A DNA stretch of 64,000 nucleotides from Sandaracinaceae bacterium (GCA_044220955.1 JBGAQA010000002.1:64001-128000), one strand, 5' to 3'. Shown: positions 1 to 64,000, counted from the first letter of the stretch. The notes: generated by a model not told the origin, from the sequence alone. Made by a program: numbers and translations.

Positions 1-2
1 AG

Positions 3-56
3 AAGCCCGAGAAGCCGGCCGCCTCCGAGGCGAGCGAGCCGGCGCCCGCGGAGTGA
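3..56 (+). CDS. 3' end of an upstream gene (KPEKPAASEASEPAPAE*), possibly a nitric oxide reductase subunit
   Basis: Open frame from the window edge to TGA at 54-56, just before norQ; identity inferred only from context. Confidence 0.4.
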   Translation, partial: KPEKPAASEASEPAPAE

Positions 57-61
57 CGGCG

Positions 62-853
62 ATGGACGGCCTGCATCCCTCCCCCGCGCCCTACTACCGG
101 AGCGTCGGTCGCGAGCGAGAGGTGCTCCGGCGCGCCGTGGACGCGCACCTGCCGGTGCTGCTCAAGGGACCGACCGGGTGCGGCAAGTCGCGGCTCGTCG
201 AGGCGATCGCGCACGAGCTCGGTCGCCCCCTGGTGACGGTCGCTTGCAACGACGAGACGAGCTCGGCCGACCTGCTCGGGCGCTGGCTCGTGCGGGGCGG
301 CGAGACGGTCTGGCAGGACGGACCGGTCACCCGCGCCGTGCGCGCGGGCGCGATCCTCTACCTCGACGAGGTCGCGGAGGCGCGCGAGGACGTCATCGTC
401 GTGCTGCATCCGCTGGCCGACCACCGGCGCGAGCTCTTCGTCGACCGCCACGACGAAGCGCTGAAGGCGGCGCCCGGCTTCGCGCTGGTGGCGAGCTTCA
501 ACCCCGGCTATCGCCGCGGGCCCAAGGATCTCAAGCCCAGCACGCGGCAGCGCTTCGTCGCGATCGGCATGAGCTACCCCGAGGCCGAGATCGAGACCGA
601 GATCGTGGCGAGAGAGGCGGGTGTCGAGGCGAGCGTCGCCAAGCGCCTGGTCGCGCTGGCCAACAAGGTCCGGGCCCTGCACGAGGCGGGGCTGGCCGAG
701 ACCGCGTCCACCCGTCTGCTCGTCGCGGCGGCGCGCCTGATCCACGCCGGCGTGGCGCCGCGGACGGCCTGTCGCGTGGCGATCGCCGAGCCGCTCACGG
801 ACGACGAGACGACGCTCCGCGCGCTCGGGGACCTGGCGGATCTCGCGTTCTGA
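62..853 (+). CDS. norQ: CbbQ/NirQ/NorQ family AAA+ ATPase (NO reductase activation)
   Basis: GPTGCGKS Walker A, WQDGPVTRAVR, YLDE Walker B, NPGY..DLKPSTRQRF, STRLL; followed by a vWA partner. Start ATG 62 (alternative GTG 53). Confidence 0.9.
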   Translation: MDGLHPSPAPYYRSVGREREVLRRAVDAHLPVLLKGPTGCGKSRLVEAIAHELGRPLVTVACNDETSSADLLGRWLVRGGETVWQDGPVTRAVRAGAILYLDEVAEAREDVIVVLHPLADHRRELFVDRHDEALKAAPGFALVASFNPGYRRGPKDLKPSTRQRFVAIGMSYPEAEIETEIVAREAGVEASVAKRLVALANKVRALHEAGLAETASTRLLVAAARLIHAGVAPRTACRVAIAEPLTDDETTLRALGDLADLAF

Positions 854-869
854 TGGGCCGGGGGCTCCG

Positions 870-2741
870 ATGAGCTGGGACGAGAAGCTCTTCGGCTGGG
901 CGTGGCGACGCGGCCGAGAGCTGCTCGCGCCGCGAGAGTCGCCCGAGGTGCTCGCGCGGCGCGCCACGCTCGCACCGCTCGTCGATCGTCTGCGCGCCGT
1001 GGCGATCGCGACCGCGGGGCGAGCGCTGACGATCCGAGAAGCGGAGGCCGAGGGCGGCGTCGGTCCCGGCGTCGTCTTGCTCCCCGGGCACCTCGACTTC
1101 GCCGGCACGCGCGAGGACAACGAGCGAGCGTACCTGCTGCGGGCGGTGCTCGCGGCGAGCGTCCTCGGCCTCGAGCTCGTCCCGCGCGAGCCCTTGAGCG
1201 ACGCGGAGAGGGTGCTCGCGACGGCGATGGCGTTCGCGGCGGCGCGGGTCCGCGTGCAGGCGGAGCTCCCCGGTGCGACGGAGGATCTCGCGCGGCTCTC
1301 GGACGTGGCGCTACGTGCCCGGCCGCCGGGCCGGGGCTCGCTCGATCTGGTGCTGCGGGCGATGGTCGCCGGCACGCTCGAGGAGGAGCCCCCTCGAGAC
1401 GCGGACGGGCTGGTCGCACGCGCGCGCAGCCTGGCGCCGGCGCACCACGGCAGTCCGATGCCGGCGCCCTTCCCTCTCTGGGGCTGGCTCGCGCCGCGCG
1501 AGGCGGCGACGCTCCTCTCGGGAGACGGACACGACCCGAAGAACCTTCCCCGCGGGACCGAGATCAGCGCGAAGCGCCGCGACCGCGTCCGGCAGAAGCA
1601 GCTCGACCCTCGCCCGCAGGCGGACAACCCGCTCGTCCACTCGTTCGAGAAGCTGCACACCCTCGAGGAGCACGCGGGGGGCAAGAAGCAGCTCGACGGG
1701 TCCGACGAGATCGAGGCCCACGCCGAGGCGCTGAAGGAGCTCGACCTGCGCGAGGTGGTCCGCTCGGACGAGCAGACGAGCTCGCTGATGCGGGTCGACG
1801 CGATGTTCGAGAGCGGCGGCGGCGAGCTCGCCGGTGAGGCGGTCGACGGCATCCCCTACGACGAGTGGAACGAGCCTGCGCGCGTGTTCCGCCCCGGCTG
1901 GTGCCGCGTCCGGGTCGCGCCGGTGGTCGAGAAGACGAGCGCGCGGGCCGCCGAGACGGAGGTCGGACGCCAGGCGCTCGCCGCCCGGCCGCGCATCGAC
2001 GCCGTGAGGGCCGAGCTCGCCCGGCTCGAGCTCGCCCGCCGGCCGCGCGCGCGTCAGCTCGACGGACCGGACGTCGACGACGACGCGATGGTCGATCGCC
2101 ACGCCGCGCTGGCCGCGCGCGCGACTCCGCCCGATCGCCTCTACCGGTCGCTGCGGCGGCACAGCCCCGATCTCGCCGTCCTGCTCCTCGTCGACGCGAG
2201 CCTGTCCACGGACGGGTGGATCGAAGGGCAGCGGGTGCTCGACGTCGAGCGCGACGCGACGCTGGTGCTCGCCGAGGCGCTCTCGGGGCGCGTCGACGAG
2301 CTCGGGATCGCCGCGTTCTCCAGCCACACGCGCGCCGACTGCCGCTTCATCGTGGTGAAGGGGATGCGCGAGGAGTGGACGCGCGCGCGCCACCGCCTCG
2401 CGAGCCTCGAGCCTGCCGGATACACGCGCATCGGCCCGGCGCTGCGACACGGCACGACGGTCCTCGAGCGCTGCGCCGCGCGACGTCGCCTCTTGCTCCT
2501 GGTCACGGACGGCAAGCCGAACGACTTCGACCGCTACGAGGGGCGCTACGGGATCGCCGACGTCGCCCACGCCGTGCTCGAGGCCGACGGGCGTGGCGTG
2601 CACGTGCATGCGCTGGCGATGGACCGGGAGGCACGGCACCACCTACCGCGCATGTTCCGCGCCGGCGGCTTCTCGCTGCTCCGTGGCCCGGCCGAGCTCG
2701 CGCGCTCGATGGGCGACGTGGTCGCGCGCATGCAGCGCTGA
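870..2741 (+). CDS. norD: NorD-like vWA-domain activation protein
   Basis: YDEWN, LLVDASLST MIDAS, GYTRIGPALRH, TDGKPNDFDRYEGRYGIAD; adjacent to norQ. Confidence 0.9.
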   Translation: MSWDEKLFGWAWRRGRELLAPRESPEVLARRATLAPLVDRLRAVAIATAGRALTIREAEAEGGVGPGVVLLPGHLDFAGTREDNERAYLLRAVLAASVLGLELVPREPLSDAERVLATAMAFAAARVRVQAELPGATEDLARLSDVALRARPPGRGSLDLVLRAMVAGTLEEEPPRDADGLVARARSLAPAHHGSPMPAPFPLWGWLAPREAATLLSGDGHDPKNLPRGTEISAKRRDRVRQKQLDPRPQADNPLVHSFEKLHTLEEHAGGKKQLDGSDEIEAHAEALKELDLREVVRSDEQTSSLMRVDAMFESGGGELAGEAVDGIPYDEWNEPARVFRPGWCRVRVAPVVEKTSARAAETEVGRQALAARPRIDAVRAELARLELARRPRARQLDGPDVDDDAMVDRHAALAARATPPDRLYRSLRRHSPDLAVLLLVDASLSTDGWIEGQRVLDVERDATLVLAEALSGRVDELGIAAFSSHTRADCRFIVVKGMREEWTRARHRLASLEPAGYTRIGPALRHGTTVLERCAARRRLLLLVTDGKPNDFDRYEGRYGIADVAHAVLEADGRGVHVHALAMDREARHHLPRMFRAGGFSLLRGPAELARSMGDVVARMQR

Positions 2742-2771
2742 GCCGAGCGCCCGACGTGCGACGATGCGCCC

Positions 2772-3587
2772 GTGTCCCGCGACGAGCGCATCGGCCCGAC
2801 CGCCCACTACACCGCCTACGCATGGCATCGCCTCGGACTGCCCTACGCGGAGCACTTCGCGACGCCGCGCGGCCGCCGCCTGTACTGGCTCTTCCGCGGC
2901 GCGGGCGAGTGGGTCGCGGCGGCCTCCGGGCGCTCGCCCCTGCTCGTCGACGTGCTGGCCTACCGCCACCGCACGATCGACGCCGAGATCGCGCGCGCGC
3001 GGCCAGACGTCGTGGTCGAGATCGGCGCCGGTCTCTCACCTCGGGGCGTGTGGTCGGTGTGCGACGCGGGCGTGGAGAGATACGTCGAGGTGGATCTGCC
3101 CCACATGGTCGAGGCCAAGCGCGCCCGGCTGGCGACGCTGCCGGACGAGGCGCGACGGCGCTGCGAGGCCCGGCTCGCGCTCGAGGCGCGGGACGTCCTC
3201 TCGGACGGGTTCGGCGCCTGGCTCGCGGGTCGGCTCGCCGGCGCCCGCCGCGCGCTCGTGAACGCCGAGGGCGTGCTCGGCTACTTCGACGTGGGCGAGC
3301 GCGAGACGATCGTGCGCGGCGTGGCGCGCGGGCTCCGCGCGGCACACGAAGGCACGTTCCTCTGCGACCTGCGCGACCGCGAGCGCGCGGTCCAGAGCGG
3401 CTTCGCGGTGTCCGTCCTCCGCGGCGCGGTGCAGGTCGTGACGCGCGGGCGCGGTCTGCGCGAGGACTTCGCCGACGCGGGCGCGGTCGCGTCGTTCTTC
3501 GCAGGCTGTGGACTCCACGCTTCGCCCGTAGAGACGCCCGGAGAGCGCCCGATGCCCACACGGATCTGGCGCGCGGCTCCGGCCTGA
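2772..3587 (+). CDS. Class I SAM-dependent methyltransferase (LCM/TcmP-like)
   Basis: VVEIGAGLSPRG, VEVDLP, AEGVLGYF motifs. Confidence 0.75.
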   Translation: MSRDERIGPTAHYTAYAWHRLGLPYAEHFATPRGRRLYWLFRGAGEWVAAASGRSPLLVDVLAYRHRTIDAEIARARPDVVVEIGAGLSPRGVWSVCDAGVERYVEVDLPHMVEAKRARLATLPDEARRRCEARLALEARDVLSDGFGAWLAGRLAGARRALVNAEGVLGYFDVGERETIVRGVARGLRAAHEGTFLCDLRDRERAVQSGFAVSVLRGAVQVVTRGRGLREDFADAGAVASFFAGCGLHASPVETPGERPMPTRIWRAAPA

Positions 3588-3711
3588 TCGGCGTCGAGCG
3601 CGTCACGGCGAACGGCCCGGGCGCGTGGGCGCTCGCCCGGGGCAACGTGGGAGGACGGAAGCGAGCCCCAGGGAGCGCGTTTCCTGCTACTGATCGGCGC
3701 TCCCCTCCCCG

Positions 3712-4626
3712 ATGACCGAAGTGAGCGAGCCCTCCCCAGCCGCACGCGCGCCGCTCAAGCCCGTCGTGCTCGTCACCGGCAAGGGTGGCGTGGGCAAGAC
3801 CACGGTCGCCGCGGGCCTCGCGGAGGCAGCGCGACGGCGCGATGGACAGGCGATGCTCATCGAGTTCGGCGACGGCGAGTCGGGCCGACGCGTGCTCGGC
3901 CGCGGCACCAAGGTCGTCCACCGCGTCGTCGACCCGAAGGTCGCGATGGAGCAGGCCGTCGCCGATCTGCTGGGCTCGACGCTGCTCGCCAAGGTCTTCC
4001 TCGGCAACTTCGCGGTCCGACCCATGCTGCGTGCGGCACCGGCCATCCGCGAGCTCGCGATGCTCGAGCGGGTGCGCGCCTACGCGGACGAGATGCCGCC
4101 CGGCACGCGCGTCGTCGTGGACATGCCGGCGACGGGCCACGGCCTGACGTGGATGCGCCTCCCCGTGCAGATGCGCGACATGTTCGCGTCCGGACCCATC
4201 CACGACCTGGCCGTGCGCGTGATCGACCGCATCAGCTCGCCCGCGCGCTGCTCCGTCGTCGTCGTGACCCTCCCCGAGCGGCTCGTGCTCACCGAGACGG
4301 TCGAGCTCTGTCACGCGCTCGACCACGACGTGTTGCTGCCGCCCGCACGCCTGGTGGTGAACCGCCTCCCGGCCGAGATGACGTCCGCCGCGTTCGACGA
4401 GGCGCGAGCGCTGATCGCGCGGGGTGGGCCCGAGGCGCCGGCCGCCCGGGAGCTGCTCCGCGTGATCGAGGCGCGAGCGGAGGCTCGCAGGGACGCGCTC
4501 GACATCCTCGCGAAGGCCACGCGGCGCGGCGCCGTGCACGGGGCTCCGGTGCTCTACGGCGAGCTGCTCGAGGACCCCAAGGCCGACGACGTCGCGACCT
4601 TCCTCGAGCAAGAGGGCGCCTCGTGA
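3712..4626 (+). CDS. ArsA/Get3-family ATPase, subunit A (BagA-like)
   Basis: TGKGGVGKTT deviant Walker A, VVDMPATGH switch II, VTLPE, VVNR. Confidence 0.85.
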   Translation: MTEVSEPSPAARAPLKPVVLVTGKGGVGKTTVAAGLAEAARRRDGQAMLIEFGDGESGRRVLGRGTKVVHRVVDPKVAMEQAVADLLGSTLLAKVFLGNFAVRPMLRAAPAIRELAMLERVRAYADEMPPGTRVVVDMPATGHGLTWMRLPVQMRDMFASGPIHDLAVRVIDRISSPARCSVVVVTLPERLVLTETVELCHALDHDVLLPPARLVVNRLPAEMTSAAFDEARALIARGGPEAPAARELLRVIEARAEARRDALDILAKATRRGAVHGAPVLYGELLEDPKADDVATFLEQEGAS

Positions 4627-5726
4627 AGCAGCCCACGACCATCGTCTGTGCGGGCGGCGGCGGCGTCGGCAAGACGACCACCGCGGCCGCCCTCGCGCTG
4701 GCGCTGGCGCGCACGGGGAAGACGACCCTGGTAGTCACGGTCGATCCCGCGCGCCGCCTCGCACACGCGATGGGCGTCGAGATCGACGAGCACGTCCAGG
4801 CGGCGCACGTCGAGCCCGGCGTCGAGGGCAAGCTCTTCGCGCTGATGCCGGAGCCGCGGCGCTCGACGCCCACCTTCGCGTCGATCCTCTACGAGGGGCG
4901 CCCGGAGGATCTCGCGCGCGTGATGAAGAACCCGGTGTACCGGACCATGGCCGACGCCGCGGCGGGCATGCACGAGATCGTGTCGCTCATCCTGGTCGCC
5001 AAGGCCGTCGAGGAGCGTGACTACGACTACCTGGTCATCGACACCGCTCCGTCACGCAACGCGCTCGACTTCGTGAGCTACCCGGGCCGGCTCGCCGTGC
5101 TCTTCGAGGGCCGGGCGGTCGCGTGGCTCGGACAGCTCGCGCAGCGGGTGAACTCGCCGGAGGGCGCGCAAGAGAAGCGCGGCGGCCTCTTCGCCGGGGC
5201 ACAGGAGCGCGTCGAGAACCTCTTCTCCCGCATCCTGAACGCGCGCTTCCTGAAAGACCTCGCGCAGCTCTTCGCGGATCTGACGCTGGTGAAGGACCGA
5301 TTCGCGCGCTTCGCGCGGACCGCCGAGAGCTTGCTGATCGGCGAGCGAGCGCGCTACGTGCTGGTCGCCGCCCCGACGGGCTCGGCCCAGGCCGACGCGG
5401 TGTTCCTGAGCAAGCGCCTCGGGCGGCTCCAGCAGACGGCTCGCGCCGCGGTGCTCAACCGCGCCGACGAGGCCCCGCCCGGCTGGGTCGAGGTGCTGAA
5501 GAGAGCGGCACCGGGCTGGCCCGCGCTGGGGATCGCGATCCAGCAGGTCGAGGTCGAGCTCGCGAGCCGCAAGCGCGCGGGCGACCGCCTCGCCGCCGCG
5601 CTGACCAAGGATCTGAAGGGCGTGCCGCAGCTGCGCCTGCCGACCATCGAGGCCGCCGACCCCGCGGTCGTGGTGCGCGAGCTCGCGACCCAGCTCGGCC
5701 CGAGCCTGAAGAAGCTCGGCGCGTAG
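4623..5726 (+). CDS. ArsA/Get3-family ATPase, subunit B (BagB-like)
   Basis: GTGA overlap with the previous gene; CAGGGGVGKTT, TVDPARRLA, IDTAPSRNALDF. Confidence 0.85.
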   Translation: MKQPTTIVCAGGGGVGKTTTAAALALALARTGKTTLVVTVDPARRLAHAMGVEIDEHVQAAHVEPGVEGKLFALMPEPRRSTPTFASILYEGRPEDLARVMKNPVYRTMADAAAGMHEIVSLILVAKAVEERDYDYLVIDTAPSRNALDFVSYPGRLAVLFEGRAVAWLGQLAQRVNSPEGAQEKRGGLFAGAQERVENLFSRILNARFLKDLAQLFADLTLVKDRFARFARTAESLLIGERARYVLVAAPTGSAQADAVFLSKRLGRLQQTARAAVLNRADEAPPGWVEVLKRAAPGWPALGIAIQQVEVELASRKRAGDRLAAALTKDLKGVPQLRLPTIEAADPAVVVRELATQLGPSLKKLGA

Positions 5727-5766
5727 CCGGACACGATGCTGGGGCGCGTCCGCGCGCCGGCCAGAG

Positions 5767-6390
5767 TCAGAGACCGATCTCGAGCGTGGCGCGGAACCTC
5801 CGCGCGCGCCGCCGGATGCGCGTGAGCTCGGCACGCTCGAAGAAGGGCGTGACCGTTCCGTCGCGCTGGTAGCTCATCACGTCGTTGGGCGTGTCCGAGT
5901 GCGGGTTGCCGAAGAAGTGCCCGAGCTCGTGGGCGAGGACGTCGGGTCCGGCGATGCTCGAGACGACCACGAAGTGCGCCCCCGGCATCCCCACCGGACG
6001 CCAGTGCACACCGCGACGCAGCTGGGTGGGGTCGTCCACGTCGCGGAGCGAGAGCACGACGAACACGTTCACGTGCGACGCCGACATCTCGGCTCCGAGC
6101 GCGTGCCGGTCTGCGCGCGTCTCGAGCTGCGCGAAGCGGGCGTCGAGGGCGCGCCGGGAGCGCTCCTCGAACGACACGCCCGCGGGCGCGAAGATCGCGT
6201 TCGCCTGTGCGATCTCGGCGGTGATCCACGCGTCGTCCACGACGGGCGCGCCCGTCTGGCCCACGGCGACGGCGAGGGCCAGCGGGAACGTGGGCAGCGG
6301 CGCCTGCTGCGCGCGCGCTGCCGTCGCGACGAGCAGGGCGAGCGCCGCCGCCGTCAGGGCCGGGCCGTGACCTCGATCGTCGTGTGGCAC
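5767..6390 (-). CDS. Secreted metzincin-type zinc metalloprotease
   Basis: Signal-like ALALLVATAARA; HELGHFFGNPH (HExxHxxGxxH) and DVMSY Met-turn; start uncertain. Confidence 0.75.
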   Translation of the reverse strand: MPHDDRGHGPALTAAALALLVATAARAQQAPLPTFPLALAVAVGQTGAPVVDDAWITAEIAQANAIFAPAGVSFEERSRRALDARFAQLETRADRHALGAEMSASHVNVFVVLSLRDVDDPTQLRRGVHWRPVGMPGAHFVVVSSIAGPDVLAHELGHFFGNPHSDTPNDVMSYQRDGTVTPFFERAELTRIRRRARRFRATLEIGL

Positions 6391-7388
6391 GCGGCCGTTC
6401 CGAGGTGTCCGTCCCGCACGACGAGCCACAGATCGTAGGTGCCGGGCTCGCGTGGCACGTCCCAGGTGTTGTCCCGGAGCGTCGCGTCCACCGCCGAGGG
6501 CGGCGCGCCGTGCGCGGGGCCCTGCGTGGTCTCGGTATGGAGGACCGAGTGGCGGCCGTGCGCGTCGGTGAAGAACGCGGTCGAGTACCACGAGTAGTAC
6601 GCGCCCTCGAAGCCCGTCCGAACCGCACCGGAGAAGTCGTAGATCGGGAACGACTCCTCCCACGTGTCGGGGTCGTCGGCCGGCGACAGGATCACCGGAG
6701 TGAGCGCGCCCTCGGCGGGGCTCGCGACGAAGCTCGCAGGTGCGCTGAACCACGGCACGCACTCGGTCGAGCCGGCGGGGTCGATCGCGCCGAAGTAGGG
6801 CGTGCCGTCGATCGTGAAGTAGACGTAGGGCGGGTTCGTCGTCGGCCGCGGGCGCGTCGTGATGCCCACGAGCTTCGTCGCCGAGACGAGCACGGCCTCG
6901 GTGCCCTCCGGGTTGGTCACCGAGAGGTGCACCTCCGCCCGGATGGGCAGCCCCGCCGTCGCGAGGATGTTCAGGAGCAGCCGCGGATCGAGCTCGACGC
7001 CCGGCGGCGGGCGCTCGACGAGCGTGAGCAGCTGCTGCGTGAAGGCCCCGGGGAGTAGACCGGTGTCGCTCGTGGTCGGGTCCGTCCAGGGCGTGCAGAA
7101 CCCTTCGGTTGCCGACATGCCGCCGGTGCCGTTGGAGCCACCGGAGCCGAGGAAGGTGCTCGCGTCGAGGCACGCCCGGAAGGCGTAGTGCAGCTCGCGG
7201 TGCATCGGGTCGTAGGCGAGCACGCGCAGGCGAACGTCCTGCCCCGGGGCAGCCTCCGGATGATCGGCGACGATCGCGAGGATGCGCGGCGTCTGCACGA
7301 GCGTCGGCTCGTCGAGGTTGAAGTTGCACCCCACCAGCAGCGCCGCGAGCGCGAGCAGCATCCCCCGATGGCGTCGCGCGCGCTTCAT
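6354..7388 (-). CDS. Lipoprotein associated with the TonB-dependent receptor
   Basis: MKRARRHRGMLLALAALLVGC lipobox; ATGA overlap with the receptor stop; C-terminal WLVVRDGHLG. Confidence 0.75.
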   Translation of the reverse strand: MKRARRHRGMLLALAALLVGCNFNLDEPTLVQTPRILAIVADHPEAAPGQDVRLRVLAYDPMHRELHYAFRACLDASTFLGSGGSNGTGGMSATEGFCTPWTDPTTSDTGLLPGAFTQQLLTLVERPPPGVELDPRLLLNILATAGLPIRAEVHLSVTNPEGTEAVLVSATKLVGITTRPRPTTNPPYVYFTIDGTPYFGAIDPAGSTECVPWFSAPASFVASPAEGALTPVILSPADDPDTWEESFPIYDFSGAVRTGFEGAYYSWYSTAFFTDAHGRHSVLHTETTQGPAHGAPPSAVDATLRDNTWDVPREPGTYDLWLVVRDGHLGTAACHTTIEVTARP

Positions 7389-9958
7389 TCGTAGTAGCCC
7401 CGGATGCCGAGGGTCCCGAGGATCGGGAGCCCGGGGATCTGCGCGCTCCGCACGTAGTCGTACTGGTAGACCAGGCCCTCCGCGTTCGTCGCGTTGTACA
7501 CGTTGAGGATGTCGAGGAAGACCGACCCGCGGATGGTGTTCGCGATGTTGAAGTCGCGATCGATGCGGATGTTCAGCTGGTGGAAGATCGGCAGGCGCGC
7601 ACCGAGATCGCAGAACGTGCCGTCGTAGTCGTTGGCGTCGGCGTCGTAGGTCGCAGAGCAGACGCTCAGGGTCGGACGGCCGGTGACGAGCTGGAACGAG
7701 GCGCCGAGGCGCCAGCCGGAGAACTCGTAGCTCGCGACGACGCCGAGGCTGTGCGTCTGGTCGAAGTTCGACACGAACCAGTCGCCGCCGGGGTTGACCC
7801 GCTCGCTGCGCGCGAGGGTGTAGCTGATGCCGCCGTAGAAACCGTCCGCGATCGGGCGGCGGACGTAGACCTCGAGGCCGTAGGCGCGGCCCTGCTGATC
7901 GGCGGTGAAGAAGACCCGCTGCGGCTGCTGCTGCGCGTTCTCGATGATCGCCTGGTGGAAGCGCGCCATGTCCCACATGTACGTGAAGAACCCGGTGACG
8001 CGGGCCAGGATACCGAGCGGCAGGTTCATCTCGAGGCTCAGTGACTGCTGCCACGAGCGCTGCGGGCCGAGCCTCGGGTTTCCGCCCGTCCCGACCGTCT
8101 GGAACGCCTGTGGGGGCTGCGTGAAGAGGCCGGTGGACGCGATGAGCGTCACGTCGTCGGTGAAGTGCAGCCGACCGACGAGGCGCGGATCGGCCGCGAC
8201 GTCGGTGAACTGCCCGTAGCGCAGCAGATCGAGCCGTGTCCCGATGCTGATCTCGACCGGGGCGAAGTTCAGCAGCGCCTCGGCGTAGATGCCAGGCGTG
8301 CCCGACGCGACGCGCGTCCGGAGCGCGATGAGCTGCGGATCGAAGGCCGGGCGGTCGTACTCGCCGAGGCCCGTGGGCGCCGGCGCCGTGATGTCCAGGC
8401 CGAACGAGGTGCCGCTCGCATCGATGCCGAAGTTGGTGCGGAGCCAGGGCGCGAGCTGCGTCGAGACGTCGAGCCTCAGCGCGGTGATGAAGTTCTCGAA
8501 GCGGAAGACCTGCGGCACGGCGCCGGCCTGGCGATTCGAGAACCCCGTGGCGTCCCGTCCGAAGCTGCCGGAGAGCCGGACGGTCGTCTGCTCGCCGACG
8601 CGCCAGTCGAGCCGCACGATCGCGCGCTGGAATTGGTAGGTGATGTTCGTGTTCGTCCCCGACGTGGTCGTGCCGCCGCGGACGGTGCCGGAGTTGTCGA
8701 GCGCGTCGTCCGAGCCGAAGACGAAGACCGAGGCCGAGAAGTGGTCGTCGAAGCGGTACTGAAGTCGCAGCTGGTAGTCGTCGTAGCTGATCGACGGGAA
8801 CGTCTGCCCCGTGGCGGCGCCGATCGCGCCCAGGACCACCTCGTAGTAGCTGCGCCGGAACGCGAGCGCGATCACGCCGCGGTGGTCGTCGAAGGGGATG
8901 AACGCGCGCCCCTCGGCGCGCAGCGCGTCGATCTGGAGCTCGATGTGGAGCGGCGTCTCGTACGGGATGCCCGTGTCGAGGGTGACGATGCCCTGGCCGA
9001 AGCGGCCGTAGCGCACGGGGTAGTTGCCCGGATAGAGATCCTGACGCTCGACGAAGGCGCTGTTGATGACCGTGGGTCCGAGGCCGAAGTGCCAGAGGTT
9101 CGGCACCGGGAAGCCGTCGATGAAGTAGCCGGTGTTCTGGAGGTTGGCGCCTCGGAGGATGAGGAAGGGCAGGCCGAAGGGCAGCCGCGAGATGCCGGGC
9201 GTGAACTGCAGCGCACGAACGGGATCGCCGAACGTGCCGGGCACGGTGCTGAGCTCGGCGCCGGTGAAGGTCATGCGGGTGGCCGCGCCCGGCTCGGGCC
9301 GGTCGACGACGCCGGTCGCGGAGTAGCTCGCGATCTCGTCGTCCTCGAGCTCGGGCTCCGGCGCGGGTGTCGCGCTCTCGCTCTCGCCCTCGCCTTCGCT
9401 CTCGCTCTCGCTCCCGCCCTCGGTCTCGCTCCCGGTCTCGCTCCCGCCCTCGGTCTCGCTCTCGCTCCCGCCCTCGGTCCCGCTCCCGCTCTCGCTCGGC
9501 GTCTCCTCCGGCACTGCGAGCGCATACCGGAACCGGATCCGCGACGGCACGGGCGTCCCATCGCGCGTCGCCGGCTCGAAGCGCATGTCGGGTGCGCTCG
9601 CGAGCACGAGCGCGTCGATGTCCTCGCGCAGGCCCGTCCCGATCGCGGCGTCCGTGACCGCCCCGTCGGCGCCGATCGTCAGCACCAGCTCGACGCTCGA
9701 GCCCGGCGGGACCGGCTCGGCGCCCTCGGGCAGCGTGACCGGCGGGGCCTCGATCAGCCGCGGCGGAGTGCGCGAGGGACCGACCGGTGCGGCTCCGGCG
9801 TCCGGATCGCCCGGCCCGGCGTCGAGATCGCCGGTCCCCGCGTCGGCCACGGGAACACCGGCGTCGGCGTCCGCCTGCGCCGCGACGCGCGACGGCCACG
9901 CCATCGCCCACGCGAGCAGCACGCAAACCGCAGCGGGCGTCCACCGACGCAGAGTCAT
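7385..9958 (-). CDS. TonB-dependent receptor with an N-terminal TonB C-terminal domain
   Basis: Signal peptide; TonB_C (VELVLTIGADGAV..RFEPATRDGTPV); plug (PGTFGDPVRALQFTPG, IDGFPVP, PGNYPVRYG); barrel end LDILNVYN..GIRGYYE. Confidence 0.88.
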   Translation of the reverse strand: MTLRRWTPAAVCVLLAWAMAWPSRVAAQADADAGVPVADAGTGDLDAGPGDPDAGAAPVGPSRTPPRLIEAPPVTLPEGAEPVPPGSSVELVLTIGADGAVTDAAIGTGLREDIDALVLASAPDMRFEPATRDGTPVPSRIRFRYALAVPEETPSESGSGTEGGSESETEGGSETGSETEGGSESESEGEGESESATPAPEPELEDDEIASYSATGVVDRPEPGAATRMTFTGAELSTVPGTFGDPVRALQFTPGISRLPFGLPFLILRGANLQNTGYFIDGFPVPNLWHFGLGPTVINSAFVERQDLYPGNYPVRYGRFGQGIVTLDTGIPYETPLHIELQIDALRAEGRAFIPFDDHRGVIALAFRRSYYEVVLGAIGAATGQTFPSISYDDYQLRLQYRFDDHFSASVFVFGSDDALDNSGTVRGGTTTSGTNTNITYQFQRAIVRLDWRVGEQTTVRLSGSFGRDATGFSNRQAGAVPQVFRFENFITALRLDVSTQLAPWLRTNFGIDASGTSFGLDITAPAPTGLGEYDRPAFDPQLIALRTRVASGTPGIYAEALLNFAPVEISIGTRLDLLRYGQFTDVAADPRLVGRLHFTDDVTLIASTGLFTQPPQAFQTVGTGGNPRLGPQRSWQQSLSLEMNLPLGILARVTGFFTYMWDMARFHQAIIENAQQQPQRVFFTADQQGRAYGLEVYVRRPIADGFYGGISYTLARSERVNPGGDWFVSNFDQTHSLGVVASYEFSGWRLGASFQLVTGRPTLSVCSATYDADANDYDGTFCDLGARLPIFHQLNIRIDRDFNIANTIRGSVFLDILNVYNATNAEGLVYQYDYVRSAQIPGLPILGTLGIRGYYE
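9371..9497. repeat. CTCGCT/CTCGGT-rich low-complexity repeat encoding a Glu/Ser/Gly/Thr linker
   Basis: Hexamer-based repeats; the minus strand encodes SESGSGTEGGSESETEGG... Confidence 0.85.
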
Positions 9959-9992
9959 CGCCGGCCACGCCGTAGCACGGCTGGCCGTTCCG

Positions 9993-10634
9993 TCACAGCC
10001 GGAGGATCTCGTCGGCGCGCTCGACCACGTGGTCGACCCCGGCCTCCTCGAGCTCCTCGCGATCGCGAAAGCCCCAGAGCACGCCGACGCTCCGCATGCC
10101 TGCAGCACGCGCGGTGAGCACGTCGATCGCCGTGTCACCGACGAAGACGCAGTCGGCAGGCGCGATCCCCAGCGCCTCGGCCGCAGCCAGCGCGGGAGCC
10201 GGGTCCGGCTTCTTCGCCAGACCCGCGCGCTCGCCGACGACGACGCCGAAGGTCTCTCTCGCGAACAGAGCGTGGGCGATCGCACGCGCCGGGGCCTCGG
10301 GCTTGTTCGTCACGACGCCGAGCCGGTCCCCGCGCCGGGCGAGAGCGTCGAGCAGGGCCACGATCCCCGCGTAGGGCCGCGAGAGGGCGACCATGTTCCT
10401 CGCGTAGTGCGAGCGATATCGGGCGAGCGCGTCGTCCCGCAGCGCCTCGCGCCCCGGCGGGAGCGCGCGTGCGACGAGGGAGGCGGCGCCCTCCCCCACC
10501 AGGTGCCGGTACGCAGCGATCGAGTGCTCGGGCAGCCCGAGGTCGCGCAGGGCGAGGTTCATCGAGCCGCCGATGTCCGCGAGGGAGTCGACGATCGTGC
10601 CGTCCATGTCGAACAAGAACGCGCGCACCTTCAC
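9993..10634 (-). CDS. HAD-family phosphatase (phosphoglycolate phosphatase-like)
   Basis: FDMDGT, VTNK, KKPDP, FVGDTAID motifs I-IV. Confidence 0.9.
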   Translation of the reverse strand: MKVRAFLFDMDGTIVDSLADIGGSMNLALRDLGLPEHSIAAYRHLVGEGAASLVARALPPGREALRDDALARYRSHYARNMVALSRPYAGIVALLDALARRGDRLGVVTNKPEAPARAIAHALFARETFGVVVGERAGLAKKPDPAPALAAAEALGIAPADCVFVGDTAIDVLTARAAGMRSVGVLWGFRDREELEEAGVDHVVERADEILRL

Positions 10635-11752
10635 CTCGCGAACAAGCTCGCACGGTCCTTGAACGACTTGACCTCGATCGCGTTGCCGCTCGGATCACGA
10701 AGGAAGAACGTCGCCTGTTCACCGACCTGGCCGGCGAAGCGGATTCGCGGTGCGATCAGGAAGGTCGCTCCGAGCGTCTCGAGCTTCGTCGCGAGCGCGT
10801 GCCACTCGTCCCAGGGCAGCACCGCGCCGTGGTGCCGCACGGGCACGTCGTCGCCGTCGACCTCGTTGGTCGCCTCGGCGTCGAGCCGCTCCGAGACGTG
10901 GGCGCTGATCTGGTGACCGTAGAAGTCGAAGTCGATCCAGCGCTCCGCCTCGCGCCCGACCACGCAGCCGAGCACGTCCACGTAGAACCGGCGCGTGGAC
11001 TCGACGTCCTTCACCGGGAACGCGAGGTGGAACGGGACCCGCGGCGCCTCGCGAGGGCCGAGCAGCCCGTCGACGTACGCGGCGACGCTCGGCGCCCGCT
11101 CACCCTGGAAGTCGGGATAGAACCCGAGCGGGTCGATCAGCACCGCACGCATCCCCGCGGCGTGGGCGCCGGCGACGTCCACGCCCGGGATGTCACCGAG
11201 GTAGACCGACTGCGCCGCCGACTGCCCCGTCCGCGCGAGGGCGCGGCGGAACAGCTCGGGGTCGGGCTTGCGCACCCCCTCGTGGTGCGAGTCGATCACC
11301 TCCACGATGAACGGCGCGAGGCCCACCTTCTCGAAGAGGGCCGGCAGCGCCCCTTCCGAGTTCGACACGACCGAGACGTGGATGCCGGCCTCGCGGAGGC
11401 GTCCGAGCGCCGCGTGTAGCCCCTCGGGCGTGCGGCGCCAGAGGTTGAAGGCGTCGTGCGCGCGGCGCAGCGGCGCCACCATGGCGCGCGCGTGGGTCTC
11501 GCCGAGGCCCGCGGCGGCGAGCAGGGTGACGAGGTAGAGGCCCCAGCCGTCCTCGTGGGAGACGCCCTGCCGCATCAGCGCCTCGTACCGACGCTTCGCG
11601 CTGCCCTCCACCTCTCGCAGGGCGCTCGCCGACACGGGATGGCCGTGCGCCGACACGACGTCGGCCACGGCCTGGTGATCGAGGAACACGATCGTGTTCC
11701 CTGCGTCCAGGAACACCGCGCGGGGTCGGCTCACGACGGTGGGATCGCCCAC
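10631..11752 (-). CDS. HAD hydrolase fused to a C-terminal VOC/glyoxalase-like domain
   Basis: FLDAGNT, VSNS, KPDP, LGD, then PFHLAFPV..FYGHQISAH..RDPSGNAIEVK in one frame. Confidence 0.82.
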   Translation of the reverse strand: MGDPTVVSRPRAVFLDAGNTIVFLDHQAVADVVSAHGHPVSASALREVEGSAKRRYEALMRQGVSHEDGWGLYLVTLLAAAGLGETHARAMVAPLRRAHDAFNLWRRTPEGLHAALGRLREAGIHVSVVSNSEGALPALFEKVGLAPFIVEVIDSHHEGVRKPDPELFRRALARTGQSAAQSVYLGDIPGVDVAGAHAAGMRAVLIDPLGFYPDFQGERAPSVAAYVDGLLGPREAPRVPFHLAFPVKDVESTRRFYVDVLGCVVGREAERWIDFDFYGHQISAHVSERLDAEATNEVDGDDVPVRHHGAVLPWDEWHALATKLETLGATFLIAPRIRFAGQVGEQATFFLRDPSGNAIEVKSFKDRASLFAR

Positions 11753-11764
11753 GACGAGGGACGA

Positions 11765-12148
11765 TCAGAGCAGGGAGATCAGTCGCTTGGCGCGCTCCTC
11801 GGCGGCCGCGAGGATGCTCTTGGCCTCGTCCTCGGGGACGCGGACCTTCTTCACGAGCGCGTCGAGGACCTCTTTCTCCTCGTCGCTCTGGTGCCCGTCG
11901 ATGTACGTCAGGATGACGGCGTGCTGGAGCAGCGCGCGGCGGTCGGCGGCGGACAGATCGGTCACGGGGACGTCCTCGATCGAGCGCTGGGTCTTGGCGT
12001 ACTCGCGGATGGCGTCGGCGTCCTTGTCGTGGACCTCGAAGGCCGAGATGAGCGCCTCGATGACCTCGTGCTCCTCGGCCTCGACTCGACCGTCCGCCCA
12101 CGCGACAGCGACCAGCGACTTGAGCATCGCCTCTTGGTAGTCCTCCAT
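11765..12148 (-). CDS. TerB-family (tellurite resistance B-like) protein
   Basis: AVAWADGRVEAEE and YIDGHQSDEE motifs; GGAG ribosome-binding site upstream. Confidence 0.85.
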   Translation of the reverse strand: MEDYQEAMLKSLVAVAWADGRVEAEEHEVIEALISAFEVHDKDADAIREYAKTQRSIEDVPVTDLSAADRRALLQHAVILTYIDGHQSDEEKEVLDALVKKVRVPEDEAKSILAAAEERAKRLISLL

Positions 12149-12217
12149 CGTCCCTCTCCTCGGCGCGAGGCTATCACATGCGTCGATTCGGGGGATCGTG
12201 TGCGAGAGTGGGCTCCG

Positions 12218-13810
12218 GTGCGCGCCCTCCTCGCCCTCGCCGTCGTCACGCTCGCGCTCGCGGCGCCGGTGTGCGCGAGCGCCGACGACGCCGGGCTCGA
12301 CGCCGGGGTCGATGGCGGCCTCGGTGCCGACGCCGGGCTCGACGCCGGGACCGACGCGAGCGCGGCGACGGCGCTCGACGCCGGGCTCGACGCCGGCCCC
12401 GTGGCGGGCGCGGAGATCGGCCGAGGCGGCGACCCCGCGGCGAGCGTGACGCCCGCGGTGGCGGCCGAGGCGTCGAGCGCGGACGTGATCCGCACGCTGC
12501 TCGGTCTGGTCGCCCTGATCGTCCTGGCCTACGTCGGCGGCCACCCACGCATCACGAAGCTCGAGGAGCGCCTCGGCATCGCGCAGGTGATGACGAGCGG
12601 GCTGCCCTACGTCTTCCTCGGCCTTCTCGCCCAGCAGCCGGCGCTCGACGTCCTCAACGAGAGCACGCTGCGCTCGATCCTGCCCCTGCTCCAGTTCGGC
12701 CTGGGCTGGATCGGCTTCCAGACGGGCTTCTCGCTCGAGGCGGGCGCGCTCGACCGGGTCGCGCGCGGCACGGGCACGGTCGTGATCCTGCTCTCGAGCT
12801 TCCCGTTCCTGGTGATCTCGGGGGCGTCCGCGCTCTTTCTGTGGGCGGTCGGGCTCGGGCCCGATCCCGTGGCCCTCGCGCGCGACGCGTGCCTCCTCGG
12901 CCTGGCGGGAGCGCTCTCGGCGCCGACGCTGGAGCGCGTGATCGGGCAGCGCATGAGCGCGCCAGCGCTCGAGCTGGCGCGCGCGATCGCGCTGCTCGAC
13001 GACGTCCTCGGCGTGGCTGCCCTCGCATGCCTCGCGGCGTTCCTGCACGTCGGCACTGCCGCCGACGCCCGAGGCCACTGGCAGCTCCCTGGCGTCGGCT
13101 GGATCTTCGTCACGTTCGGCATGGCCGTCTCGATCGGCCTGGTGGTCTACGTGGTGCTTCGCGGCACCGACTCGGGTGGCGAGAAGACGTCGCTCTTGCT
13201 CGGATCCGTGGCGCTCACGGCGGGCCTGGCCGGCTACCTCTCCCTCTCGCCGCTCGTGATCTGCTTCTTCGCGGGCGTGCTCCTGCGCAACCTGCCCGGC
13301 GACGACAAGCCGGAGCTGGAGGGCACCTTCCGGCGGCTCGAGCGGCCGATCTACCTTCTGTTCCTCGTCATCGTGGGCGCGCTCTGGCGCATCGACGACT
13401 GGCGCGGCTGGCTGCTCCTGCCGGTGTTCGTCGGCGCGCGCCTGATCGGCCGCTACGCGGGCGCTCGGACGGCGCGGCGGCTGCCTGCGAGCGAGCGCCC
13501 GGGCGCCCTCGACGACACGGAGGATCGCGACCTGGTGGCGCCGCCGATGGGACAGCTCGCGCTCGCGTTCGTTGTGACGGCGCAGACGCTCTACGAGAGC
13601 CCCGCGGTGCAGGCGGTCGTCACGTCGGTGATCGGTGGCGCCGTGCTCGTCGAGGTCCTCGTGCAGGTCTCGAGCCGCCGTGCCCGGGCCGTGCCCGCCG
13701 CGGCGACGGACGCCGATCCAGCGGGTCCCGCGCCCGATCCCGCGCCCGATCCCGCGCCGGGTCCCGGTCCGGGCCCCGATCCCGCGCCGCCCCCGGAGCC
13801 CGGGTCGTGA
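12218..13810 (+). CDS. Cation:proton antiporter family membrane protein, subunit 1
   Basis: Many TM helices; GLGWIGFQTG, ALLDDVLG, LSLSPLVICF, ERPIY; N-terminal signal plus DAG repeats. Confidence 0.78.
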   Translation: MRALLALAVVTLALAAPVCASADDAGLDAGVDGGLGADAGLDAGTDASAATALDAGLDAGPVAGAEIGRGGDPAASVTPAVAAEASSADVIRTLLGLVALIVLAYVGGHPRITKLEERLGIAQVMTSGLPYVFLGLLAQQPALDVLNESTLRSILPLLQFGLGWIGFQTGFSLEAGALDRVARGTGTVVILLSSFPFLVISGASALFLWAVGLGPDPVALARDACLLGLAGALSAPTLERVIGQRMSAPALELARAIALLDDVLGVAALACLAAFLHVGTAADARGHWQLPGVGWIFVTFGMAVSIGLVVYVVLRGTDSGGEKTSLLLGSVALTAGLAGYLSLSPLVICFFAGVLLRNLPGDDKPELEGTFRRLERPIYLLFLVIVGALWRIDDWRGWLLLPVFVGARLIGRYAGARTARRLPASERPGALDDTEDRDLVAPPMGQLALAFVVTAQTLYESPAVQAVVTSVIGGAVLVEVLVQVSSRRARAVPAAATDADPAGPAPDPAPDPAPGPGPGPDPAPPPEPGS

Positions 13811-15177
13811 TGAGCACGATCAAGCGACTGCTGGTCATCATCACGATCTGCGGCGTCATGCAGGCCGTCGAGTCGTTCGGCGATCCCTCGTCGGACCCGC
13901 GTCGCTCGGCCTCGGCCCTCGTCGTCGGCGTCGGCTTCGTGCTCATCGCCGCGTGGTTCTCCGGACGCATCTTCGCGACGATGCGGCTGCCGAAGCTGAC
14001 GGGCTATCTCGCGATGGGGATCGTCGCCGGTCCGCTGCTCGGTCTGCTCGCGCCGTCGACGGTGAGCAACATGGGGATCGTCAACGGCATGGCGACGGCG
14101 CTCATCGCGCTGACCGGCGGCAGCGAGATGGACTTCCGCGCGATGCGCCCGCTGTTCCGGTCGATCGCCTGGATCTCGCTCATCGCCGTGGTCGGCACGG
14201 CCATCGCCCTCGCGGCCCTCGCGTTCGTGCTCGCCCCCCAGCTCACCTTCATGCACGGGCTCGCGCCGCTCGCGCGCCTCGCCGTCTCGGTGGTCGTCGG
14301 CATCGTCGTCGTGGCGCAGTCCCCGGCGGTCGTCGTGGCGATCCGCGCCGAGACGGGCGCCGACGGTCCGGTCGCGCGCACGTCCCTGGGCGTCGTCGTG
14401 CTCGCGGATCTGCTCGTGATCGTGCTCTTCGCGATCGCCAGCTCCGCCGCGGACGCCGTCCTCTCGGGGAACGCCGACTTCGACCGCACGGTCCGCGACA
14501 TGGCGTGGGAGCTCTTCGGGAGCCTCGGCATCGGGATCTCGATCGGCGCGATCCTCTCGGCGTGGCTGCGCTTCGTGGGCGAGCGCGGGCTCGATCTCTT
14601 CGTGCTGCTGGTCTGCTTCGTGACGGCCGAGGTCGGGCGACGCGTGCGCCTCGACCCGCTGCTGCTGATGCTGGCCGCCGGCATGTTCGTGGAGAACGTG
14701 AGCCGGCGGGGCGCGGTGCTGCGGCGCGCGTTCGAGGACGCGTCGCTCCCCGTCTACATCGTCTTCTTCACGGTCGCCGGCGCCAGCGTGCACCTCGGCG
14801 AGCTGCCGACGGTCGCGCTCCCCGCTGCGGCGTTCATCTTCGTGCGCGCGTTCGGTCTCTACTTCGGGACGACGCTCGCGGCACGCGTCTCGGGCGCGGA
14901 CCCGTCGGTCCGCAAGTACGGTGGCTTCGGCCTGCTCCCGCAGGCCGGCCTCGCGATCGCCCTCTCGCAGCTCTTCTCGCGCACGTTCCCGACGCTCGGC
15001 CCGAGCACCGCCGCGCTCACGCTCAGCATCGTGGCGATCAACGAGATCGTGGCGCCGGCGCTCTTCCGGCTCGCGCTCGTGCGCTCGGGCGAGGCGGCGT
15101 CCGTGCCCGCCTCGAGCGCCGGGACGCTCGAGGCGGTCGCCCACGAGGCAGACGCGCCCGACTCGCCGGCCCACTGA
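13810..15177 (+). CDS. Cation:proton antiporter family membrane protein, subunit 2
   Basis: LPKLTGYL, IALTGGSE, AQSPAVVVA, FFTVAGA, LLPQAGLAIAL, INEIVAP; TGATG overlap with the previous gene. Confidence 0.85.
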   Translation: MSTIKRLLVIITICGVMQAVESFGDPSSDPRRSASALVVGVGFVLIAAWFSGRIFATMRLPKLTGYLAMGIVAGPLLGLLAPSTVSNMGIVNGMATALIALTGGSEMDFRAMRPLFRSIAWISLIAVVGTAIALAALAFVLAPQLTFMHGLAPLARLAVSVVVGIVVVAQSPAVVVAIRAETGADGPVARTSLGVVVLADLLVIVLFAIASSAADAVLSGNADFDRTVRDMAWELFGSLGIGISIGAILSAWLRFVGERGLDLFVLLVCFVTAEVGRRVRLDPLLLMLAAGMFVENVSRRGAVLRRAFEDASLPVYIVFFTVAGASVHLGELPTVALPAAAFIFVRAFGLYFGTTLAARVSGADPSVRKYGGFGLLPQAGLAIALSQLFSRTFPTLGPSTAALTLSIVAINEIVAPALFRLALVRSGEAASVPASSAGTLEAVAHEADAPDSPAH

Positions 15178-15237
15178 CGCTCGCGGAGTGGAACCTGCGG
15201 CGCGGGGGCGCGTTCCCGCTATCCTCGACCCCGCACG

Positions 15238-15954
15238 ATGTCGTTCGCCTCGTCCTACGTCGCGTCCGTCCGCGCCTCGCTCGCGAGCCGCAAGCGCATC
15301 GCCGCGCCCGGCATCGCGCGCGTCGCCATCCCGCTCGCGACCGCCCTGTTCGGCATCGTGATCCTCGCGTACGGGCTCTCGCCTGCCGACGACGTCGACT
15401 TCCACTTCCGCGAGGAGGAGGGGATCGTCACCACGATGTCGGCGATCTCGCTGGCGATGGCGAGCGGCTTCGCGGGTGCCTGCTGGCTGATCGAGGGACG
15501 GCCTGGACACGGGCTGCGCCTCTGGTGGCTCCTGACCTGCGTGGGCTTCTTCTTCTTCGCGTGCGACGAGCTGCTCCGCTTCCACGAGCACGCCGGGACG
15601 CTCCTGCGCCACGAGGTGCTCGGCCGTCCGGAGCACCTGTTCCGCAACTGGAACGACGCGATCGTCCTGCTCTACGGCGTCGTCGCGCTCGTCGTCGTCG
15701 GGTTCTTCCTGCCGCGCGTGCTGCGGATGCCGCTGCACGTCGAGCTTCTCGGGATCGGCTTCGTCGCGTACTGCGTCCACACCGCGGTCGACCTGATGCC
15801 GCACACCGAGGGCGTGATCGGGCGCTTCATGTCGTCGATCCCGTCGAGCATCCCCGAGGAGTCGGCGAAGATGTTCGCGTCGGCGTTCTTCGCGAACGCG
15901 ATGCTCCAGGCCCTGCGGATCCTCGCGCGAGTGCCGAGCGCGGAGAAGGCCTGA
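15238..15954 (+). CDS. Multi-pass membrane protein of unknown function
   Basis: About 6 hydrophobic segments; polar motifs DELLRFHE and EESAK; 2 bp from the SGNH gene. Confidence 0.7.
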   Translation: MSFASSYVASVRASLASRKRIAAPGIARVAIPLATALFGIVILAYGLSPADDVDFHFREEEGIVTTMSAISLAMASGFAGACWLIEGRPGHGLRLWWLLTCVGFFFFACDELLRFHEHAGTLLRHEVLGRPEHLFRNWNDAIVLLYGVVALVVVGFFLPRVLRMPLHVELLGIGFVAYCVHTAVDLMPHTEGVIGRFMSSIPSSIPEESAKMFASAFFANAMLQALRILARVPSAEKA

Positions 15955-15956
15955 CG

Positions 15957-17114
15957 ATGGCGCGGCCCGCCGCGCTGAAGCGGCTCGTGCTGACGCTGAT
16001 TTCCACCGCGTTCTCGCTGGGGATCGCGGAGGCCGCCGTGCGCGTGCTCGGCGTCACGGATCCGGTGTTTCGCGACTCGGACCCGGTGCTCGGGTGGGTC
16101 CCCGCGCCAGGCGCGCACGGCTGGTGGACGCGCGAGGGGCGAGGCTACGTCGCGATCACCGACCACGGGTTTCGCGGGGTGGACCTGCCGCCGGGACGCG
16201 CGCCGAGTGGAACGCTGCGCATCGCGCTCGTCGGCGACAGCTACGTCGAGGCCCGACAGGTCGCGCTCGAGGACTCGATCGGCGCGCGCCTGCCGCGCGA
16301 GCTGGAGAGCTGCGCGCCCGGGCCGGTCGAGGTGCTGGCGTTCGGGGTCAGCGGCTACGGCACCGCGCAGGAGTACCTGCTCTTTCGCGAGCGCATCGCG
16401 CGGTACCACCCGGACGTCGTGCTGCTCGCGTTCCTCACGGGCAACGACGTCGCCGACAACCAGCCCGACGTACGCATGAACGACGACCCGAGCCCGTACT
16501 TCTCGCTCGGCCCGGGCGGCGCGCTCGTGCTCGACACGAGCTTCGCCGAGACGGAGGAGTACCGGACGCGCGCGAGCGACGCCGGCTGGCTCTGGTTCCG
16601 GCGGCACTCGCAGCTCGTGCGCGCTCTCTACGGCATCGGCGGCCACGGCAACGGCGCCGCGCGCGGGGAGCTGGGCTTGTCCGACGAGGTGTACTCACCG
16701 CCGGTGACGCCGGGATGGCAGGACGCGTGGGCGCGCACCGAGGCGATCCTCGCGCACTACGCGCGCGACGTGGAGCGCGAGGGAGGCCGCTTCGCGGTCG
16801 TCACGTTGTCCAACGCCATCCAGGTGGACCCCGAGCCAGACGCGCGGGAGCGCTATCGCGTTGCCATCCACGCGGACGACCTCGACTACCCGGACCATCG
16901 CGTCGCGGAGGCGGGCGCGCGCGACGGCTATCCGGTGCTCAACCTCGCGCCGGCGCTGCGCGCGTACGCGGAGACGCACCACGAGTGGGTGCATGGCTTC
17001 CCCAACACGACGATGGGCACGGGCCACTGGAACGAGACCGGCCACCGCGTCGGCGCCGAGGAGACGGCGCGCTGGCTCTGCGCTCGGGGCCTGGCGGCTC
17101 ACCAGAGCGAGTAG
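15957..17114 (+). CDS. Membrane-anchored SGNH/GDSL-family protein (AlgX/AlgJ/DltD/SxtL-like)
   Basis: N-terminal TM anchor; blocks VGDSY, GVSGYG, TGND, GHWNETGH. Confidence 0.85.
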   Translation: MARPAALKRLVLTLISTAFSLGIAEAAVRVLGVTDPVFRDSDPVLGWVPAPGAHGWWTREGRGYVAITDHGFRGVDLPPGRAPSGTLRIALVGDSYVEARQVALEDSIGARLPRELESCAPGPVEVLAFGVSGYGTAQEYLLFRERIARYHPDVVLLAFLTGNDVADNQPDVRMNDDPSPYFSLGPGGALVLDTSFAETEEYRTRASDAGWLWFRRHSQLVRALYGIGGHGNGAARGELGLSDEVYSPPVTPGWQDAWARTEAILAHYARDVEREGGRFAVVTLSNAIQVDPEPDARERYRVAIHADDLDYPDHRVAEAGARDGYPVLNLAPALRAYAETHHEWVHGFPNTTMGTGHWNETGHRVGAEETARWLCARGLAAHQSE

Positions 17115-17263
17115 AGGAAGGGCGTCGACGCCTGGCCGGCGAAGATCACCACGCCGAGCAGCCCGAGCACGAGCACGAGCGGGACGATCCAGTACACCTT
17201 GTTCTCGCCCGCGAAGCGCACGATGTGCCCGAGCAGCGTCCCCACGTACCGAAGCCGTCCCAT
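17099..17263 (-). CDS. DUF5989/SxtK-like small membrane peptide (54 aa)
   Basis: ENKVYWIVPLVLVLGLLGVVIF..STPFLYSLW matches my recollection of the K.WL.P...PFIY.LF pattern of this family; downstream of a carbamoyltransferase. Confidence 0.85.
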   Translation of the reverse strand: MGRLRYVGTLLGHIVRFAGENKVYWIVPLVLVLGLLGVVIFAGQASTPFLYSLW

Positions 17264-17276
17264 GCACCCAGCATAC

Positions 17277-17421
17277 GGGGTCACTCCACACCCATCCAAC
17301 CCATCGAAACGAAAGCGTTCCGGCGGCAAGATGCGCTAGACGAAAAGCGCGAAAGCGTATTGCGCATCTACCCGCCAGAGCGCCGTGATTTCGGGTAGTT
17401 GAAGGGGTGTGGAGTGACCCC
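17277..17421. repeat. 145-bp palindromic element with perfect 17-bp terminal inverted repeats (MITE/REPIN-like)
   Basis: GGGGTCACTCCACACCC at 17277-17293 and its reverse complement at 17405-17421; imperfect pairing continues inward. Confidence 0.85.
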
Positions 17422-19253
17422 TAGTCGGCGGCGAAGGTGCGCTTGAACTGGGCGCGGTTCGCGAAGCCGGGCTGCTTCTCGGCGCGCAACACGAAGGGAC
17501 CGAGCGCGAGCACGTCCATCTCGGTGCCCATGAAGCACCGGTAGGCGTCCTCGGGGGTGCACACGATCGGCTCGCCGCGGACGTTGAAGCTCGTGTTGAT
17601 CAGCATGCCGCAGCCGGTCTTCGCGGCGAACGCCGAGATCAGTGCGTGGTAGCGAGGGTTGGTCTCGCGGTGCACCGTCTGGATGCGCGCGCTGTGATCG
17701 ACGTGCGTGATCGCCGGGACGTCGCTGCGGGCGCGGTTCACCCACTCGAGCAGGTCCGCCGATCGCTCCTCGCTCGCGGCGACACGGCGCGCCGGGAGCA
17801 CGTCCGCGACGAGGAGCATGTAGGGCGAGGATCGGTCCAGCTCGAAGTAGTCGGCCGACTTCTCGGCGAGCACGCTCGGCGCGAAAGGCCGGAAGCTCTC
17901 TCGCTGCTTGATCTTCAGGTTCATGATCGACTGCATCGTGGGCGAGCGCGGGTCGCCGACGATCGAGCGGTTGCCGAGGGCGCGCGGCCCGAACTCCATC
18001 CGCCCCTGGAAGAGCCCGACGACCTTCTGGTCGGCGATGGCACCCGCGACCTCGTTCGCCCACGCGGCGTCGTCGTCGAACGCCTCGTAGACCCAGCCGC
18101 GCGCGTCGAGCAGCCACTGGATCTGCGCACGCGAGAACTCGGGGCCGAGGTAGGCGCCCTGCATCCGGTCGGTGCGCTCGTCGGCCTCACGCGCCCGCCC
18201 GCCCGCCACCCCGAAGTACGCCGCGTACGCGGCGCCGATCGCCCCGCCAGCATCCCCCGCGCCGGGCTGGATCCAGAGGTCGTCGAACGTGCCCGCCCGC
18301 AGCAAGCGCCCGTTCGCGACGCAGTTCAGCGCGACGCCGCCCGCCATGCAGAGCTTCGTCTTGCCCGTGAGCGCCCGCGCGTGCTTCGCGCTCCGCAGCA
18401 CGACCTCCTCACACACCTCTTGCACCGACCTCGCGAGATCCATCTCGCGCTTGGTGATGCGCTCCTCGGGCTTGCGCGCGCGACCGCCGAAGAGCGCAGC
18501 GAAGCGCTCGCTCGTCATCCGTTCGTCGTCGAGGTAGCCGAAGTAGCTCATGTCGAGCCGCAGCGAGCCGTCGTCCTTGAGGTCGACGAGCTTCTCGAGC
18601 ATGAGCTTGGTGTAGGTGCCCTCACCGTAGGGCGCCAGGCCCATGAGCTTGTACTCGCCGCTGTTCACCTTGAATCCAGTGAAGTACGTGACGGCGCTGT
18701 AGAGGAGGCCGAGGCTGTGCGGGAAGCGCTGCTCCTCGAGCAGCCGCAAGGAAGCGCCCTCGCCGACGCCGACGCTCGCGCAGGTCCACTCCCCGACGCC
18801 GTCGAGCGTGAGCACGGCCGCCTCGCGAAAGGGCGAGGGATAGAACGCGCTCGCCGCGTGCGAGAAGTGGTGCTCGGGGAAGCACACCTTCGGCGTCCCG
18901 CGCACTCCGAGCTTGCCGAGCGCTTCGAGGATGGTCGGCTCGATCCAGAGCTTGTCCCGCAGCCACACCGGCACCGCGTGGACGAAGTTGCGCAACCCGT
19001 GCGGCGCCGTGCCGAGCGCGGTCTCGAGGATGCGGTGGAACTTCAGGATGGGCTTGTCGTAGAAGGCCACGACGTCGAGCTCTTCGGTGCCGCCCTCCGC
19101 GAGGCAGTAGCGCACGGCGTTCTCGGGGAAGCGCTCGTCGTGCTTCACCCGCGAGAAGCGCTCCTCCTGCGCGGCGGCGACGATGCGCCCGTCCTCGACG
19201 AGGCACGCCGCGGCGTCGTGGTACCAGCAGCTGATCCCGAGCACGCGCGCCAT
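17421..19253 (-). CDS. NodU/CmcH/SxtI-family O-carbamoyltransferase
   Basis: YHDAAA, QEERFSR.KH, HHFSHAASAF, GEYKLMGLAPYG, AGGVALN, AGDAGG, EFGPRALGNRS, RESFRPFAP, NTSFN. Confidence 0.95.
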   Translation of the reverse strand: MARVLGISCWYHDAAACLVEDGRIVAAAQEERFSRVKHDERFPENAVRYCLAEGGTEELDVVAFYDKPILKFHRILETALGTAPHGLRNFVHAVPVWLRDKLWIEPTILEALGKLGVRGTPKVCFPEHHFSHAASAFYPSPFREAAVLTLDGVGEWTCASVGVGEGASLRLLEEQRFPHSLGLLYSAVTYFTGFKVNSGEYKLMGLAPYGEGTYTKLMLEKLVDLKDDGSLRLDMSYFGYLDDERMTSERFAALFGGRARKPEERITKREMDLARSVQEVCEEVVLRSAKHARALTGKTKLCMAGGVALNCVANGRLLRAGTFDDLWIQPGAGDAGGAIGAAYAAYFGVAGGRAREADERTDRMQGAYLGPEFSRAQIQWLLDARGWVYEAFDDDAAWANEVAGAIADQKVVGLFQGRMEFGPRALGNRSIVGDPRSPTMQSIMNLKIKQRESFRPFAPSVLAEKSADYFELDRSSPYMLLVADVLPARRVAASEERSADLLEWVNRARSDVPAITHVDHSARIQTVHRETNPRYHALISAFAAKTGCGMLINTSFNVRGEPIVCTPEDAYRCFMGTEMDVLALGPFVLRAEKQPGFANRAQFKRTFAAD

Positions 19254-19254
19254 G

Positions 19255-19716
19255 TCAGTACGGCTTCTCGAGATCGCGCGGCGGCCCGTGCTGCAACCAG
19301 TAGGTCTTCGCCGAGCGGTCGAGACCGCGTGCGAGCGCATCGCGCCCTCCCCGCCGGAAGAGCAGCCGGAAGGGGGCGAAGAAGAGAAAGAACACCGGCG
19401 CCAGCAAGAGCCAGGCGAGGGCCGATCCGACGAGCTCGCCGACGCGGTCGACGCCGCGGGCGAGCGCTGCGTAGCCGCGGCCTGGCGAGGCGAGCGCCAG
19501 GACGAGGGTGACGCCGCCGAGCACCGACACGAGCGCGCCGGGGAGCGCCCGCCCGAACACGAAGAAGATCGACGCCACGACGAAGGCGATCGTGGCGCGC
19601 AGGACGCCGCTCTTGCGCAGGGTACGCGCGTGCTCCCGCGCGAGCGCGACCGGATCGGCGGGCACGGCGAAGGGGGCCGCCGCTTCGGGGCGACCGCGCA
19701 CCACGGGATCGCTCAT
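19255..19716 (-). CDS. SxtJ-like membrane protein
   Basis: TM helices; FFLFFAPFRLL..DAL..TYW..LEKPY C-terminus; directly upstream of the carbamoyltransferase. Confidence 0.75.
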   Translation of the reverse strand: MSDPVVRGRPEAAAPFAVPADPVALAREHARTLRKSGVLRATIAFVVASIFFVFGRALPGALVSVLGGVTLVLALASPGRGYAALARGVDRVGELVGSALAWLLLAPVFFLFFAPFRLLFRRGGRDALARGLDRSAKTYWLQHGPPRDLEKPY

Positions 19717-20201
19717 GGCAGCTCCTTCTTTCCCTCGCGCTCCTCGCGCTGCTTGCGCCGGAGCTCGCCGAAGAACTTCTTGAGCATCTCGCTCGCTTCG
19801 TCCTTGCGCACGCCCGTGCTGATCGCGAAGCGGTGGTTCAGCCGCAGGTCGGTCCCGATGTTGTAGAGCGTCGCCGTCGCGCCCGCCTTCGGATCCTCCG
19901 TGGCGTAGACGACCCGATCCACGCGCGCGTTCACGAGCGCCCCCGCGCACATCGGGCAGGGCTCGAGCGTCACGAAGCACGTCGCGCCCGAGAGGCGCCA
20001 GGTGCCGAGCGCCCTCGCGGCGTCGCGCAGCGCGATCAGCTCGGCGTGCGCCGTCGGGTCCTGGACCGTCTCGCGCAGGTTGTGTGCGCGCGCGATCACG
20101 CGCTCCTCGTGCACGATCACGCACCCGACCGGCACCTCGCCCGACTCGCCTGCGAGCCGCGCCTGCGCGAGCGCCTCGTCCATCCAGTCGTCGTCCGTCA
20201 T
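19713..20201 (-). CDS. tadA: tRNA adenosine(34) deaminase
   Basis: EVPVG, DPTAHAE, TLEPCPMCAGA, LNH. Confidence 0.93.
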   Translation of the reverse strand: MTDDDWMDEALAQARLAGESGEVPVGCVIVHEERVIARAHNLRETVQDPTAHAELIALRDAARALGTWRLSGATCFVTLEPCPMCAGALVNARVDRVVYATEDPKAGATATLYNIGTDLRLNHRFAISTGVRKDEASEMLKKFFGELRRKQREEREGKKELP

Positions 20202-20227
20202 CGGATGTACGAGGCGCGAGCGCCGCA

Positions 20228-20330
20228 AAGGGTAGGGCCCCGCCACACGCTGGTCACCGCGACTGTTGCTCCCTTCCGGGCCTGGCAGGGTTGACGGGCC
20301 AGCGTTGGCGAGGCCATGAGCCGACCTTCC
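20228..20330 (-). ncRNA. ffs: Signal recognition particle 4.5S RNA
   Basis: Minus strand has the CCAGGCCCGGAAGGGAGCAAC domain IV signature inside a long stem (GGCCTCGCCAACGCTGG...CCAGCGTGTGGCGGGGCC); next to tadA; ends approximate. Confidence 0.88.
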
Positions 20331-20418
20331 GATCGGAACGGGCTGCACGTAGCAGAACTGCCGTCGAAACGCACGCGCCGCGTTGACGTGACGATCGCCT
20401 CCGCGGATCCTCGGGGGG

Positions 20419-21411
20419 ATGCAGGTCGGAGAGCGGGAGCTCGAGGAGCGCATCGCGGACGTCGTGCGCCGCGTGAAGGATCCGCGCGCGGGCCTCTACG
20501 GCCCAGGCTCCGTGAGCTGGAGGGTGAACCGCGAGGCGATCGTGATGCTCGGCGGCGGCCGCGCCGCGCTCCTGCAGCTGGCGCACCCCTACGTCGCGTA
20601 CGGCGTCGACCAGCACAGCGCGACGCGCCACGACCCGATCGGCCGATTCCGCCGGACGTTCGAGAACGTGTTCGCGATGGTGTTCGGCGATCTCGACGCG
20701 GCCCTCGCGTGCGCGCGGCGCGTCCACGCGGTGCACGCGAGGATCCGCGGCGCCATCGCCGAGCATGCCGGCAGGTTCCCGCGCGGGCACCGCTACCAGG
20801 CGAACGACGCGGACGCGCTCTTCTGGGTGCAGGCGACGCTCATCGACACGGCGGTGCAGACGTACGAGCTGCTCGTCGAACCGCTCACGCTCACCCAGAA
20901 GGCACAGTACTACGACGAGTCGCGGCTCTTCTCCGGCCTGTTCGGGATCCCCGACTCCGCGATCCCGCGGGACTGGCCCGCGTTCCGCCGCTACTTCGAC
21001 GCGATGATCGCGAGCGACGCGATCACCATGAGCGCGCCGGCCAAGGAGATGGCCCACTTCCTCTTCCAGCCGCCGCGCCCGATCGCCGGCCCTGCGATCG
21101 GCTGGTACAAGATCTTCACCGCGAGCCTCCTGCCTGCCCGTCTGCGGTCCGAGCTCGGCCTGAGCTGGACCGAGCGCGACGAGGCGATCGCGAGGCGAAC
21201 GACGGCGCTGCTCCGCGCCATCCAGCGGCGGACGCCGAGGCGCTTCCGGTATTTCCCCGACTACGTGGAGGCGATGCGCCGCGTGAACGGCAAGACGCCT
21301 CGCGATCCGGTCGGGCGCCTGCTCGAGAAGGTCGCGCTGAAGGCGATCGAGCCCTCTCCGGAGCTGCTCGGCCGCGAGCGGAAGCGCGCGATGTCGCGCG
21401 GGCGCGCGTGA
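20419..21411 (+). CDS. MpaB/DUF2236 oxygenase-family protein
   Basis: GPGSVSWRV, GGGRAALLQLAHP, VHAVHARI, LFWVQATL. Confidence 0.85.
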   Translation: MQVGERELEERIADVVRRVKDPRAGLYGPGSVSWRVNREAIVMLGGGRAALLQLAHPYVAYGVDQHSATRHDPIGRFRRTFENVFAMVFGDLDAALACARRVHAVHARIRGAIAEHAGRFPRGHRYQANDADALFWVQATLIDTAVQTYELLVEPLTLTQKAQYYDESRLFSGLFGIPDSAIPRDWPAFRRYFDAMIASDAITMSAPAKEMAHFLFQPPRPIAGPAIGWYKIFTASLLPARLRSELGLSWTERDEAIARRTTALLRAIQRRTPRRFRYFPDYVEAMRRVNGKTPRDPVGRLLEKVALKAIEPSPELLGRERKRAMSRGRA

Positions 21412-22691
21412 GCGCCCGGGCACACGACGTGATCGTGTGCGGAGCGGGCTCGGCGGGCGCGGCCCTCGCCGGGATGGCCGCGTCGCGTGGCCTCCGCGTC
21501 CTGGTGCTCGAGCGCCGTACGCTCGATCGCGCCGGCGCTTCGTGGGTGAACGACGTCCCGGGATGGATGTTCGACGAAGCGGGCGTCGCACGACCCGAGG
21601 GCGCCGAGCTGCACGCGAGCGCAGGCGTGACGCTCATCGCAGGCTTCGATCGCTCCGCCCCACGCGTGACGGTGCGGCCCGAGGACTTCCTGGGCGTGGA
21701 CATGCGGGGGCTCGTGAGCCGCCTGCAGGACGATGCCCTGCGTGCGGGCGCGGAGCTCCGGGGGGGCGAGCAGGTCCGCGAGATCGTGCATGGCGCCGAC
21801 GAGGTCGTCGTCACGACCGCGAGCGGCGCGCACCGCGCACGATTCCTCGTCGATGCGTCGGGCCTGTCGGGAGCGGCGGCTCTGGGCAAGATGCACGGCT
21901 CGCCGCGCGACGTCTGCGCCGCGGCGCAGGAGGTGAGGCGCGTACGCGACGAGCGGGCGGCCGACGCGTTCTTCTCGGCACATGGCGCGCGGGACGGTGA
22001 CGTCACGGTCTTCACCGGCGTCGCCGGGGGCTACTCGATCGTGAACGTGCGACGCCACCACGATCGCGTCTTCGTGCTCACCGGCACGATCCCCGCCGAC
22101 GGTCACCCCTCGGGCAAGGCGCTGCTCGACACGTTCGTCGCGGATCACCCGTGGATCGGCGAGCGCGTCTTCGGCGGAGCGCGCGCGATCCCGCTCACGT
22201 ACGCGCGGCCGCTCGTCGCCCGTGGTCGGCTCGCGGCCCTCGGCGACGCCGCGAGCCAGGTGTTCTCGGCCCACGGGTCCGGGACCGGAGCCGGGCTGGT
22301 GGCCGCGCGCATGCTCGCGGACGCGCTCCGCGCGTGCGATCTCGCGCAGTACCAGCACGCGTGGCAGCGCCGCTTCGGGCTGCTGTTCTCCTCCCACGAC
22401 CTCTTCCGCCGCCTCGCGCAGGGGCTCGAGATCGCGGATCTCTCGGCGCTCATCGGTGACGGGGTGCTCGGGGAGGGGGCGGTGCAGGCCGCGCTCGCGC
22501 AGCGCTTCCCGCCGCTCGACGGCGCGATCTTCCGGGCCGGACGCGCTCTCTCGAGGCGCCCCGCCCTCGCGCGCCGCTTCGCGCGTCTCGGCGCCAAGGT
22601 CGCGCAGCTCGCCGCGCTCTACGCCCGCCATCCCGCCGATCCGAGCCGTCAGGCCGCGTGGGCCGAGCGCGTCCACGCCGTGATGCGCTGA
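21408..22691 (+). CDS. FAD-dependent oxidoreductase (geranylgeranyl reductase/lycopene cyclase-like fold)
   Basis: DVIVCGAGSAG, LVDASG, LGDAA..HGSG; GTGA overlap with the previous gene. Confidence 0.8.
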   Translation: MSARAHDVIVCGAGSAGAALAGMAASRGLRVLVLERRTLDRAGASWVNDVPGWMFDEAGVARPEGAELHASAGVTLIAGFDRSAPRVTVRPEDFLGVDMRGLVSRLQDDALRAGAELRGGEQVREIVHGADEVVVTTASGAHRARFLVDASGLSGAAALGKMHGSPRDVCAAAQEVRRVRDERAADAFFSAHGARDGDVTVFTGVAGGYSIVNVRRHHDRVFVLTGTIPADGHPSGKALLDTFVADHPWIGERVFGGARAIPLTYARPLVARGRLAALGDAASQVFSAHGSGTGAGLVAARMLADALRACDLAQYQHAWQRRFGLLFSSHDLFRRLAQGLEIADLSALIGDGVLGEGAVQAALAQRFPPLDGAIFRAGRALSRRPALARRFARLGAKVAQLAALYARHPADPSRQAAWAERVHAVMR

Positions 22692-22975
22692 TGACGACAG
22701 GAGAGCTCGCCGTGGAGGGCCCGGACGGGAGCGGGCGCAGCCCGCGGACGGGAGGAGCCGGAGGGGCGAGCCGACAGAATTCCGGATCCTCGACCCGTGG
22801 GCTTCCGGCCGTGCTGAGCGAGTGGTACACGACGGCCTTCGAGGTCTACGCAGAGACGGCGCTGGGGCTGGCCGGCGCGAAGAACATCAGCTTGGTGCTC
22901 GAGCCGGCCCCGACCGGCAAGCACGCGAGCGGGATCGAGCTGGTCACCCTGCGGGGTGACGCCCACTGGGACTGA
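22691..22975 (+). CDS. Small hypothetical ORF, possibly a gene remnant
   Basis: TGATG overlap; first half is low-complexity and hairpin-rich, second half looks protein-like. Confidence 0.3.
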   Translation: MTTGELAVEGPDGSGRSPRTGGAGGASRQNSGSSTRGLPAVLSEWYTTAFEVYAETALGLAGAKNISLVLEPAPTGKHASGIELVTLRGDAHWD

Positions 22976-22982
22976 GAGAGCC

Positions 22983-23900
22983 ATGGCCTGGAGCGTTCGT
23001 GACATCCCCGATCTGAGCGGCCGCGTGTTCGTCGTCACGGGCGCCAACAGCGGCATCGGCCTCGAGGCCGCCGAGGCGCTCGCCGGCAAGGGGGCCCACG
23101 TCGTGATGGCGTGCCGGAGCATCGACAAGGCCGGCGGCGCGGCCGAGCGCGTGCGAGCCAAGCACCCCGACGCGAGCCTCGAGGTGCGCGCGCTCGACCT
23201 GGCGAGCCTCTCGAGCGTTCGCGCGTTCGCCGAGGCGCTCATGGACGCGCACCCGAAGATCGACGTGCTCGTGAACAACGCCGGGATCATGGCCATCCCA
23301 CGCAGTGTCACCGCCGACGGCTTCGAGATGCAGCTCGGGACCAACCACCTCGGGCACTTCGCGCTGACCGGACGCCTGATGCCCGCCCTCGCGAGAGCGC
23401 CGAGCGCGCGGGTCGTCACCGTCTCGAGCTCGGTGCACCGCGGCGGGCGGATCCGCTTCGACGATCTCATGGGAGAGCAGCGCTACGAGAAGTGGGCGGC
23501 GTACATGCAGAGCAAGCTGGCGAACCTGCTCTTCATGCACGAGCTCCATCGGCGCATGGAGGGCGCGCGCAAGAGCATCGCGTCGCTCTCGTGCCACCCC
23601 GGCTACGCCGCCACGAACCTGCAGTCGGTCGGCCCGAAGCTGGAGCGATCGTGGACCGGCGCGATCTTCGAGACGGGCAACGCGATCGTGGCGCAGTCCG
23701 CGGCCGCAGGCGCGCTCCCCACGCTGCGCGCGGCGACCGATCCGGGCGCGTGCAGCGCGGAGTTCTACGGGCCGCGCGGTCCGCTCGCGCTCTGGGGCGC
23801 ACCCGTGGTCGAGAAGCCCTCGGCGAGCGCGCGCGACGAGGCCATCGCGCGGCGCCTCTGGGAGCGCTCCGTGGAGCTGACCGGCGTCGAGTACCCCTGA
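22983..23900 (+). CDS. Short-chain dehydrogenase/reductase (retinol dehydrogenase-like)
   Basis: TGANSGIG, NNAG, GTNHLGHF, YMQSK, HPG. Confidence 0.93.
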   Translation: MAWSVRDIPDLSGRVFVVTGANSGIGLEAAEALAGKGAHVVMACRSIDKAGGAAERVRAKHPDASLEVRALDLASLSSVRAFAEALMDAHPKIDVLVNNAGIMAIPRSVTADGFEMQLGTNHLGHFALTGRLMPALARAPSARVVTVSSSVHRGGRIRFDDLMGEQRYEKWAAYMQSKLANLLFMHELHRRMEGARKSIASLSCHPGYAATNLQSVGPKLERSWTGAIFETGNAIVAQSAAAGALPTLRAATDPGACSAEFYGPRGPLALWGAPVVEKPSASARDEAIARRLWERSVELTGVEYP

Positions 23901-23985
23901 GGGAGCGGCGGCCGTGGGCCCAAACGACACGACGCGCGCGCACCCGCGAGGGCACGCGCGCGTCGGTCGACCCTGTTCGGAGGGA

Positions 23986-24306
23986 TCAGGTCCCGGCGCC
24001 GGCGCAGCTGCGCCCGTTGCCGGCCGGATCCGTCGGGTCGCTGTCGCTGCAGCCGGAGACGGCCCCGCCGCCACCGCCCGCCCCGCCGCAGTGCGTGCCG
24101 CGGCCGATCCCGTCGGTCGGGTCGCTGTCGCTGCAGCCCGAGCCGGTGGCCGCGCCGCTGCCGCCCATGCAGCACGCCGTGGTGGACACGAGCCCGAGCG
24201 CGGCGAGCGCCCCGGCCGCGGCTCCGCCCAGCATCGTCATCTGGCGGCGGCTGAGCTTGCGCTCGGTGGAGATCTCGTCGGCAACCAGCGTCTTCATCTC
24301 GGACAT
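23986..24306 (-). CDS. Small Tat-signal Gly/Cys-rich protein with two GCSDSDPTD repeats
   Basis: GGAGG ribosome-binding site; LSRRQ then a hydrophobic helix, TAC; 23-bp exact DNA repeat at 24032-24054 and 24116-24138. Confidence 0.75.
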   Translation of the reverse strand: MSEMKTLVADEISTERKLSRRQMTMLGGAAAGALAALGLVSTTACCMGGSGAATGSGCSDSDPTDGIGRGTHCGGAGGGGGAVSGCSDSDPTDPAGNGRSCAGAGT

Positions 24307-24471
24307 CGCACCCTCCATGTGGGGCCCGACAGGGTCTTCGGGCGAGAGAACCCAACCACATTCCGCACCGGGAGCGCAAGCGCGAAGTCGCTGGCACCAC
24401 CGTGAATGCGCCCGGGCCTTCTGGCGTCCACGCGGTTCTGGTACCGTCTCAGGCCGACCGAAGGTGACCAC

Positions 24472-25041
24472 ATGAACCCGATTCGCTCGTGGCGCGGCTC
24501 TCGCGCGCAGTCGCTCGTCGCTCTCGCCGCCCTCTCGCTGGCGCTCGGTACGCTCGCCACCTACGCGCTGCCGCACGCCGGCGCGCAGCGCCTACGGGCC
24601 ACCGTCTACGTGACGCAGGCGGTGATTCCCCGGGGGCTCACGGAGAAGGCGCTGGTGGGCTTCGCTCGCGGCCACCAGGCGCGCATCATGCAGGAGACGA
24701 CCGAGACGGATCTCGCCCAGCGACACTGGACCGGCAACATGGTCGTCCAGTTCAACACGCCGCCGGGCGATCTCGAGTACCACGCGCTCTTCTACGACGT
24801 CACGGACGGCGTCCGGAACTTCATCGACGACATGGCGATCTACGTGCACGACCGCGAGCAGCGTACGTACGTGCAGCGCATCAACCTCGCGCGTCCGCGC
24901 TTCCGCCCGAACCGCCGCCTCGAGATGGTCGTGACCGTGGCGCACGCCGAGGTCGGCAGGGCCCGCCTCGAGATACGCGGCGAGGAAGTACACCACTCCG
25001 GACAGGTCGACTTCAGCGAAGCCGACACGCACGGAGACTGA
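24472..25041 (+). CDS. Secreted hypothetical protein
   Basis: Signal peptide ending AGA; typical codon usage. Confidence 0.7.
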   Translation: MNPIRSWRGSRAQSLVALAALSLALGTLATYALPHAGAQRLRATVYVTQAVIPRGLTEKALVGFARGHQARIMQETTETDLAQRHWTGNMVVQFNTPPGDLEYHALFYDVTDGVRNFIDDMAIYVHDREQRTYVQRINLARPRFRPNRRLEMVVTVAHAEVGRARLEIRGEEVHHSGQVDFSEADTHGD

Positions 25042-25095
25042 GGTCTTCGGGCGCAGCCCCGGGTGACATCGTCGCGTGAACGAAGAGGGCGCTCC

Positions 25096-26106
25096 GTGAA
25101 CGCAGACGACGAAGAACGGGACATCCAGTCGCTGCTGGCGGACGCGCGCCGCGGGAAGTGGCCGCCCGCCGTGGTGCTCGTCGGCAGCGAGACGTTCCTG
25201 ATCGAGCGCGCGGTCTCGCTCCTGCGCAAGGCCACGGTCGGCGGCGGGCCGCGCGGCTTCAACGACGACCTCTTCCACGGGACGGGGCTCTCGGGCGCCA
25301 GGGTCGCCGCCGCGGCGAGGACGCTGCCGATGATGGCGAGCGCTCGCTTCGTGCTCGTCCGTAGCGCTCACGACGCGCCGCCGGCGGAGCTGGACGCGCT
25401 CGCGGGCTACGTGGCGGAGCCCTCCCCGAGCACGTGCTTCGTGATGACCGCCGAGAAGATCGACGGCAAGACCAAGCTCGCCAAGGCCGCGAAGGCGTCG
25501 GGCGCGTGGCTCGGGGTCGAGCCGCTGAAGGGCGGTCTGCTCGAGCGCTTCGCCGTGGGCGAGGCCAAGCGTCGCGGCCACGCCTTCGATGGTCAGGCCC
25601 TCGCGGCGCTGCTGGACGCGACCGGCAACGACCTCTCGGCCATCGACGACGGCGTCGAGCGCCTCTCGCTCTACGTCGGTGAGGGCCGCCCGATCGGTCG
25701 CGATGCCGTGGAGGCGGTGGTCACGCGCGTGCGCGTCGACACCATCTGGGCACTGGTCGACGCCATCGCGTCGAAGCGCACGCGACCCGCGCTCGAGGCG
25801 TCGCTCTCCATGCTCGCCGATCGCGAGCCGCCGCTGCGCATCCTCGCGATGGTCGCGCGGCAGGTGCGGATGGTGGCCAAGATGAAGGCTGCCCTCGAGG
25901 ACGGCAAGAGCCAGGCCGACGCCGTGAAGGCCGCGGGAGCCGCGCCGTTCAAGGCGCGCGAGCTCGCCGAATCGGCGCGGAAGTTCTCCGACCAGGATCT
26001 GCGACGCGCGCTCGTGCTCCTGCGCGACGCGGACATCGCCCTCAAGGGCAGCAAGCGCGATCCCGAGATCGTGATGGAGGAGACCGTCCTCTCGCTCTGT
26101 CGTTGA
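25096..26106 (+). CDS. holA: DNA polymerase III subunit delta
   Basis: LVGSETFLI, ARTLPMM, ERLSLY, IWALVDAI, DIALKGS. Confidence 0.88.
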   Translation: MNADDEERDIQSLLADARRGKWPPAVVLVGSETFLIERAVSLLRKATVGGGPRGFNDDLFHGTGLSGARVAAAARTLPMMASARFVLVRSAHDAPPAELDALAGYVAEPSPSTCFVMTAEKIDGKTKLAKAAKASGAWLGVEPLKGGLLERFAVGEAKRRGHAFDGQALAALLDATGNDLSAIDDGVERLSLYVGEGRPIGRDAVEAVVTRVRVDTIWALVDAIASKRTRPALEASLSMLADREPPLRILAMVARQVRMVAKMKAALEDGKSQADAVKAAGAAPFKARELAESARKFSDQDLRRALVLLRDADIALKGSKRDPEIVMEETVLSLCR

Positions 26107-26121
26107 GTCGGCGACCGAGCG

Positions 26122-26910
26122 TCAGGCGGCCCGGCGCCCGGCGAGCGCCCCGAGGCCGCCGCCGATCACGCTCGCCAGCGCGACGCCCGCCACGTGAAAC
26201 GCGAGCACGTGCAGCGCGCTCTCGTCCGCGGCGCACGTGGTGAGGAGAACGCCCTGCCCCGCGAGCGCACCCGCGGCGCCGGTCGCGGCGCTCTGGAGCG
26301 CACCGAGTCGGCGCCCGGCGGAGCGCGAGAACGCCAGGATCGCCATCAGCGGGAGCGCAGCCACGACCAGCTCGACCTGCAGGCAGCCGACCGTGTGACC
26401 CGCGACGTACGGGAACTCCGTGTAGTCGAGTCGGCCGAGGAGCAAGGAGAGGCCGAGCGCGGTGCCCGTCGCCGCGATCGCGTCGCGCTCGGAGCGCATC
26501 GCGAACGAGGGGAGCAGCGCCGCGACGCCGACGGTGGTGATCGCGAGGAGCACCCGGGGGACCGAGATGGCAGGTCCGGAGAGCGAGAGCGCGACGACGA
26601 CGGACACGACGACAGCCGCAGCGACCGCGAGGCCCGCGACCGGCGAGCGGGCGGGCGCCGCTCGGGAGCGCGGCTCCGCGGCGAGCAGCGCGTGCACCCG
26701 GGCCTGGGTGCGCCGGAGCGCGTCCTGTGATGCGGGCGGCGGCGTGGCGAGCGAACCGAGGAGCGAGGCCAGCCGCGCAGCACGACGCAGCTCCGCGCCG
26801 CAGGTCGCACAGCCGGCCGCGTGCGCCTCGAACGCCGCGCGCTCGGCGTCGCCCTCGGGCATCGCCGCGAGGCCCGCGATCTCCCCGGGGGACCGGTGCG
26901 GCGCGCTCAC
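26122..26910 (-). CDS. Anti-sigma factor with a ZAS motif and NrsF-like membrane domain
   Basis: HAAGCATC (HxxxCxxC); TM helices with GC..E and C......HVLAFH. Confidence 0.75.
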   Translation of the reverse strand: MSAPHRSPGEIAGLAAMPEGDAERAAFEAHAAGCATCGAELRRAARLASLLGSLATPPPASQDALRRTQARVHALLAAEPRSRAAPARSPVAGLAVAAAVVVSVVVALSLSGPAISVPRVLLAITTVGVAALLPSFAMRSERDAIAATGTALGLSLLLGRLDYTEFPYVAGHTVGCLQVELVVAALPLMAILAFSRSAGRRLGALQSAATGAAGALAGQGVLLTTCAADESALHVLAFHVAGVALASVIGGGLGALAGRRAA

Positions 26911-27485
26911 GATGCGTCCTCCACCAGGTCTGCCAGCGCCTCGCGCAGGGTCGCGAAGGCGCGAAACGCCCGGACGCGCACGGCCACCTCCGTGAGCTTC
27001 GGCCCGTCGACGCTGAGCGCCTCGGCGATCTCCGCGAACGTGAGTCCCTCGAAGCGGTGCAGCCAGACCACGACACGCTGCGCCTCCGGCAGGCCCTCGA
27101 GCGCCTTGCGCACTCGCTCCGCCTCCTCGTTCGCCTCCGGCCAGCGATCCGGGCCCCCTGCGATCGGGAGCGTCAGCTCGCCGAGCTCCTCGTCGCTCGC
27201 CTTCTCGGCGGCCCGATAGCGGCGGCGCAGCTCGTCGATGCGCACGCGTGCAGCGATGCCGAAGAGCCAGGGCCGCACGGGAAGGGACGCGTCGTAGCTC
27301 GCGCGCGCGGCGTGGAGCTTGAGGAACGTCGTCTGCACCAGGTCGTCGGCCACCGCCCCGCTGCGGAACGAGCGCGAGAAGAACGCGTGCAGACGCGCGG
27401 CGTAGCGCGAGAAGAGCGCGTCGAAAGCGCGCGAATCCCCCGCTACGTAGCGCTGCATCAGCTCCTCGTCCGGCTCCGTCGTCAC
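26907..27485 (-). CDS. ECF RNA polymerase sigma factor
   Basis: DEELM..GD.RAF, DDLVQTTF, PWLFGIA, GLTFAEIA; coupled to the anti-sigma gene. Confidence 0.92.
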   Translation of the reverse strand: MTTEPDEELMQRYVAGDSRAFDALFSRYAARLHAFFSRSFRSGAVADDLVQTTFLKLHAARASYDASLPVRPWLFGIAARVRIDELRRRYRAAEKASDEELGELTLPIAGGPDRWPEANEEAERVRKALEGLPEAQRVVVWLHRFEGLTFAEIAEALSVDGPKLTEVAVRVRAFRAFATLREALADLVEDAS

Positions 27486-27489
27486 TCGA

Positions 27490-27515
27490 TTCGCTCGCCC
27501 GCGGCGCGACGTTAC
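27490..27515 (-). promoter_or_regulatory. Putative autoregulatory ECF promoter GTAACG-N16-CGAA
   Basis: Ends 4 nt before the sigma GTG; resembles the GTAACC-N16-CGAA consensus of Caulobacter SigF. Confidence 0.65.
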
Positions 27516-27528
27516 ACGAAGAACCGCT

Positions 27529-28263
27529 TCACGGGCGCGTCGCCGCGGCGAGCACGATCCCCGCGGCGACGGACACGTTGAGCGACTCGACGGCGCCGAC
27601 CCCGCGGACGCCAACCAGGTGCGTGAAGCGGGCGCGCACGGCCGGGCCGGGGCCTGCCGCCTCCGACCCGAGCACGATCGCGGCGCGCCTCGGGTAGCGA
27701 AACGCGCGCGCATCGTCGGCAGCCCGAGCGTCCGTCCCGACGACGGCGACCGCTCGGTCGGCCAGCGCGCCGAGCACGCCCGGCAGGTCGACGACCCGGG
27801 CGAGCGCGACATGCTCGGCGCCGCCCTCGGCGATCCGGATCGCGCCCGGAGGGAAGGGTTGCTCGGTGCGCCCGTGGACGACGAGGCCTTCGCAGCCGAG
27901 GAAGGCGGCGGTCCTCAGGATCGCGCCCACGTTGTGCGGATTCTCGACGCCGTCGAGCACGACCAACCGTAGCGGGCCGCGGTCGGGGCCGAAGCGCGCC
28001 ACCACCCCCTCGTCGTCGAGGATCTCGCGCTCGATCGCCTCGAGCACGATGCCCTCGTGGTGCTCCGAGCCGGCGATCGCCCGAAGCTCGTGATCGGGCT
28101 TTTCCGCGTACGCGACCCGGCGCGCCGCGGCCTCGCGCAGGTGAGGCCCGAGCGCGGGGCCGACCTCCGCGTGATAAGCGATGCGCCGCACGTCGTGCGG
28201 GCGCACCCGCAGCACCGCCAGGGCCGCCTCGAGCCCGTAGGTCCGCTCGCGCCGCTCGATCAT
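27529..28263 (-). CDS. TrmH/SpoU-family RNA methyltransferase
   Basis: ENPHNVGAILRTA, LGSE, ESLNVSVAAG. Confidence 0.92.
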   Translation of the reverse strand: MIERRERTYGLEAALAVLRVRPHDVRRIAYHAEVGPALGPHLREAAARRVAYAEKPDHELRAIAGSEHHEGIVLEAIEREILDDEGVVARFGPDRGPLRLVVLDGVENPHNVGAILRTAAFLGCEGLVVHGRTEQPFPPGAIRIAEGGAEHVALARVVDLPGVLGALADRAVAVVGTDARAADDARAFRYPRRAAIVLGSEAAGPGPAVRARFTHLVGVRGVGAVESLNVSVAAGIVLAAATRP

Positions 28264-29024
28264 CCGATGCTCTGCCGCGGCTGCCGCATCACCGCGCGCG
28301 CGATGTGGAGGAAGGGCGCGAGGCGGGGGTCGGGCGAGTCCCAGAGCGCCCCGGGGGCGCCCTCGATCGCGACCTTGCCCTCGGAGAGGAAGAGCACGCG
28401 GTCGGCGACGCCGAACACCGTCTCCATCTGGTGCGTGATGACGATCGTGGTGATCCCCAGCTGCCGCCGCAGCCCCGCGAGCAGACGGTTCACGCGACCG
28501 ACGTTGATGGGGTCGAGGCCCTCGGTCGGACCGTCGTAGAAGAGCACCTCGGGCCGCATCGCGATGGCCCGCGCGAGCGCGACGCGCTTGCGCATCCCCC
28601 CCGAGAGATCCTGCGGCCACATGGCCTCGATGCCCGGCAGGGCGACCAGGGCGAGCGACTCGGCGACGCGCTTCACGATGCCCGGCTCGTCGAGCAAGCG
28701 CTGCTCGCGCAGGCCATAGGCGACGTTGTCGAAGACGCTCATCGAGTCGAAGAGGCCGGAGCTCTGGAGCAGCACGCCGACGCGCTTGCGCACGGGCACC
28801 CACTCGCGCTCCTTGAGGTGCGTGACGTCGCGCCCGTCGAAGACGAGCTGGCCGGCGTCCGCGTGCACGAGGCCGAGCATCGTCTTGACCAGCAGGCTCT
28901 TGCCCGCCCCCGACTCCCCGACGATGGTCAGGAACTCGCCCTTGTGGACGACGAGGTCGACGCCGTCGAGCACGCGGTGGGTGCCGAACGCCTTGGTCAG
29001 TCCGCGAACCTCGTACAAGGCCAC
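28260..29024 (-). CDS. MlaF/Ttg2A-like ABC ATP-binding protein with a degenerate Walker B
   Basis: GESGAGKS, GLFDSMSVFDNV, LSGGMRKRV, YDGPTEGLDP, ITH. Confidence 0.88.
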   Translation of the reverse strand: MALYEVRGLTKAFGTHRVLDGVDLVVHKGEFLTIVGESGAGKSLLVKTMLGLVHADAGQLVFDGRDVTHLKEREWVPVRKRVGVLLQSSGLFDSMSVFDNVAYGLREQRLLDEPGIVKRVAESLALVALPGIEAMWPQDLSGGMRKRVALARAIAMRPEVLFYDGPTEGLDPINVGRVNRLLAGLRRQLGITTIVITHQMETVFGVADRVLFLSEGKVAIEGAPGALWDSPDPRLAPFLHIARAVMRQPRQSIG

Positions 29025-29040
29025 GCCCGGCGCTCCTCGC

Positions 29041-29733
29041 TCAGGTCTCGCCCCGGCGCCGCCTCTGCTCTTCTTCTTCGATCGTGCGCATCGAGGGCAC
29101 GCCACGCGGCCGGTCGACGACGACGCGGCCCTTGCCCTGTCCGACGAGCGGCAGCTCGCGGCGCCCCATCGCGACGAGCGCCGCGGCGGCGTTGTCGACC
29201 GGCATCTCCAGCTGGAGCTGACCCTTGACCACGCGCGCCCGGCCGCCGCCGCCCTCGATCACGAGCGCGGCCTCCGCGCGGAGCCAGACCGCGATGCTCG
29301 CGTCGCTGAGCTTGTCGTTGAGCCCGAGCCGGGCCTTGCCAGCCTTCGCGAGCGCGTCCGCCCGGTCGATCGCGATCCCCAGCACCGACTCGGCCAGCGC
29401 GTCGAAGGACACGATCGCGTTCGCGCGCCAGAGCCCGATCAGCTTCGCCTCGGCGAGCTCGCCCGCGAGCGCGACGTCGTCGCCCGACGCGAGCGCGGCC
29501 TTCATCCGGGCGGCGCGCACCTCGAAGACCGCCCGCGCGTCGGCGTTCTTGACGCCGGGCAGGAGCGCGACGGGGCGCGGGTCGTCGAGGCGGCCGCGCT
29601 GCTCGTGGCGCCGCCAGATGGCGTCCGGATCGCCCGCCGCGAACGCCTCGAGCTGGGGCGTCAGCGCCTTGCGCTCCGCCTTCGGCCGACGGACCACACG
29701 CTCGGGCTCGGGCTTCGGGGCTCGCTTGGGCAT
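29041..29733 (-). CDS. Hypothetical protein
   Basis: MPKRAPK... ORF with typical codon usage that fills the gap in this operon. Confidence 0.7.
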   Translation of the reverse strand: MPKRAPKPEPERVVRRPKAERKALTPQLEAFAAGDPDAIWRRHEQRGRLDDPRPVALLPGVKNADARAVFEVRAARMKAALASGDDVALAGELAEAKLIGLWRANAIVSFDALAESVLGIAIDRADALAKAGKARLGLNDKLSDASIAVWLRAEAALVIEGGGGRARVVKGQLQLEMPVDNAAAALVAMGRRELPLVGQGKGRVVVDRPRGVPSMRTIEEEEQRRRRGET

Positions 29734-29816
29734 GGGCGCGGTTATCGCACTTCGCGCGCCCGGCGCCACGCCCGCGGCGTCCCCGGGAGCAGCGAGATGG
29801 AGATGGCGACAACGCG

Positions 29817-32293
<2,477 letters not shown>

Positions 32294-32297
<4 letters not shown>

Positions 32298-35200
32298 CGC
32301 GAGCCTCCGCGACGCTGACGGCGGCGGGCGAGCACGCCCGCGATCACGAGGCCCGCCAGCAGCGCCCGGAGGGTGCTGCCCTGGTCCTCACGCGCCACGC
32401 CCACGCTGCAGAGCGGTCCGCCGCTCGCGAGCACGCGGTGCCGATCGTCGGTCGTGTGACCGCCGCCCGCGTCGCTGCCGCCGCCCATGCCCGAGTCCAC
32501 GCCGGGCATCGGGCCTGCGTCCGCGTTCGTGCCGCCGTCGGTTCCGCTCGAGCGCACGCACTCGCCCGCGCGACACTCGGTCATCGACGGGCAGCGCAGC
32601 CCGACGCACGGATCACCGTGACAGGTGCCCGTGACCGGGTCGCAGGTCTGCCCGCCGGAGCAGGTGACCGCGCCGCAGAGGTTGCTCGTGCACGTGCCGT
32701 CCGCCGGATCGCAGACCTGGCCGGTCGGGCACGAGACGCCCATGCACTCGTCGGTGGAGCACACGCCCGCGTGGCAGACCTGCGTCGCGGTGCACGTCGC
32801 CGACGCGCAGGTCGGCTCGCACGTCCCGCCGCGGCAGGCCTGCGTGCTCGTGCACGTGACCGTCGCGCACGGGTCGGGCTCGCACGCGCCGGTGGTCGTG
32901 TTGCAGAGCTCATCCGTGGGGCAGCCCAGCGCGCGGCACGAGTTCTCCACGCACGCGCCGGTGCGAGGGTCACAGGTGAGCGCGCCCGTGCAGGTGACGC
33001 CCTCGCAGGCGAACGTGCAGGCGTTGTTGCGACAGACGCAGGGGCCGACGTTGTCGGTGCCCGGCGTCGGCGCGCAGGTGACGTTGCCCGACGTGTCCAT
33101 GAGCGTCTGGCCGCCGCAGGTCGCGGCGTCGCAGCGCGGCTCCACGCAGCTGCACGTGCCGTCGTGCATGAACGGCGTGAAGCCGACCGGGCAGTGGCTG
33201 CCCAGCTCGTCGATCGAGCAGGCGGACGCGCACTGGCACATCACGCACGCCGAGCCCGTCGGGCAGAGCATCCCGCCGGTCGGCGGGTTGTCGACGGTGC
33301 CGTCGCAGTCGTTGTCGTTGCAGTCGCAGACCTCGCCGCCGGGCGGGATCTCGCCGACGCACATGATGGCGCCGCCGACGCACTGCATGGTGCCCGCCAT
33401 GCACTCGCCGGTGTCCGTGCCGCAGGGACCGCCGCCGCCGACGTCCTCGTCGATGGCACCGTCGCAGTCGTTGTCGAGCGTGTCGCACACCTCGCTCACG
33501 CCCGAGATGCCGCCCTGGCAGACCAGCGTGCCGGTCGCCGGGTCGCACACGAACACGCCCGGCATGCACTCGCCGAGCGAGCTGCCGCAGGGCGCGCCGA
33601 CCGGGATACCGTCGTCGACGACGCCGTTGCAGTCGTCGTCGATCGCGTTGCAGACCTCGGGCGTCGGGCCGACCGCGCCCACGCAGCTGAGCACCCCGCC
33701 CATGCACTGGGTCGTGCCGGACATGCACGCGCCCGTGTCGTCACCGCACATCGCGCCGCCCTCGGGGTTGCCCTCGTCGATGGTGCCGTTGCAGTTGTTG
33801 TCGAGGTTGTCGCAGATCTCGGGGCGCGGATCGACGCGCCCCACGCACATGAACGAGCCGCCCATGCAGATCAGGTTGCCGGGGTCGCAGACGCCCATGG
33901 TGCTACCGCCCGGGCACGCGCCCATCGAGGGGATACCGTCGTCGATGGAGCCGTCACAGTCGTCGTCGATCCCGTTGCAGGTCTCGGCGCTTCCGCTCGA
34001 GCCGCCGGTGCACATCAGCGCGCCGGCCATGCAGTGGTAGACGCCGGGCGTGCAGACGCCGATGGAGCTGCCGCAGGTGCCGCCGCCGCCCGGGTCCCCC
34101 TCGTCGGTCATGCCGTTGCAGTTGTTGTCGACGTTGTCGCAGCGCTCGGGGGTCGGGCCGACGGCACCGACGCAGGGACCGAGCATGCCCATCGTGCAGA
34201 TCTGCGAGCCGGGCCGGCACGCGCCGACGCTCGAGCCGCACGCCTGGACCTGACCGTCGATCGATCCGTCGCAGTCGTTGTCGAGGCCGTCGCAGATCTC
34301 CGGCGTGGGCCCGATGCCGGTGCACGCGCCCCACATGCCGGCCGTGCAGGTCTGCATGCCGCTCGTGCAGACGCCGACCATCACGCCGCAGGGGCGCGTG
34401 ATGTTGTCGATGGTGCCGTCACAGTCGTTGTCGAGGTTGTCGCAGATCTCGACGCTGGGGATGCAGCCCCCGCAGACCCCCTCGTCGATCGCCATGTCGC
34501 AGTCATTGTCGATGAGGTCGCAGATCTCGAGCGGCGCCGGGCCGCACGTACCGCATGCGTTGCGCAGGCCCTCGTCGACCTGGCCGTTGCAGTTGTTGTC
34601 GATGCTGTCGCAGAGCGTCTCGGCAGGCGCCATGCACAGATCCCGCGCCGGGTGGCTGGGGAGGTCACAGTAGAGCGTGAAGCCCTCGTCGACGAGCGTG
34701 TCGCAGTCGTCGTCCAGGCCGTTGCACGTCTCGATGAGGATCGCGCCCGCGACGATCTGCGAGAACGCCAGGGCGAGGGACGTCTCGTCCGCCGCGTAGA
34801 ACCCGCGGTTGGCGCCGGGAGCGTCCGTGTGACCCGCGGCGGCGAACGCCTCGATGTACGCGTCGGGACCGGCCATGCCGAAGCCGATCCAGTACGAGGG
34901 GATGTTCCGCGTCGCGCCGCCGACCGTGGAGTTCCAGAGCTCGTTGATCGCCGTCGTCGTGGCGGCGTCCGAGGCGCAGGTCTCCTCGCCGTCCGTGAGG
35001 AAGATGAGCGCCACCGGACGGCAGAGATCGGTCGAGGTGTTGCCGATCGGGCTGCGGACGCGGCACACGCCCGGTCCCGCCACCCACCCGCAGTTGTTGG
35101 TCGTGTCCGCGTTGCAGGTGGCCATCGTGGTGCGCGAGGCGCAGACGTCACCCGCGACGACGGTGAAGAGGCCCGTCCCCTCGAAGTAGCTTCGCGCGCC

Positions 35201-35722
35201 GCGCACCGTGCCGGCGATCGGCGTCCACGTGTCGGCGCGCAGCTCCGGGTTGCCCGTCAGCGAGTCGAAGCCGGTCCCGCAGGTGAAGTCGGCCCAGCGC
35301 ACCACGGAGCTCGAGCCCTGGGCGACGATCGGCGAGAGCAGCTGGCCCTGCACGGCCGTCGAGCCGGCGGCCGGACAGCCCGCGCCGCTGTTCGCGCAGC
35401 CGCTACAGTTGAGGGCCGTCACGGTCGGCGCGCCGCACGTCCCGGTGACGGTCTCGTTGTAGCGCATGAGGCCGAATTGCACGTCGCCGTAGGCGTTGAC
35501 GACCTGCTGCATGACGCAGCGAGCATCGTTGATCCGGGTGTGCGTCTGGCCGCACGAGTTCATGCCCGATCCGGTCGATGCGCTCATCGAGCCCGAGTTG
35601 TCGACGACCACCAGGAAGTATGGGGCGATGGCGGTAGCCTGGGCCTGAACGCTCGCGGGAGCGGCGAAGCACAGGGCGACGAGGAACGGCCCGACCAACT
35701 TGGCGGCAGCGCGGTAAGACAT
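32294..35722 (-). CDS. vWA + MopE-related Cys-rich surface protein with a MYXO-CTERM-like tail
   Basis: Signal peptide; VDNSGS MIDAS, LTDG; 11 Cys/Asp repeats; C-terminal CSV..hydrophobic helix..RRRQRR. Confidence 0.88.
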
Positions 35723-35900
35723 GGGTGAAACCTCCGGCGAACGCGGAAACCTACGTTAACACGAGTCGGTCCCGCCCGCGTGAGGAAACGCGGCTGCCCC
35801 ACCCATGGGCGGGAATACTCCGACGGGGCCGGCACGGCCGGGATCCGGCGCACTTCGGCGGTCCCTGCTAGCCTGGCGGGTCGGCCCGACGGGGCCTCCC

Positions 35901-38900
35901 ATGGGAATCGAGCGCTCGCTACGAAGATGGCGCAGGTGGGCCGCGGTGCTGGCGGTCTTCGCGATCGGCATACCTCTTCTCTCCGCGGCGCTCATCCGGT
36001 CCAGCGGAGCCTCCGGCCGGGTGCGGGAGCTGGCGATCCGGGCGATCCACGACGAGCTCGGCCTGGGCGCGACCCTCGGGGCGGTCCAGATCCAGCTCGT
36101 CCCCTTCGGGATCGTCGCGAACGACATCGCGCTCGACGACCCGGTCTACGGCCGCCTCGCGGACGCGGACTCACTCACGATCCGCCCGTCGATCCTGGCG
36201 CTTCTCCGCGGGCGGCTCGACATCGCCTCGATCGAGCTCGATCGGGCGAGCGTGAGGCTCGTCGTGGCCGAGGGCGAGATCCGCAACCTGCCGCGCATCG
36301 ACACCGGCGACGGAGGCGAGGGCGAGATCACGCTGCCCTTCCACCGCTTCGAGATCCGCGACTCGGTGCTGGTGGTGGACGGCGACCCCGACTTCGAGGC
36401 GGAGCTGAGGGGGGTGAGCGCGGAGGTCACGGGCGAGGCCGACCACGTGATCGCCGTCCACGCGGGAGCGACGTCCGGCTTCGTCCAGCACGGGCAGACC
36501 CGCGACGAGCTCACCACGCTGAGCGCCGTCCTGGAGGTGGCGCGCGACCACGTGCACGTGGCCGACGCGTCGCTCGCGATCGGGCCGCTCGCGATCGCCG
36601 CGCACGAGGCCCACATCCCGCTCCCCTTCCCGGAGGATCCACACGCGATCGTGGGGCTCGAGGGGGAGGTCTCGGTGGACTACGACGTGGCCCACCTGCG
36701 GACGATCGCCCTGCCCTTCACGCTTCCACGCTTCGCGGGGATCGTGCACGTGCACGCGAGCGTGGTGGAGGACGCCGGCGAGCACGCCGACGTCACGATC
36801 GACGTGGAGAACGGCCGCATCGAGCAGTTCGGCCTCGGCGATCACGTCCACCTCGTGGCCGACGTCACGCCCGATCGCGTGGAGATCACCGAGGGTCTGG
36901 TGGACGTGCAGGGGGCCGGCGGGCACGTGGGGCTCTCGGGGACGCTCGGCCTCGGCGCTCCCTTCCGCACCGACGTCCGCGCCACGCTCGATCACCTGTC
37001 GTTCGCGCACCTCATGGATCAGTTCGAGGTCTCACCCGGCTCGATCGTCGAGTGGATCTTCGAGGGCACGCTGGATCTGCACGGCTCGCTCGCGGACCTC
37101 GACCTCGAGGGGCCGATCGACCTGCGCACGCACGACTTCACGGTCAGCGCGAACCCGTACTACGAGCGGCCGCTGCGCACGATCCTGGCGATCCCGCGCG
37201 GCCACTTCGGCGGGCGCTGGTCGATCCGCGACGACGCCGTACGCTTCAGCGACATCGTCGCCGACCTGCCGCGGAGCCGGATCTTCGGCGACGTGCTGCT
37301 CGGGTTCCACAATGCGCTCGGCGTCGAGGTGCGGGCCGAGGCCGACATGCGCGACGCTTCGCCGCTCGCCGGCTTCGAGTTCGCGGGCGTCGGAACGGCG
37401 AGCTGCCACATCGACGGCACGTTCCAGGACCCGCACGTGAGCGGGCACATCCGGCTCGCGGACTTCGAGTTCGACGGCTTCCGCCTCGGGGAGGTCGAGT
37501 CCGACGCGCTGCTCGATCCCGACGGCATGGCGGTGACGTTCCCCGAGGTCCGCGCGACCAAGCGCGACAGCCGCTACGAGATCACGTCCCTCCGCCTCGA
37601 CTTCCATCCCGGCGGGCGCCGCGATCGCTTCGAGCTGAGCGGCGACCTCCACATGGAGCGCATGACGCTCGCCGACTTCTATCACGTGTTCCACTTCGAA
37701 GACGACGAGCGCTTCACGGGCTACCAGGGCATCGCGCGCGGGGACGCACGCCTGCACTACACGCACGGATTCGACACGGACTCGCCGAACGGCACGCTCA
37801 CCGCCGAGATGCTCCTCGGCTTCGAGACCGTGTCGATCAACGGCTTCGCGTTCGAGGATGGAGCGCTCGGCGGCGCGTGGCGCTGGTACGACTGGTCGCA
37901 GGGCTACCGCGGCGGCGAGCTCGACGTCGACCACCTCGAGCTGCACAAGGGCGCGGGCGTGGTGACGGTCGCCGGTCAGATGCGCCAGGGCGGGAGCCTG
38001 CGCATGTTCGCGTCGGCCGATCGGCTCGCGCTGCGCGACCTCGAGGGCATCGGCGACACGATCGAGGGCCTCGACGGGATCGCCGAGGCGACGGCGGACA
38101 TCGGCGGCACCGCGGAGCGCATGCGCGTCGACCTCGACGCGAGCCTCACGAACGTGGTGTACGCAGGGCGGACGGTGGGCGATGCGCGCGCCTACGTGCG
38201 CATGACCCACGACGCCGACCCCTGGATCACGGACGCGCTCACCTGGACCACGCGCGAGGACGGAACCGTCGAGATCCCCGAGGGCGAGGCCTGCCCGCTG
38301 GCGCGTCTGGGCCTCGCACGCGCGACCTGGCGCCCCGACCCGCCGCTGCACACGGTCGACGGCCTGCAGCCCTCGAGCAACGGCCCGAGCGCGTTCCTGA
38401 TCTGCGGCCGCGGCCTCGACGGGCAGCTCGACGTCGATCTCGCCGTGGGCCGCACGCGCGAGCTGCCCCTGCGCGGCCGCGTCACGATCGCCGGCTTCGA
38501 CGTGACGCCTTACTTCCCGAGCAGCGGCGAGGCCGGGACGGAAGAGCTCGCCGCGGCGACGGGGCAGCTGGGGGGGCGCGTGTCGGCCGAGGTCGTGCTC
38601 ACCGGCGGCGGCATGCACGACCTCGAGGGGCTCGGCGGACGTCTGACGGTCCCCGAGGTGGAGATCCGGCGCGGGGATCTCGCGTTCCGGAACAGCGCGC
38701 CGATCCGCGTGCGGATCGAGGACGGCGTCGCCCACATCGAGCGCGCCCGCATCCGCGGCCCGGGATCGATCGTGCGCGCGACGGGCACGGTCGGCGTGCG
38801 CGAGGGCCTGGGCCTGCAGCTCGACGCGGAGATCGATCTCGGCATCGCCACGCAGCTGACGCGAGCGCTCGACGCCGCGAGCGGGACGGCGAGCATGCAC

Positions 38901-40151
38901 ATGGCGCTGAGCGGGCCCGTCGCCGATCCCGAGCTCTTCGGCGAGGCGCGCATCGCGGGCGCGGCGTTCGAGACGGCCGGCACGTCGATCACCGGCCTCG
39001 AGGCGCACGCCACGTTCAGCTCGCGCCGCGTGCTGCTCGACGCGCTGCACGCCGAGGTCGCCGGTGGGACGGTCGAGGCGACGGGCGAGGGCACCATCGA
39101 GGGTCGCGCGCTCTCGCGCTACGTGCTCGACGTGGCGGCGCGCGACCTCTCGCTGGCGCCGACCGACGGGCTCGAGGTGGTGCTGGGCACGGACGCGCGG
39201 CTCTCCTGGAGCCTCGGCGAGCGCCTGCCCACGCTGACGGGTGACGTGCGCGTCGCACGCCTGGCGTACACCCACAACATCGAGCTCGGCACGACGCTCG
39301 GCGAGATGACCCGAACCGAGCGGAGGGAGGTCACGAGCTACGACCCGGACGACGACCACGTCGACGTGGACCTCACCGTGCACCAGGACGAGCCCTTCCT
39401 GGTGCGCAACAACCTGATCGACGCGACGATCTCGATCGCGGACGACGACCGCCCCTTCCGCATCGTGGGGACCGACCAGCGCTACGGCATCGTCGGCGAC
39501 ATGCGCTTCTCGCGTGGACGCATCTTCTTCCGCAACGCCTCCTTCGAGATGCGCAACGGGGGCACGCTCGCGTTCGACAGCCACGAGCAGGTCGACCCGC
39601 ACTTCGACGTCCACGCGACGACCGAGATCCGGCGCAGCGGTGACCTCACGGCGCCGAGCTGGCGCGTGATGCTCGACGCGAGCGGCTCGCGCGACTCGTT
39701 CCGCATCGTGACGCGCAGCGACCCGGACCTGCCGCAGGAAGACATCCTCCTCCTCTTGACCATCGGCATGACGCGCATGGAGGCCGAGGCGCTTCGGGGC
39801 GGCGACCTCGGCGGCACCGCGGCCCTCGAGGCCCTGGCGGCGGTCACCGGCGTCGATCGCGAGGTGCGGCGCGCGCTCCCGGTGATCGACGAGTTCCGGC
39901 TGACGAGCGGGTACTCCGTGCGGGCGCTGCGCACCGTGCCGCAGGTCTCCATCGCCAAGCGCATCGCCGATCGCGTCCGCCTCTCGGCGACGACGGCGCT
40001 GAGCGAGACGCGCGAGTTCCGCGCGCAGGTCGAGGCACAGCTGACCGACACCACGAGCGTGCAGATCGGCTACGACAACTACAACCTCACGAGCGCCAGC
40101 TCCTTCGGCAACGTCGGCGCCGATCTGAGGTTCCGGCTCGAGTTCGAGTGA
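35901..40151 (+). CDS. tamB: TamB/AsmA-like translocation and assembly module protein
   Basis: N-terminal TM anchor, long beta-rich body, C-terminal DUF490-like region (VRNNL, SDPDLPQEDILLLL, GADLRFRLEFE). Confidence 0.82.
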   Translation: MGIERSLRRWRRWAAVLAVFAIGIPLLSAALIRSSGASGRVRELAIRAIHDELGLGATLGAVQIQLVPFGIVANDIALDDPVYGRLADADSLTIRPSILALLRGRLDIASIELDRASVRLVVAEGEIRNLPRIDTGDGGEGEITLPFHRFEIRDSVLVVDGDPDFEAELRGVSAEVTGEADHVIAVHAGATSGFVQHGQTRDELTTLSAVLEVARDHVHVADASLAIGPLAIAAHEAHIPLPFPEDPHAIVGLEGEVSVDYDVAHLRTIALPFTLPRFAGIVHVHASVVEDAGEHADVTIDVENGRIEQFGLGDHVHLVADVTPDRVEITEGLVDVQGAGGHVGLSGTLGLGAPFRTDVRATLDHLSFAHLMDQFEVSPGSIVEWIFEGTLDLHGSLADLDLEGPIDLRTHDFTVSANPYYERPLRTILAIPRGHFGGRWSIRDDAVRFSDIVADLPRSRIFGDVLLGFHNALGVEVRAEADMRDASPLAGFEFAGVGTASCHIDGTFQDPHVSGHIRLADFEFDGFRLGEVESDALLDPDGMAVTFPEVRATKRDSRYEITSLRLDFHPGGRRDRFELSGDLHMERMTLADFYHVFHFEDDERFTGYQGIARGDARLHYTHGFDTDSPNGTLTAEMLLGFETVSINGFAFEDGALGGAWRWYDWSQGYRGGELDVDHLELHKGAGVVTVAGQMRQGGSLRMFASADRLALRDLEGIGDTIEGLDGIAEATADIGGTAERMRVDLDASLTNVVYAGRTVGDARAYVRMTHDADPWITDALTWTTREDGTVEIPEGEACPLARLGLARATWRPDPPLHTVDGLQPSSNGPSAFLICGRGLDGQLDVDLAVGRTRELPLRGRVTIAGFDVTPYFPSSGEAGTEELAAATGQLGGRVSAEVVLTGGGMHDLEGLGGRLTVPEVEIRRGDLAFRNSAPIRVRIEDGVAHIERARIRGPGSIVRATGTVGVREGLGLQLDAEIDLGIATQLTRALDAASGTASMHMALSGPVADPELFGEARIAGAAFETAGTSITGLEAHATFSSRRVLLDALHAEVAGGTVEATGEGTIEGRALSRYVLDVAARDLSLAPTDGLEVVLGTDARLSWSLGERLPTLTGDVRVARLAYTHNIELGTTLGEMTRTERREVTSYDPDDDHVDVDLTVHQDEPFLVRNNLIDATISIADDDRPFRIVGTDQRYGIVGDMRFSRGRIFFRNASFEMRNGGTLAFDSHEQVDPHFDVHATTEIRRSGDLTAPSWRVMLDASGSRDSFRIVTRSDPDLPQEDILLLLTIGMTRMEAEALRGGDLGGTAALEALAAVTGVDREVRRALPVIDEFRLTSGYSVRALRTVPQVSIAKRIADRVRLSATTALSETREFRAQVEAQLTDTTSVQIGYDNYNLTSASSFGNVGADLRFRLEFE

Positions 40152-40927
40152 GGGTCGTGGGAGCGACGGCGTCTCGCTTCGACGATCGCGTCGCCGACTA
40201 CGTCCGGCACCGCCCGAGCTATCCGCCGGACGCGATCGACCTCGTCGTGCGCGTGCTCGGGCTCTCGCCGGGATCGGTGATCGCGGATCTCGGCTCGGGC
40301 ACCGGGATCTCGTCGGCGCTCTTGCTCGAACGGGGCGTGCACGTCCGCGCGGTCGAGCCGAACGGCCCGATGCGGGCGGCCGCGGAGGCGATGCTCGGAG
40401 CCCGCGAGGGCTTCTCGTCGCACGCAGGGACGGCCGAGCAGACCGGGCTGCCGGACGCGAGCGTCGACGCGATCGTCGCGGCGCAGGCGTTCCACTGGTT
40501 CGACCCGCGGCGGGTGCGCGCCGAGGCGCTCCGGATCCTGCGGCCCTCCGCGCGGGAGGCGACCGGCGCGCTGCTCTGGAACGCACGCCGCGCGTCGGGC
40601 ACCGCGTTCCTCGAGGGCTACGAGCGCCTCCTGCTCGAGAGGGCGACCGACTACGCGGCGGTGCGCCATCAGACCGTCGCGGCCTCGGACGCCATCGAGC
40701 GCTTCTTCGGACGCCCCGCGAAGCGGTGGTCGACACGCAACGTGCAGCGCTTCGACTGGGAGGGCCTGCGCGGACGCGCGGCGAGCTCGTCGTACGTGCC
40801 CGCCCCCGGCCACGCCGCGCACGACGCGTTCTACGCGGAGCTGCGCGCGCTCTTCGACCGCACGAACGACGACGCCCACGTCGCGTTCGAGTACGACGTG
40901 GACGTGTACTACGAGCGCATCGGCTGA
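40148..40927 (+). CDS. Class I SAM-dependent methyltransferase
   Basis: RPSYP, ADLGSGTG, AVEPN, AQAFHWF, SSSY. Confidence 0.9.
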   Translation: MRVVGATASRFDDRVADYVRHRPSYPPDAIDLVVRVLGLSPGSVIADLGSGTGISSALLLERGVHVRAVEPNGPMRAAAEAMLGAREGFSSHAGTAEQTGLPDASVDAIVAAQAFHWFDPRRVRAEALRILRPSAREATGALLWNARRASGTAFLEGYERLLLERATDYAAVRHQTVAASDAIERFFGRPAKRWSTRNVQRFDWEGLRGRAASSSYVPAPGHAAHDAFYAELRALFDRTNDDAHVAFEYDVDVYYERIG

Positions 40928-40948
40928 CGACGAGGGGCGCGCTCGCGC

Positions 40949-40995
40949 TCGAACGCGCGCGCCCCCCGGGCCGGACCCGGAGGGCGCGCGTCGAG
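40949..40995. terminator. GC-rich hairpin between convergent genes
   Basis: CTCGA.CGCGCGC..CCGGG / CCCGG..GCGCGCG.TCGAG imperfect stem; no U-tract. Confidence 0.4.
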
Positions 40996-41008
40996 CCCCC
41001 GAGAGAGG

Positions 41009-42979
41009 TCAGCTCTGGCCGTCGCCGGTCGAGTCGAGCACGAAGGGGTAGTTCACGCCGACGACGCCGCCGCCATCGGGCGCGGGGAAGGTCCAGCGAC
41101 GCACCGCCGACACGATGCAGCCCTCGACGCTCGCGTTGCTCAAGGTCGAGCTCATGAGGCCCGAGGACGCCACCGCGCCCGTCTGCGAGATGATGAAGCT
41201 GACCGTCACGCGGCCAGCGAGGTCGGGACGCTGCGAGAGCTCCTGCTCGTAGCAGAAGCGCACCTCGTTGATGTGGCGGCGGATGGTGCGGCGGATGACC
41301 TCGCGCGAGAGCGAGCCGTGCACGTCCGCATCGCCCGTGCGGATGTGCGGGACGTGCCGGGGCGGGCCGCCATGGAAGTCCCCGACGCCGTCGCCGTAGC
41401 CGTTGCCCGGACCGGTGCCCGCGCCGTGGCCGATGGTGCCGAGGCGTCCGAGACCGATCGTCCCGAGGCCAGTGCCGCCGCCCCCGCGGCCGGTGCCGCT
41501 CGGCCCCAGGCCCCCGAAGCCGAAGTTCGCGCCCGTCTGGTCGCCCATGAGGGCGCCGAGCGCGCTCAGCGGGTCCGAGCCGATGGCGGTGTCCGCGCCA
41601 TAGGGCGACGTCGGCGACGAGAAGGCGCCCGCCTGGACGAGCAGGGAGCCGAGCACGCTGGCCGCGTGCTGGGCCTCGTCACGCGCGCGCTCGCGCGCCA
41701 GCTGCGGTTCCGTCGCGTCGCCCTCGATCCCGTAGCGGTGCGTCGTGTGCTCGTTCGCCTCGTCGCCCATCGAGCCGGACTCGTCTGCGGCCGCCTGGCC
41801 CGTCCCGCCCTCGGACTCCGAGGGGTTGCTCTGGTCGACCCAGTCGGGCGGCGGATCGTCGACCGACGCAGGCGGCGTCATCAGGTACTGCACGAGCCGG
41901 TCGTCCGGGCGCACGAGATCGAGCGAGAGCGCGGAGGCGCTCGGCGGCATGAAGTAGAACATCAGCAGGAACGCCGCGTGGACCGCGAGGGAGATGCCCG
42001 TCCAGAGCTGGGCGCGGTAGCTCGTCTCGACCTCCGCGCCGACGCGCCGCCCCGCCGACGTCGCCCTGGTCACGAAGGTGAACCCGTGGAAGCGCACGGT
42101 GGCCGTCGCCCCCTGAGGGAGCACGTACTGCTCGGCCCCGGGGAGCGCCGGGCACGCCGTCAGCTTGCCCGATGCGCGCAGGGCCTCGATCGACTGCGCG
42201 TCCTCGCCGACGCGCACTTCACCCGTCCCGCCCGCGGGGATCACCGCCGCGACGTTGCCGCCCGACTCGACGGTGAGGGGCATCCGATCGCCGCCGAGGG
42301 CCAGGCCGTCGATCACGAAGTCGGGCATCGCGCCCGCGGCGCCAGGCTCACCGATCGTGAAGGCGCGCGGCGGCGAGAGGTGCGCGACGTGGAGCACGCT
42401 GCGCTCGCCCCAGAGGATCACCACCTCGGCCGCGATCGCCATCGTCTCGACGTCGGCGGGGTTCAGCGCGGGGCCGCTCGCGGCGATGCCGTACTCCACC
42501 TCGCCGGCCTCCTCGACCTCGGGTGCCACCGTGATCGGCGCGGCCGGCGCGGCAAAGGGATTCGGGAGGATCGGACGGGGCGCCGCGATCGGCGGCAGGC
42601 CCGCGGCGAACGTCGCCGCCGGTCGCGCGATCTCGGGCGCCGGAGCCGCGGTCGCGGCGCTCGCGGTGGCTCGCGCCACCTCGACGACCACGCGCGCGCC
42701 GCCGAGGACGATCTCGTCGCCGCTCTCGAGCCGGGCCTTGTTCACCTTCTTCCCGTTCACGATCGTGCCCGTGGCCGACCCGAGGTCGATGACGTGCACC
42801 TCGCGCTCGCCCGAGACCTCGATCACCGCGTGCATGCGCGAGACGTTCTCGTCGTCGATGCGCAGGTGGCTCGACGGCAGCTTCCCGATCTTGACGATGT
42901 CCTGTCGAAGCACCTCCGTGCGGACCGGCTCGCCGGGCCGGTGGACGTGGAACGTGAGCGTCGTCTCTGCGTGTGACAT
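41009..42979 (-). CDS. gltG: GltG/PglI-like gliding motility protein (FHA, TM, TonB_C/AgmX C-terminal domain)
   Basis: DIVKIGKLPSSHLRIDDENVSRMHAVIE..DLGS..GT.VNG FHA; TM with His; EVRFCYE..WTFPAP.GGG.V.VNYPF. Confidence 0.8.
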   Translation of the reverse strand: MSHAETTLTFHVHRPGEPVRTEVLRQDIVKIGKLPSSHLRIDDENVSRMHAVIEVSGEREVHVIDLGSATGTIVNGKKVNKARLESGDEIVLGGARVVVEVARATASAATAAPAPEIARPAATFAAGLPPIAAPRPILPNPFAAPAAPITVAPEVEEAGEVEYGIAASGPALNPADVETMAIAAEVVILWGERSVLHVAHLSPPRAFTIGEPGAAGAMPDFVIDGLALGGDRMPLTVESGGNVAAVIPAGGTGEVRVGEDAQSIEALRASGKLTACPALPGAEQYVLPQGATATVRFHGFTFVTRATSAGRRVGAEVETSYRAQLWTGISLAVHAAFLLMFYFMPPSASALSLDLVRPDDRLVQYLMTPPASVDDPPPDWVDQSNPSESEGGTGQAAADESGSMGDEANEHTTHRYGIEGDATEPQLARERARDEAQHAASVLGSLLVQAGAFSSPTSPYGADTAIGSDPLSALGALMGDQTGANFGFGGLGPSGTGRGGGGTGLGTIGLGRLGTIGHGAGTGPGNGYGDGVGDFHGGPPRHVPHIRTGDADVHGSLSREVIRRTIRRHINEVRFCYEQELSQRPDLAGRVTVSFIISQTGAVASSGLMSSTLSNASVEGCIVSAVRRWTFPAPDGGGVVGVNYPFVLDSTGDGQS

Positions 42980-43177
42980 GGGCTTCCTCCGGGCGGATCG
43001 GTGCGGCCGCCGCGAGCCCACCTGGGCCCGGACGCCGAACTCTCGGGGCGGGGACGGCTCGCATCCCTCACCCTCGGCGTCATGGACACCGACGTTCCGG
43101 CGAAGTTCCTCGGGAACTTCTGCGAGGTCCGTCGCGAGCGGCGCTCGTGACTCTGCCCGATGGGGTAAGGTGCGCGG

Positions 43178-44671
43178 ATGCGACGACGCCGTGGCTGGGT
43201 GGCGATCGGGGTGGCCGCCGTCCTGGCGCTCGCGGTGTGGGCGTGGCGCCGGTCGATCCCGGACGGGTTCGTGGTCGAGGTGCGCGCCCGGGACGACGGA
43301 ACCGCCCTCGTGGTGCTGCGCCACAACGAGGACAGCGGTCCGGCGCGGTACTGGCTGGTCCTGCTCGGCCGCGACGGCGATGCGAGGGGCTGGGCCGCGC
43401 TCGACGCCGAGATCGAGACGAGCTCGGGCTCGCCGACGCTGGCGCTCGACGGCGACGTCGTGATGGTGCGCGGGATCGCCGCCGGTCGCGACGTGGTCGA
43501 GGCCTACGCGCTGCCCTCGCTGACGCCCGGCTGGCGGACCGACCTCGGCGCGGTGCTGGCCGGGCGCATGGTGCCCGACCTGGGCCTCTACCTCGCGGGC
43601 GAGCAGCTCTACGCACCGCGCGATCTCGGTGATGGGGACGGCCAGGCCGCAGGCTCGGTCGTGGTGGCGCTCGATCCGGCCTCGGGCGCCGAGCGATGGC
43701 GGGCGGAGCTCCCCGTGGAGGTCATGGGCGTCTCGGCGCCGCGGATCATCGGCGCGAGCGTCGTGTTCGTCGCCGGCGGCGGATCGGTCGCGCTCGAGCG
43801 CGAGACCGGCAGCGTCGTGCGGCGGTTCGACCTGGGTGGGCTGGCCTGCGCGTCGTCCACGGGTCGCGTCGCGTCGATGTCGGCCGAGGGCTTCGTCGAG
43901 GCGGTGCCCGGATCGTCCGATCGCCTCCTCTTGCCGCGCGCCGAGATCCAGGCGCACGCCCCCGACGGCGTCGGCGCCGGGCACCGCTGCGGCAGTCGCG
44001 ACGGGCGTCACGTCTTCACGCCGATCTCGTTCGCCTGGACGGGCCTGGTCGGGGTCGACGAGGCGGGGACGCGCCCCGCGTGGTGGCTGACCCTCCCGTC
44101 GCTGAACTTCCAGGAGATCGTCCAGGGACGGCCCACCTTCCGCTGGCCCGAGCAGACGCCGCTCACCGGCTCCCTGACGCGCTACGTGCCGTTCGTCGTC
44201 GAGCCGGCCGAGCCGGTGGACGAGCCGACCGGCACGCCTTGCTTCCTCGCCGTGGCCGACCTCGACGCGCACCGGCTCGTCTCGCTCTCGGCCGGATCGC
44301 CCATGCTGCTGCACTACGGCATCGTCACGGTCGACGGCCGTCACTACGTCGCGACCTCGAGCGAGATCGCCGTCGTGGACGGCGCCACGGGTGAGCTGGG
44401 CGCGGCCGTGCACGTCGAGGGCTGGAACCGGGAGTGGGTCGCGCCGACCGTGGTCGCCGGTGGGCGTCTCTGGCTGGTGGGGAGCGACTGGGCGGGCGTG
44501 CACGAGCTGCCGGTGGCGATCCTCGACGCCACCACGCTGGCGCCGATCACGGTGCGCGGAGAGATCTCGGTCGCCCAGAACCTCGACGCGGCGCGCGCCC
44601 GGCTGCTCGGCCCCGCCCCTCCGGAGGCGCCGCCCGGCACGCTCGGGTCCTCGCCGGCCGCGATGCCCTGA
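43178..44671 (+). CDS. Membrane-anchored PQQ-like beta-propeller protein
   Basis: N-terminal TM; ALDPASGAERW, ALERETG, VVDGATG, ILDATTL repeats. Confidence 0.65.
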   Translation: MRRRRGWVAIGVAAVLALAVWAWRRSIPDGFVVEVRARDDGTALVVLRHNEDSGPARYWLVLLGRDGDARGWAALDAEIETSSGSPTLALDGDVVMVRGIAAGRDVVEAYALPSLTPGWRTDLGAVLAGRMVPDLGLYLAGEQLYAPRDLGDGDGQAAGSVVVALDPASGAERWRAELPVEVMGVSAPRIIGASVVFVAGGGSVALERETGSVVRRFDLGGLACASSTGRVASMSAEGFVEAVPGSSDRLLLPRAEIQAHAPDGVGAGHRCGSRDGRHVFTPISFAWTGLVGVDEAGTRPAWWLTLPSLNFQEIVQGRPTFRWPEQTPLTGSLTRYVPFVVEPAEPVDEPTGTPCFLAVADLDAHRLVSLSAGSPMLLHYGIVTVDGRHYVATSSEIAVVDGATGELGAAVHVEGWNREWVAPTVVAGGRLWLVGSDWAGVHELPVAILDATTLAPITVRGEISVAQNLDAARARLLGPAPPEAPPGTLGSSPAAMP

Positions 44672-44692
44672 GCGCGAGGGGCGGCGTCCGCG

Positions 44693-44989
44693 TCACCACG
44701 TCGTCCAGCGCCAGACGCCGGGCACGAGCGTGGCGCGCGCGGTGCACCCGGCGCCGCTCTCCGAGAAGCGGTACGGGCGCGGACAGGCGCGACGATCCTC
44801 CGACATGCGGCAGACGTGCGTCACGTCCGCGATCTGACCGTAGTGGCCCCCGGCCCCTTCGCAGATCTCGCGGTACGACACGCACGCGCCGCGCAGCCCG
44901 AGCAGCGGACCGGCGAACACGAGGAGGAAGAGCCCGAGCGTGCGCAGCGAGCGCTGCCTGGACGTGAGCTCGGGCTTCGTGTCGGCCAT
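44693..44989 (-). CDS. Small Cys-containing membrane protein
   Basis: GGAG ribosome-binding site; TM helix then a Cys-rich segment. Confidence 0.6.
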   Translation of the reverse strand: MADTKPELTSRQRSLRTLGLFLLVFAGPLLGLRGACVSYREICEGAGGHYGQIADVTHVCRMSEDRRACPRPYRFSESGAGCTARATLVPGVWRWTTW

Positions 44990-45000
44990 CGGATGCTCCT

Positions 45001-46734
45001 TCAGCGCCTGCGGCGCAAGAGGTTCAGGATCGGCGAGAGGCGCAGCGAGAGCCCGCGGCCGAGCCAGTGCCAGAACCAGGTGACGACCCAGCCGGAGATC
45101 GCCGAGACGAAGAACGCCGCGAACAGGGCGATGCGCAGCCACTCGATGGGCGTCTCCCAGCCGGTCGGGACGACGAGGCCCGCGCCGATGCTCATCGAGG
45201 CCGCGAAGATCGAGACCGCGATGCGCGTCGCGCTGTCGTGGATCCGGTCCGGCAGCTGGTCGAGGCTGGGCGTGATCGGGCGGACCTGGAGGTTTCCGGT
45301 CTGGAAGTCGTGGAGGATCTGGTCGACGTGCGTCGGCACCGTGCGGAGCAGCGAGGCCGCGCCGGTCGCGCCGCCGAGCGCGTTCTCGACCATCTTGCCG
45401 GGCTGCCAGCGCTCGGTGAACACGGCCTCGACGTGCGGCCGGATCAGCGGGATCACGTCGAGGTCGGGGTCGAGGGCCCGGACGAGGCCCTCGACGGTGC
45501 CGGCGGCCTTCACGAGGACCGAGTACTCGGTCGCCAGGCGCACGCGGTACTTGCCCACGGCGCGCGCGAACTCCTCGATGAACGCCTGGCTGTCGAAGTC
45601 CGACAGCGCGCTCACCATCACGTGGTCGCTGCGCACGCGTGTGATGTCGGCCTTGAGCTCGGCGATGTCGACGCGCTGCGTGGGCGTGCCGAGCTTGAGG
45701 AGCACGCGCGCGACGGTCGACGCGTCGTTCAGGATGGTCGCGAGCACGAGCGTCACGAGATCCTCGCGTTGCTCGGGGGAGAGCGTGCCGACGAGGCCGA
45801 GATCGATCAGGCAGACCGTGCCGTCCTGCGCGACGAGGATGTTCCCCGCGTGCGGGTCGCCGTGGAAGAAGCCGTCGACGAGCACGCCCTTGCACATCGC
45901 GTGGATGAGCTCGGTCACCGCGGCCCGCGCCTCCGGCGAGCGCGGCACGAGGTCGCGCACCGGCTTGCCCTCGAAGTAGTGCATCGTCAGCACGGTCCGC
46001 GAGCTCAGCTCGGGGATCGGCTCCGGAACGACGACCTTGCGCGCCGGGTCGAGCAGGCGGCGCATCGTGATCAGGCTCGCGAGCTCGCTGGTGAACGAGA
46101 GCTCGCGCAGCAGGCTCTTCTCGAACTCCTGGATGATCGCCGAGGGCTGGATGAGCTTGAGCTCGTCGATGCTCGCCTCGAGCGCGCGGGCCGCGAAGAA
46201 GAGCAGGTCGAGGTCGCCGCGCATCTTGGTGCCGATCCCGGGGCGCTGGACCTTCACGACGACCTTCAGGCCGTCCTTCGTCGTCGCGCGATGCGTCTGG
46301 CCGATGGAGGCCGTCGCGAGCGGCGTCTCGTCGAACGACGCGAAGATCTCCCGGGGCGGATGGCCGAGCGCCTTCTCGATCTGCTCCTCGACCTCGGCCA
46401 GCGTGATGGGGGGCGCCTTGTCTTGGAGCTTGCCGAGCGCCTTGATCCAGTCCGCTGGCAGCAAGTCCGAGCGCATCGAGAGGACCTGGCCGAGCTTGAT
46501 GTAGGTCGGCCCGAGCTCGCCGAGCAGGCGCGCGAAGCGCTCGGCAGCCGTACCCTCGACCTTCGCCGCGACGACGCTCCGCGGGACGAACGGCGAGGCG
46601 AACGGGACCTTGAGCACCAGCTCTCCGAAGCCGTGGCGCATGGCCACCTGCACGACCTCGCGCGCGCGAGCCGCATCGCGGATCGCGACGCCGAGGACCG
46701 ACGTGGTCTCGTCGGCGGTGGAGTCGGCGGCCAT
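45001..46734 (-). CDS. ABC1/UbiB/AarF-family atypical kinase
   Basis: LGPTYIKLGQ, ATASIGQTH, VKVQRP, FFHGDPHAGN, IDLG. Confidence 0.93.
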   Translation of the reverse strand: MAADSTADETTSVLGVAIRDAARAREVVQVAMRHGFGELVLKVPFASPFVPRSVVAAKVEGTAAERFARLLGELGPTYIKLGQVLSMRSDLLPADWIKALGKLQDKAPPITLAEVEEQIEKALGHPPREIFASFDETPLATASIGQTHRATTKDGLKVVVKVQRPGIGTKMRGDLDLLFFAARALEASIDELKLIQPSAIIQEFEKSLLRELSFTSELASLITMRRLLDPARKVVVPEPIPELSSRTVLTMHYFEGKPVRDLVPRSPEARAAVTELIHAMCKGVLVDGFFHGDPHAGNILVAQDGTVCLIDLGLVGTLSPEQREDLVTLVLATILNDASTVARVLLKLGTPTQRVDIAELKADITRVRSDHVMVSALSDFDSQAFIEEFARAVGKYRVRLATEYSVLVKAAGTVEGLVRALDPDLDVIPLIRPHVEAVFTERWQPGKMVENALGGATGAASLLRTVPTHVDQILHDFQTGNLQVRPITPSLDQLPDRIHDSATRIAVSIFAASMSIGAGLVVPTGWETPIEWLRIALFAAFFVSAISGWVVTWFWHWLGRGLSLRLSPILNLLRRRR

Positions 46735-46795
46735 GCGATCCGGACGCTACCACGGCGCGCCCAGGGCCCCGAGATGTGCCAAGCTGATCGCGTCG

Positions 46796-47911
46796 ATGCG
46801 CTCGTTCTCGCTGGTCGCGACGATGTTCTCGCTGATCGCGTGTGCGCGCGCGAACCCGATCCCGCACGGAGACGCGGGCCCGCGGCTCGACGGCGGGCCC
46901 GGCGCCGATGCGTTCGTGCCCGGCGCCGACGCGTTCGTGCCTCCGAACGACGCTTTCGTGCCCGGCGTCGACGCTTTCGTGCCCCCGAACGACGCTTTCG
47001 TGACGGGCACCCGCGCATACCTCGATCGGTGCAGCGCGCCGTCGGACTGCGCGAGCGGCCTCTGCGCGGTCGATCGTGGCGGCTCGCGCTTCTGCTCGCG
47101 CAGCTGCGCGAGCGATCTGCAGTGCGCGCACGAGCACGTCTGTGTCACGAGCGCGAGCGGGGGCGTCTGCCTTCCTGACGACACGGGCGCGCCCTGCTCG
47201 GTCGGCACGCCCGAGACGTGCAACCTCGGGCTCTGCCTCGGGTCCGCCGCGGGGGGCCGCTGCACGCGTGACTGCTCGAGCGCAGCCGACTGCCCGGCGG
47301 GCTACGCATGCTCCCACGTCGCCGGCTCGAGCCGGCGCGTCTGCATCGACATCGAGCAGCCGTGCAGCGGCGCGGCGGACTGCGGCGGCGGGTTCTGCAC
47401 GACCTTCGGCTGCACTGCGCCCTGCGACAGCCCGGCCGACTGCCCGGCGCGCCTGCCCGCGACCTCGACCGCCCCCGCCTTCCCGGCGTACGCGTGCGAC
47501 ACGTCGCTCGGGTCGGCCGTGCCCATCTGCATCCCGCCCGCCGACGTCGTGGGCAGCGTGCCGATCGGAGGCAGCTGCGCCGTGACCAACGCGTGCCGCA
47601 GCGACGCGTGCGACACGAGCGCGCCGCTCGGCGCGATGTGCACGCAGGCCTGCACGGCCCAGGGCGGCTGCGGGCCAGGCCTGGGCTGCACCCCGCTCGT
47701 CGACGGCGCGGACATCCTGCTCGTCTGCGAGCGCGCCGGCTCGGCGGGGCTGACCCAGACGTGCAACCACGGCTACGAGTGCGCGAGCGGCATCTGCGAC
47801 GGGAGCGGCGCCGTCGGCCACTGCACGCGCCTGTGCGCCGACGGCATCTGCCCGACCGGCTACACGTGCCAGTCGATCGCCGGCTTCGGCATCTCGCTCT
47901 GCCGCCCCTGA
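46796..47911 (+). CDS. Cys-rich lipoprotein
   Basis: LIAC lipobox; repeated C..DC.SG.C / CTR.C modules. Confidence 0.8.
   Translation: MRSFSLVATMFSLIACARANPIPHGDAGPRLDGGPGADAFVPGADAFVPPNDAFVPGVDAFVPPNDAFVTGTRAYLDRCSAPSDCASGLCAVDRGGSRFCSRSCASDLQCAHEHVCVTSASGGVCLPDDTGAPCSVGTPETCNLGLCLGSAAGGRCTRDCSSAADCPAGYACSHVAGSSRRVCIDIEQPCSGAADCGGGFCTTFGCTAPCDSPADCPARLPATSTAPAFPAYACDTSLGSAVPICIPPADVVGSVPIGGSCAVTNACRSDACDTSAPLGAMCTQACTAQGGCGPGLGCTPLVDGADILLVCERAGSAGLTQTCNHGYECASGICDGSGAVGHCTRLCADGICPTGYTCQSIAGFGISLCRP
46907..47002 (+). repeat. 21-bp tandem repeat (~4.6 copies) encoding DAFVP(GA/PN/GV)
   Basis: GAyGCnTTCGTGCC units at 21-bp spacing. Confidence 0.85.
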
Positions 47912-47954
47912 AACGACGGAGCCCGGTGCGGACCTCCGCGCTATCATCGTGACG

Positions 47955-48773
47955 ATGACGGGTGTGTCCGAGCCGGTCCGCGCGGCGCACGATGCGATGA
48001 AGCGTCACGCGTGGGCCGAGGCGCTCGGGAGCTTCGCGTCGGCCGACGCGGCAGGGGTGCTCTCGCCGCACGACCTGCGCACCTATGCGGACGCGGCGCA
48101 GTGGTGCGCGCGCATGGATCTCGTCGGCGATCTGAACGAGCGCGCCTTCGCCGGGCTCAGCGCAGAGGGTGATCGTGCGCGCGCTGCGGAGGTCGCGCTC
48201 GGGCTCTCGAGCCACCACGTCCACCAGCGCGAGAACGCGATCGCTTCCGGGTGGGTGCGACGCGCCGAGCGCCTGCTCGCCGGCCAGCCGGAGTGCGTCG
48301 CGCACGGACAGCTCGCGTGGACGCGCTCGATGATCGCGCAGTCGAAGGGAGCGCTCGACGAAGCGCTGCGCCATGCGTCCGAGGCGCTCGCGATCGCGGA
48401 GCGCACCGGCGATCGCGACTCGCTGGCGATGGCGCTGCTCCGCCGCGGCCGCGTGCTGGTGAAGCTCGGCAAGGTCGCCGAGGGGATGGCGGACGTGGAC
48501 GAGGCGATGGTCGCGGCGGTGAGCGGCGAGCTCACGCCCTTCGTCACCGGCAGGATCTACTGCGCGACGATCGACGCTTGCCACGACCTCTGCGACTACG
48601 ACCGCGCCGGCGAGTGGACCGAGGCCGCGCGGCGCTGGTGCGAGCGCAAGTCGATCACGGGCTTCCCCGGCATCTGCCGCGTGCACCGCGCGGAGATCCT
48701 CCGACTACGCGGCAACTTCCGCGAGCGCAGCGCCGACGAGCTCTGCGCGGATCTGCGCGCCGCGTCGGCGTAG
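47955..48773 (+). pseudogene. Probably truncated TPR-type N-terminus of a LuxR/cyclase-family regulator
   Basis: ASGWVRRAERLL, VDEAMVA, IYCATID, EWT..RWC, CRVHRAE; stops without an output domain. Confidence 0.55.
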
Positions 48774-48855
48774 CCGACACGCCCGCGCCGGTCGGGCCTG
48801 CCCTAAGGTGGCCCCACCGATCACCTCAGTCGGTCCGTCGATGGGGGGGCGTCGT

Positions 48856-48957
48856 CACCCTCACCCTAGCCCTCTCCCACGACGTGGGAGAGGGGAGCGA
48901 GCACGAGAAGCCCTCTCCCCGCTCGCGCGCTCGCGGGGAGAGGGTTGGGTGAGGGTG
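48856..48957. repeat. REP-like palindromic element (CCCTCTCCC/GGGAGAGGG double hairpin)
   Basis: Outer stem CACCCTCACCC...GGGTGAGGGTG enclosing two CCCTCTCCC-loop-GGGAGAGGG hairpins. Confidence 0.85.
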
Positions 48958-48996
48958 CGAGCCTGCCGGTTGGATCTACACGGTCGAGCTCTGGGG

Positions 48997-50460
48997 TTAG
49001 TCGGCGGAGGAGGACGGCGGAAGGGAGACGCCCGACGCCGAAGCCCTCGTGCGGCGCGCGTCCGCCGGGTAGAAGAAGCTCACGGCGAGCGCCGCGACCC
49101 CGAGCGCGGCGCCCGTCTGGAAGATCGGCGAGAGCCCCGCCGCCAGCGCCAGGCTCACGGCGTCGCTCACGACCTCGGCGCGACGATGCGGATCGAGCAG
49201 CCGCGCGACGGTCTCGGGCGGGAGCCGATCGTCGAGTGCCGCCGCGAACACCGCACCGAGCGCGCCGGCGCCGAGCGCCCCGCCCATCGAGCGGGCGAAG
49301 AGGTTGGTGGCCGTCGCGACGCCGCGCTCGTTCATCTCCACGCTCGACTGCACGGCGAGGATCTGCGCCGTGAGGGTGAAGCCCATGCCGAGTCCGTACA
49401 CGAACATCCCGCCGCGCAGCGCCCACAGGCTCGCGCCCGGGCGCGCGAAGAACGCGACGAGCCCGAGGCCGACGACCACGACGACGGAGCCAGCGATCAC
49501 GGGGACGCGGAAGCCGATGCGCGAGAGCGCCCGGCTCGTCAGCGCGGACGCGATGGGCCAGCCGACGAGCATCGGGGCGATGGTCGCGCCGGCCTCCGGG
49601 GCGCTCGCGCCGAGCACGCCCTGCGCGAAGAGCGGCACGAACATCACGGCCGCCATCATGGCGGCCCCGAGGAGCAGGCTCGACGCCGACGCGACCGCGA
49701 TGCCGCGCCGCAGGACGAGCCCGAGCGGCAGCACCGGGCTCTCTGCGCGTCGCTCGATCCAGAGGAAGAGCGCGCCGAGGCCGAGGCCGAGCGGGAGGGT
49801 CAGCGCCGGCAGCTCGCGCTCGGCGCCGAGCAGGACACAGACGGAGGCGAGCGTCAGGACGAGCGCGCCAGGCCAGTCCACGTGCAAGGCGAGCTTCGGG
49901 CGCTTCGCCTCGTGGTAGCTGCGCATGAGCATCACGATCGCGAGGACTCCGAGCGGCAGGTTGATCCAGAAGACCCAGCGCCAGCCGATGGTGGCGACGA
50001 CGACGCCGCCCACGATCGGTCCGGCGATGCCGCTGATGCCCCACACGCTGCCGAAGAGCGCCTGCACCCTCCCGCGCTCCTCCAGCGTGAAGAGGTCGCC
50101 GACGATCGTCATCGCCACGGGCTGCATCGCGCCGGCCCCGAGGCCCTGCACGCCGCGCGCGACGATCAGCATCGTCATCGACGTGGCCGCGCCGGACGCG
50201 AACGAGCCGAGCGTGAACATCACGATCCCGAAGATCAGCGTCGGCCGCCGCCCGTGGAGATCGGCGAGCTTGCCGTAGAGCGGCATCGTGACGGTCGAGG
50301 CGAGCATGTAGGCCGCGCCGACCCAGCCGTAGCGGTCGATCCCGCCGAGATCCGCGATGACGGTCGGCATCGCCGTGCCGACGACCGTCGCCTCGAGCGC
50401 GCTCATCGCGATCGACGCGAGCAGCGCCAGGACCGTGGAGCGACGCTCGGTGACTGCCAT
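48997..50460 (-). CDS. MFS drug-efflux transporter (DHA2-like)
   Basis: TAMPTVIADLGG, GKLADLHGRR, ARGVQGLG, WRWVFWINLPLG. Confidence 0.92.
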   Translation of the reverse strand: MAVTERRSTVLALLASIAMSALEATVVGTAMPTVIADLGGIDRYGWVGAAYMLASTVTMPLYGKLADLHGRRPTLIFGIVMFTLGSFASGAATSMTMLIVARGVQGLGAGAMQPVAMTIVGDLFTLEERGRVQALFGSVWGISGIAGPIVGGVVVATIGWRWVFWINLPLGVLAIVMLMRSYHEAKRPKLALHVDWPGALVLTLASVCVLLGAERELPALTLPLGLGLGALFLWIERRAESPVLPLGLVLRRGIAVASASSLLLGAAMMAAVMFVPLFAQGVLGASAPEAGATIAPMLVGWPIASALTSRALSRIGFRVPVIAGSVVVVVGLGLVAFFARPGASLWALRGGMFVYGLGMGFTLTAQILAVQSSVEMNERGVATATNLFARSMGGALGAGALGAVFAAALDDRLPPETVARLLDPHRRAEVVSDAVSLALAAGLSPIFQTGAALGVAALAVSFFYPADARRTRASASGVSLPPSSSAD

Positions 50461-50553
50461 CCGCGAGGCGCCATCGTGGAGCCCCCGCGCGGCCGGTCAA
50501 GGACGCGAGCGCCGATCGCCGCGGGCCATCGCACTTTCGGGCATCATCGGGGG

Positions 50554-52443
50554 ATGAAGCGCCTCGCCGTCTTCGCCTGCTCTTGCTGCCTCGCCCTCGC
50601 CTCGGCTGCCTGCGACCCCAGCGCCCCGACGGCGGGGCCGCGCACCTGCACGACGCAGGGCGACTGCCGCACCGGGCAGGTCTGCATCGACGGGCACTGC
50701 GCGGCGCCGTCCGACGCGGGACCGATGCGGCCCGACGCCCCCTTCGTCCCGACCGACACCGGCCCGCCCAACGACGCCGACACCGCGCCGCGCTGCGGCG
50801 ACGGGCGTGTGCGCGTCGGCGAGGAGTGCGACGACCACGACCTCGACCCCGGCGACGGCTGCGACGCCACCTGCCACCTCGAGCCGAACTTCGTCTGCCC
50901 GACGCCCGGCGACCCCTGCGTGTCGACCATCGTCTGCGGCGACGGCACGCTGAGCCCGACCGAGACCTGCGACGACCACAACGTCGCGCCCGGCGACGGA
51001 TGCGGCGCGGACTGCCAGCGCGAGCCGGGCTGGACGTGCATGAACGTGGGCCTGCCGTGCACCGCGACGGCCTGCGGCGACGGCGTCGTCGCCGGCACCG
51101 AGGACTGCGAGGACGGCGACGCGACGCCCGCGGGCGGCGACGGATGCGACGCCGCGTGCCACTTCGAGGAGGGCTTCGCGTGCGGCGCGGCGGGCACGGC
51201 CTGCACCGCGGTGGTCTGTGGCAACGGCACGCGCGAGGGCACCGAGCAGTGCGACGACGCGAACCACGACCTCGGCGACGGGTGCGATCCCTTCTGCCAC
51301 CGCGAGCCCATGTGCACGGACGGCACGTGCTCGAGCGTGTGCGGCGACGGGGTGATCCTGCCCGGCGAGGCGTGCGACGACGGCAACCTGCGCGACGGCG
51401 ACGGCTGTGATCACGCGTGCGCCGTGGAGATGGGCTTCACGTGCATGCCGTCCGGCGCCGTGGAGCCCGGCTCGGTGGCGATCCCGATCGTGTACCGCGA
51501 CTTCCGCGGCAACGACCTGAGCGGCGGGCACATCGACTTCGAGAACGCGGGCGGAGACGACCGCGGCATCGCGGCTCCGACGCTCGACTCGGCGCACAAG
51601 CCCGCGTACGCGCACGCCGGCAGCACCACGTCGACGACGCACGGCGAGGGCGCGTACCGGCAGTGGTACCGCGACACGGCAGGCACGAACGTCACGATCG
51701 TCGACCGGCTCACGCTCGCCCGCACGGCGCCGGGCACCTACGTCTTCGACGACGGCGACTTCTTCCCGCTCGACGGCCTCGGCTTCGTCGCGATGGGCAC
51801 GGAGCCCGCGCGCACGGGCGGGCACAACTTCAGCTTCACGAGCGAGCTGCGCTACTGGTTCGTGTACGCGGGCGGCGAGACGCTCACGTTCCGCGGCGAC
51901 GACGACGTGTGGGTCTTCATCAACGGCCGCCTCGCGCTCGACATCGGCGGCGTGCACGGCGCGGAGAGCGCGTCGATCACGCTGGATGCCGCCGCCGCGT
52001 CGACGCTCGGCATGCACGCGGGCGGCATCTACGAGGCCGTGGTCTTCCAGGCCGAACGTCACACCGTCGCGTCGAGCTACCAGCTCACGCTCGTCGGCTT
52101 CGACGCGAGCCACAGCGAGTGCACCTCGACGTGCGGCGACGGCCTCGTGACGCGCTTCGAGATCTGCGACGACGGCGTGAACGACGGCACGTACGGCCAC
52201 TGCCTGCCTGGCTGCCTCGGCTTCGGCCCGCGCTGCGGCGACGCGCACGTCGATACGGATCACGCGGAGGCGTGCGACGACGGCACCAACGCCGGCGGCT
52301 ACGGCCAGTGCGCGCCGGGCTGCGTGCTCGGCCCGCGCTGCGGCGACCACGTCGTGCAGACCGCGAACGGCGAGACGTGCGACGACGGGAACACGACCCC
52401 GCTCGATGGCTGCGACGCGACGTGCCAGGACGAGATCGGGTAG
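50554..52443 (+). CDS. DUF4215 Cys-rich repeat / fibro-slime (PA14-like) lipoprotein
   Basis: LASAAC lipobox; CGDG..E.CDD...GDGC...C repeats; YRDF, HNFSFTSE, FRGDDDVWVFING, FQAERH. Confidence 0.9.
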   Translation: MKRLAVFACSCCLALASAACDPSAPTAGPRTCTTQGDCRTGQVCIDGHCAAPSDAGPMRPDAPFVPTDTGPPNDADTAPRCGDGRVRVGEECDDHDLDPGDGCDATCHLEPNFVCPTPGDPCVSTIVCGDGTLSPTETCDDHNVAPGDGCGADCQREPGWTCMNVGLPCTATACGDGVVAGTEDCEDGDATPAGGDGCDAACHFEEGFACGAAGTACTAVVCGNGTREGTEQCDDANHDLGDGCDPFCHREPMCTDGTCSSVCGDGVILPGEACDDGNLRDGDGCDHACAVEMGFTCMPSGAVEPGSVAIPIVYRDFRGNDLSGGHIDFENAGGDDRGIAAPTLDSAHKPAYAHAGSTTSTTHGEGAYRQWYRDTAGTNVTIVDRLTLARTAPGTYVFDDGDFFPLDGLGFVAMGTEPARTGGHNFSFTSELRYWFVYAGGETLTFRGDDDVWVFINGRLALDIGGVHGAESASITLDAAAASTLGMHAGGIYEAVVFQAERHTVASSYQLTLVGFDASHSECTSTCGDGLVTRFEICDDGVNDGTYGHCLPGCLGFGPRCGDAHVDTDHAEACDDGTNAGGYGQCAPGCVLGPRCGDHVVQTANGETCDDGNTTPLDGCDATCQDEIG

Positions 52444-52450
52444 GTCGCGC

Positions 52451-52647
52451 TCAGCGTTTCGTCGGACAAGGAGATCTCGACCGGACGGACGGGACCGCGC
52501 TCGACCGCCCAGCACCACACGCGATCACCACGCGATCACCGGCGTCACGCCCACACGCATGTCCGAAGCCTGCGCTCACCTGTCTCATCGCGGTGTCGAG
52601 GGAAACGACCGGAACGCCGGCTCTGTCCCAGAATCGTGATCGGTCAT
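52451..52647 (-). pseudogene. RCC1-repeat gene remnant frameshifted by an 11-bp tandem duplication
   Basis: ACGCGATCACC twice at 52519-52540; removing one copy gives QVSAGFGHACGRDAGDRVWCW. Confidence 0.6.
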
Positions 52648-53028
52648 TTAGAGCTTCTGAGCGTCGGGCAGCCTCGCGAGGCCGCGATCGAAGGTACCGA
52701 GGGGCAGGTGCCCGGCCTTGCGCGCGATCTCGAGGATGAGGCAGTCGGAGAAGCCGAGCGCCGGGCGCTTCTGGAAGTGCGCGAGCGCCGCGCCCACGAC
52801 GTCGGCGTCCTGGACCACGAGCGATGTGTGCTCGAGCAGCATGCGCAGCGCGGCCGCGATCTGTGCAGGGGTCCGCTCGAAGACCGAGTCGAGCACCCAC
52901 ACGGCCTCCACGAGCACGACGTGCGAGACCCAGGCGCCGGATTCGACGAACGCCTCGGCGCGGGCGACCTGTCGGGCATCGTCACGCGCGAGGAGCCGCA
53001 CCAGCACGTTCGTGTCAACGGCGCGCAC
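52648..53028 (-). CDS. vapC: VapC-family PIN-domain toxin
   Basis: AVDTNVLVR, VLVEAVWVL, FSDCLI, TFD. Confidence 0.9.
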   Translation of the reverse strand: MRAVDTNVLVRLLARDDARQVARAEAFVESGAWVSHVVLVEAVWVLDSVFERTPAQIAAALRMLLEHTSLVVQDADVVGAALAHFQKRPALGFSDCLILEIARKAGHLPLGTFDRGLARLPDAQKL

Positions 53029-53278
53029 GACGCCTCACCCGCTCGCGGATCCCTTCCTTCAGCTCCAGGAGCGAGCGCGGCGGCGGTGAGGCGTCCGGGA
53101 AGAGCACGTGATGCAGCGCCTCGGACGTGTGCCGCCCGGCACGCCGCACGACGACGGCGGTGCCGTCCTCGTCCCACTCGATCGTCGAGCCCGGCACGAG
53201 CCCGAGGCGACGCCGGACCTCCGCGGGAACCGAGACCTGCCCCTGGGCCGTGATCCGCGACTGCGCGAGCTTCATCAT
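53015..53278 (-). CDS. vapB: AbrB/MazE/SpoVT-family antitoxin
   Basis: SRITAQGQVSVPAEVRRRLGL.PG; overlaps the toxin start. Confidence 0.88.
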   Translation of the reverse strand: MMKLAQSRITAQGQVSVPAEVRRRLGLVPGSTIEWDEDGTAVVVRRAGRHTSEALHHVLFPDASPPPRSLLELKEGIRERVRRRARR

Positions 53279-53366
53279 CCACCAAGTACCACGGTAACGT
53301 GTCGCGTTCCAGGCTGGTGATGCGTCCGCCATCGGGGCCGGAGTCGTCGCGGTCCGGCTGGGGACT

Positions 53367-53466
53367 TCGCTCTCGCTCTCGCTCTCGCTCTCGCTCTCGC
53401 TCTCGCTCTCGCTCTCGCTCTCGCTCTCGCTCTCGCTCTCGCTCTCGACCTCGCTCTCGCTCTCGC
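53367..53466. repeat. (TCTCGC)n hexanucleotide microsatellite, ~16 units, intergenic
   Basis: 12 perfect units at 53371-53442, then two variant and two perfect units. Confidence 0.95.
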
Positions 53467-53481
53467 GCTACGCTCTCTCCC

Positions 53482-54054
53482 ATGCGCCTCCTCGCCCTCG
53501 CGCTCGCGCTCGCCTCCGTTTCCTCCCTCGCCTCCGCGCAGGCCACGCTGACCTACGAGCAGCGCATCCGGCAGGCGACCGAGGGCATCGCGCACGGCGA
53601 CCGCGCGGCGGCGATGGCGTCGCTCCGCACGGCGATCGCGGACGCGCCGTCCCGCCCCGACGCGCACTGCATCCTCGCGGAGGGCTACCGCGTGCAGAGC
53701 GACTTCACCGCCTCGCTCGACAACTTCCAGACGTGCCTTCGCTTCGCGCGCGAGGAGGACAACCTCCTCTACATCGCGCGCGCGCTGCACGGCGTCGCCT
53801 CCTGCTACGAGCGCATGCCCGAGCACCTCACCGACGCGCGCACCGCGTGGATGGAGTACGCGCACTTCGCCGACGGCGCGAGCCGCGTCGCGAGCGCGAG
53901 CGAGGGCCGCGAGCGCGTGCAGGCCATCGACGTCGCGGGCGAGCAGGAGCACGTCTACGTCGACGTCCGCGCCCGCATCGCCGAGCGCGAGCGCATCGCC
54001 CGCGAGGCGCCGCCGCCCGCACCGCCCTCACCGCCCCGCGGCGGCCGGCGCTGA
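53482..54054 (+). CDS. Secreted TPR-like protein
   Basis: Signal MRLLALALALASVSSLASA; helical TPR-like segments. Confidence 0.7.
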   Translation: MRLLALALALASVSSLASAQATLTYEQRIRQATEGIAHGDRAAAMASLRTAIADAPSRPDAHCILAEGYRVQSDFTASLDNFQTCLRFAREEDNLLYIARALHGVASCYERMPEHLTDARTAWMEYAHFADGASRVASASEGRERVQAIDVAGEQEHVYVDVRARIAERERIAREAPPPAPPSPPRGGRR

Positions 54055-54090
54055 CGCGCCGGGCCCCTGGATGCGGGTTATCATTCTCCC

Positions 54091-54672
54091 GTGGGCGCAC
54101 GCGACGCGAGGAAGATGACCTACGACCAGTACCTCGCGCTCGTCGAGTCCAGCGAGACGAAGTACGAGTACGTGAACGGCGAGGCGTTCTCGATGGCCGG
54201 CGGCACGCCGCGTCACTCGGCGATCTGCGCGAACGTCGGCGGCGCGCTCTGGACGGCCCTGCGGGGCAAGCCATGTCGCGCGTACCAGAGTGACCTGCGC
54301 GTGCGCGTCGAGGCCACTGGTCTCTCCACGTATCCCGACGTCACCATCGTCTGCGGACCAGTCGAGACGTCACCGAAGGATCGCCTCGCCGCGATCAACC
54401 CGCGCGTGATCATCGAGGTCACGAGCGAGGCGACCGAGGCCTTCGACCGAGGAGGCAAGTTCCAGCACTACCAGTCGATCTCTTCGCTGAGCGACTACCT
54501 CGTCGTCAGCTCCGATCGCGTGCGCATCGATCACTACCGGCGCCAGGGTGACGGGAGCTGGCTGCTGAGCCCCATCGGCCCCGTCGCGCCGAGGGCGACG
54601 CGCATCGACCCCATCGAGGCGACGCTCGCGCTCGACGACGTCTACGCTCAGCTCGACGACGCGCCCGTCTGA
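54091..54672 (+). CDS. Uma2/DUF820 family endonuclease-like protein
   Basis: KYEYVNGE..SMAGG, YPDV, IEVTS..T..FDRGGKF..Y. Confidence 0.9.
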   Translation: MGARDARKMTYDQYLALVESSETKYEYVNGEAFSMAGGTPRHSAICANVGGALWTALRGKPCRAYQSDLRVRVEATGLSTYPDVTIVCGPVETSPKDRLAAINPRVIIEVTSEATEAFDRGGKFQHYQSISSLSDYLVVSSDRVRIDHYRRQGDGSWLLSPIGPVAPRATRIDPIEATLALDDVYAQLDDAPV

Positions 54673-54723
54673 TCCGCCCGACGCCGGATTCGCCGCTCGT
54701 TTTGGTGCGTGCTAGATCGACCC

Positions 54724-55830
54724 ATGGCACAGCAGAATCACGAGCTGCCGCTCACCTTCTTCGAGCGGCTCCCCAAGACGGACCTCCACGTCCACCTCGA
54801 CGGCTCGCTCCGCCTCGAGACCATCCTCGAGCTCGCCGACCGCGACGGCGTGACGCTCCCGGGCAAGACGCCCGACGAGCTCAAGCGCGCGATGCACTGC
54901 GGCGAGAACACGGGCTCGCTCGTCGAGTACCTCAAGGCCTTCGACGTCACGCTGCAGGTGCTGCAGAACGAAGACTCGCTCGTCCGCGCCGCCCGCGAGC
55001 TGGGCGAGGACGCCGCCCGCGAGAACGTCCGCTACATGGAGGTGCGCTACGCGCCGATGCTGCACACCCGAAAGGGACTGCGCCTGACCGCCGTGGTGGA
55101 GGCCGTCCTCGAGGGCCTCTGGCAGGCCAAGGAGCGCGTCGGGATCGACAGCAACGTGATCCTCTGCGGGATCCGGAACATCTCGCCCGAGAGCTCGCTC
55201 GAGATGGCGCAGCTCGCCGTCGCCTACAAGGGACGCGGCGTCGTCGCCTTCGACCTCGCCGGCGCCGAGTACGACCACCCGCCCAAGCACCACCTGCCGG
55301 CGTTCCAGCTCGTGCGCGACAACAACATCAACGTCACGATCCACGCGGGCGAGGCCTACGGGCCCGCGTCGATCCACCAGGCGATCCACCAGTGCGGCGC
55401 GCACCGCATCGGCCACGGCTGCCGCCTCCGCGAGGACGGCGATCTGCTCCGCTACGTGAACGACCACCGCATCACGCTCGAGTGCTGCCCCAGCTCGAAC
55501 GTGCAGACCGGCGCGGTCCGCGATCTCGCGTCGCACCCGCTCAAGCTCTATCACGACCTCGGCGTGCGGGTGACGATCAACACGGACAATCGGCTCATCA
55601 CCGACACGACCGTGAGCAAGGAGCTCTGGCTCTGCCACACGCAGATGGGCATGGGCCTGCCGGAGATCGGCCACATGATCCTCAACGGCTTCAAGGCCGC
55701 GTTCCTCCCCTTCCACCAGAAGCAGGCGTGGGTGCGACGCATCAACCGGGAGCTGGGACAGACGATCGCCGAGCAGACGGGGCAGGCGGCGATGTCGAGC
55801 CCCGGGATGGTCGTCGCCGCGAAGGCGTGA
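54724..55830 (+). CDS. add: Adenosine deaminase
   Basis: LPKTDLHVHLDGS, HAGE, RIGHG, CPSSN, NTDN. Confidence 0.93.
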   Translation: MAQQNHELPLTFFERLPKTDLHVHLDGSLRLETILELADRDGVTLPGKTPDELKRAMHCGENTGSLVEYLKAFDVTLQVLQNEDSLVRAARELGEDAARENVRYMEVRYAPMLHTRKGLRLTAVVEAVLEGLWQAKERVGIDSNVILCGIRNISPESSLEMAQLAVAYKGRGVVAFDLAGAEYDHPPKHHLPAFQLVRDNNINVTIHAGEAYGPASIHQAIHQCGAHRIGHGCRLREDGDLLRYVNDHRITLECCPSSNVQTGAVRDLASHPLKLYHDLGVRVTINTDNRLITDTTVSKELWLCHTQMGMGLPEIGHMILNGFKAAFLPFHQKQAWVRRINRELGQTIAEQTGQAAMSSPGMVVAAKA

Positions 55831-55940
55831 CGCCGGGGGGAATTCCGGACGCGCGGAGCGCGTAGAACGTCGCCCCGTCGGAGCGGTGAGCTTCGCCCGG
55901 TGCCGGCCCGGTGCCCGGCGTTCGCTCACGCCCGTCTGTT

Positions 55941-55968
55941 TTGCTTCGCGCGCGGGACGCTGTAGGAT
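55941..55968 (+). promoter_or_regulatory. Putative sigma70 promoter TTGCTT-N16-TAGGAT
   Basis: Upstream of a GGAGG ribosome-binding site and ATG 55996. Confidence 0.45.
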
Positions 55969-55995
55969 CCGCCGCAATCTTCGGAGGATCCTCGC

Positions 55996-56949
55996 ATGCG
56001 CCCATCGCTTCGTGCCGCCTTCCTGGTTCTCGCTGCCTCGTGGCTCGTGCTCCCCGTCGCGCGCGCGCAGACGCTCGAAGAAGAGCAGGCGAGCCAGACG
56101 ACGACCACCACCACCACCAGCTCGGCCACGACCGTCGACTCGGGCCACCAGCTCGGCGACGACCAGGCGGCGATGGAGGAGGAGCACCCCCGACCTCAGA
56201 GCGACGACGGCATCACGGCGGTCTACGACGAGACGAACCGCGACTACTTCTCGTTCGGCTTCCTCGCGCGCGGCGTGGTCGTGCCGGACTTCATGATCAA
56301 CGCGTTCGTCTCGTACCGCGGCAGCAACGCGCTCAACGCGGGCATGGGCGGCTACTTCGCCTGGCGCCGCAACGGCTTCAACGTGATGGCGGAGGTCTGG
56401 TACCTCGGCTTCGGCGCGCAGGGCTACTACCACGGCATCAGCGCGGCCGACATCGAGACCGAGTACGTGAACGCGCAGCTCGGCGCGGTCTTCGGCAACT
56501 TCGTGTTCCAGTGGGCGATCCCGGTCACGCCCTGGTTCGCGATCGACATCGGCCTCGGCCTCGGCCTGGGGGGCATCACGGGCAACATCTACCGCCAGGA
56601 GGCGTACCCGAACGCGGGCGCGCAGTACGGCTACTCGATGTGCCAGGGCGTCGGCATGCCCAACGCCGCGTACTGCGACGGTCCGCTGGAGCGCCCCGGC
56701 CCGGGCGGGCGGCTCGACAGCTCGCGCCAGATGGGCGGCACCTACCAGATCCAGAACGGCGGCGCGCCCGGCACCGGGCCGAACCCGTTCTACTTCGGCG
56801 ACGGAGGCGTGCCCCCGATGTTCGGGTGGATCGACCTGCCGCGCGTCACCGCGCGCTTCACGCCGATCCGCCAGCTCCAGATCCGCGTGGACCTCAGCTA
56901 CAACATCTACGGCTTCGGGTTCGGCGGCTCGCTCGGCTACCAGATCTGA
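55996..56949 (+). CDS. Putative outer-membrane beta-barrel protein
   Basis: Signal peptide; alternating aromatic/Gly strands; C-terminal GGSLGYQI. Confidence 0.7.
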   Translation: MRPSLRAAFLVLAASWLVLPVARAQTLEEEQASQTTTTTTTSSATTVDSGHQLGDDQAAMEEEHPRPQSDDGITAVYDETNRDYFSFGFLARGVVVPDFMINAFVSYRGSNALNAGMGGYFAWRRNGFNVMAEVWYLGFGAQGYYHGISAADIETEYVNAQLGAVFGNFVFQWAIPVTPWFAIDIGLGLGLGGITGNIYRQEAYPNAGAQYGYSMCQGVGMPNAAYCDGPLERPGPGGRLDSSRQMGGTYQIQNGGAPGTGPNPFYFGDGGVPPMFGWIDLPRVTARFTPIRQLQIRVDLSYNIYGFGFGGSLGYQI

Positions 56950-57008
56950 CGCCGACCGCCGCTCGCGAGGAAGGCAGGAGGCAGCGATGCTCTCCCGCCT
57001 CTTCGCTT

Positions 57009-57524
57009 TCAGCGGCCCACGATCGCGATCAGCTCGACGTCGAAGACCAGCATCCCGCGCGGCCCGCCCCTCGAGTGGCCGTAGGCGAGCGACTCCGGGA
57101 TCCAGAAGCGGCGCACCTCGCCGACGCTCATCAGCTGCAGGCCCTCGGTCCAGCCGGGGATGAGCGCGTCGACCGGGAACGTCGTCGGCTCGCCGCGCGG
57201 GTGCGAGCTGTCGAACATCTGCCCGTCCGTGGTCCAGCCCGTGTAGTGCACGGTCACGCGGTCGTGCAGGTCGGGGCGCGCGTTGCCGTCGCCCGGCCGC
57301 AGCACGCACCAGCGCAGGCCCGAGAGGCTGCGGCGGGCGCGCTCGGGTGGCGCGGCGACGTCGGCCGGCGCGCGCGTAGGATCGGCGGTCGGATCCCAGC
57401 TCGTGCACGGCGCCGGCGTCGTGGCCACGTGCTCGTCGGACGCCTGCATCACCGGCTGCGGCGCCGGGCGTGCGCCGCACGCGCAGAGAGCGCAGAGGGC
57501 GCCGACGAGAGCCAGCGCCCTCAC
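57009..57524 (-). CDS. FKBP-type peptidyl-prolyl isomerase lipoprotein
   Basis: LCAC lipobox; VHYTG, FDSS, IPGWTEGL, IPESLAYG, LVFDVEL. Confidence 0.92.
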   Translation of the reverse strand: MRALALVGALCALCACGARPAPQPVMQASDEHVATTPAPCTSWDPTADPTRAPADVAAPPERARRSLSGLRWCVLRPGDGNARPDLHDRVTVHYTGWTTDGQMFDSSHPRGEPTTFPVDALIPGWTEGLQLMSVGEVRRFWIPESLAYGHSRGGPRGMLVFDVELIAIVGR

Positions 57525-58978
57525 GACAGGAGCGCCCGGTACACGTCCACGTACTTCTGCGCCTGCTTCGGCCAGCCCAGCTGCGCGCGCATGCCGTTCG
57601 CCTGGATCTCGCGGAAGCGGTCGCGATCGCCCCCCGCGCCACTGCCCCAGAGCTCGAGCGCGTACTCCGTCGCCCAGCGCAGGCCGCGCGCGTCGAAGTG
57701 ATCGAATGTCACGCCGTTGCCGTCCGAGCCGCGCCCGCGGAAGAGCGTCACCGTGTCGGCGAGCCCGCCCGTCTTGTGCACGATGGGCACCGTCCCGTAG
57801 CGAAGGCTGTACATCTGGTTCAGGCCGCAGGGCTCGTAGCGCGAGGGCATGAGGAACATGTCCGCGCCCGCCTCGATGAGGTGCGCCATCGGCTCGCTGA
57901 ACGCCCGCACGAAGCGTGCCTTGTGCGAGTACTGGGCCTGAAGGCGCGCGAAGAGCTGCTCGTAGCGCGACTCGCCCGTGCCGAGCACGACGAGCTGCAC
58001 GTCGTGGCGCCCGAGCACGCCCGGGAGCACCGGCTCGCAGAGGTCGAAGCCCTTCTGCCACGCGAGACGCGACACGATGCCGATCACGGGCGCGCGCGGG
58101 TGGTAGGGCAGCCCCACCTGCTGGAGCAGCGCGCGCTTGTTCACCTCTTTTCCCTGCCAGTCACCGCTGCCGTAGCGCTGCGGGATCAGCCGATCGCGCT
58201 CGGGGCTCCACTCGTCCTCGTCGATGCCGTTGAGGATCCCGACGACGCCGGGGCCGCGGTTCCGCAGGAAAGGATCCATCCCCACGCCGTGCTCAGGCGT
58301 CATGATCTCGCGCGCGTACGTCGGGCTCACCGTCGTGATCGCGTCGGCGTAGAGCACGCCGTGGAGCATGAAGTTGACCTTGCCCTCCTTGAGGAGGTCT
58401 TGGTGGAAGTTCGACGCGATCTCGGCGAGCCCGGTGTCGGGCAGGACGCTCGCGGCGAAGCTGCCCTGGTAGCCGATGTTGTGGATGGTGAAGACGGTCT
58501 TGGTGCGATCGAACAGGCGATCCCAGCGCAGCGCGGTCTTCACGATCAGCGGCATGAGCGCCGTCTGCCAGTCGTGCGCGTGCACGATCTCCGGCGGCCA
58601 GCCCCAGGCCTGGCACGTCTTGAGCGCGGCCCACGAGAGCACGCAGAAGCGCAGGTGCTCGTCCGGGTCGGTGGTGTAGATCGACGGGCGGTCGAAGAGC
58701 TCGGGGCAGACGACGAAGTAGCAGGGGACGTCGGTGCCCGGGAAGTGGCACGTCGCGATGCCGAAGCGGACCCGCCGGCCGCCCAGCTCCACCGAGAGCT
58801 CGGGGAACACCCAGCTCAGGGGCTTGGCCTTCTCGCGCGACTTCGCATACAGCGGCACGAACACGCGCACGTCGTGGCCGAGCGCGCGCAGGTGCTTGGG
58901 GAGCGCGCCGCACACGTCGCCGAGACCACCGGTCTTGGCGAAGGGCGCGACCTCGGAGGAGACGAAGAGGACTCGCAC
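57521..58978 (-). CDS. glgA: Glycogen synthase
   Basis: KTGGLGDV, HAHDWQ, TIHN, VSPTYA, GILNG, PSRYEPCGLNQ. Confidence 0.96.
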   Translation of the reverse strand: MRVLFVSSEVAPFAKTGGLGDVCGALPKHLRALGHDVRVFVPLYAKSREKAKPLSWVFPELSVELGGRRVRFGIATCHFPGTDVPCYFVVCPELFDRPSIYTTDPDEHLRFCVLSWAALKTCQAWGWPPEIVHAHDWQTALMPLIVKTALRWDRLFDRTKTVFTIHNIGYQGSFAASVLPDTGLAEIASNFHQDLLKEGKVNFMLHGVLYADAITTVSPTYAREIMTPEHGVGMDPFLRNRGPGVVGILNGIDEDEWSPERDRLIPQRYGSGDWQGKEVNKRALLQQVGLPYHPRAPVIGIVSRLAWQKGFDLCEPVLPGVLGRHDVQLVVLGTGESRYEQLFARLQAQYSHKARFVRAFSEPMAHLIEAGADMFLMPSRYEPCGLNQMYSLRYGTVPIVHKTGGLADTVTLFRGRGSDGNGVTFDHFDARGLRWATEYALELWGSGAGGDRDRFREIQANGMRAQLGWPKQAQKYVDVYRALLS

Positions 58979-59028
58979 GGCGAGAAGGATACGGCAGGCC
59001 AGAGCGCAGCTGGCGAGCTTTGCGGGCG

Positions 59029-59601
59029 TCAGGGACCCGCGTCGGCGCCGTCGAGACCGCCGGCGTCCACGAAGGCCGCCCCGCTCGGAGCGGTGACGAT
59101 CTCCACCTCACCGAGGGCGTCGACTCCGTCGCCGGTCACGCGGGCCCGGATCAAGAGCCGCTGGCCCGGCATCTCGTTCCAGCCGAGCTGATCGAAGATG
59201 GGCCCGTCGACCAGGCGCGCGTCGAGCCGCGCGAAGAGCGCGTGCAGCGGCCCGACGCCCGGGAACTCGCCGAGGGGAGCGCGATCGGGGAGCGTGAAGT
59301 TCCACAGCGTCACGTCGAACGATGGGTCGACGCCGGGCGCGAGCGCCCCGTCGATCGCGACGGCGGGCACGATCATCACGCCGCCCTGCGGTCCGCGGAC
59401 CAGCGGGATCGCGTCGCCGTCGTGCCAGGGCGTGAAGATGGCGCCGCTCTCGCGCGTGCCGATCTCGACGCGCGGGCGTGCGGCGTCGTGACCGGCCGGC
59501 GCGGCGTCGACCGTCGAGGCGCCGGCCGGGCCCGCACACCCCGCGAGCGAGATGAGCGCCGAGAGCCAGACGTGCGCGCGGACCACGCCAGAGGATGACA
59601 C
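59029..59601 (-). CDS. Hypothetical lipoprotein
   Basis: LAGC lipobox; LVRGPQGG motif; start uncertain. Confidence 0.6.
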   Translation of the reverse strand: MSSSGVVRAHVWLSALISLAGCAGPAGASTVDAAPAGHDAARPRVEIGTRESGAIFTPWHDGDAIPLVRGPQGGVMIVPAVAIDGALAPGVDPSFDVTLWNFTLPDRAPLGEFPGVGPLHALFARLDARLVDGPIFDQLGWNEMPGQRLLIRARVTGDGVDALGEVEIVTAPSGAAFVDAGGLDGADAGP

Positions 59602-59643
59602 GCCGCTTTACGTGCCGCCGCATCGGCCGTATGCCTCCGCGCG

Positions 59644-60636
59644 ATGGGCGACGGAGATCCGCGCACGAAGATCGGGCCCCCGGGCGCACCTGGCCCGGCC
59701 GCCACCGGCAAGAAGCCGGACTGGCTGCGCGTCCGCCTGCCCGGCGGCGAGCGCTACGAGACGCTGAAGCGCACGGTGCGGACGCTCGACCTGCACACCG
59801 TCTGCGAGGAGGCGCGCTGCCCGAACGCGGGCGAGTGCTGGGGCGAGGGGACCCTCACGATCATGATCCTCGGCGACACGTGCACGCGAGGTTGCCGCTT
59901 CTGCGCCGTGACCACGGGCGATCCGCGCGGCGTGACCGATCCGCGGGAGCCCGAGAACACGGCGCGTGCGCTGGCGGCGCTCGATCTGGCGTACGTCGTG
60001 CTGACGATGGTGGATCGAGACGACCTCGCGGACGGCGGCGCGGCCCACGTGGCGCGCACCGTCGAGCGCATCAAGACGAACGCGCCGAAACTCCTGGTCG
60101 AGACGCTGGTGGGCGACTTCGCGGGTGTCCGCGCCGACGTGGCGACCGTGGTGACGGAGGGCCGGCCCGACGTGTTCGCGCACAACGTCGAGGTGGTACC
60201 AGGGCTGCAGCGCAAGATGCGCGACGTGCGCTGCTCGTGGGAGCGCTCGGTGGACGTGCTGCGCTGGGCGAAGGCCGAGGGCGCCGCCGTCACGAAGAGC
60301 TCGCTCATGGTCGGCTGCGGCGAGTCGGAGGGCGACGTGCGCGAGGCGATGGCGAAGCTGCGCGAGGCCGACGTGGACGTGGTGACGATCGGCCAGTACC
60401 TGCGGCCGAGCCCGAAGCACGCCGAGGTGGTCCGCTACGTGACGCCCGACGAGTTCGAGCAGTACCGGCAGGCAGGCGTCGCGCTCGGCTTCCGCTACGT
60501 CGCGAGCGGCCCGCTCGTGCGCTCGAGCTACCGCGCCGCCGAGGCGTTCATGACGGGGATCCTGCGCGCAGAGCCCGGCGTGCTGCTCGCGGATCGCTAC
60601 GGCAAGAAGACGCACCTGCCGGTCGTCGGTCCGTGA
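59644..60636 (+). CDS. lipA: Lipoyl synthase
   Basis: KPDWL, CEEARCPNAGEC, CTRGCRFC, GQYL, RSSY. Confidence 0.97.
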   Translation: MGDGDPRTKIGPPGAPGPAATGKKPDWLRVRLPGGERYETLKRTVRTLDLHTVCEEARCPNAGECWGEGTLTIMILGDTCTRGCRFCAVTTGDPRGVTDPREPENTARALAALDLAYVVLTMVDRDDLADGGAAHVARTVERIKTNAPKLLVETLVGDFAGVRADVATVVTEGRPDVFAHNVEVVPGLQRKMRDVRCSWERSVDVLRWAKAEGAAVTKSSLMVGCGESEGDVREAMAKLREADVDVVTIGQYLRPSPKHAEVVRYVTPDEFEQYRQAGVALGFRYVASGPLVRSSYRAAEAFMTGILRAEPGVLLADRYGKKTHLPVVGP

Positions 60637-61385
60637 TCGTCCGGCAGCCGAGCGCGACGCAAGATCGCGCGCCGATTGCGTCGACGACGGCCGTGGGCGC
60701 GCTGTGTCTCGCGGCTGGGCTCTGGCTCGCGCACGGCGCGATGGGGCATCCGGTGCCGCAGGCGAGCGAGGCCGACGTGCCCGCGTTCGCCGGAGCGCCC
60801 GCCGAGGGCGAGGGCGAGGGCGAGAGCGAGAGCGAGGGCGAGAGCGAGAGCGAGAGCGAGGGCGAAGGCGAGGGCGAGAGCGACGGCGAGAGCGAGAGCG
60901 AGAGCGAGAGCGAGGGCGAGGGCGAGAGCGAGAGCGACGGCGAGGGCGAGGGCGTCGCGGCGCCACCGAGCGTCGCCAGCCCGGTGTCTGCGACCCCGCG
61001 ACCGCCTCCGCCGATCGGCACCGGCGTCGCGGCGCGCGTCCGCCGCGGCCGCGTCGCCTACCTCCGCTGCGACGGCGCGCCCCCGGCGTCCGGCCCGTTC
61101 CCGTGCCCGCGCGATGCGGCCCTCGAGGCCACGGTCTGGGCGGCCGTCGACCAGCTGCTCGCCTGCACTCCGCCGCTGCCCCCCGGCCAGGCCGATCTCG
61201 TCCTGCAGTTCGATCGCGCCGCCAGTCCCGAGCTCACCGTCACGACGCGGGACACGTTCCCCGAGGATGCGATCCGGACCGATGCCGCGGCCGTCGTCAC
61301 CTGCCTCGGGCCCACGCTCGCGGCGAGCACCACCACGGTTCCCGGTGACTTCGTCCGGGTCGGCTTCCGCTTCTCGCTCGACTGA
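60633..61385 (+). CDS. Membrane-anchored hypothetical protein with a Glu-Gly/Glu-Ser linker
   Basis: GTGA overlap with lipA; TM helix; acidic repeat; Cys-containing C-terminal domain. Confidence 0.65.
   Translation: MIVRQPSATQDRAPIASTTAVGALCLAAGLWLAHGAMGHPVPQASEADVPAFAGAPAEGEGEGESESEGESESESEGEGEGESDGESESESESEGEGESESDGEGEGVAAPPSVASPVSATPRPPPPIGTGVAARVRRGRVAYLRCDGAPPASGPFPCPRDAALEATVWAAVDQLLACTPPLPPGQADLVLQFDRAASPELTVTTRDTFPEDAIRTDAAAVVTCLGPTLAASTTTVPGDFVRVGFRFSLD
60804..60953 (+). repeat. (GAGGGC/GAGAGC)n hexamer repeat encoding EG/ES
   Basis: About 25 consecutive hexamer units. Confidence 0.9.
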
Positions 61386-61391
61386 CCCGCG

Positions 61392-61643
61392 CTAGCGGGC
61401 GACCTCGAGGGCCGTCGGCTCGCCCGAGCGGATCTCCAGGCGGTAGCGGCTGTTCGCGGTCTGGATGTAGTAGATCTCGCGCCCGCAGATCCGCATGACG
61501 CGCTTGACGGGCGTGGTCACGTACTCGTGCAGGCCGTCCGGGAATTCGATGACGAGCACGGCCCCTTTGCGAGGTGGGCGAAGCAGGCGGCCGACCACTG
61601 CGCGGCCAGCCTTGCGCCCCATCTTCCGCAGGACGACGTCCAC
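61392..61643 (-). CDS. Small hypothetical protein
   Basis: GTG 6 nt after TACTTT; HEYVTTPVKRV..YIQTANSRYRLE; typical codon usage. Confidence 0.6.
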   Translation of the reverse strand: MDVVLRKMGRKAGRAVVGRLLRPPRKGAVLVIEFPDGLHEYVTTPVKRVMRICGREIYYIQTANSRYRLEIRSGEPTALEVAR

Positions 61644-61710
61644 GAGACCAAAGTAGCACGAGTCATCTGGCCGGCAAAAGGCCGTGTTAGCTTCCGGGCG
61701 GACGCTTTCC

Positions 61711-62295
61711 ATGCACGTGATGCACGCCGAGATCGGCTGGGTGGAGGTCATCTGCGGCCCCATGTTCAGCGGCAAGAGCGAGGAGCTCATCCGCCGCCTG
61801 AAGCGGGCCGCGATCGCCCGCCAGCCGCTGCAGATCTTCAAGCCGAAGATCGACGACCGGTATCACGAGACGAAGATCGTCTCGCACTCGGAGCACTCGA
61901 TCGAGGCCACCCCGGTCGCGAGCGCCGCCGACGTCGCCCGCCTGGTCGCCCCCGAGACGCGCGTGGTCGGGATCGACGAGGTCCAGTTCTTCGACCCCGA
62001 GATCGTCGGCGTGATCGAGCGGCTGGCCGACGGCGGCGTGCGGGTCATCGCGGCCGGCCTCGACCAGGACTACGCGGCGCGTCCCTTCGACCCGATGCCG
62101 CAGCTGCTCGCGCTGGCCGAGTACGTCACCAAGTCCCTCGCGATCTGCAGCCGCTGCGGCGCCCCCGCCGGCCGCTCCCAGCGGATGGTGGCGACCGAGA
62201 GCCGGGTGCTCGTCGGCGCCGCTGACGCGTACGAGCCTCGCTGCCGACGGTGCCACAGCAAGCACGCCGAGCCGCGAACCGGCAACCTGTTCTGA
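61711..62295 (+). CDS. tdk: Thymidine kinase
   Basis: [33 protein letters not shown]. Confidence 0.96.
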
Positions 62296-62407
62296 CCACG
62301 CGGCGCGCCCCTCGTCCGGGCGCGGCGTGCGATCGCTCATGCCGGAGGACTATCGCGCGAGGGCGAGCGTGGCGTTCAATCAGCGTTTCGCTTCGCCGGA
62401 GGTGCCC

Positions 62408-63835
62408 ATGGCTCGCTGGATCGTCGTCTCGATCGCCTGCGCCGTCGTCTCGGTGATGGGCTGCACCACCACTTCGGCGAGGCGCCCCAACGTCGACACG
62501 GGCGTGACCCCCGGTGACGACGCCGGGACGGTCATCCCCGGCACCGACACGGGCCCGATCATCCCGCGCGACATCGGCCCGCCGCGCGACGGCGGCCCGC
62601 TCGACAGCGATTCCGATGGAATCCCGGACGCGGACGAGGCGACGTACGGCACCGACCCCACCAACGCCGACAGCGACGGCGACGGCGTCTCGGACGGCGT
62701 CGAGGTGCTCGCCGGGACCATCCCCACCGACATCACCAGCACCATCCCCCCGACGGACTTCTACGTGGTGCTGCCGTACATGGATCCGGAGCAGCACCGG
62801 AACCTCGACTTCACGGCGCGGCTCGGGCGCGCCGACGTCTACTTCCTCGTCGACACGACCGGCTCGATGGGCGGCGCGATCATGAACGTGAAGAACTCGC
62901 TTCGCGACGTGATCGTCCCGGCGATCAACGGCGCGATCGCGGATGCGGTCATGGGCGTCGGCGACTACCGCGACTATGCCGAGACGCCGGACGAGCCCGC
63001 GACGTACGGCGACCCCGGCGACTGGACGTTCCGGAGCCGTCAGTCGATGACCGCCGACGTGACCGCCGTCGCGGCGGGCCTGATGATGCTCCGCCCCGGC
63101 GGCGGCGGCGACGAGCCGGAGTCGGGCACCGAGGCCCTCTGGCAGGCGGTCTCGGGCCCGTGCGCGGATGGCTCGGGCTTCGGCGCGGCGTGCTTCCGCT
63201 CGATGAGCCACCCGATCATCGTGCTCGTCACCGACGCGCACCTGCACAACGGCCCGGACTCCGCGTACGACTTCCCGAGCTCGTTCGGCCTGCACACGTA
63301 CTCCGAGACGATCGCGGCGATGAACGCGCAGAACGTGAAGGTCATCGGCGCCGCGGTCGGCCTGCTCGGCACGTTCGTGCCCCAGGCGAACCTGAACCAG
63401 ATCGCGATGGACACGGGCTCGCGCGCCTCGGACGGCAGCACCACCGTCTACCGCGCGGGCATGGGCCGCGTGAGCGACACGGTCGTCAACGGCATCGTCG
63501 ACCTCGTCGGCGCGGCGAGGCAGGACGTCTCGGCGCGCAGCATCGACGACACGTCGGTGGACACCGTGGACGCGACGCAGTTCATCACGGCGATCACCCC
63601 CGCCGGCTCGTCGCGGCCCGTGACCAGCATGGACCTGACGACGTTCTACGGCGTGCCAGGCGGCACGACGGTCACGTTCGACGTGACGTTCGTGAACAAC
63701 ACGATCCCGCAGGAAGGGCACCCGCAGCTCTACAAGGCGTTCATCGAGGTCTTCGACGTCGCGTCCGGCACCGCGCTCGACCGCCGGAACGTGTACATCG
63801 TCATCCCGGCCATCGGCGGCAGCGTCGTGATCTGA
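62408..63835 (+). CDS. Lipoprotein with DxDxDG calcium-binding motifs and an integrin-beta-like vWA domain
   Basis: GGAGG ribosome-binding site; VMGC lipobox; DSDSDGIPD, DSDGDGVSD; DVYFLVDTTGSM, GGDEPES, LVTDA. Confidence 0.82.
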   Translation: MARWIVVSIACAVVSVMGCTTTSARRPNVDTGVTPGDDAGTVIPGTDTGPIIPRDIGPPRDGGPLDSDSDGIPDADEATYGTDPTNADSDGDGVSDGVEVLAGTIPTDITSTIPPTDFYVVLPYMDPEQHRNLDFTARLGRADVYFLVDTTGSMGGAIMNVKNSLRDVIVPAINGAIADAVMGVGDYRDYAETPDEPATYGDPGDWTFRSRQSMTADVTAVAAGLMMLRPGGGGDEPESGTEALWQAVSGPCADGSGFGAACFRSMSHPIIVLVTDAHLHNGPDSAYDFPSSFGLHTYSETIAAMNAQNVKVIGAAVGLLGTFVPQANLNQIAMDTGSRASDGSTTVYRAGMGRVSDTVVNGIVDLVGAARQDVSARSIDDTSVDTVDATQFITAITPAGSSRPVTSMDLTTFYGVPGGTTVTFDVTFVNNTIPQEGHPQLYKAFIEVFDVASGTALDRRNVYIVIPAIGGSVVI

Positions 63836-64000
63836 CGTTTCGGGGGATCGATCCCATCTCCTGGTGCTCTCCGACTCCCCCTGCCCGCCCGGCGGGGACA
63901 GCAAGCCGAACCGACGACGTCCAGGAAAACAGGACGACGTCGAGATGTGCGTGTCACCCCCTCACCGACTCGGTTCGCCGGCCTCCCGCCTCGGAGCGAG

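Follow-up and report, generated by a model that had tools for sequence, protein, structure and literature searches.

The window, a 64,000-nucleotide stretch of a Sandaracinaceae bacterium genome (GCA_044220955.1 JBGAQA010000002.1:64001-128000), carries five genes between positions 15238 and 19716, all of them located where an initial annotation of this DNA had placed them. Three lie on the minus strand. They encode a 153-aa membrane protein, probably of the SxtJ family (J, 19255..19716), assigned by a profile of neighbourhood J proteins and by natural fusions in other loci (L058, L125, L171); a cytoplasmic 610-aa O-carbamoyltransferase of the CmcH/NodU (TobZ-type) family (C, 17421..19253), identified by Pfam, PDB relatives and tree position; and a 54-aa DUF5989 (PF19451) membrane peptide with the tail PFLYSLW (K, 17099..17263), which we propose as a carrier. 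The plus strand holds the co-directional genes of a multi-pass membrane protein (238 aa, 15238..15954) without a named family and of a 385-aa SGNH-fold protein with an N-terminal anchor (S, 15957..17114), recognized by Pfam, its predicted model and SGNH fold matches and proposed as the final transferase. The convergent 16-bp overlap of K and S described previously was found at 17099-17114, and within it the S stop codon overlaps the codon of Tyr51 of K (17111..17113, minus strand), the invariant -4 residue and the proposed carbamoylation site.

Between C and K lies a palindromic repeat of 143 bp (17278..17420), its inverted arms 16 bp long, which is dispersed in the genome and is not part of the conserved module; in L001, the closest relative, 13 bp separate C from K. 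The 238-aa protein has no Pfam or NCBIfam match, and an Atlas search with it returned unnamed clusters only. Of 84 related loci just one has a homolog, and the protein probably lies outside the module as well. Other saxitoxin-type genes are absent from the flanks of the module in this window.

The carbamoyltransferase and its small partners

C contains both Carbam_trans domains (PF02543, E 2.5e-89; PF16861, E 6.9e-73) and no hydrophobic segment. Its PDB relatives include GdmN and TobZ, and it shares with TobZ, GdmN and NovN-type enzymes the metal-binding HH and D motifs, the N-terminal catalytic His region and the GPRALG motif. Against the NodU equivalog NF041651 it scores 142.9 bits, below the cut-off of 1000. 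Known members of the CmcH/NodU/TobZ family carbamoylate small-molecule hydroxyls directly. C differs from them in belonging to a clade with an extra helix insert (62-106), a C-terminal extension ending in xD and a constant Tyr-tailed partner. In the tree, carrier-linked C proteins group on the same side of one branch (SH-aLRT 99), and among other CmcH/NodU loci a tailed peptide was detected in 0/35 and an SGNH gene within 1.5 kb in 2/35. C is fused to J in L058; two C proteins of 908 and 941 aa, considered as C-S fusions, are methyltransferase fusions instead.

K matches PF19451 at 46.2 bits (cut-off 27), and its basic N-terminus, single hydrophobic segment (23-41) and PFLYSLW end agree with the earlier description. 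The Tyr at -4, proposed for an invariance check, was retained in 83/83 locus copies as well as in 51/51 and 140/150 members of two further sequence sets. The tail FxYxx[FW] was present in 81 of 83 neighbourhood copies, always C-terminal, with Trp as last residue in the window copy and in 32/51 close homologs. Across the genome, [FYW]xYxx[FW] ends only 2 of 71,033 stop-to-stop frames, which speaks against a chance occurrence of the tail. DUF5989 comprises 2,890 clusters at 50% identity and occurs in 241 of 401 genomes sampled in the host phylum. C is found near 71 of 84 K loci, accompanied by J in 68 of these 71, and of the 13 genomes in which K stands alone, 11 carry the same C clade elsewhere. 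A genome scan with the window K peptide alone yielded only 4 loci, making profile searches necessary; by tblastn against plasmids this peptide gave no match and the S. meliloti K peptide 48 records. Eight long K-family proteins were read as candidate J-K fusions, for which wrong start calls look likelier.

The window J has no direct match to Pfam SxtJ (PF19588). Against a profile of neighbourhood J proteins from which it and its five nearest relatives had been left out, it reaches 59 bits (E 1.8e-19). Of 36 J proteins scanned, 20 exceed the PF19588 cut-off; by way of these relatives, the sxtJ-like label of the initial annotation would hold indirectly. The architecture consists of a helical hairpin, a long helix and a basic C-terminal region with a conserved P..G..R...D...[ST]YW motif. 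The J alignment contains no invariant His, nor any other invariant residue, and a fold search with the J model returned generic helical hairpins only (Z <= 8.7), which is uninformative. J is likely an adaptor. Natural J-S fusions, a new observation of this analysis, occur in two genomes (L125, L171), with a basic linker standing before the S anchor.

Distribution of the SGNH protein and of MBOAT enzymes

S scores 32.6 bits against PF13472, just below the cut-off of 32.9, and possesses a single N-terminal anchor (10-28) with ExxxR. All four SGNH block residues are present (Ser95 in GDS, Gly133, Asn163, His357), with Ser95 and His357 being invariant across 36 aligned S proteins. The Asp of DxxH is missing in the window S, which reads GTGH without an Asp three residues before His357; among the 36 proteins, Asp stands at -3 before the His in 14 and at -2 in 15. 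The predicted model (pLDDT 87.5) has exclusively SGNH fold matches, the top Foldseek match being CgnD (PDB 8a2n; E 6e-9, TM 0.51 by query, 16% identity). In the crocagin report, the cluster of CgnD also encodes a carbamoyltransferase, CgnI, replaced by a glycosyltransferase in related clusters, and CgnD itself is described, in distinction to the role proposed for S, as a slow leader-peptide hydrolase (PMC10070186).

An SGNH partner had been pointed out, and a dedicated, membrane-anchored one is indeed present. The only strong subfamily member in the host genome (7.5 Mb) is the copy adjoining K, and the subfamily follows K across genomes, occurring in 74/75 K-positive versus 7/55 K-negative ones, a contrast between kin that does not represent an independent-sample statistic. 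After dropping the 11 genomes that seeded the S profile, 63 of 64 K-positive genomes hold S. Three of the seven K-negative genomes with S hold a Tyr-tailed carrier beside C and S, and another three acyltransferase-3/SGNH fusions. One genome (G235, 96% complete) harbors C-J-K with no S even at E 1e-4. Adjacency, on the other hand, is the exception: S lies beside 16 of 71 C-K loci, the other 55, among them nearly all C-K loci of exosortase/EPS clusters, being devoid of SGNH genes within ~8 kb. The idea of an SGNH gene as obligatory neighbour was consequently rejected. Within 16 kb, S accompanies C-K in 13 of 67 loci versus 2.5% expected. The S partner is a scattered multi-copy family, usually not next to C-K, with a median of 7 and up to 28 paralogs per genome, found beside outward-facing glycosyltransferase families of GT-C type (PMT_2, YfhO-like). 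The S-type domain also occurs with MBOAT tails and with acyltransferase-3 domains.

The absence of an MBOAT, pointed out by the initial annotation, was confirmed by the lack of any PF03062 match in the host genome (88% complete) and of any MBOAT among the 195 nearest neighbours of 84 K loci. MBOATs were detected in 35/40 K-positive genomes, the other five giving no match at E 1e-20, and in 26/40 K-negative genomes. S occurs in only 1 of those 26, and we rejected the possibility that the subfamily follows MBOAT. In L125, C-K stands beside two MBOATs, which bear their own tails. MBOAT tails in the examined loci read SPFIYFQF and APFIYFQF, sharing with K the Pro before the motif.

A soluble cassette and related systems

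A soluble S-C-carrier cassette, likewise a new observation of this analysis, has no membrane segments; its S lacks anchor and signal peptide, and its carrier (106-122 aa) joins the C-terminal motif of J to the Tyr tail, the N-terminus aligning to the J C-terminal region (hhalign 85%, E 5.8e-6). The carrier gene directly follows C in 18/18 loci, C directly follows S in all 11 loci where the DNA extends that far, and carbamoyl-phosphate synthase genes lie just downstream in five. The metagenome scan for these carriers used the tail as a pattern, so that the conserved tail of those 16 loci reflects the search itself. An Atlas search with the carrier returned unnamed clusters only. In the tree, the C of the cassette nests inside the K-linked clade as sister to the window's own C lineage. 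Since this cassette exists without membrane segments, crossing of the membrane, which the earlier reading had taken as inherent, is not intrinsic to the relay.

Among known systems, HypF-HypE is similar in that a YrdC/Kae1-type enzyme places a carbamoyl group on a residue at its partner's C-terminus. There, however, the acceptor is a C-terminal Cys, the product is dehydrated to a cyanide ligand, and neither a membrane nor an SGNH protein takes part. The K tail matches FXYXXF, the published acyl-shuttle motif, and Dlt, PatA-PatB and AlgI-type MBOAT-SGNH systems share with our module a single-pass micro-protein, FxYxxF with an invariant Tyr and an anchored Ser-His SGNH partner (PMC12148441). In contrast to these, the module has no MBOAT, DltC or acyl-CoA donor, the proposed loader being a soluble Kae1/YrdC-type carbamoyltransferase and the group a carbamate; moreover, a fully soluble variant exists and the SGNH partners are mostly unlinked and multi-copy.

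The saxitoxin genes sxtI-J-K-L comprise the same four gene types under consecutive accessions, namely a carbamoyltransferase (1839 bp), SxtJ (405 bp), SxtK (165 bp; 54 aa, as K) and the GDSL-lipase SxtL, with sxtL missing where sxtI is truncated (PMC2679770, PMC2684587, PMC3037375). SxtJ and SxtK are listed there as unknown (PMC2679770, PMC2684587, PMC3037375), and SxtL is read as a decarbamoylase, a proposal untested there (PMC2679770, PMC3037375). To us, sxtI-J-K-L looks like the same quartet as C-J-K-S, the identity of K and S resting on size, order and family names; no protein named SxtK was present among the 120 proteins listed.

S. meliloti 1021 carries a copy of C-J-K-S. In TnSeq data none of the four genes is essential in LB or, by count, depleted in nodules (observed/expected: C 59/44.6, K 5/6.4, J 4/6.9, S 26/26.5), providing no functional support for the module. 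The TnSeq paper counts SM_b20472 among the symbiosis genes and names it an ornithine carbamoyltransferase, a name that its family does not support.

A candidate carbamoyl relay and its alternatives

With moderate confidence, we consider C-J-K-S a linked set that likely acts as a carbamoyl relay, leading from C to the tail Tyr, to Ser95 of S and on to a target, probably a cell-envelope sugar. From the initial annotation this reading keeps the invariant Tyr tail, the missing MBOAT, the tight C-J-K linkage and the SGNH partner, but neither SGNH adjacency nor an intrinsic membrane crossing; the genomic support for S lies in its subfamily tracking K, fusing to J and staying attached in the soluble variant. 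A literature search found no paper proposing such a carbamoyl relay. TobZ-type enzymes convert carbamoyl phosphate and ATP into carbamoyl-AMP, and C, by its family membership, would perform this step. The basic C-terminal [ST]YW region of J may keep C and K together on the inner side of the membrane, as suggested by the C-J and J-S fusions and by the same motif in the soluble carrier. C would then carbamoylate Tyr51 of K, yielding an aryl carbamate; it appears to be the only candidate loader, since no catalytic His is invariant in J and a membrane catalyst is missing from the soluble cassette. By analogy with DltX/DltD and PatA/PatB, the K tail would reach S and carbamoylate Ser95, which for an anchored S would demand that the hydrophobic 13-residue tail crosses the membrane at a J/K/C site. 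S would finally pass the group to an acceptor, and one C-J-K hub could serve many scattered S paralogs, each with its own target. Topology speaks against the relay: the tail of an N-in K would be expected outside, with C on the cytoplasmic side, and there is no obvious partner that could form a channel, J having only a few helices. The C-K loci without a nearby SGNH gene, the G235 genome, the missing Asp of the window S and the hydrolase readings of SxtL and CgnD weigh against it too. We tentatively entertain, as somewhat short of probable, a widespread MBOAT-free carbamoyl export in which C writes the carbamate on the K Tyr, the tail crosses at a J-shaped site and the hub feeds outward-facing SGNH carbamoyltransferases, the soluble cassette being a derived form of the same chemistry in the cytoplasm.

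It is unlikely, though worth serious consideration, that J and K are structural subunits anchoring and activating C at the inner face, with C acting directly on a lipid-linked sugar or small molecule, the Tyr tail docking and S removing or editing the carbamoyl group. Direct action on hydroxyl acceptors is what known CmcH/NodU enzymes do, as the PDB relatives illustrate; reviews let SxtI act “with” SxtJ and SxtK and treat SxtL as a hydrolase. In the majority of C-J-K loci S is not adjacent, a decarbamoylase would co-occur with C too, and CgnD hydrolyses slowly in vitro. Yet a soluble carrier devoid of a membrane segment retains the Tyr tail, which argues against a role in anchoring, while the J-S fusion and the invariant S-C-carrier order suit a forward pathway better than an eraser. 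Furthermore, the S-type domain is also paired with MBOAT tails and with acyltransferase-3 domains, both of the Tyr donors known so far, and up to 28 paralogs per genome beside GT-C type glycosyltransferases would be many for an eraser. An invariant aromatic tail can also be a pure binding motif, K completing the C active site or sensing, and S being unrelated or acting on a different ester; the tail would then agree exactly with a proven acyl-carrier motif, in both position and spacing, and have an SGNH partner besides, purely by coincidence, and we judge this highly improbable.

A Tyr relay that is real but cytoplasmic would sidestep the crossing problem, the short, hydrophobic K tail folding back into the inner leaflet and S receiving the group there or on lipid-linked precursors. 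In its favour, the S of the soluble cassette, which is sister to the window's C lineage, has neither anchor nor signal peptide. Against it, basic residues before the single N-terminal helix of the anchored S predict an outward-facing domain, as does the basic linker in the J-S fusion, and S paralogs adjoin outward-facing glycosyltransferase families, leaving this a rather doubtful reading. Hardly any credence remains for the view that K is simply a shuttle of the DltX kind, charged by an MBOAT whose gene lies elsewhere, with an incidental carbamoyltransferase link. Most K-positive genomes do contain an MBOAT, L125 has two beside C-K, and C is missing from the vicinity of 13 of 84 K loci, but the host genome and five of the 40 K-positive genomes gave no match, the MBOATs of L125 have their own tails, C of a dedicated clade accompanies 71 of 84 K loci, and the 195 nearest neighbours include no MBOAT.

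The proposed carbamoyl relay from C through the K tail to S bears on the roles of SxtJ, SxtK and SxtL, a gap since the saxitoxin cluster was described, and the soluble three-gene cassette and the S. meliloti 1021 copy make it directly testable. If it is true, the principle of the tyrosine shuttle, hitherto linked to MBOAT and acyltransferase-3 proteins, would gain a new loader and a new chemical group, raising the question of how cargo can pass a membrane on a peptide tail when there is no channel enzyme. DUF5989/SxtK would act as carrier, SxtJ as adaptor and proteins of the SxtL type as transferases rather than decarbamoylases, giving functions to DUF5989, SxtJ and hundreds of orphan SGNH paralogs and pointing to carbamoylated envelope glycans as a class that has gone unrecognised.

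Genes and partners of the tyrosine-tailed peptide

The initial annotation had claimed five genes between 15238 and 19716, and all five were found at those positions. The minus strand carries the 153-aa SxtJ-like membrane protein (J; 19255-19716), the CmcH/NodU-type carbamoyltransferase (C; 17421-19253; PF02543 and PF16861), whose N-terminal His is His12, and the 54-aa DUF5989 peptide with the C-terminal end PFLYSLW (K; 17099-17263). A 238-aa membrane protein without family (15238-15954) and the 385-aa SGNH protein (S; 15957-17114; 32.6 bits against a PF13472 cut-off of 32.9) lie on the plus strand, with S and K overlapping by 16 bp. Among named records, the nearest are assemblies from Sandaracinaceae and Polyangiales. 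Within the whole genome (7.5 Mb, 88% complete), K, J, C, and a strong S-subfamily gene occur once each, no MBOAT match was obtained, and two of 71,033 frames, one of them K, end in [FYW]xYxx[FW]. The 238-aa protein contains the motifs DE..FHE, HT.VD, and EE..K and has many unnamed Atlas clusters as counterparts (score 0.94). Between C and K sits a palindromic repeat of 143 bp with 16-bp inverted arms (17278-17420; 59% GC, predicted hairpin of -89 kcal/mol), not present in the closest relative. Its arm recurs in 53 genomic copies with at most one mismatch, and full copies at 70-80% identity are numerous; this MITE- or REP-like element may affect expression of K.

PF19451 matches were obtained in 241 of the 401 genomes of the phylum. 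From the best 150 of 376 places, 80 K loci (75 genomes) were picked for genus spread and fetched with flanks of ~8 kb per side; four earlier-found loci brought the set to 84, in which 83 K genes were called. The tyrosine of the tail, expected to be invariant, proved to be so: it is kept at position -4 in 83/83 called K genes, 51/51 close homologs, and 140/150 library representatives, the other ten having cut or run-on ends. The complete FxYxx[FW] tail was found in 81/83, 51/51, and 118/150, respectively. The DUF5989 family is large, with 2,890 clusters at 50% identity and, at 90%, 6,295 of 8,000 scored candidates. According to the PatAB paper, a shuttle motif FXYXXF occurs in DltX and at the C-terminal end of PatA-type MBOATs, where its tyrosine is acylated and the serine of an SGNH protein then receives the group (PMC12148441).

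The postulated co-occurrence of C, SxtJ, and DUF5989 without an MBOAT was corroborated, with C at 71 of 84 K loci and J at 68 of these 71; in 11 of the 13 genomes whose K stands alone, a high-scoring C is present elsewhere. Pfam detected neither an MBOAT nor a further SGNH protein among 195 nearest neighbors of the K loci (picked at two per side and one per cluster; of the 197 chosen, two proteins of great length were omitted). The Pfam SxtJ profile did not match the window J directly, and its cut-off was passed by 20 of 36 neighborhood J proteins; a J profile built without the window J and five close relatives found it at E 1.8e-19. Since J has zero invariant columns in a 45-row alignment and its model consists of three helices and a tail (pLDDT 86), a catalytic role for it is unlikely. 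C and J are naturally fused at one locus (L058). Shortened J variants (59-111 aa) were seen in C-J-K loci embedded in exosortase/polysaccharide-export clusters, mostly without adjacent SGNH gene (L036, L037, L096, L097, L100, L103-L106, L108, L110-L113). Elsewhere, carrier-linked C is fused to or beside a class I methyltransferase (L139 908-3631, L144 82-2904, L051, L073).

Linkage to the SGNH protein

The proposed SGNH partnership stood on the genome level and was limited in terms of adjacency. Within the fetched stretches, S accompanied 16 of 71 C-K loci compared with 0 of 13 lone-K loci, and among the 80 phylum loci it lay near 13 of 67 C-K pairs against 2.5% expected from copy number, a modest local linkage. 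Across genomes the linkage is strong, with the subfamily detected by an 18-protein S profile (E <= 1e-12) in 74/75 K-positive versus 7/55 K-negative genomes, counts being descriptive only because the genomes are kin. K-positive genomes together hosted 644 matches, with a median of 7 each, and S remained present in 63 of 64 after removal of the 11 profile-contributing genomes. Contrasts of K-positive with K-negative genomes inside single families point in the same direction (3/3 vs 0/10 in f2, 5/5 vs 0/2 in f31, 2/2 vs 0/2 in f23). One genome (G235) yielded no S at E 1e-4, although C-J-K is present. The S distribution is not explained by MBOATs, which occur in 35/40 K-positive and 26/40 K-negative genomes; S was found in only one of the latter 26.

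Across 36 S proteins, Ser95 and His357 are invariant; in the window S, no Asp precedes this His. Its model (pLDDT 87.5) matches SGNH folds, best of all CgnD of the crocagin cluster (PDB 8a2n), which likewise encodes a carbamoyltransferase. CgnD is described as a slow hydrolase (PMC10070186); this hydrolysis might be a side activity.

Fusions and putative soluble carriers

All seven K-negative genomes with S were inspected. G061 has a divergent K adjoining C and a 453-aa J-S fusion, as well as one Pfam-confirmed S/acyltransferase-3 fusion protein; G120 and G121 combine an anchor-less S and C with a soluble protein of 108-118 aa whose C-terminus reads FVYQMF or PFVYVMF. In three others S is fused to an acyltransferase-3 domain (Pfam-confirmed in two), and the last holds a short esterase fragment only. 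In 160 K-negative genomes, 44 C loci were found, eight of them scoring >=720 bits. Two of the eight are the soluble cassettes just described; two carry J-S fusions together with a divergent K (G061 and G351, one family); in two more, the peptide is soluble, 57-59 aa long, and ends EF[IL]YPH, an anchor-less SGNH following it in one case. Of the last two, one has J at the end of its contig and the other nothing inside 1.5 kb. A further locus is a C fragment adjoining J at a contig end. Among the remaining 35, none had a tailed peptide beside C and two had an SGNH match inside 1.5 kb. The SxtJ-SGNH fusions (L125 10738-12096; L171 3330-4595) are immediately followed by C and by a divergent K that Pfam did not detect. 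The EF[IL]YPH peptides come right after C (L148 3198-3374; L149 1325-1495); in this type a methyltransferase lies upstream, and L148 also has an anchor-less SGNH downstream.

The soluble S-C-carrier cassette (L126 6563-9706; L133 6453-9675; L189-L204), its carrier without Pfam family, was extended by 16 loci from a metagenome scan, in which tail conservation is selected because one of the scan's two patterns was the tail itself. C is immediately upstream of the carrier in 16/16, S immediately upstream of C in 9/9 with DNA there, and the anchor is absent in 5/5 S proteins whose start was called. A polysaccharide-deacetylase gene follows 11 of 18 soluble cassettes (Pfam-checked for three), and carbamoyl-phosphate synthase genes lie downstream in five related loci (Pfam-checked for one). 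Next to the L126 cassette, a Dlt-like set (9706-13999) consists of adenylation enzyme, tail-less MBOAT, 79-aa membrane peptide with C-terminal LFLYGRF, and anchored SGNH. The first half of the carrier aligns to the J C-terminal region (hhalign 85%, E 5.8e-6); judged by sequence, the carrier is a putative J docking motif and K tail joined in a single soluble chain. When 58 C proteins were placed in a quick maximum-likelihood tree (midpoint root, about half of the K-linked rows omitted), all carrier-linked C fell to the same side of a single branch (SH-aLRT 99), with soluble-type C nested inside as sister to the group of the window C (99). Carrier-linked C share a helix insert and VNSGEYKLM, and most a C-terminal extension ending LD, all three not found in the other C proteins.

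A proposed carbamoyl relay

Families, motifs, linkage, and fusions are established, and every chemical step is inferred. TobZ-type enzymes form carbamoyl-AMP. C would do the same and would itself load the carbamoyl group onto the tail tyrosine, from which Ser95 of S would take it over for transfer to an acceptor. C is the likely loader, since the soluble cassette lacks a membrane catalyst and no catalytic residue of J is conserved; a precedent is HypF, which carbamoylates the end of HypE. Aryl carbamates carbamoylate serine hydrolases readily and hydrolysis of the carbamoyl-enzyme is slow, which favors transfer and may also slow turnover. The C-J fusion would place the J start inside, and the basic linker into S's own anchor in the J-S fusion suggests that J ends on the inner side and that the S domain lies outside. 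Basic residues preceding K's single helix suggest that its tail should be outside, so the tail must reach both C and S. As a guess, and as the weakest step, the hydrophobic tail might flip at a membrane site thinned by J.

We lean slightly toward this tyrosine-tail relay. It is rather unlikely that J and K anchor C while S edits carbamoyl groups off; a relay confined to the cytoplasmic side appears less likely still, and other roles least likely. The genes of saxitoxin clusters (sxtI 1839 bp, sxtJ 405, sxtK 165, and the GDSL lipase sxtL) resemble C-J-K-S, SxtK and SxtL being compared by published description; SxtJ and SxtK are listed there as unknown and SxtL is proposed as decarbamoylase (PMC2679770, PMC2684587). 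In Lyngbya wollei, sxtI is reported truncated and sxtL absent (PMC3037375), which fits SxtL as transferase or decarbamoylase. A review of 2025 and a preprint of 2026 state only that SxtI, SxtJ, and SxtK act together. With most subscription papers outside search coverage, we found no paper on DUF5989 and no prior proposal linking the SxtJ/SxtK carbamoyltransferase with an SGNH protein; of the MBOAT/SGNH tyrosine-shuttle literature, the PatAB paper alone was relevant, its accessible text not mentioning carbamoyl.

Sinorhizobium meliloti pSymB carries the quartet as well (L205 9628-13830), ~6 kb from a glycosyltransferase/GH26/DUF995 operon. By supplement coordinates it corresponds to SM_b20469 (S), SM_b20470 (J), SM_b20471 (K), and SM_b20472 (C) of strain 1021, whose supplement rows display no clear nodule defect (PMC7268258); its C gene is called arcB2 in the TnSeq paper, yet is CmcH/NodU-type. 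Many C-J-K loci lie in exosortase/EPS clusters, and several S paralogs have GT-C type glycosyltransferases as neighbors; both observations point to envelope glycans as acceptors, but the saxitoxin case suggests small molecules also. Lacking an MBOAT, the window system falls outside the MBOAT-SGNH systems (Dlt, Pat, AlgI-type), but it probably works like them. The module is well supported, its chemistry a proposal, and the relay idea is open to direct experimental test.
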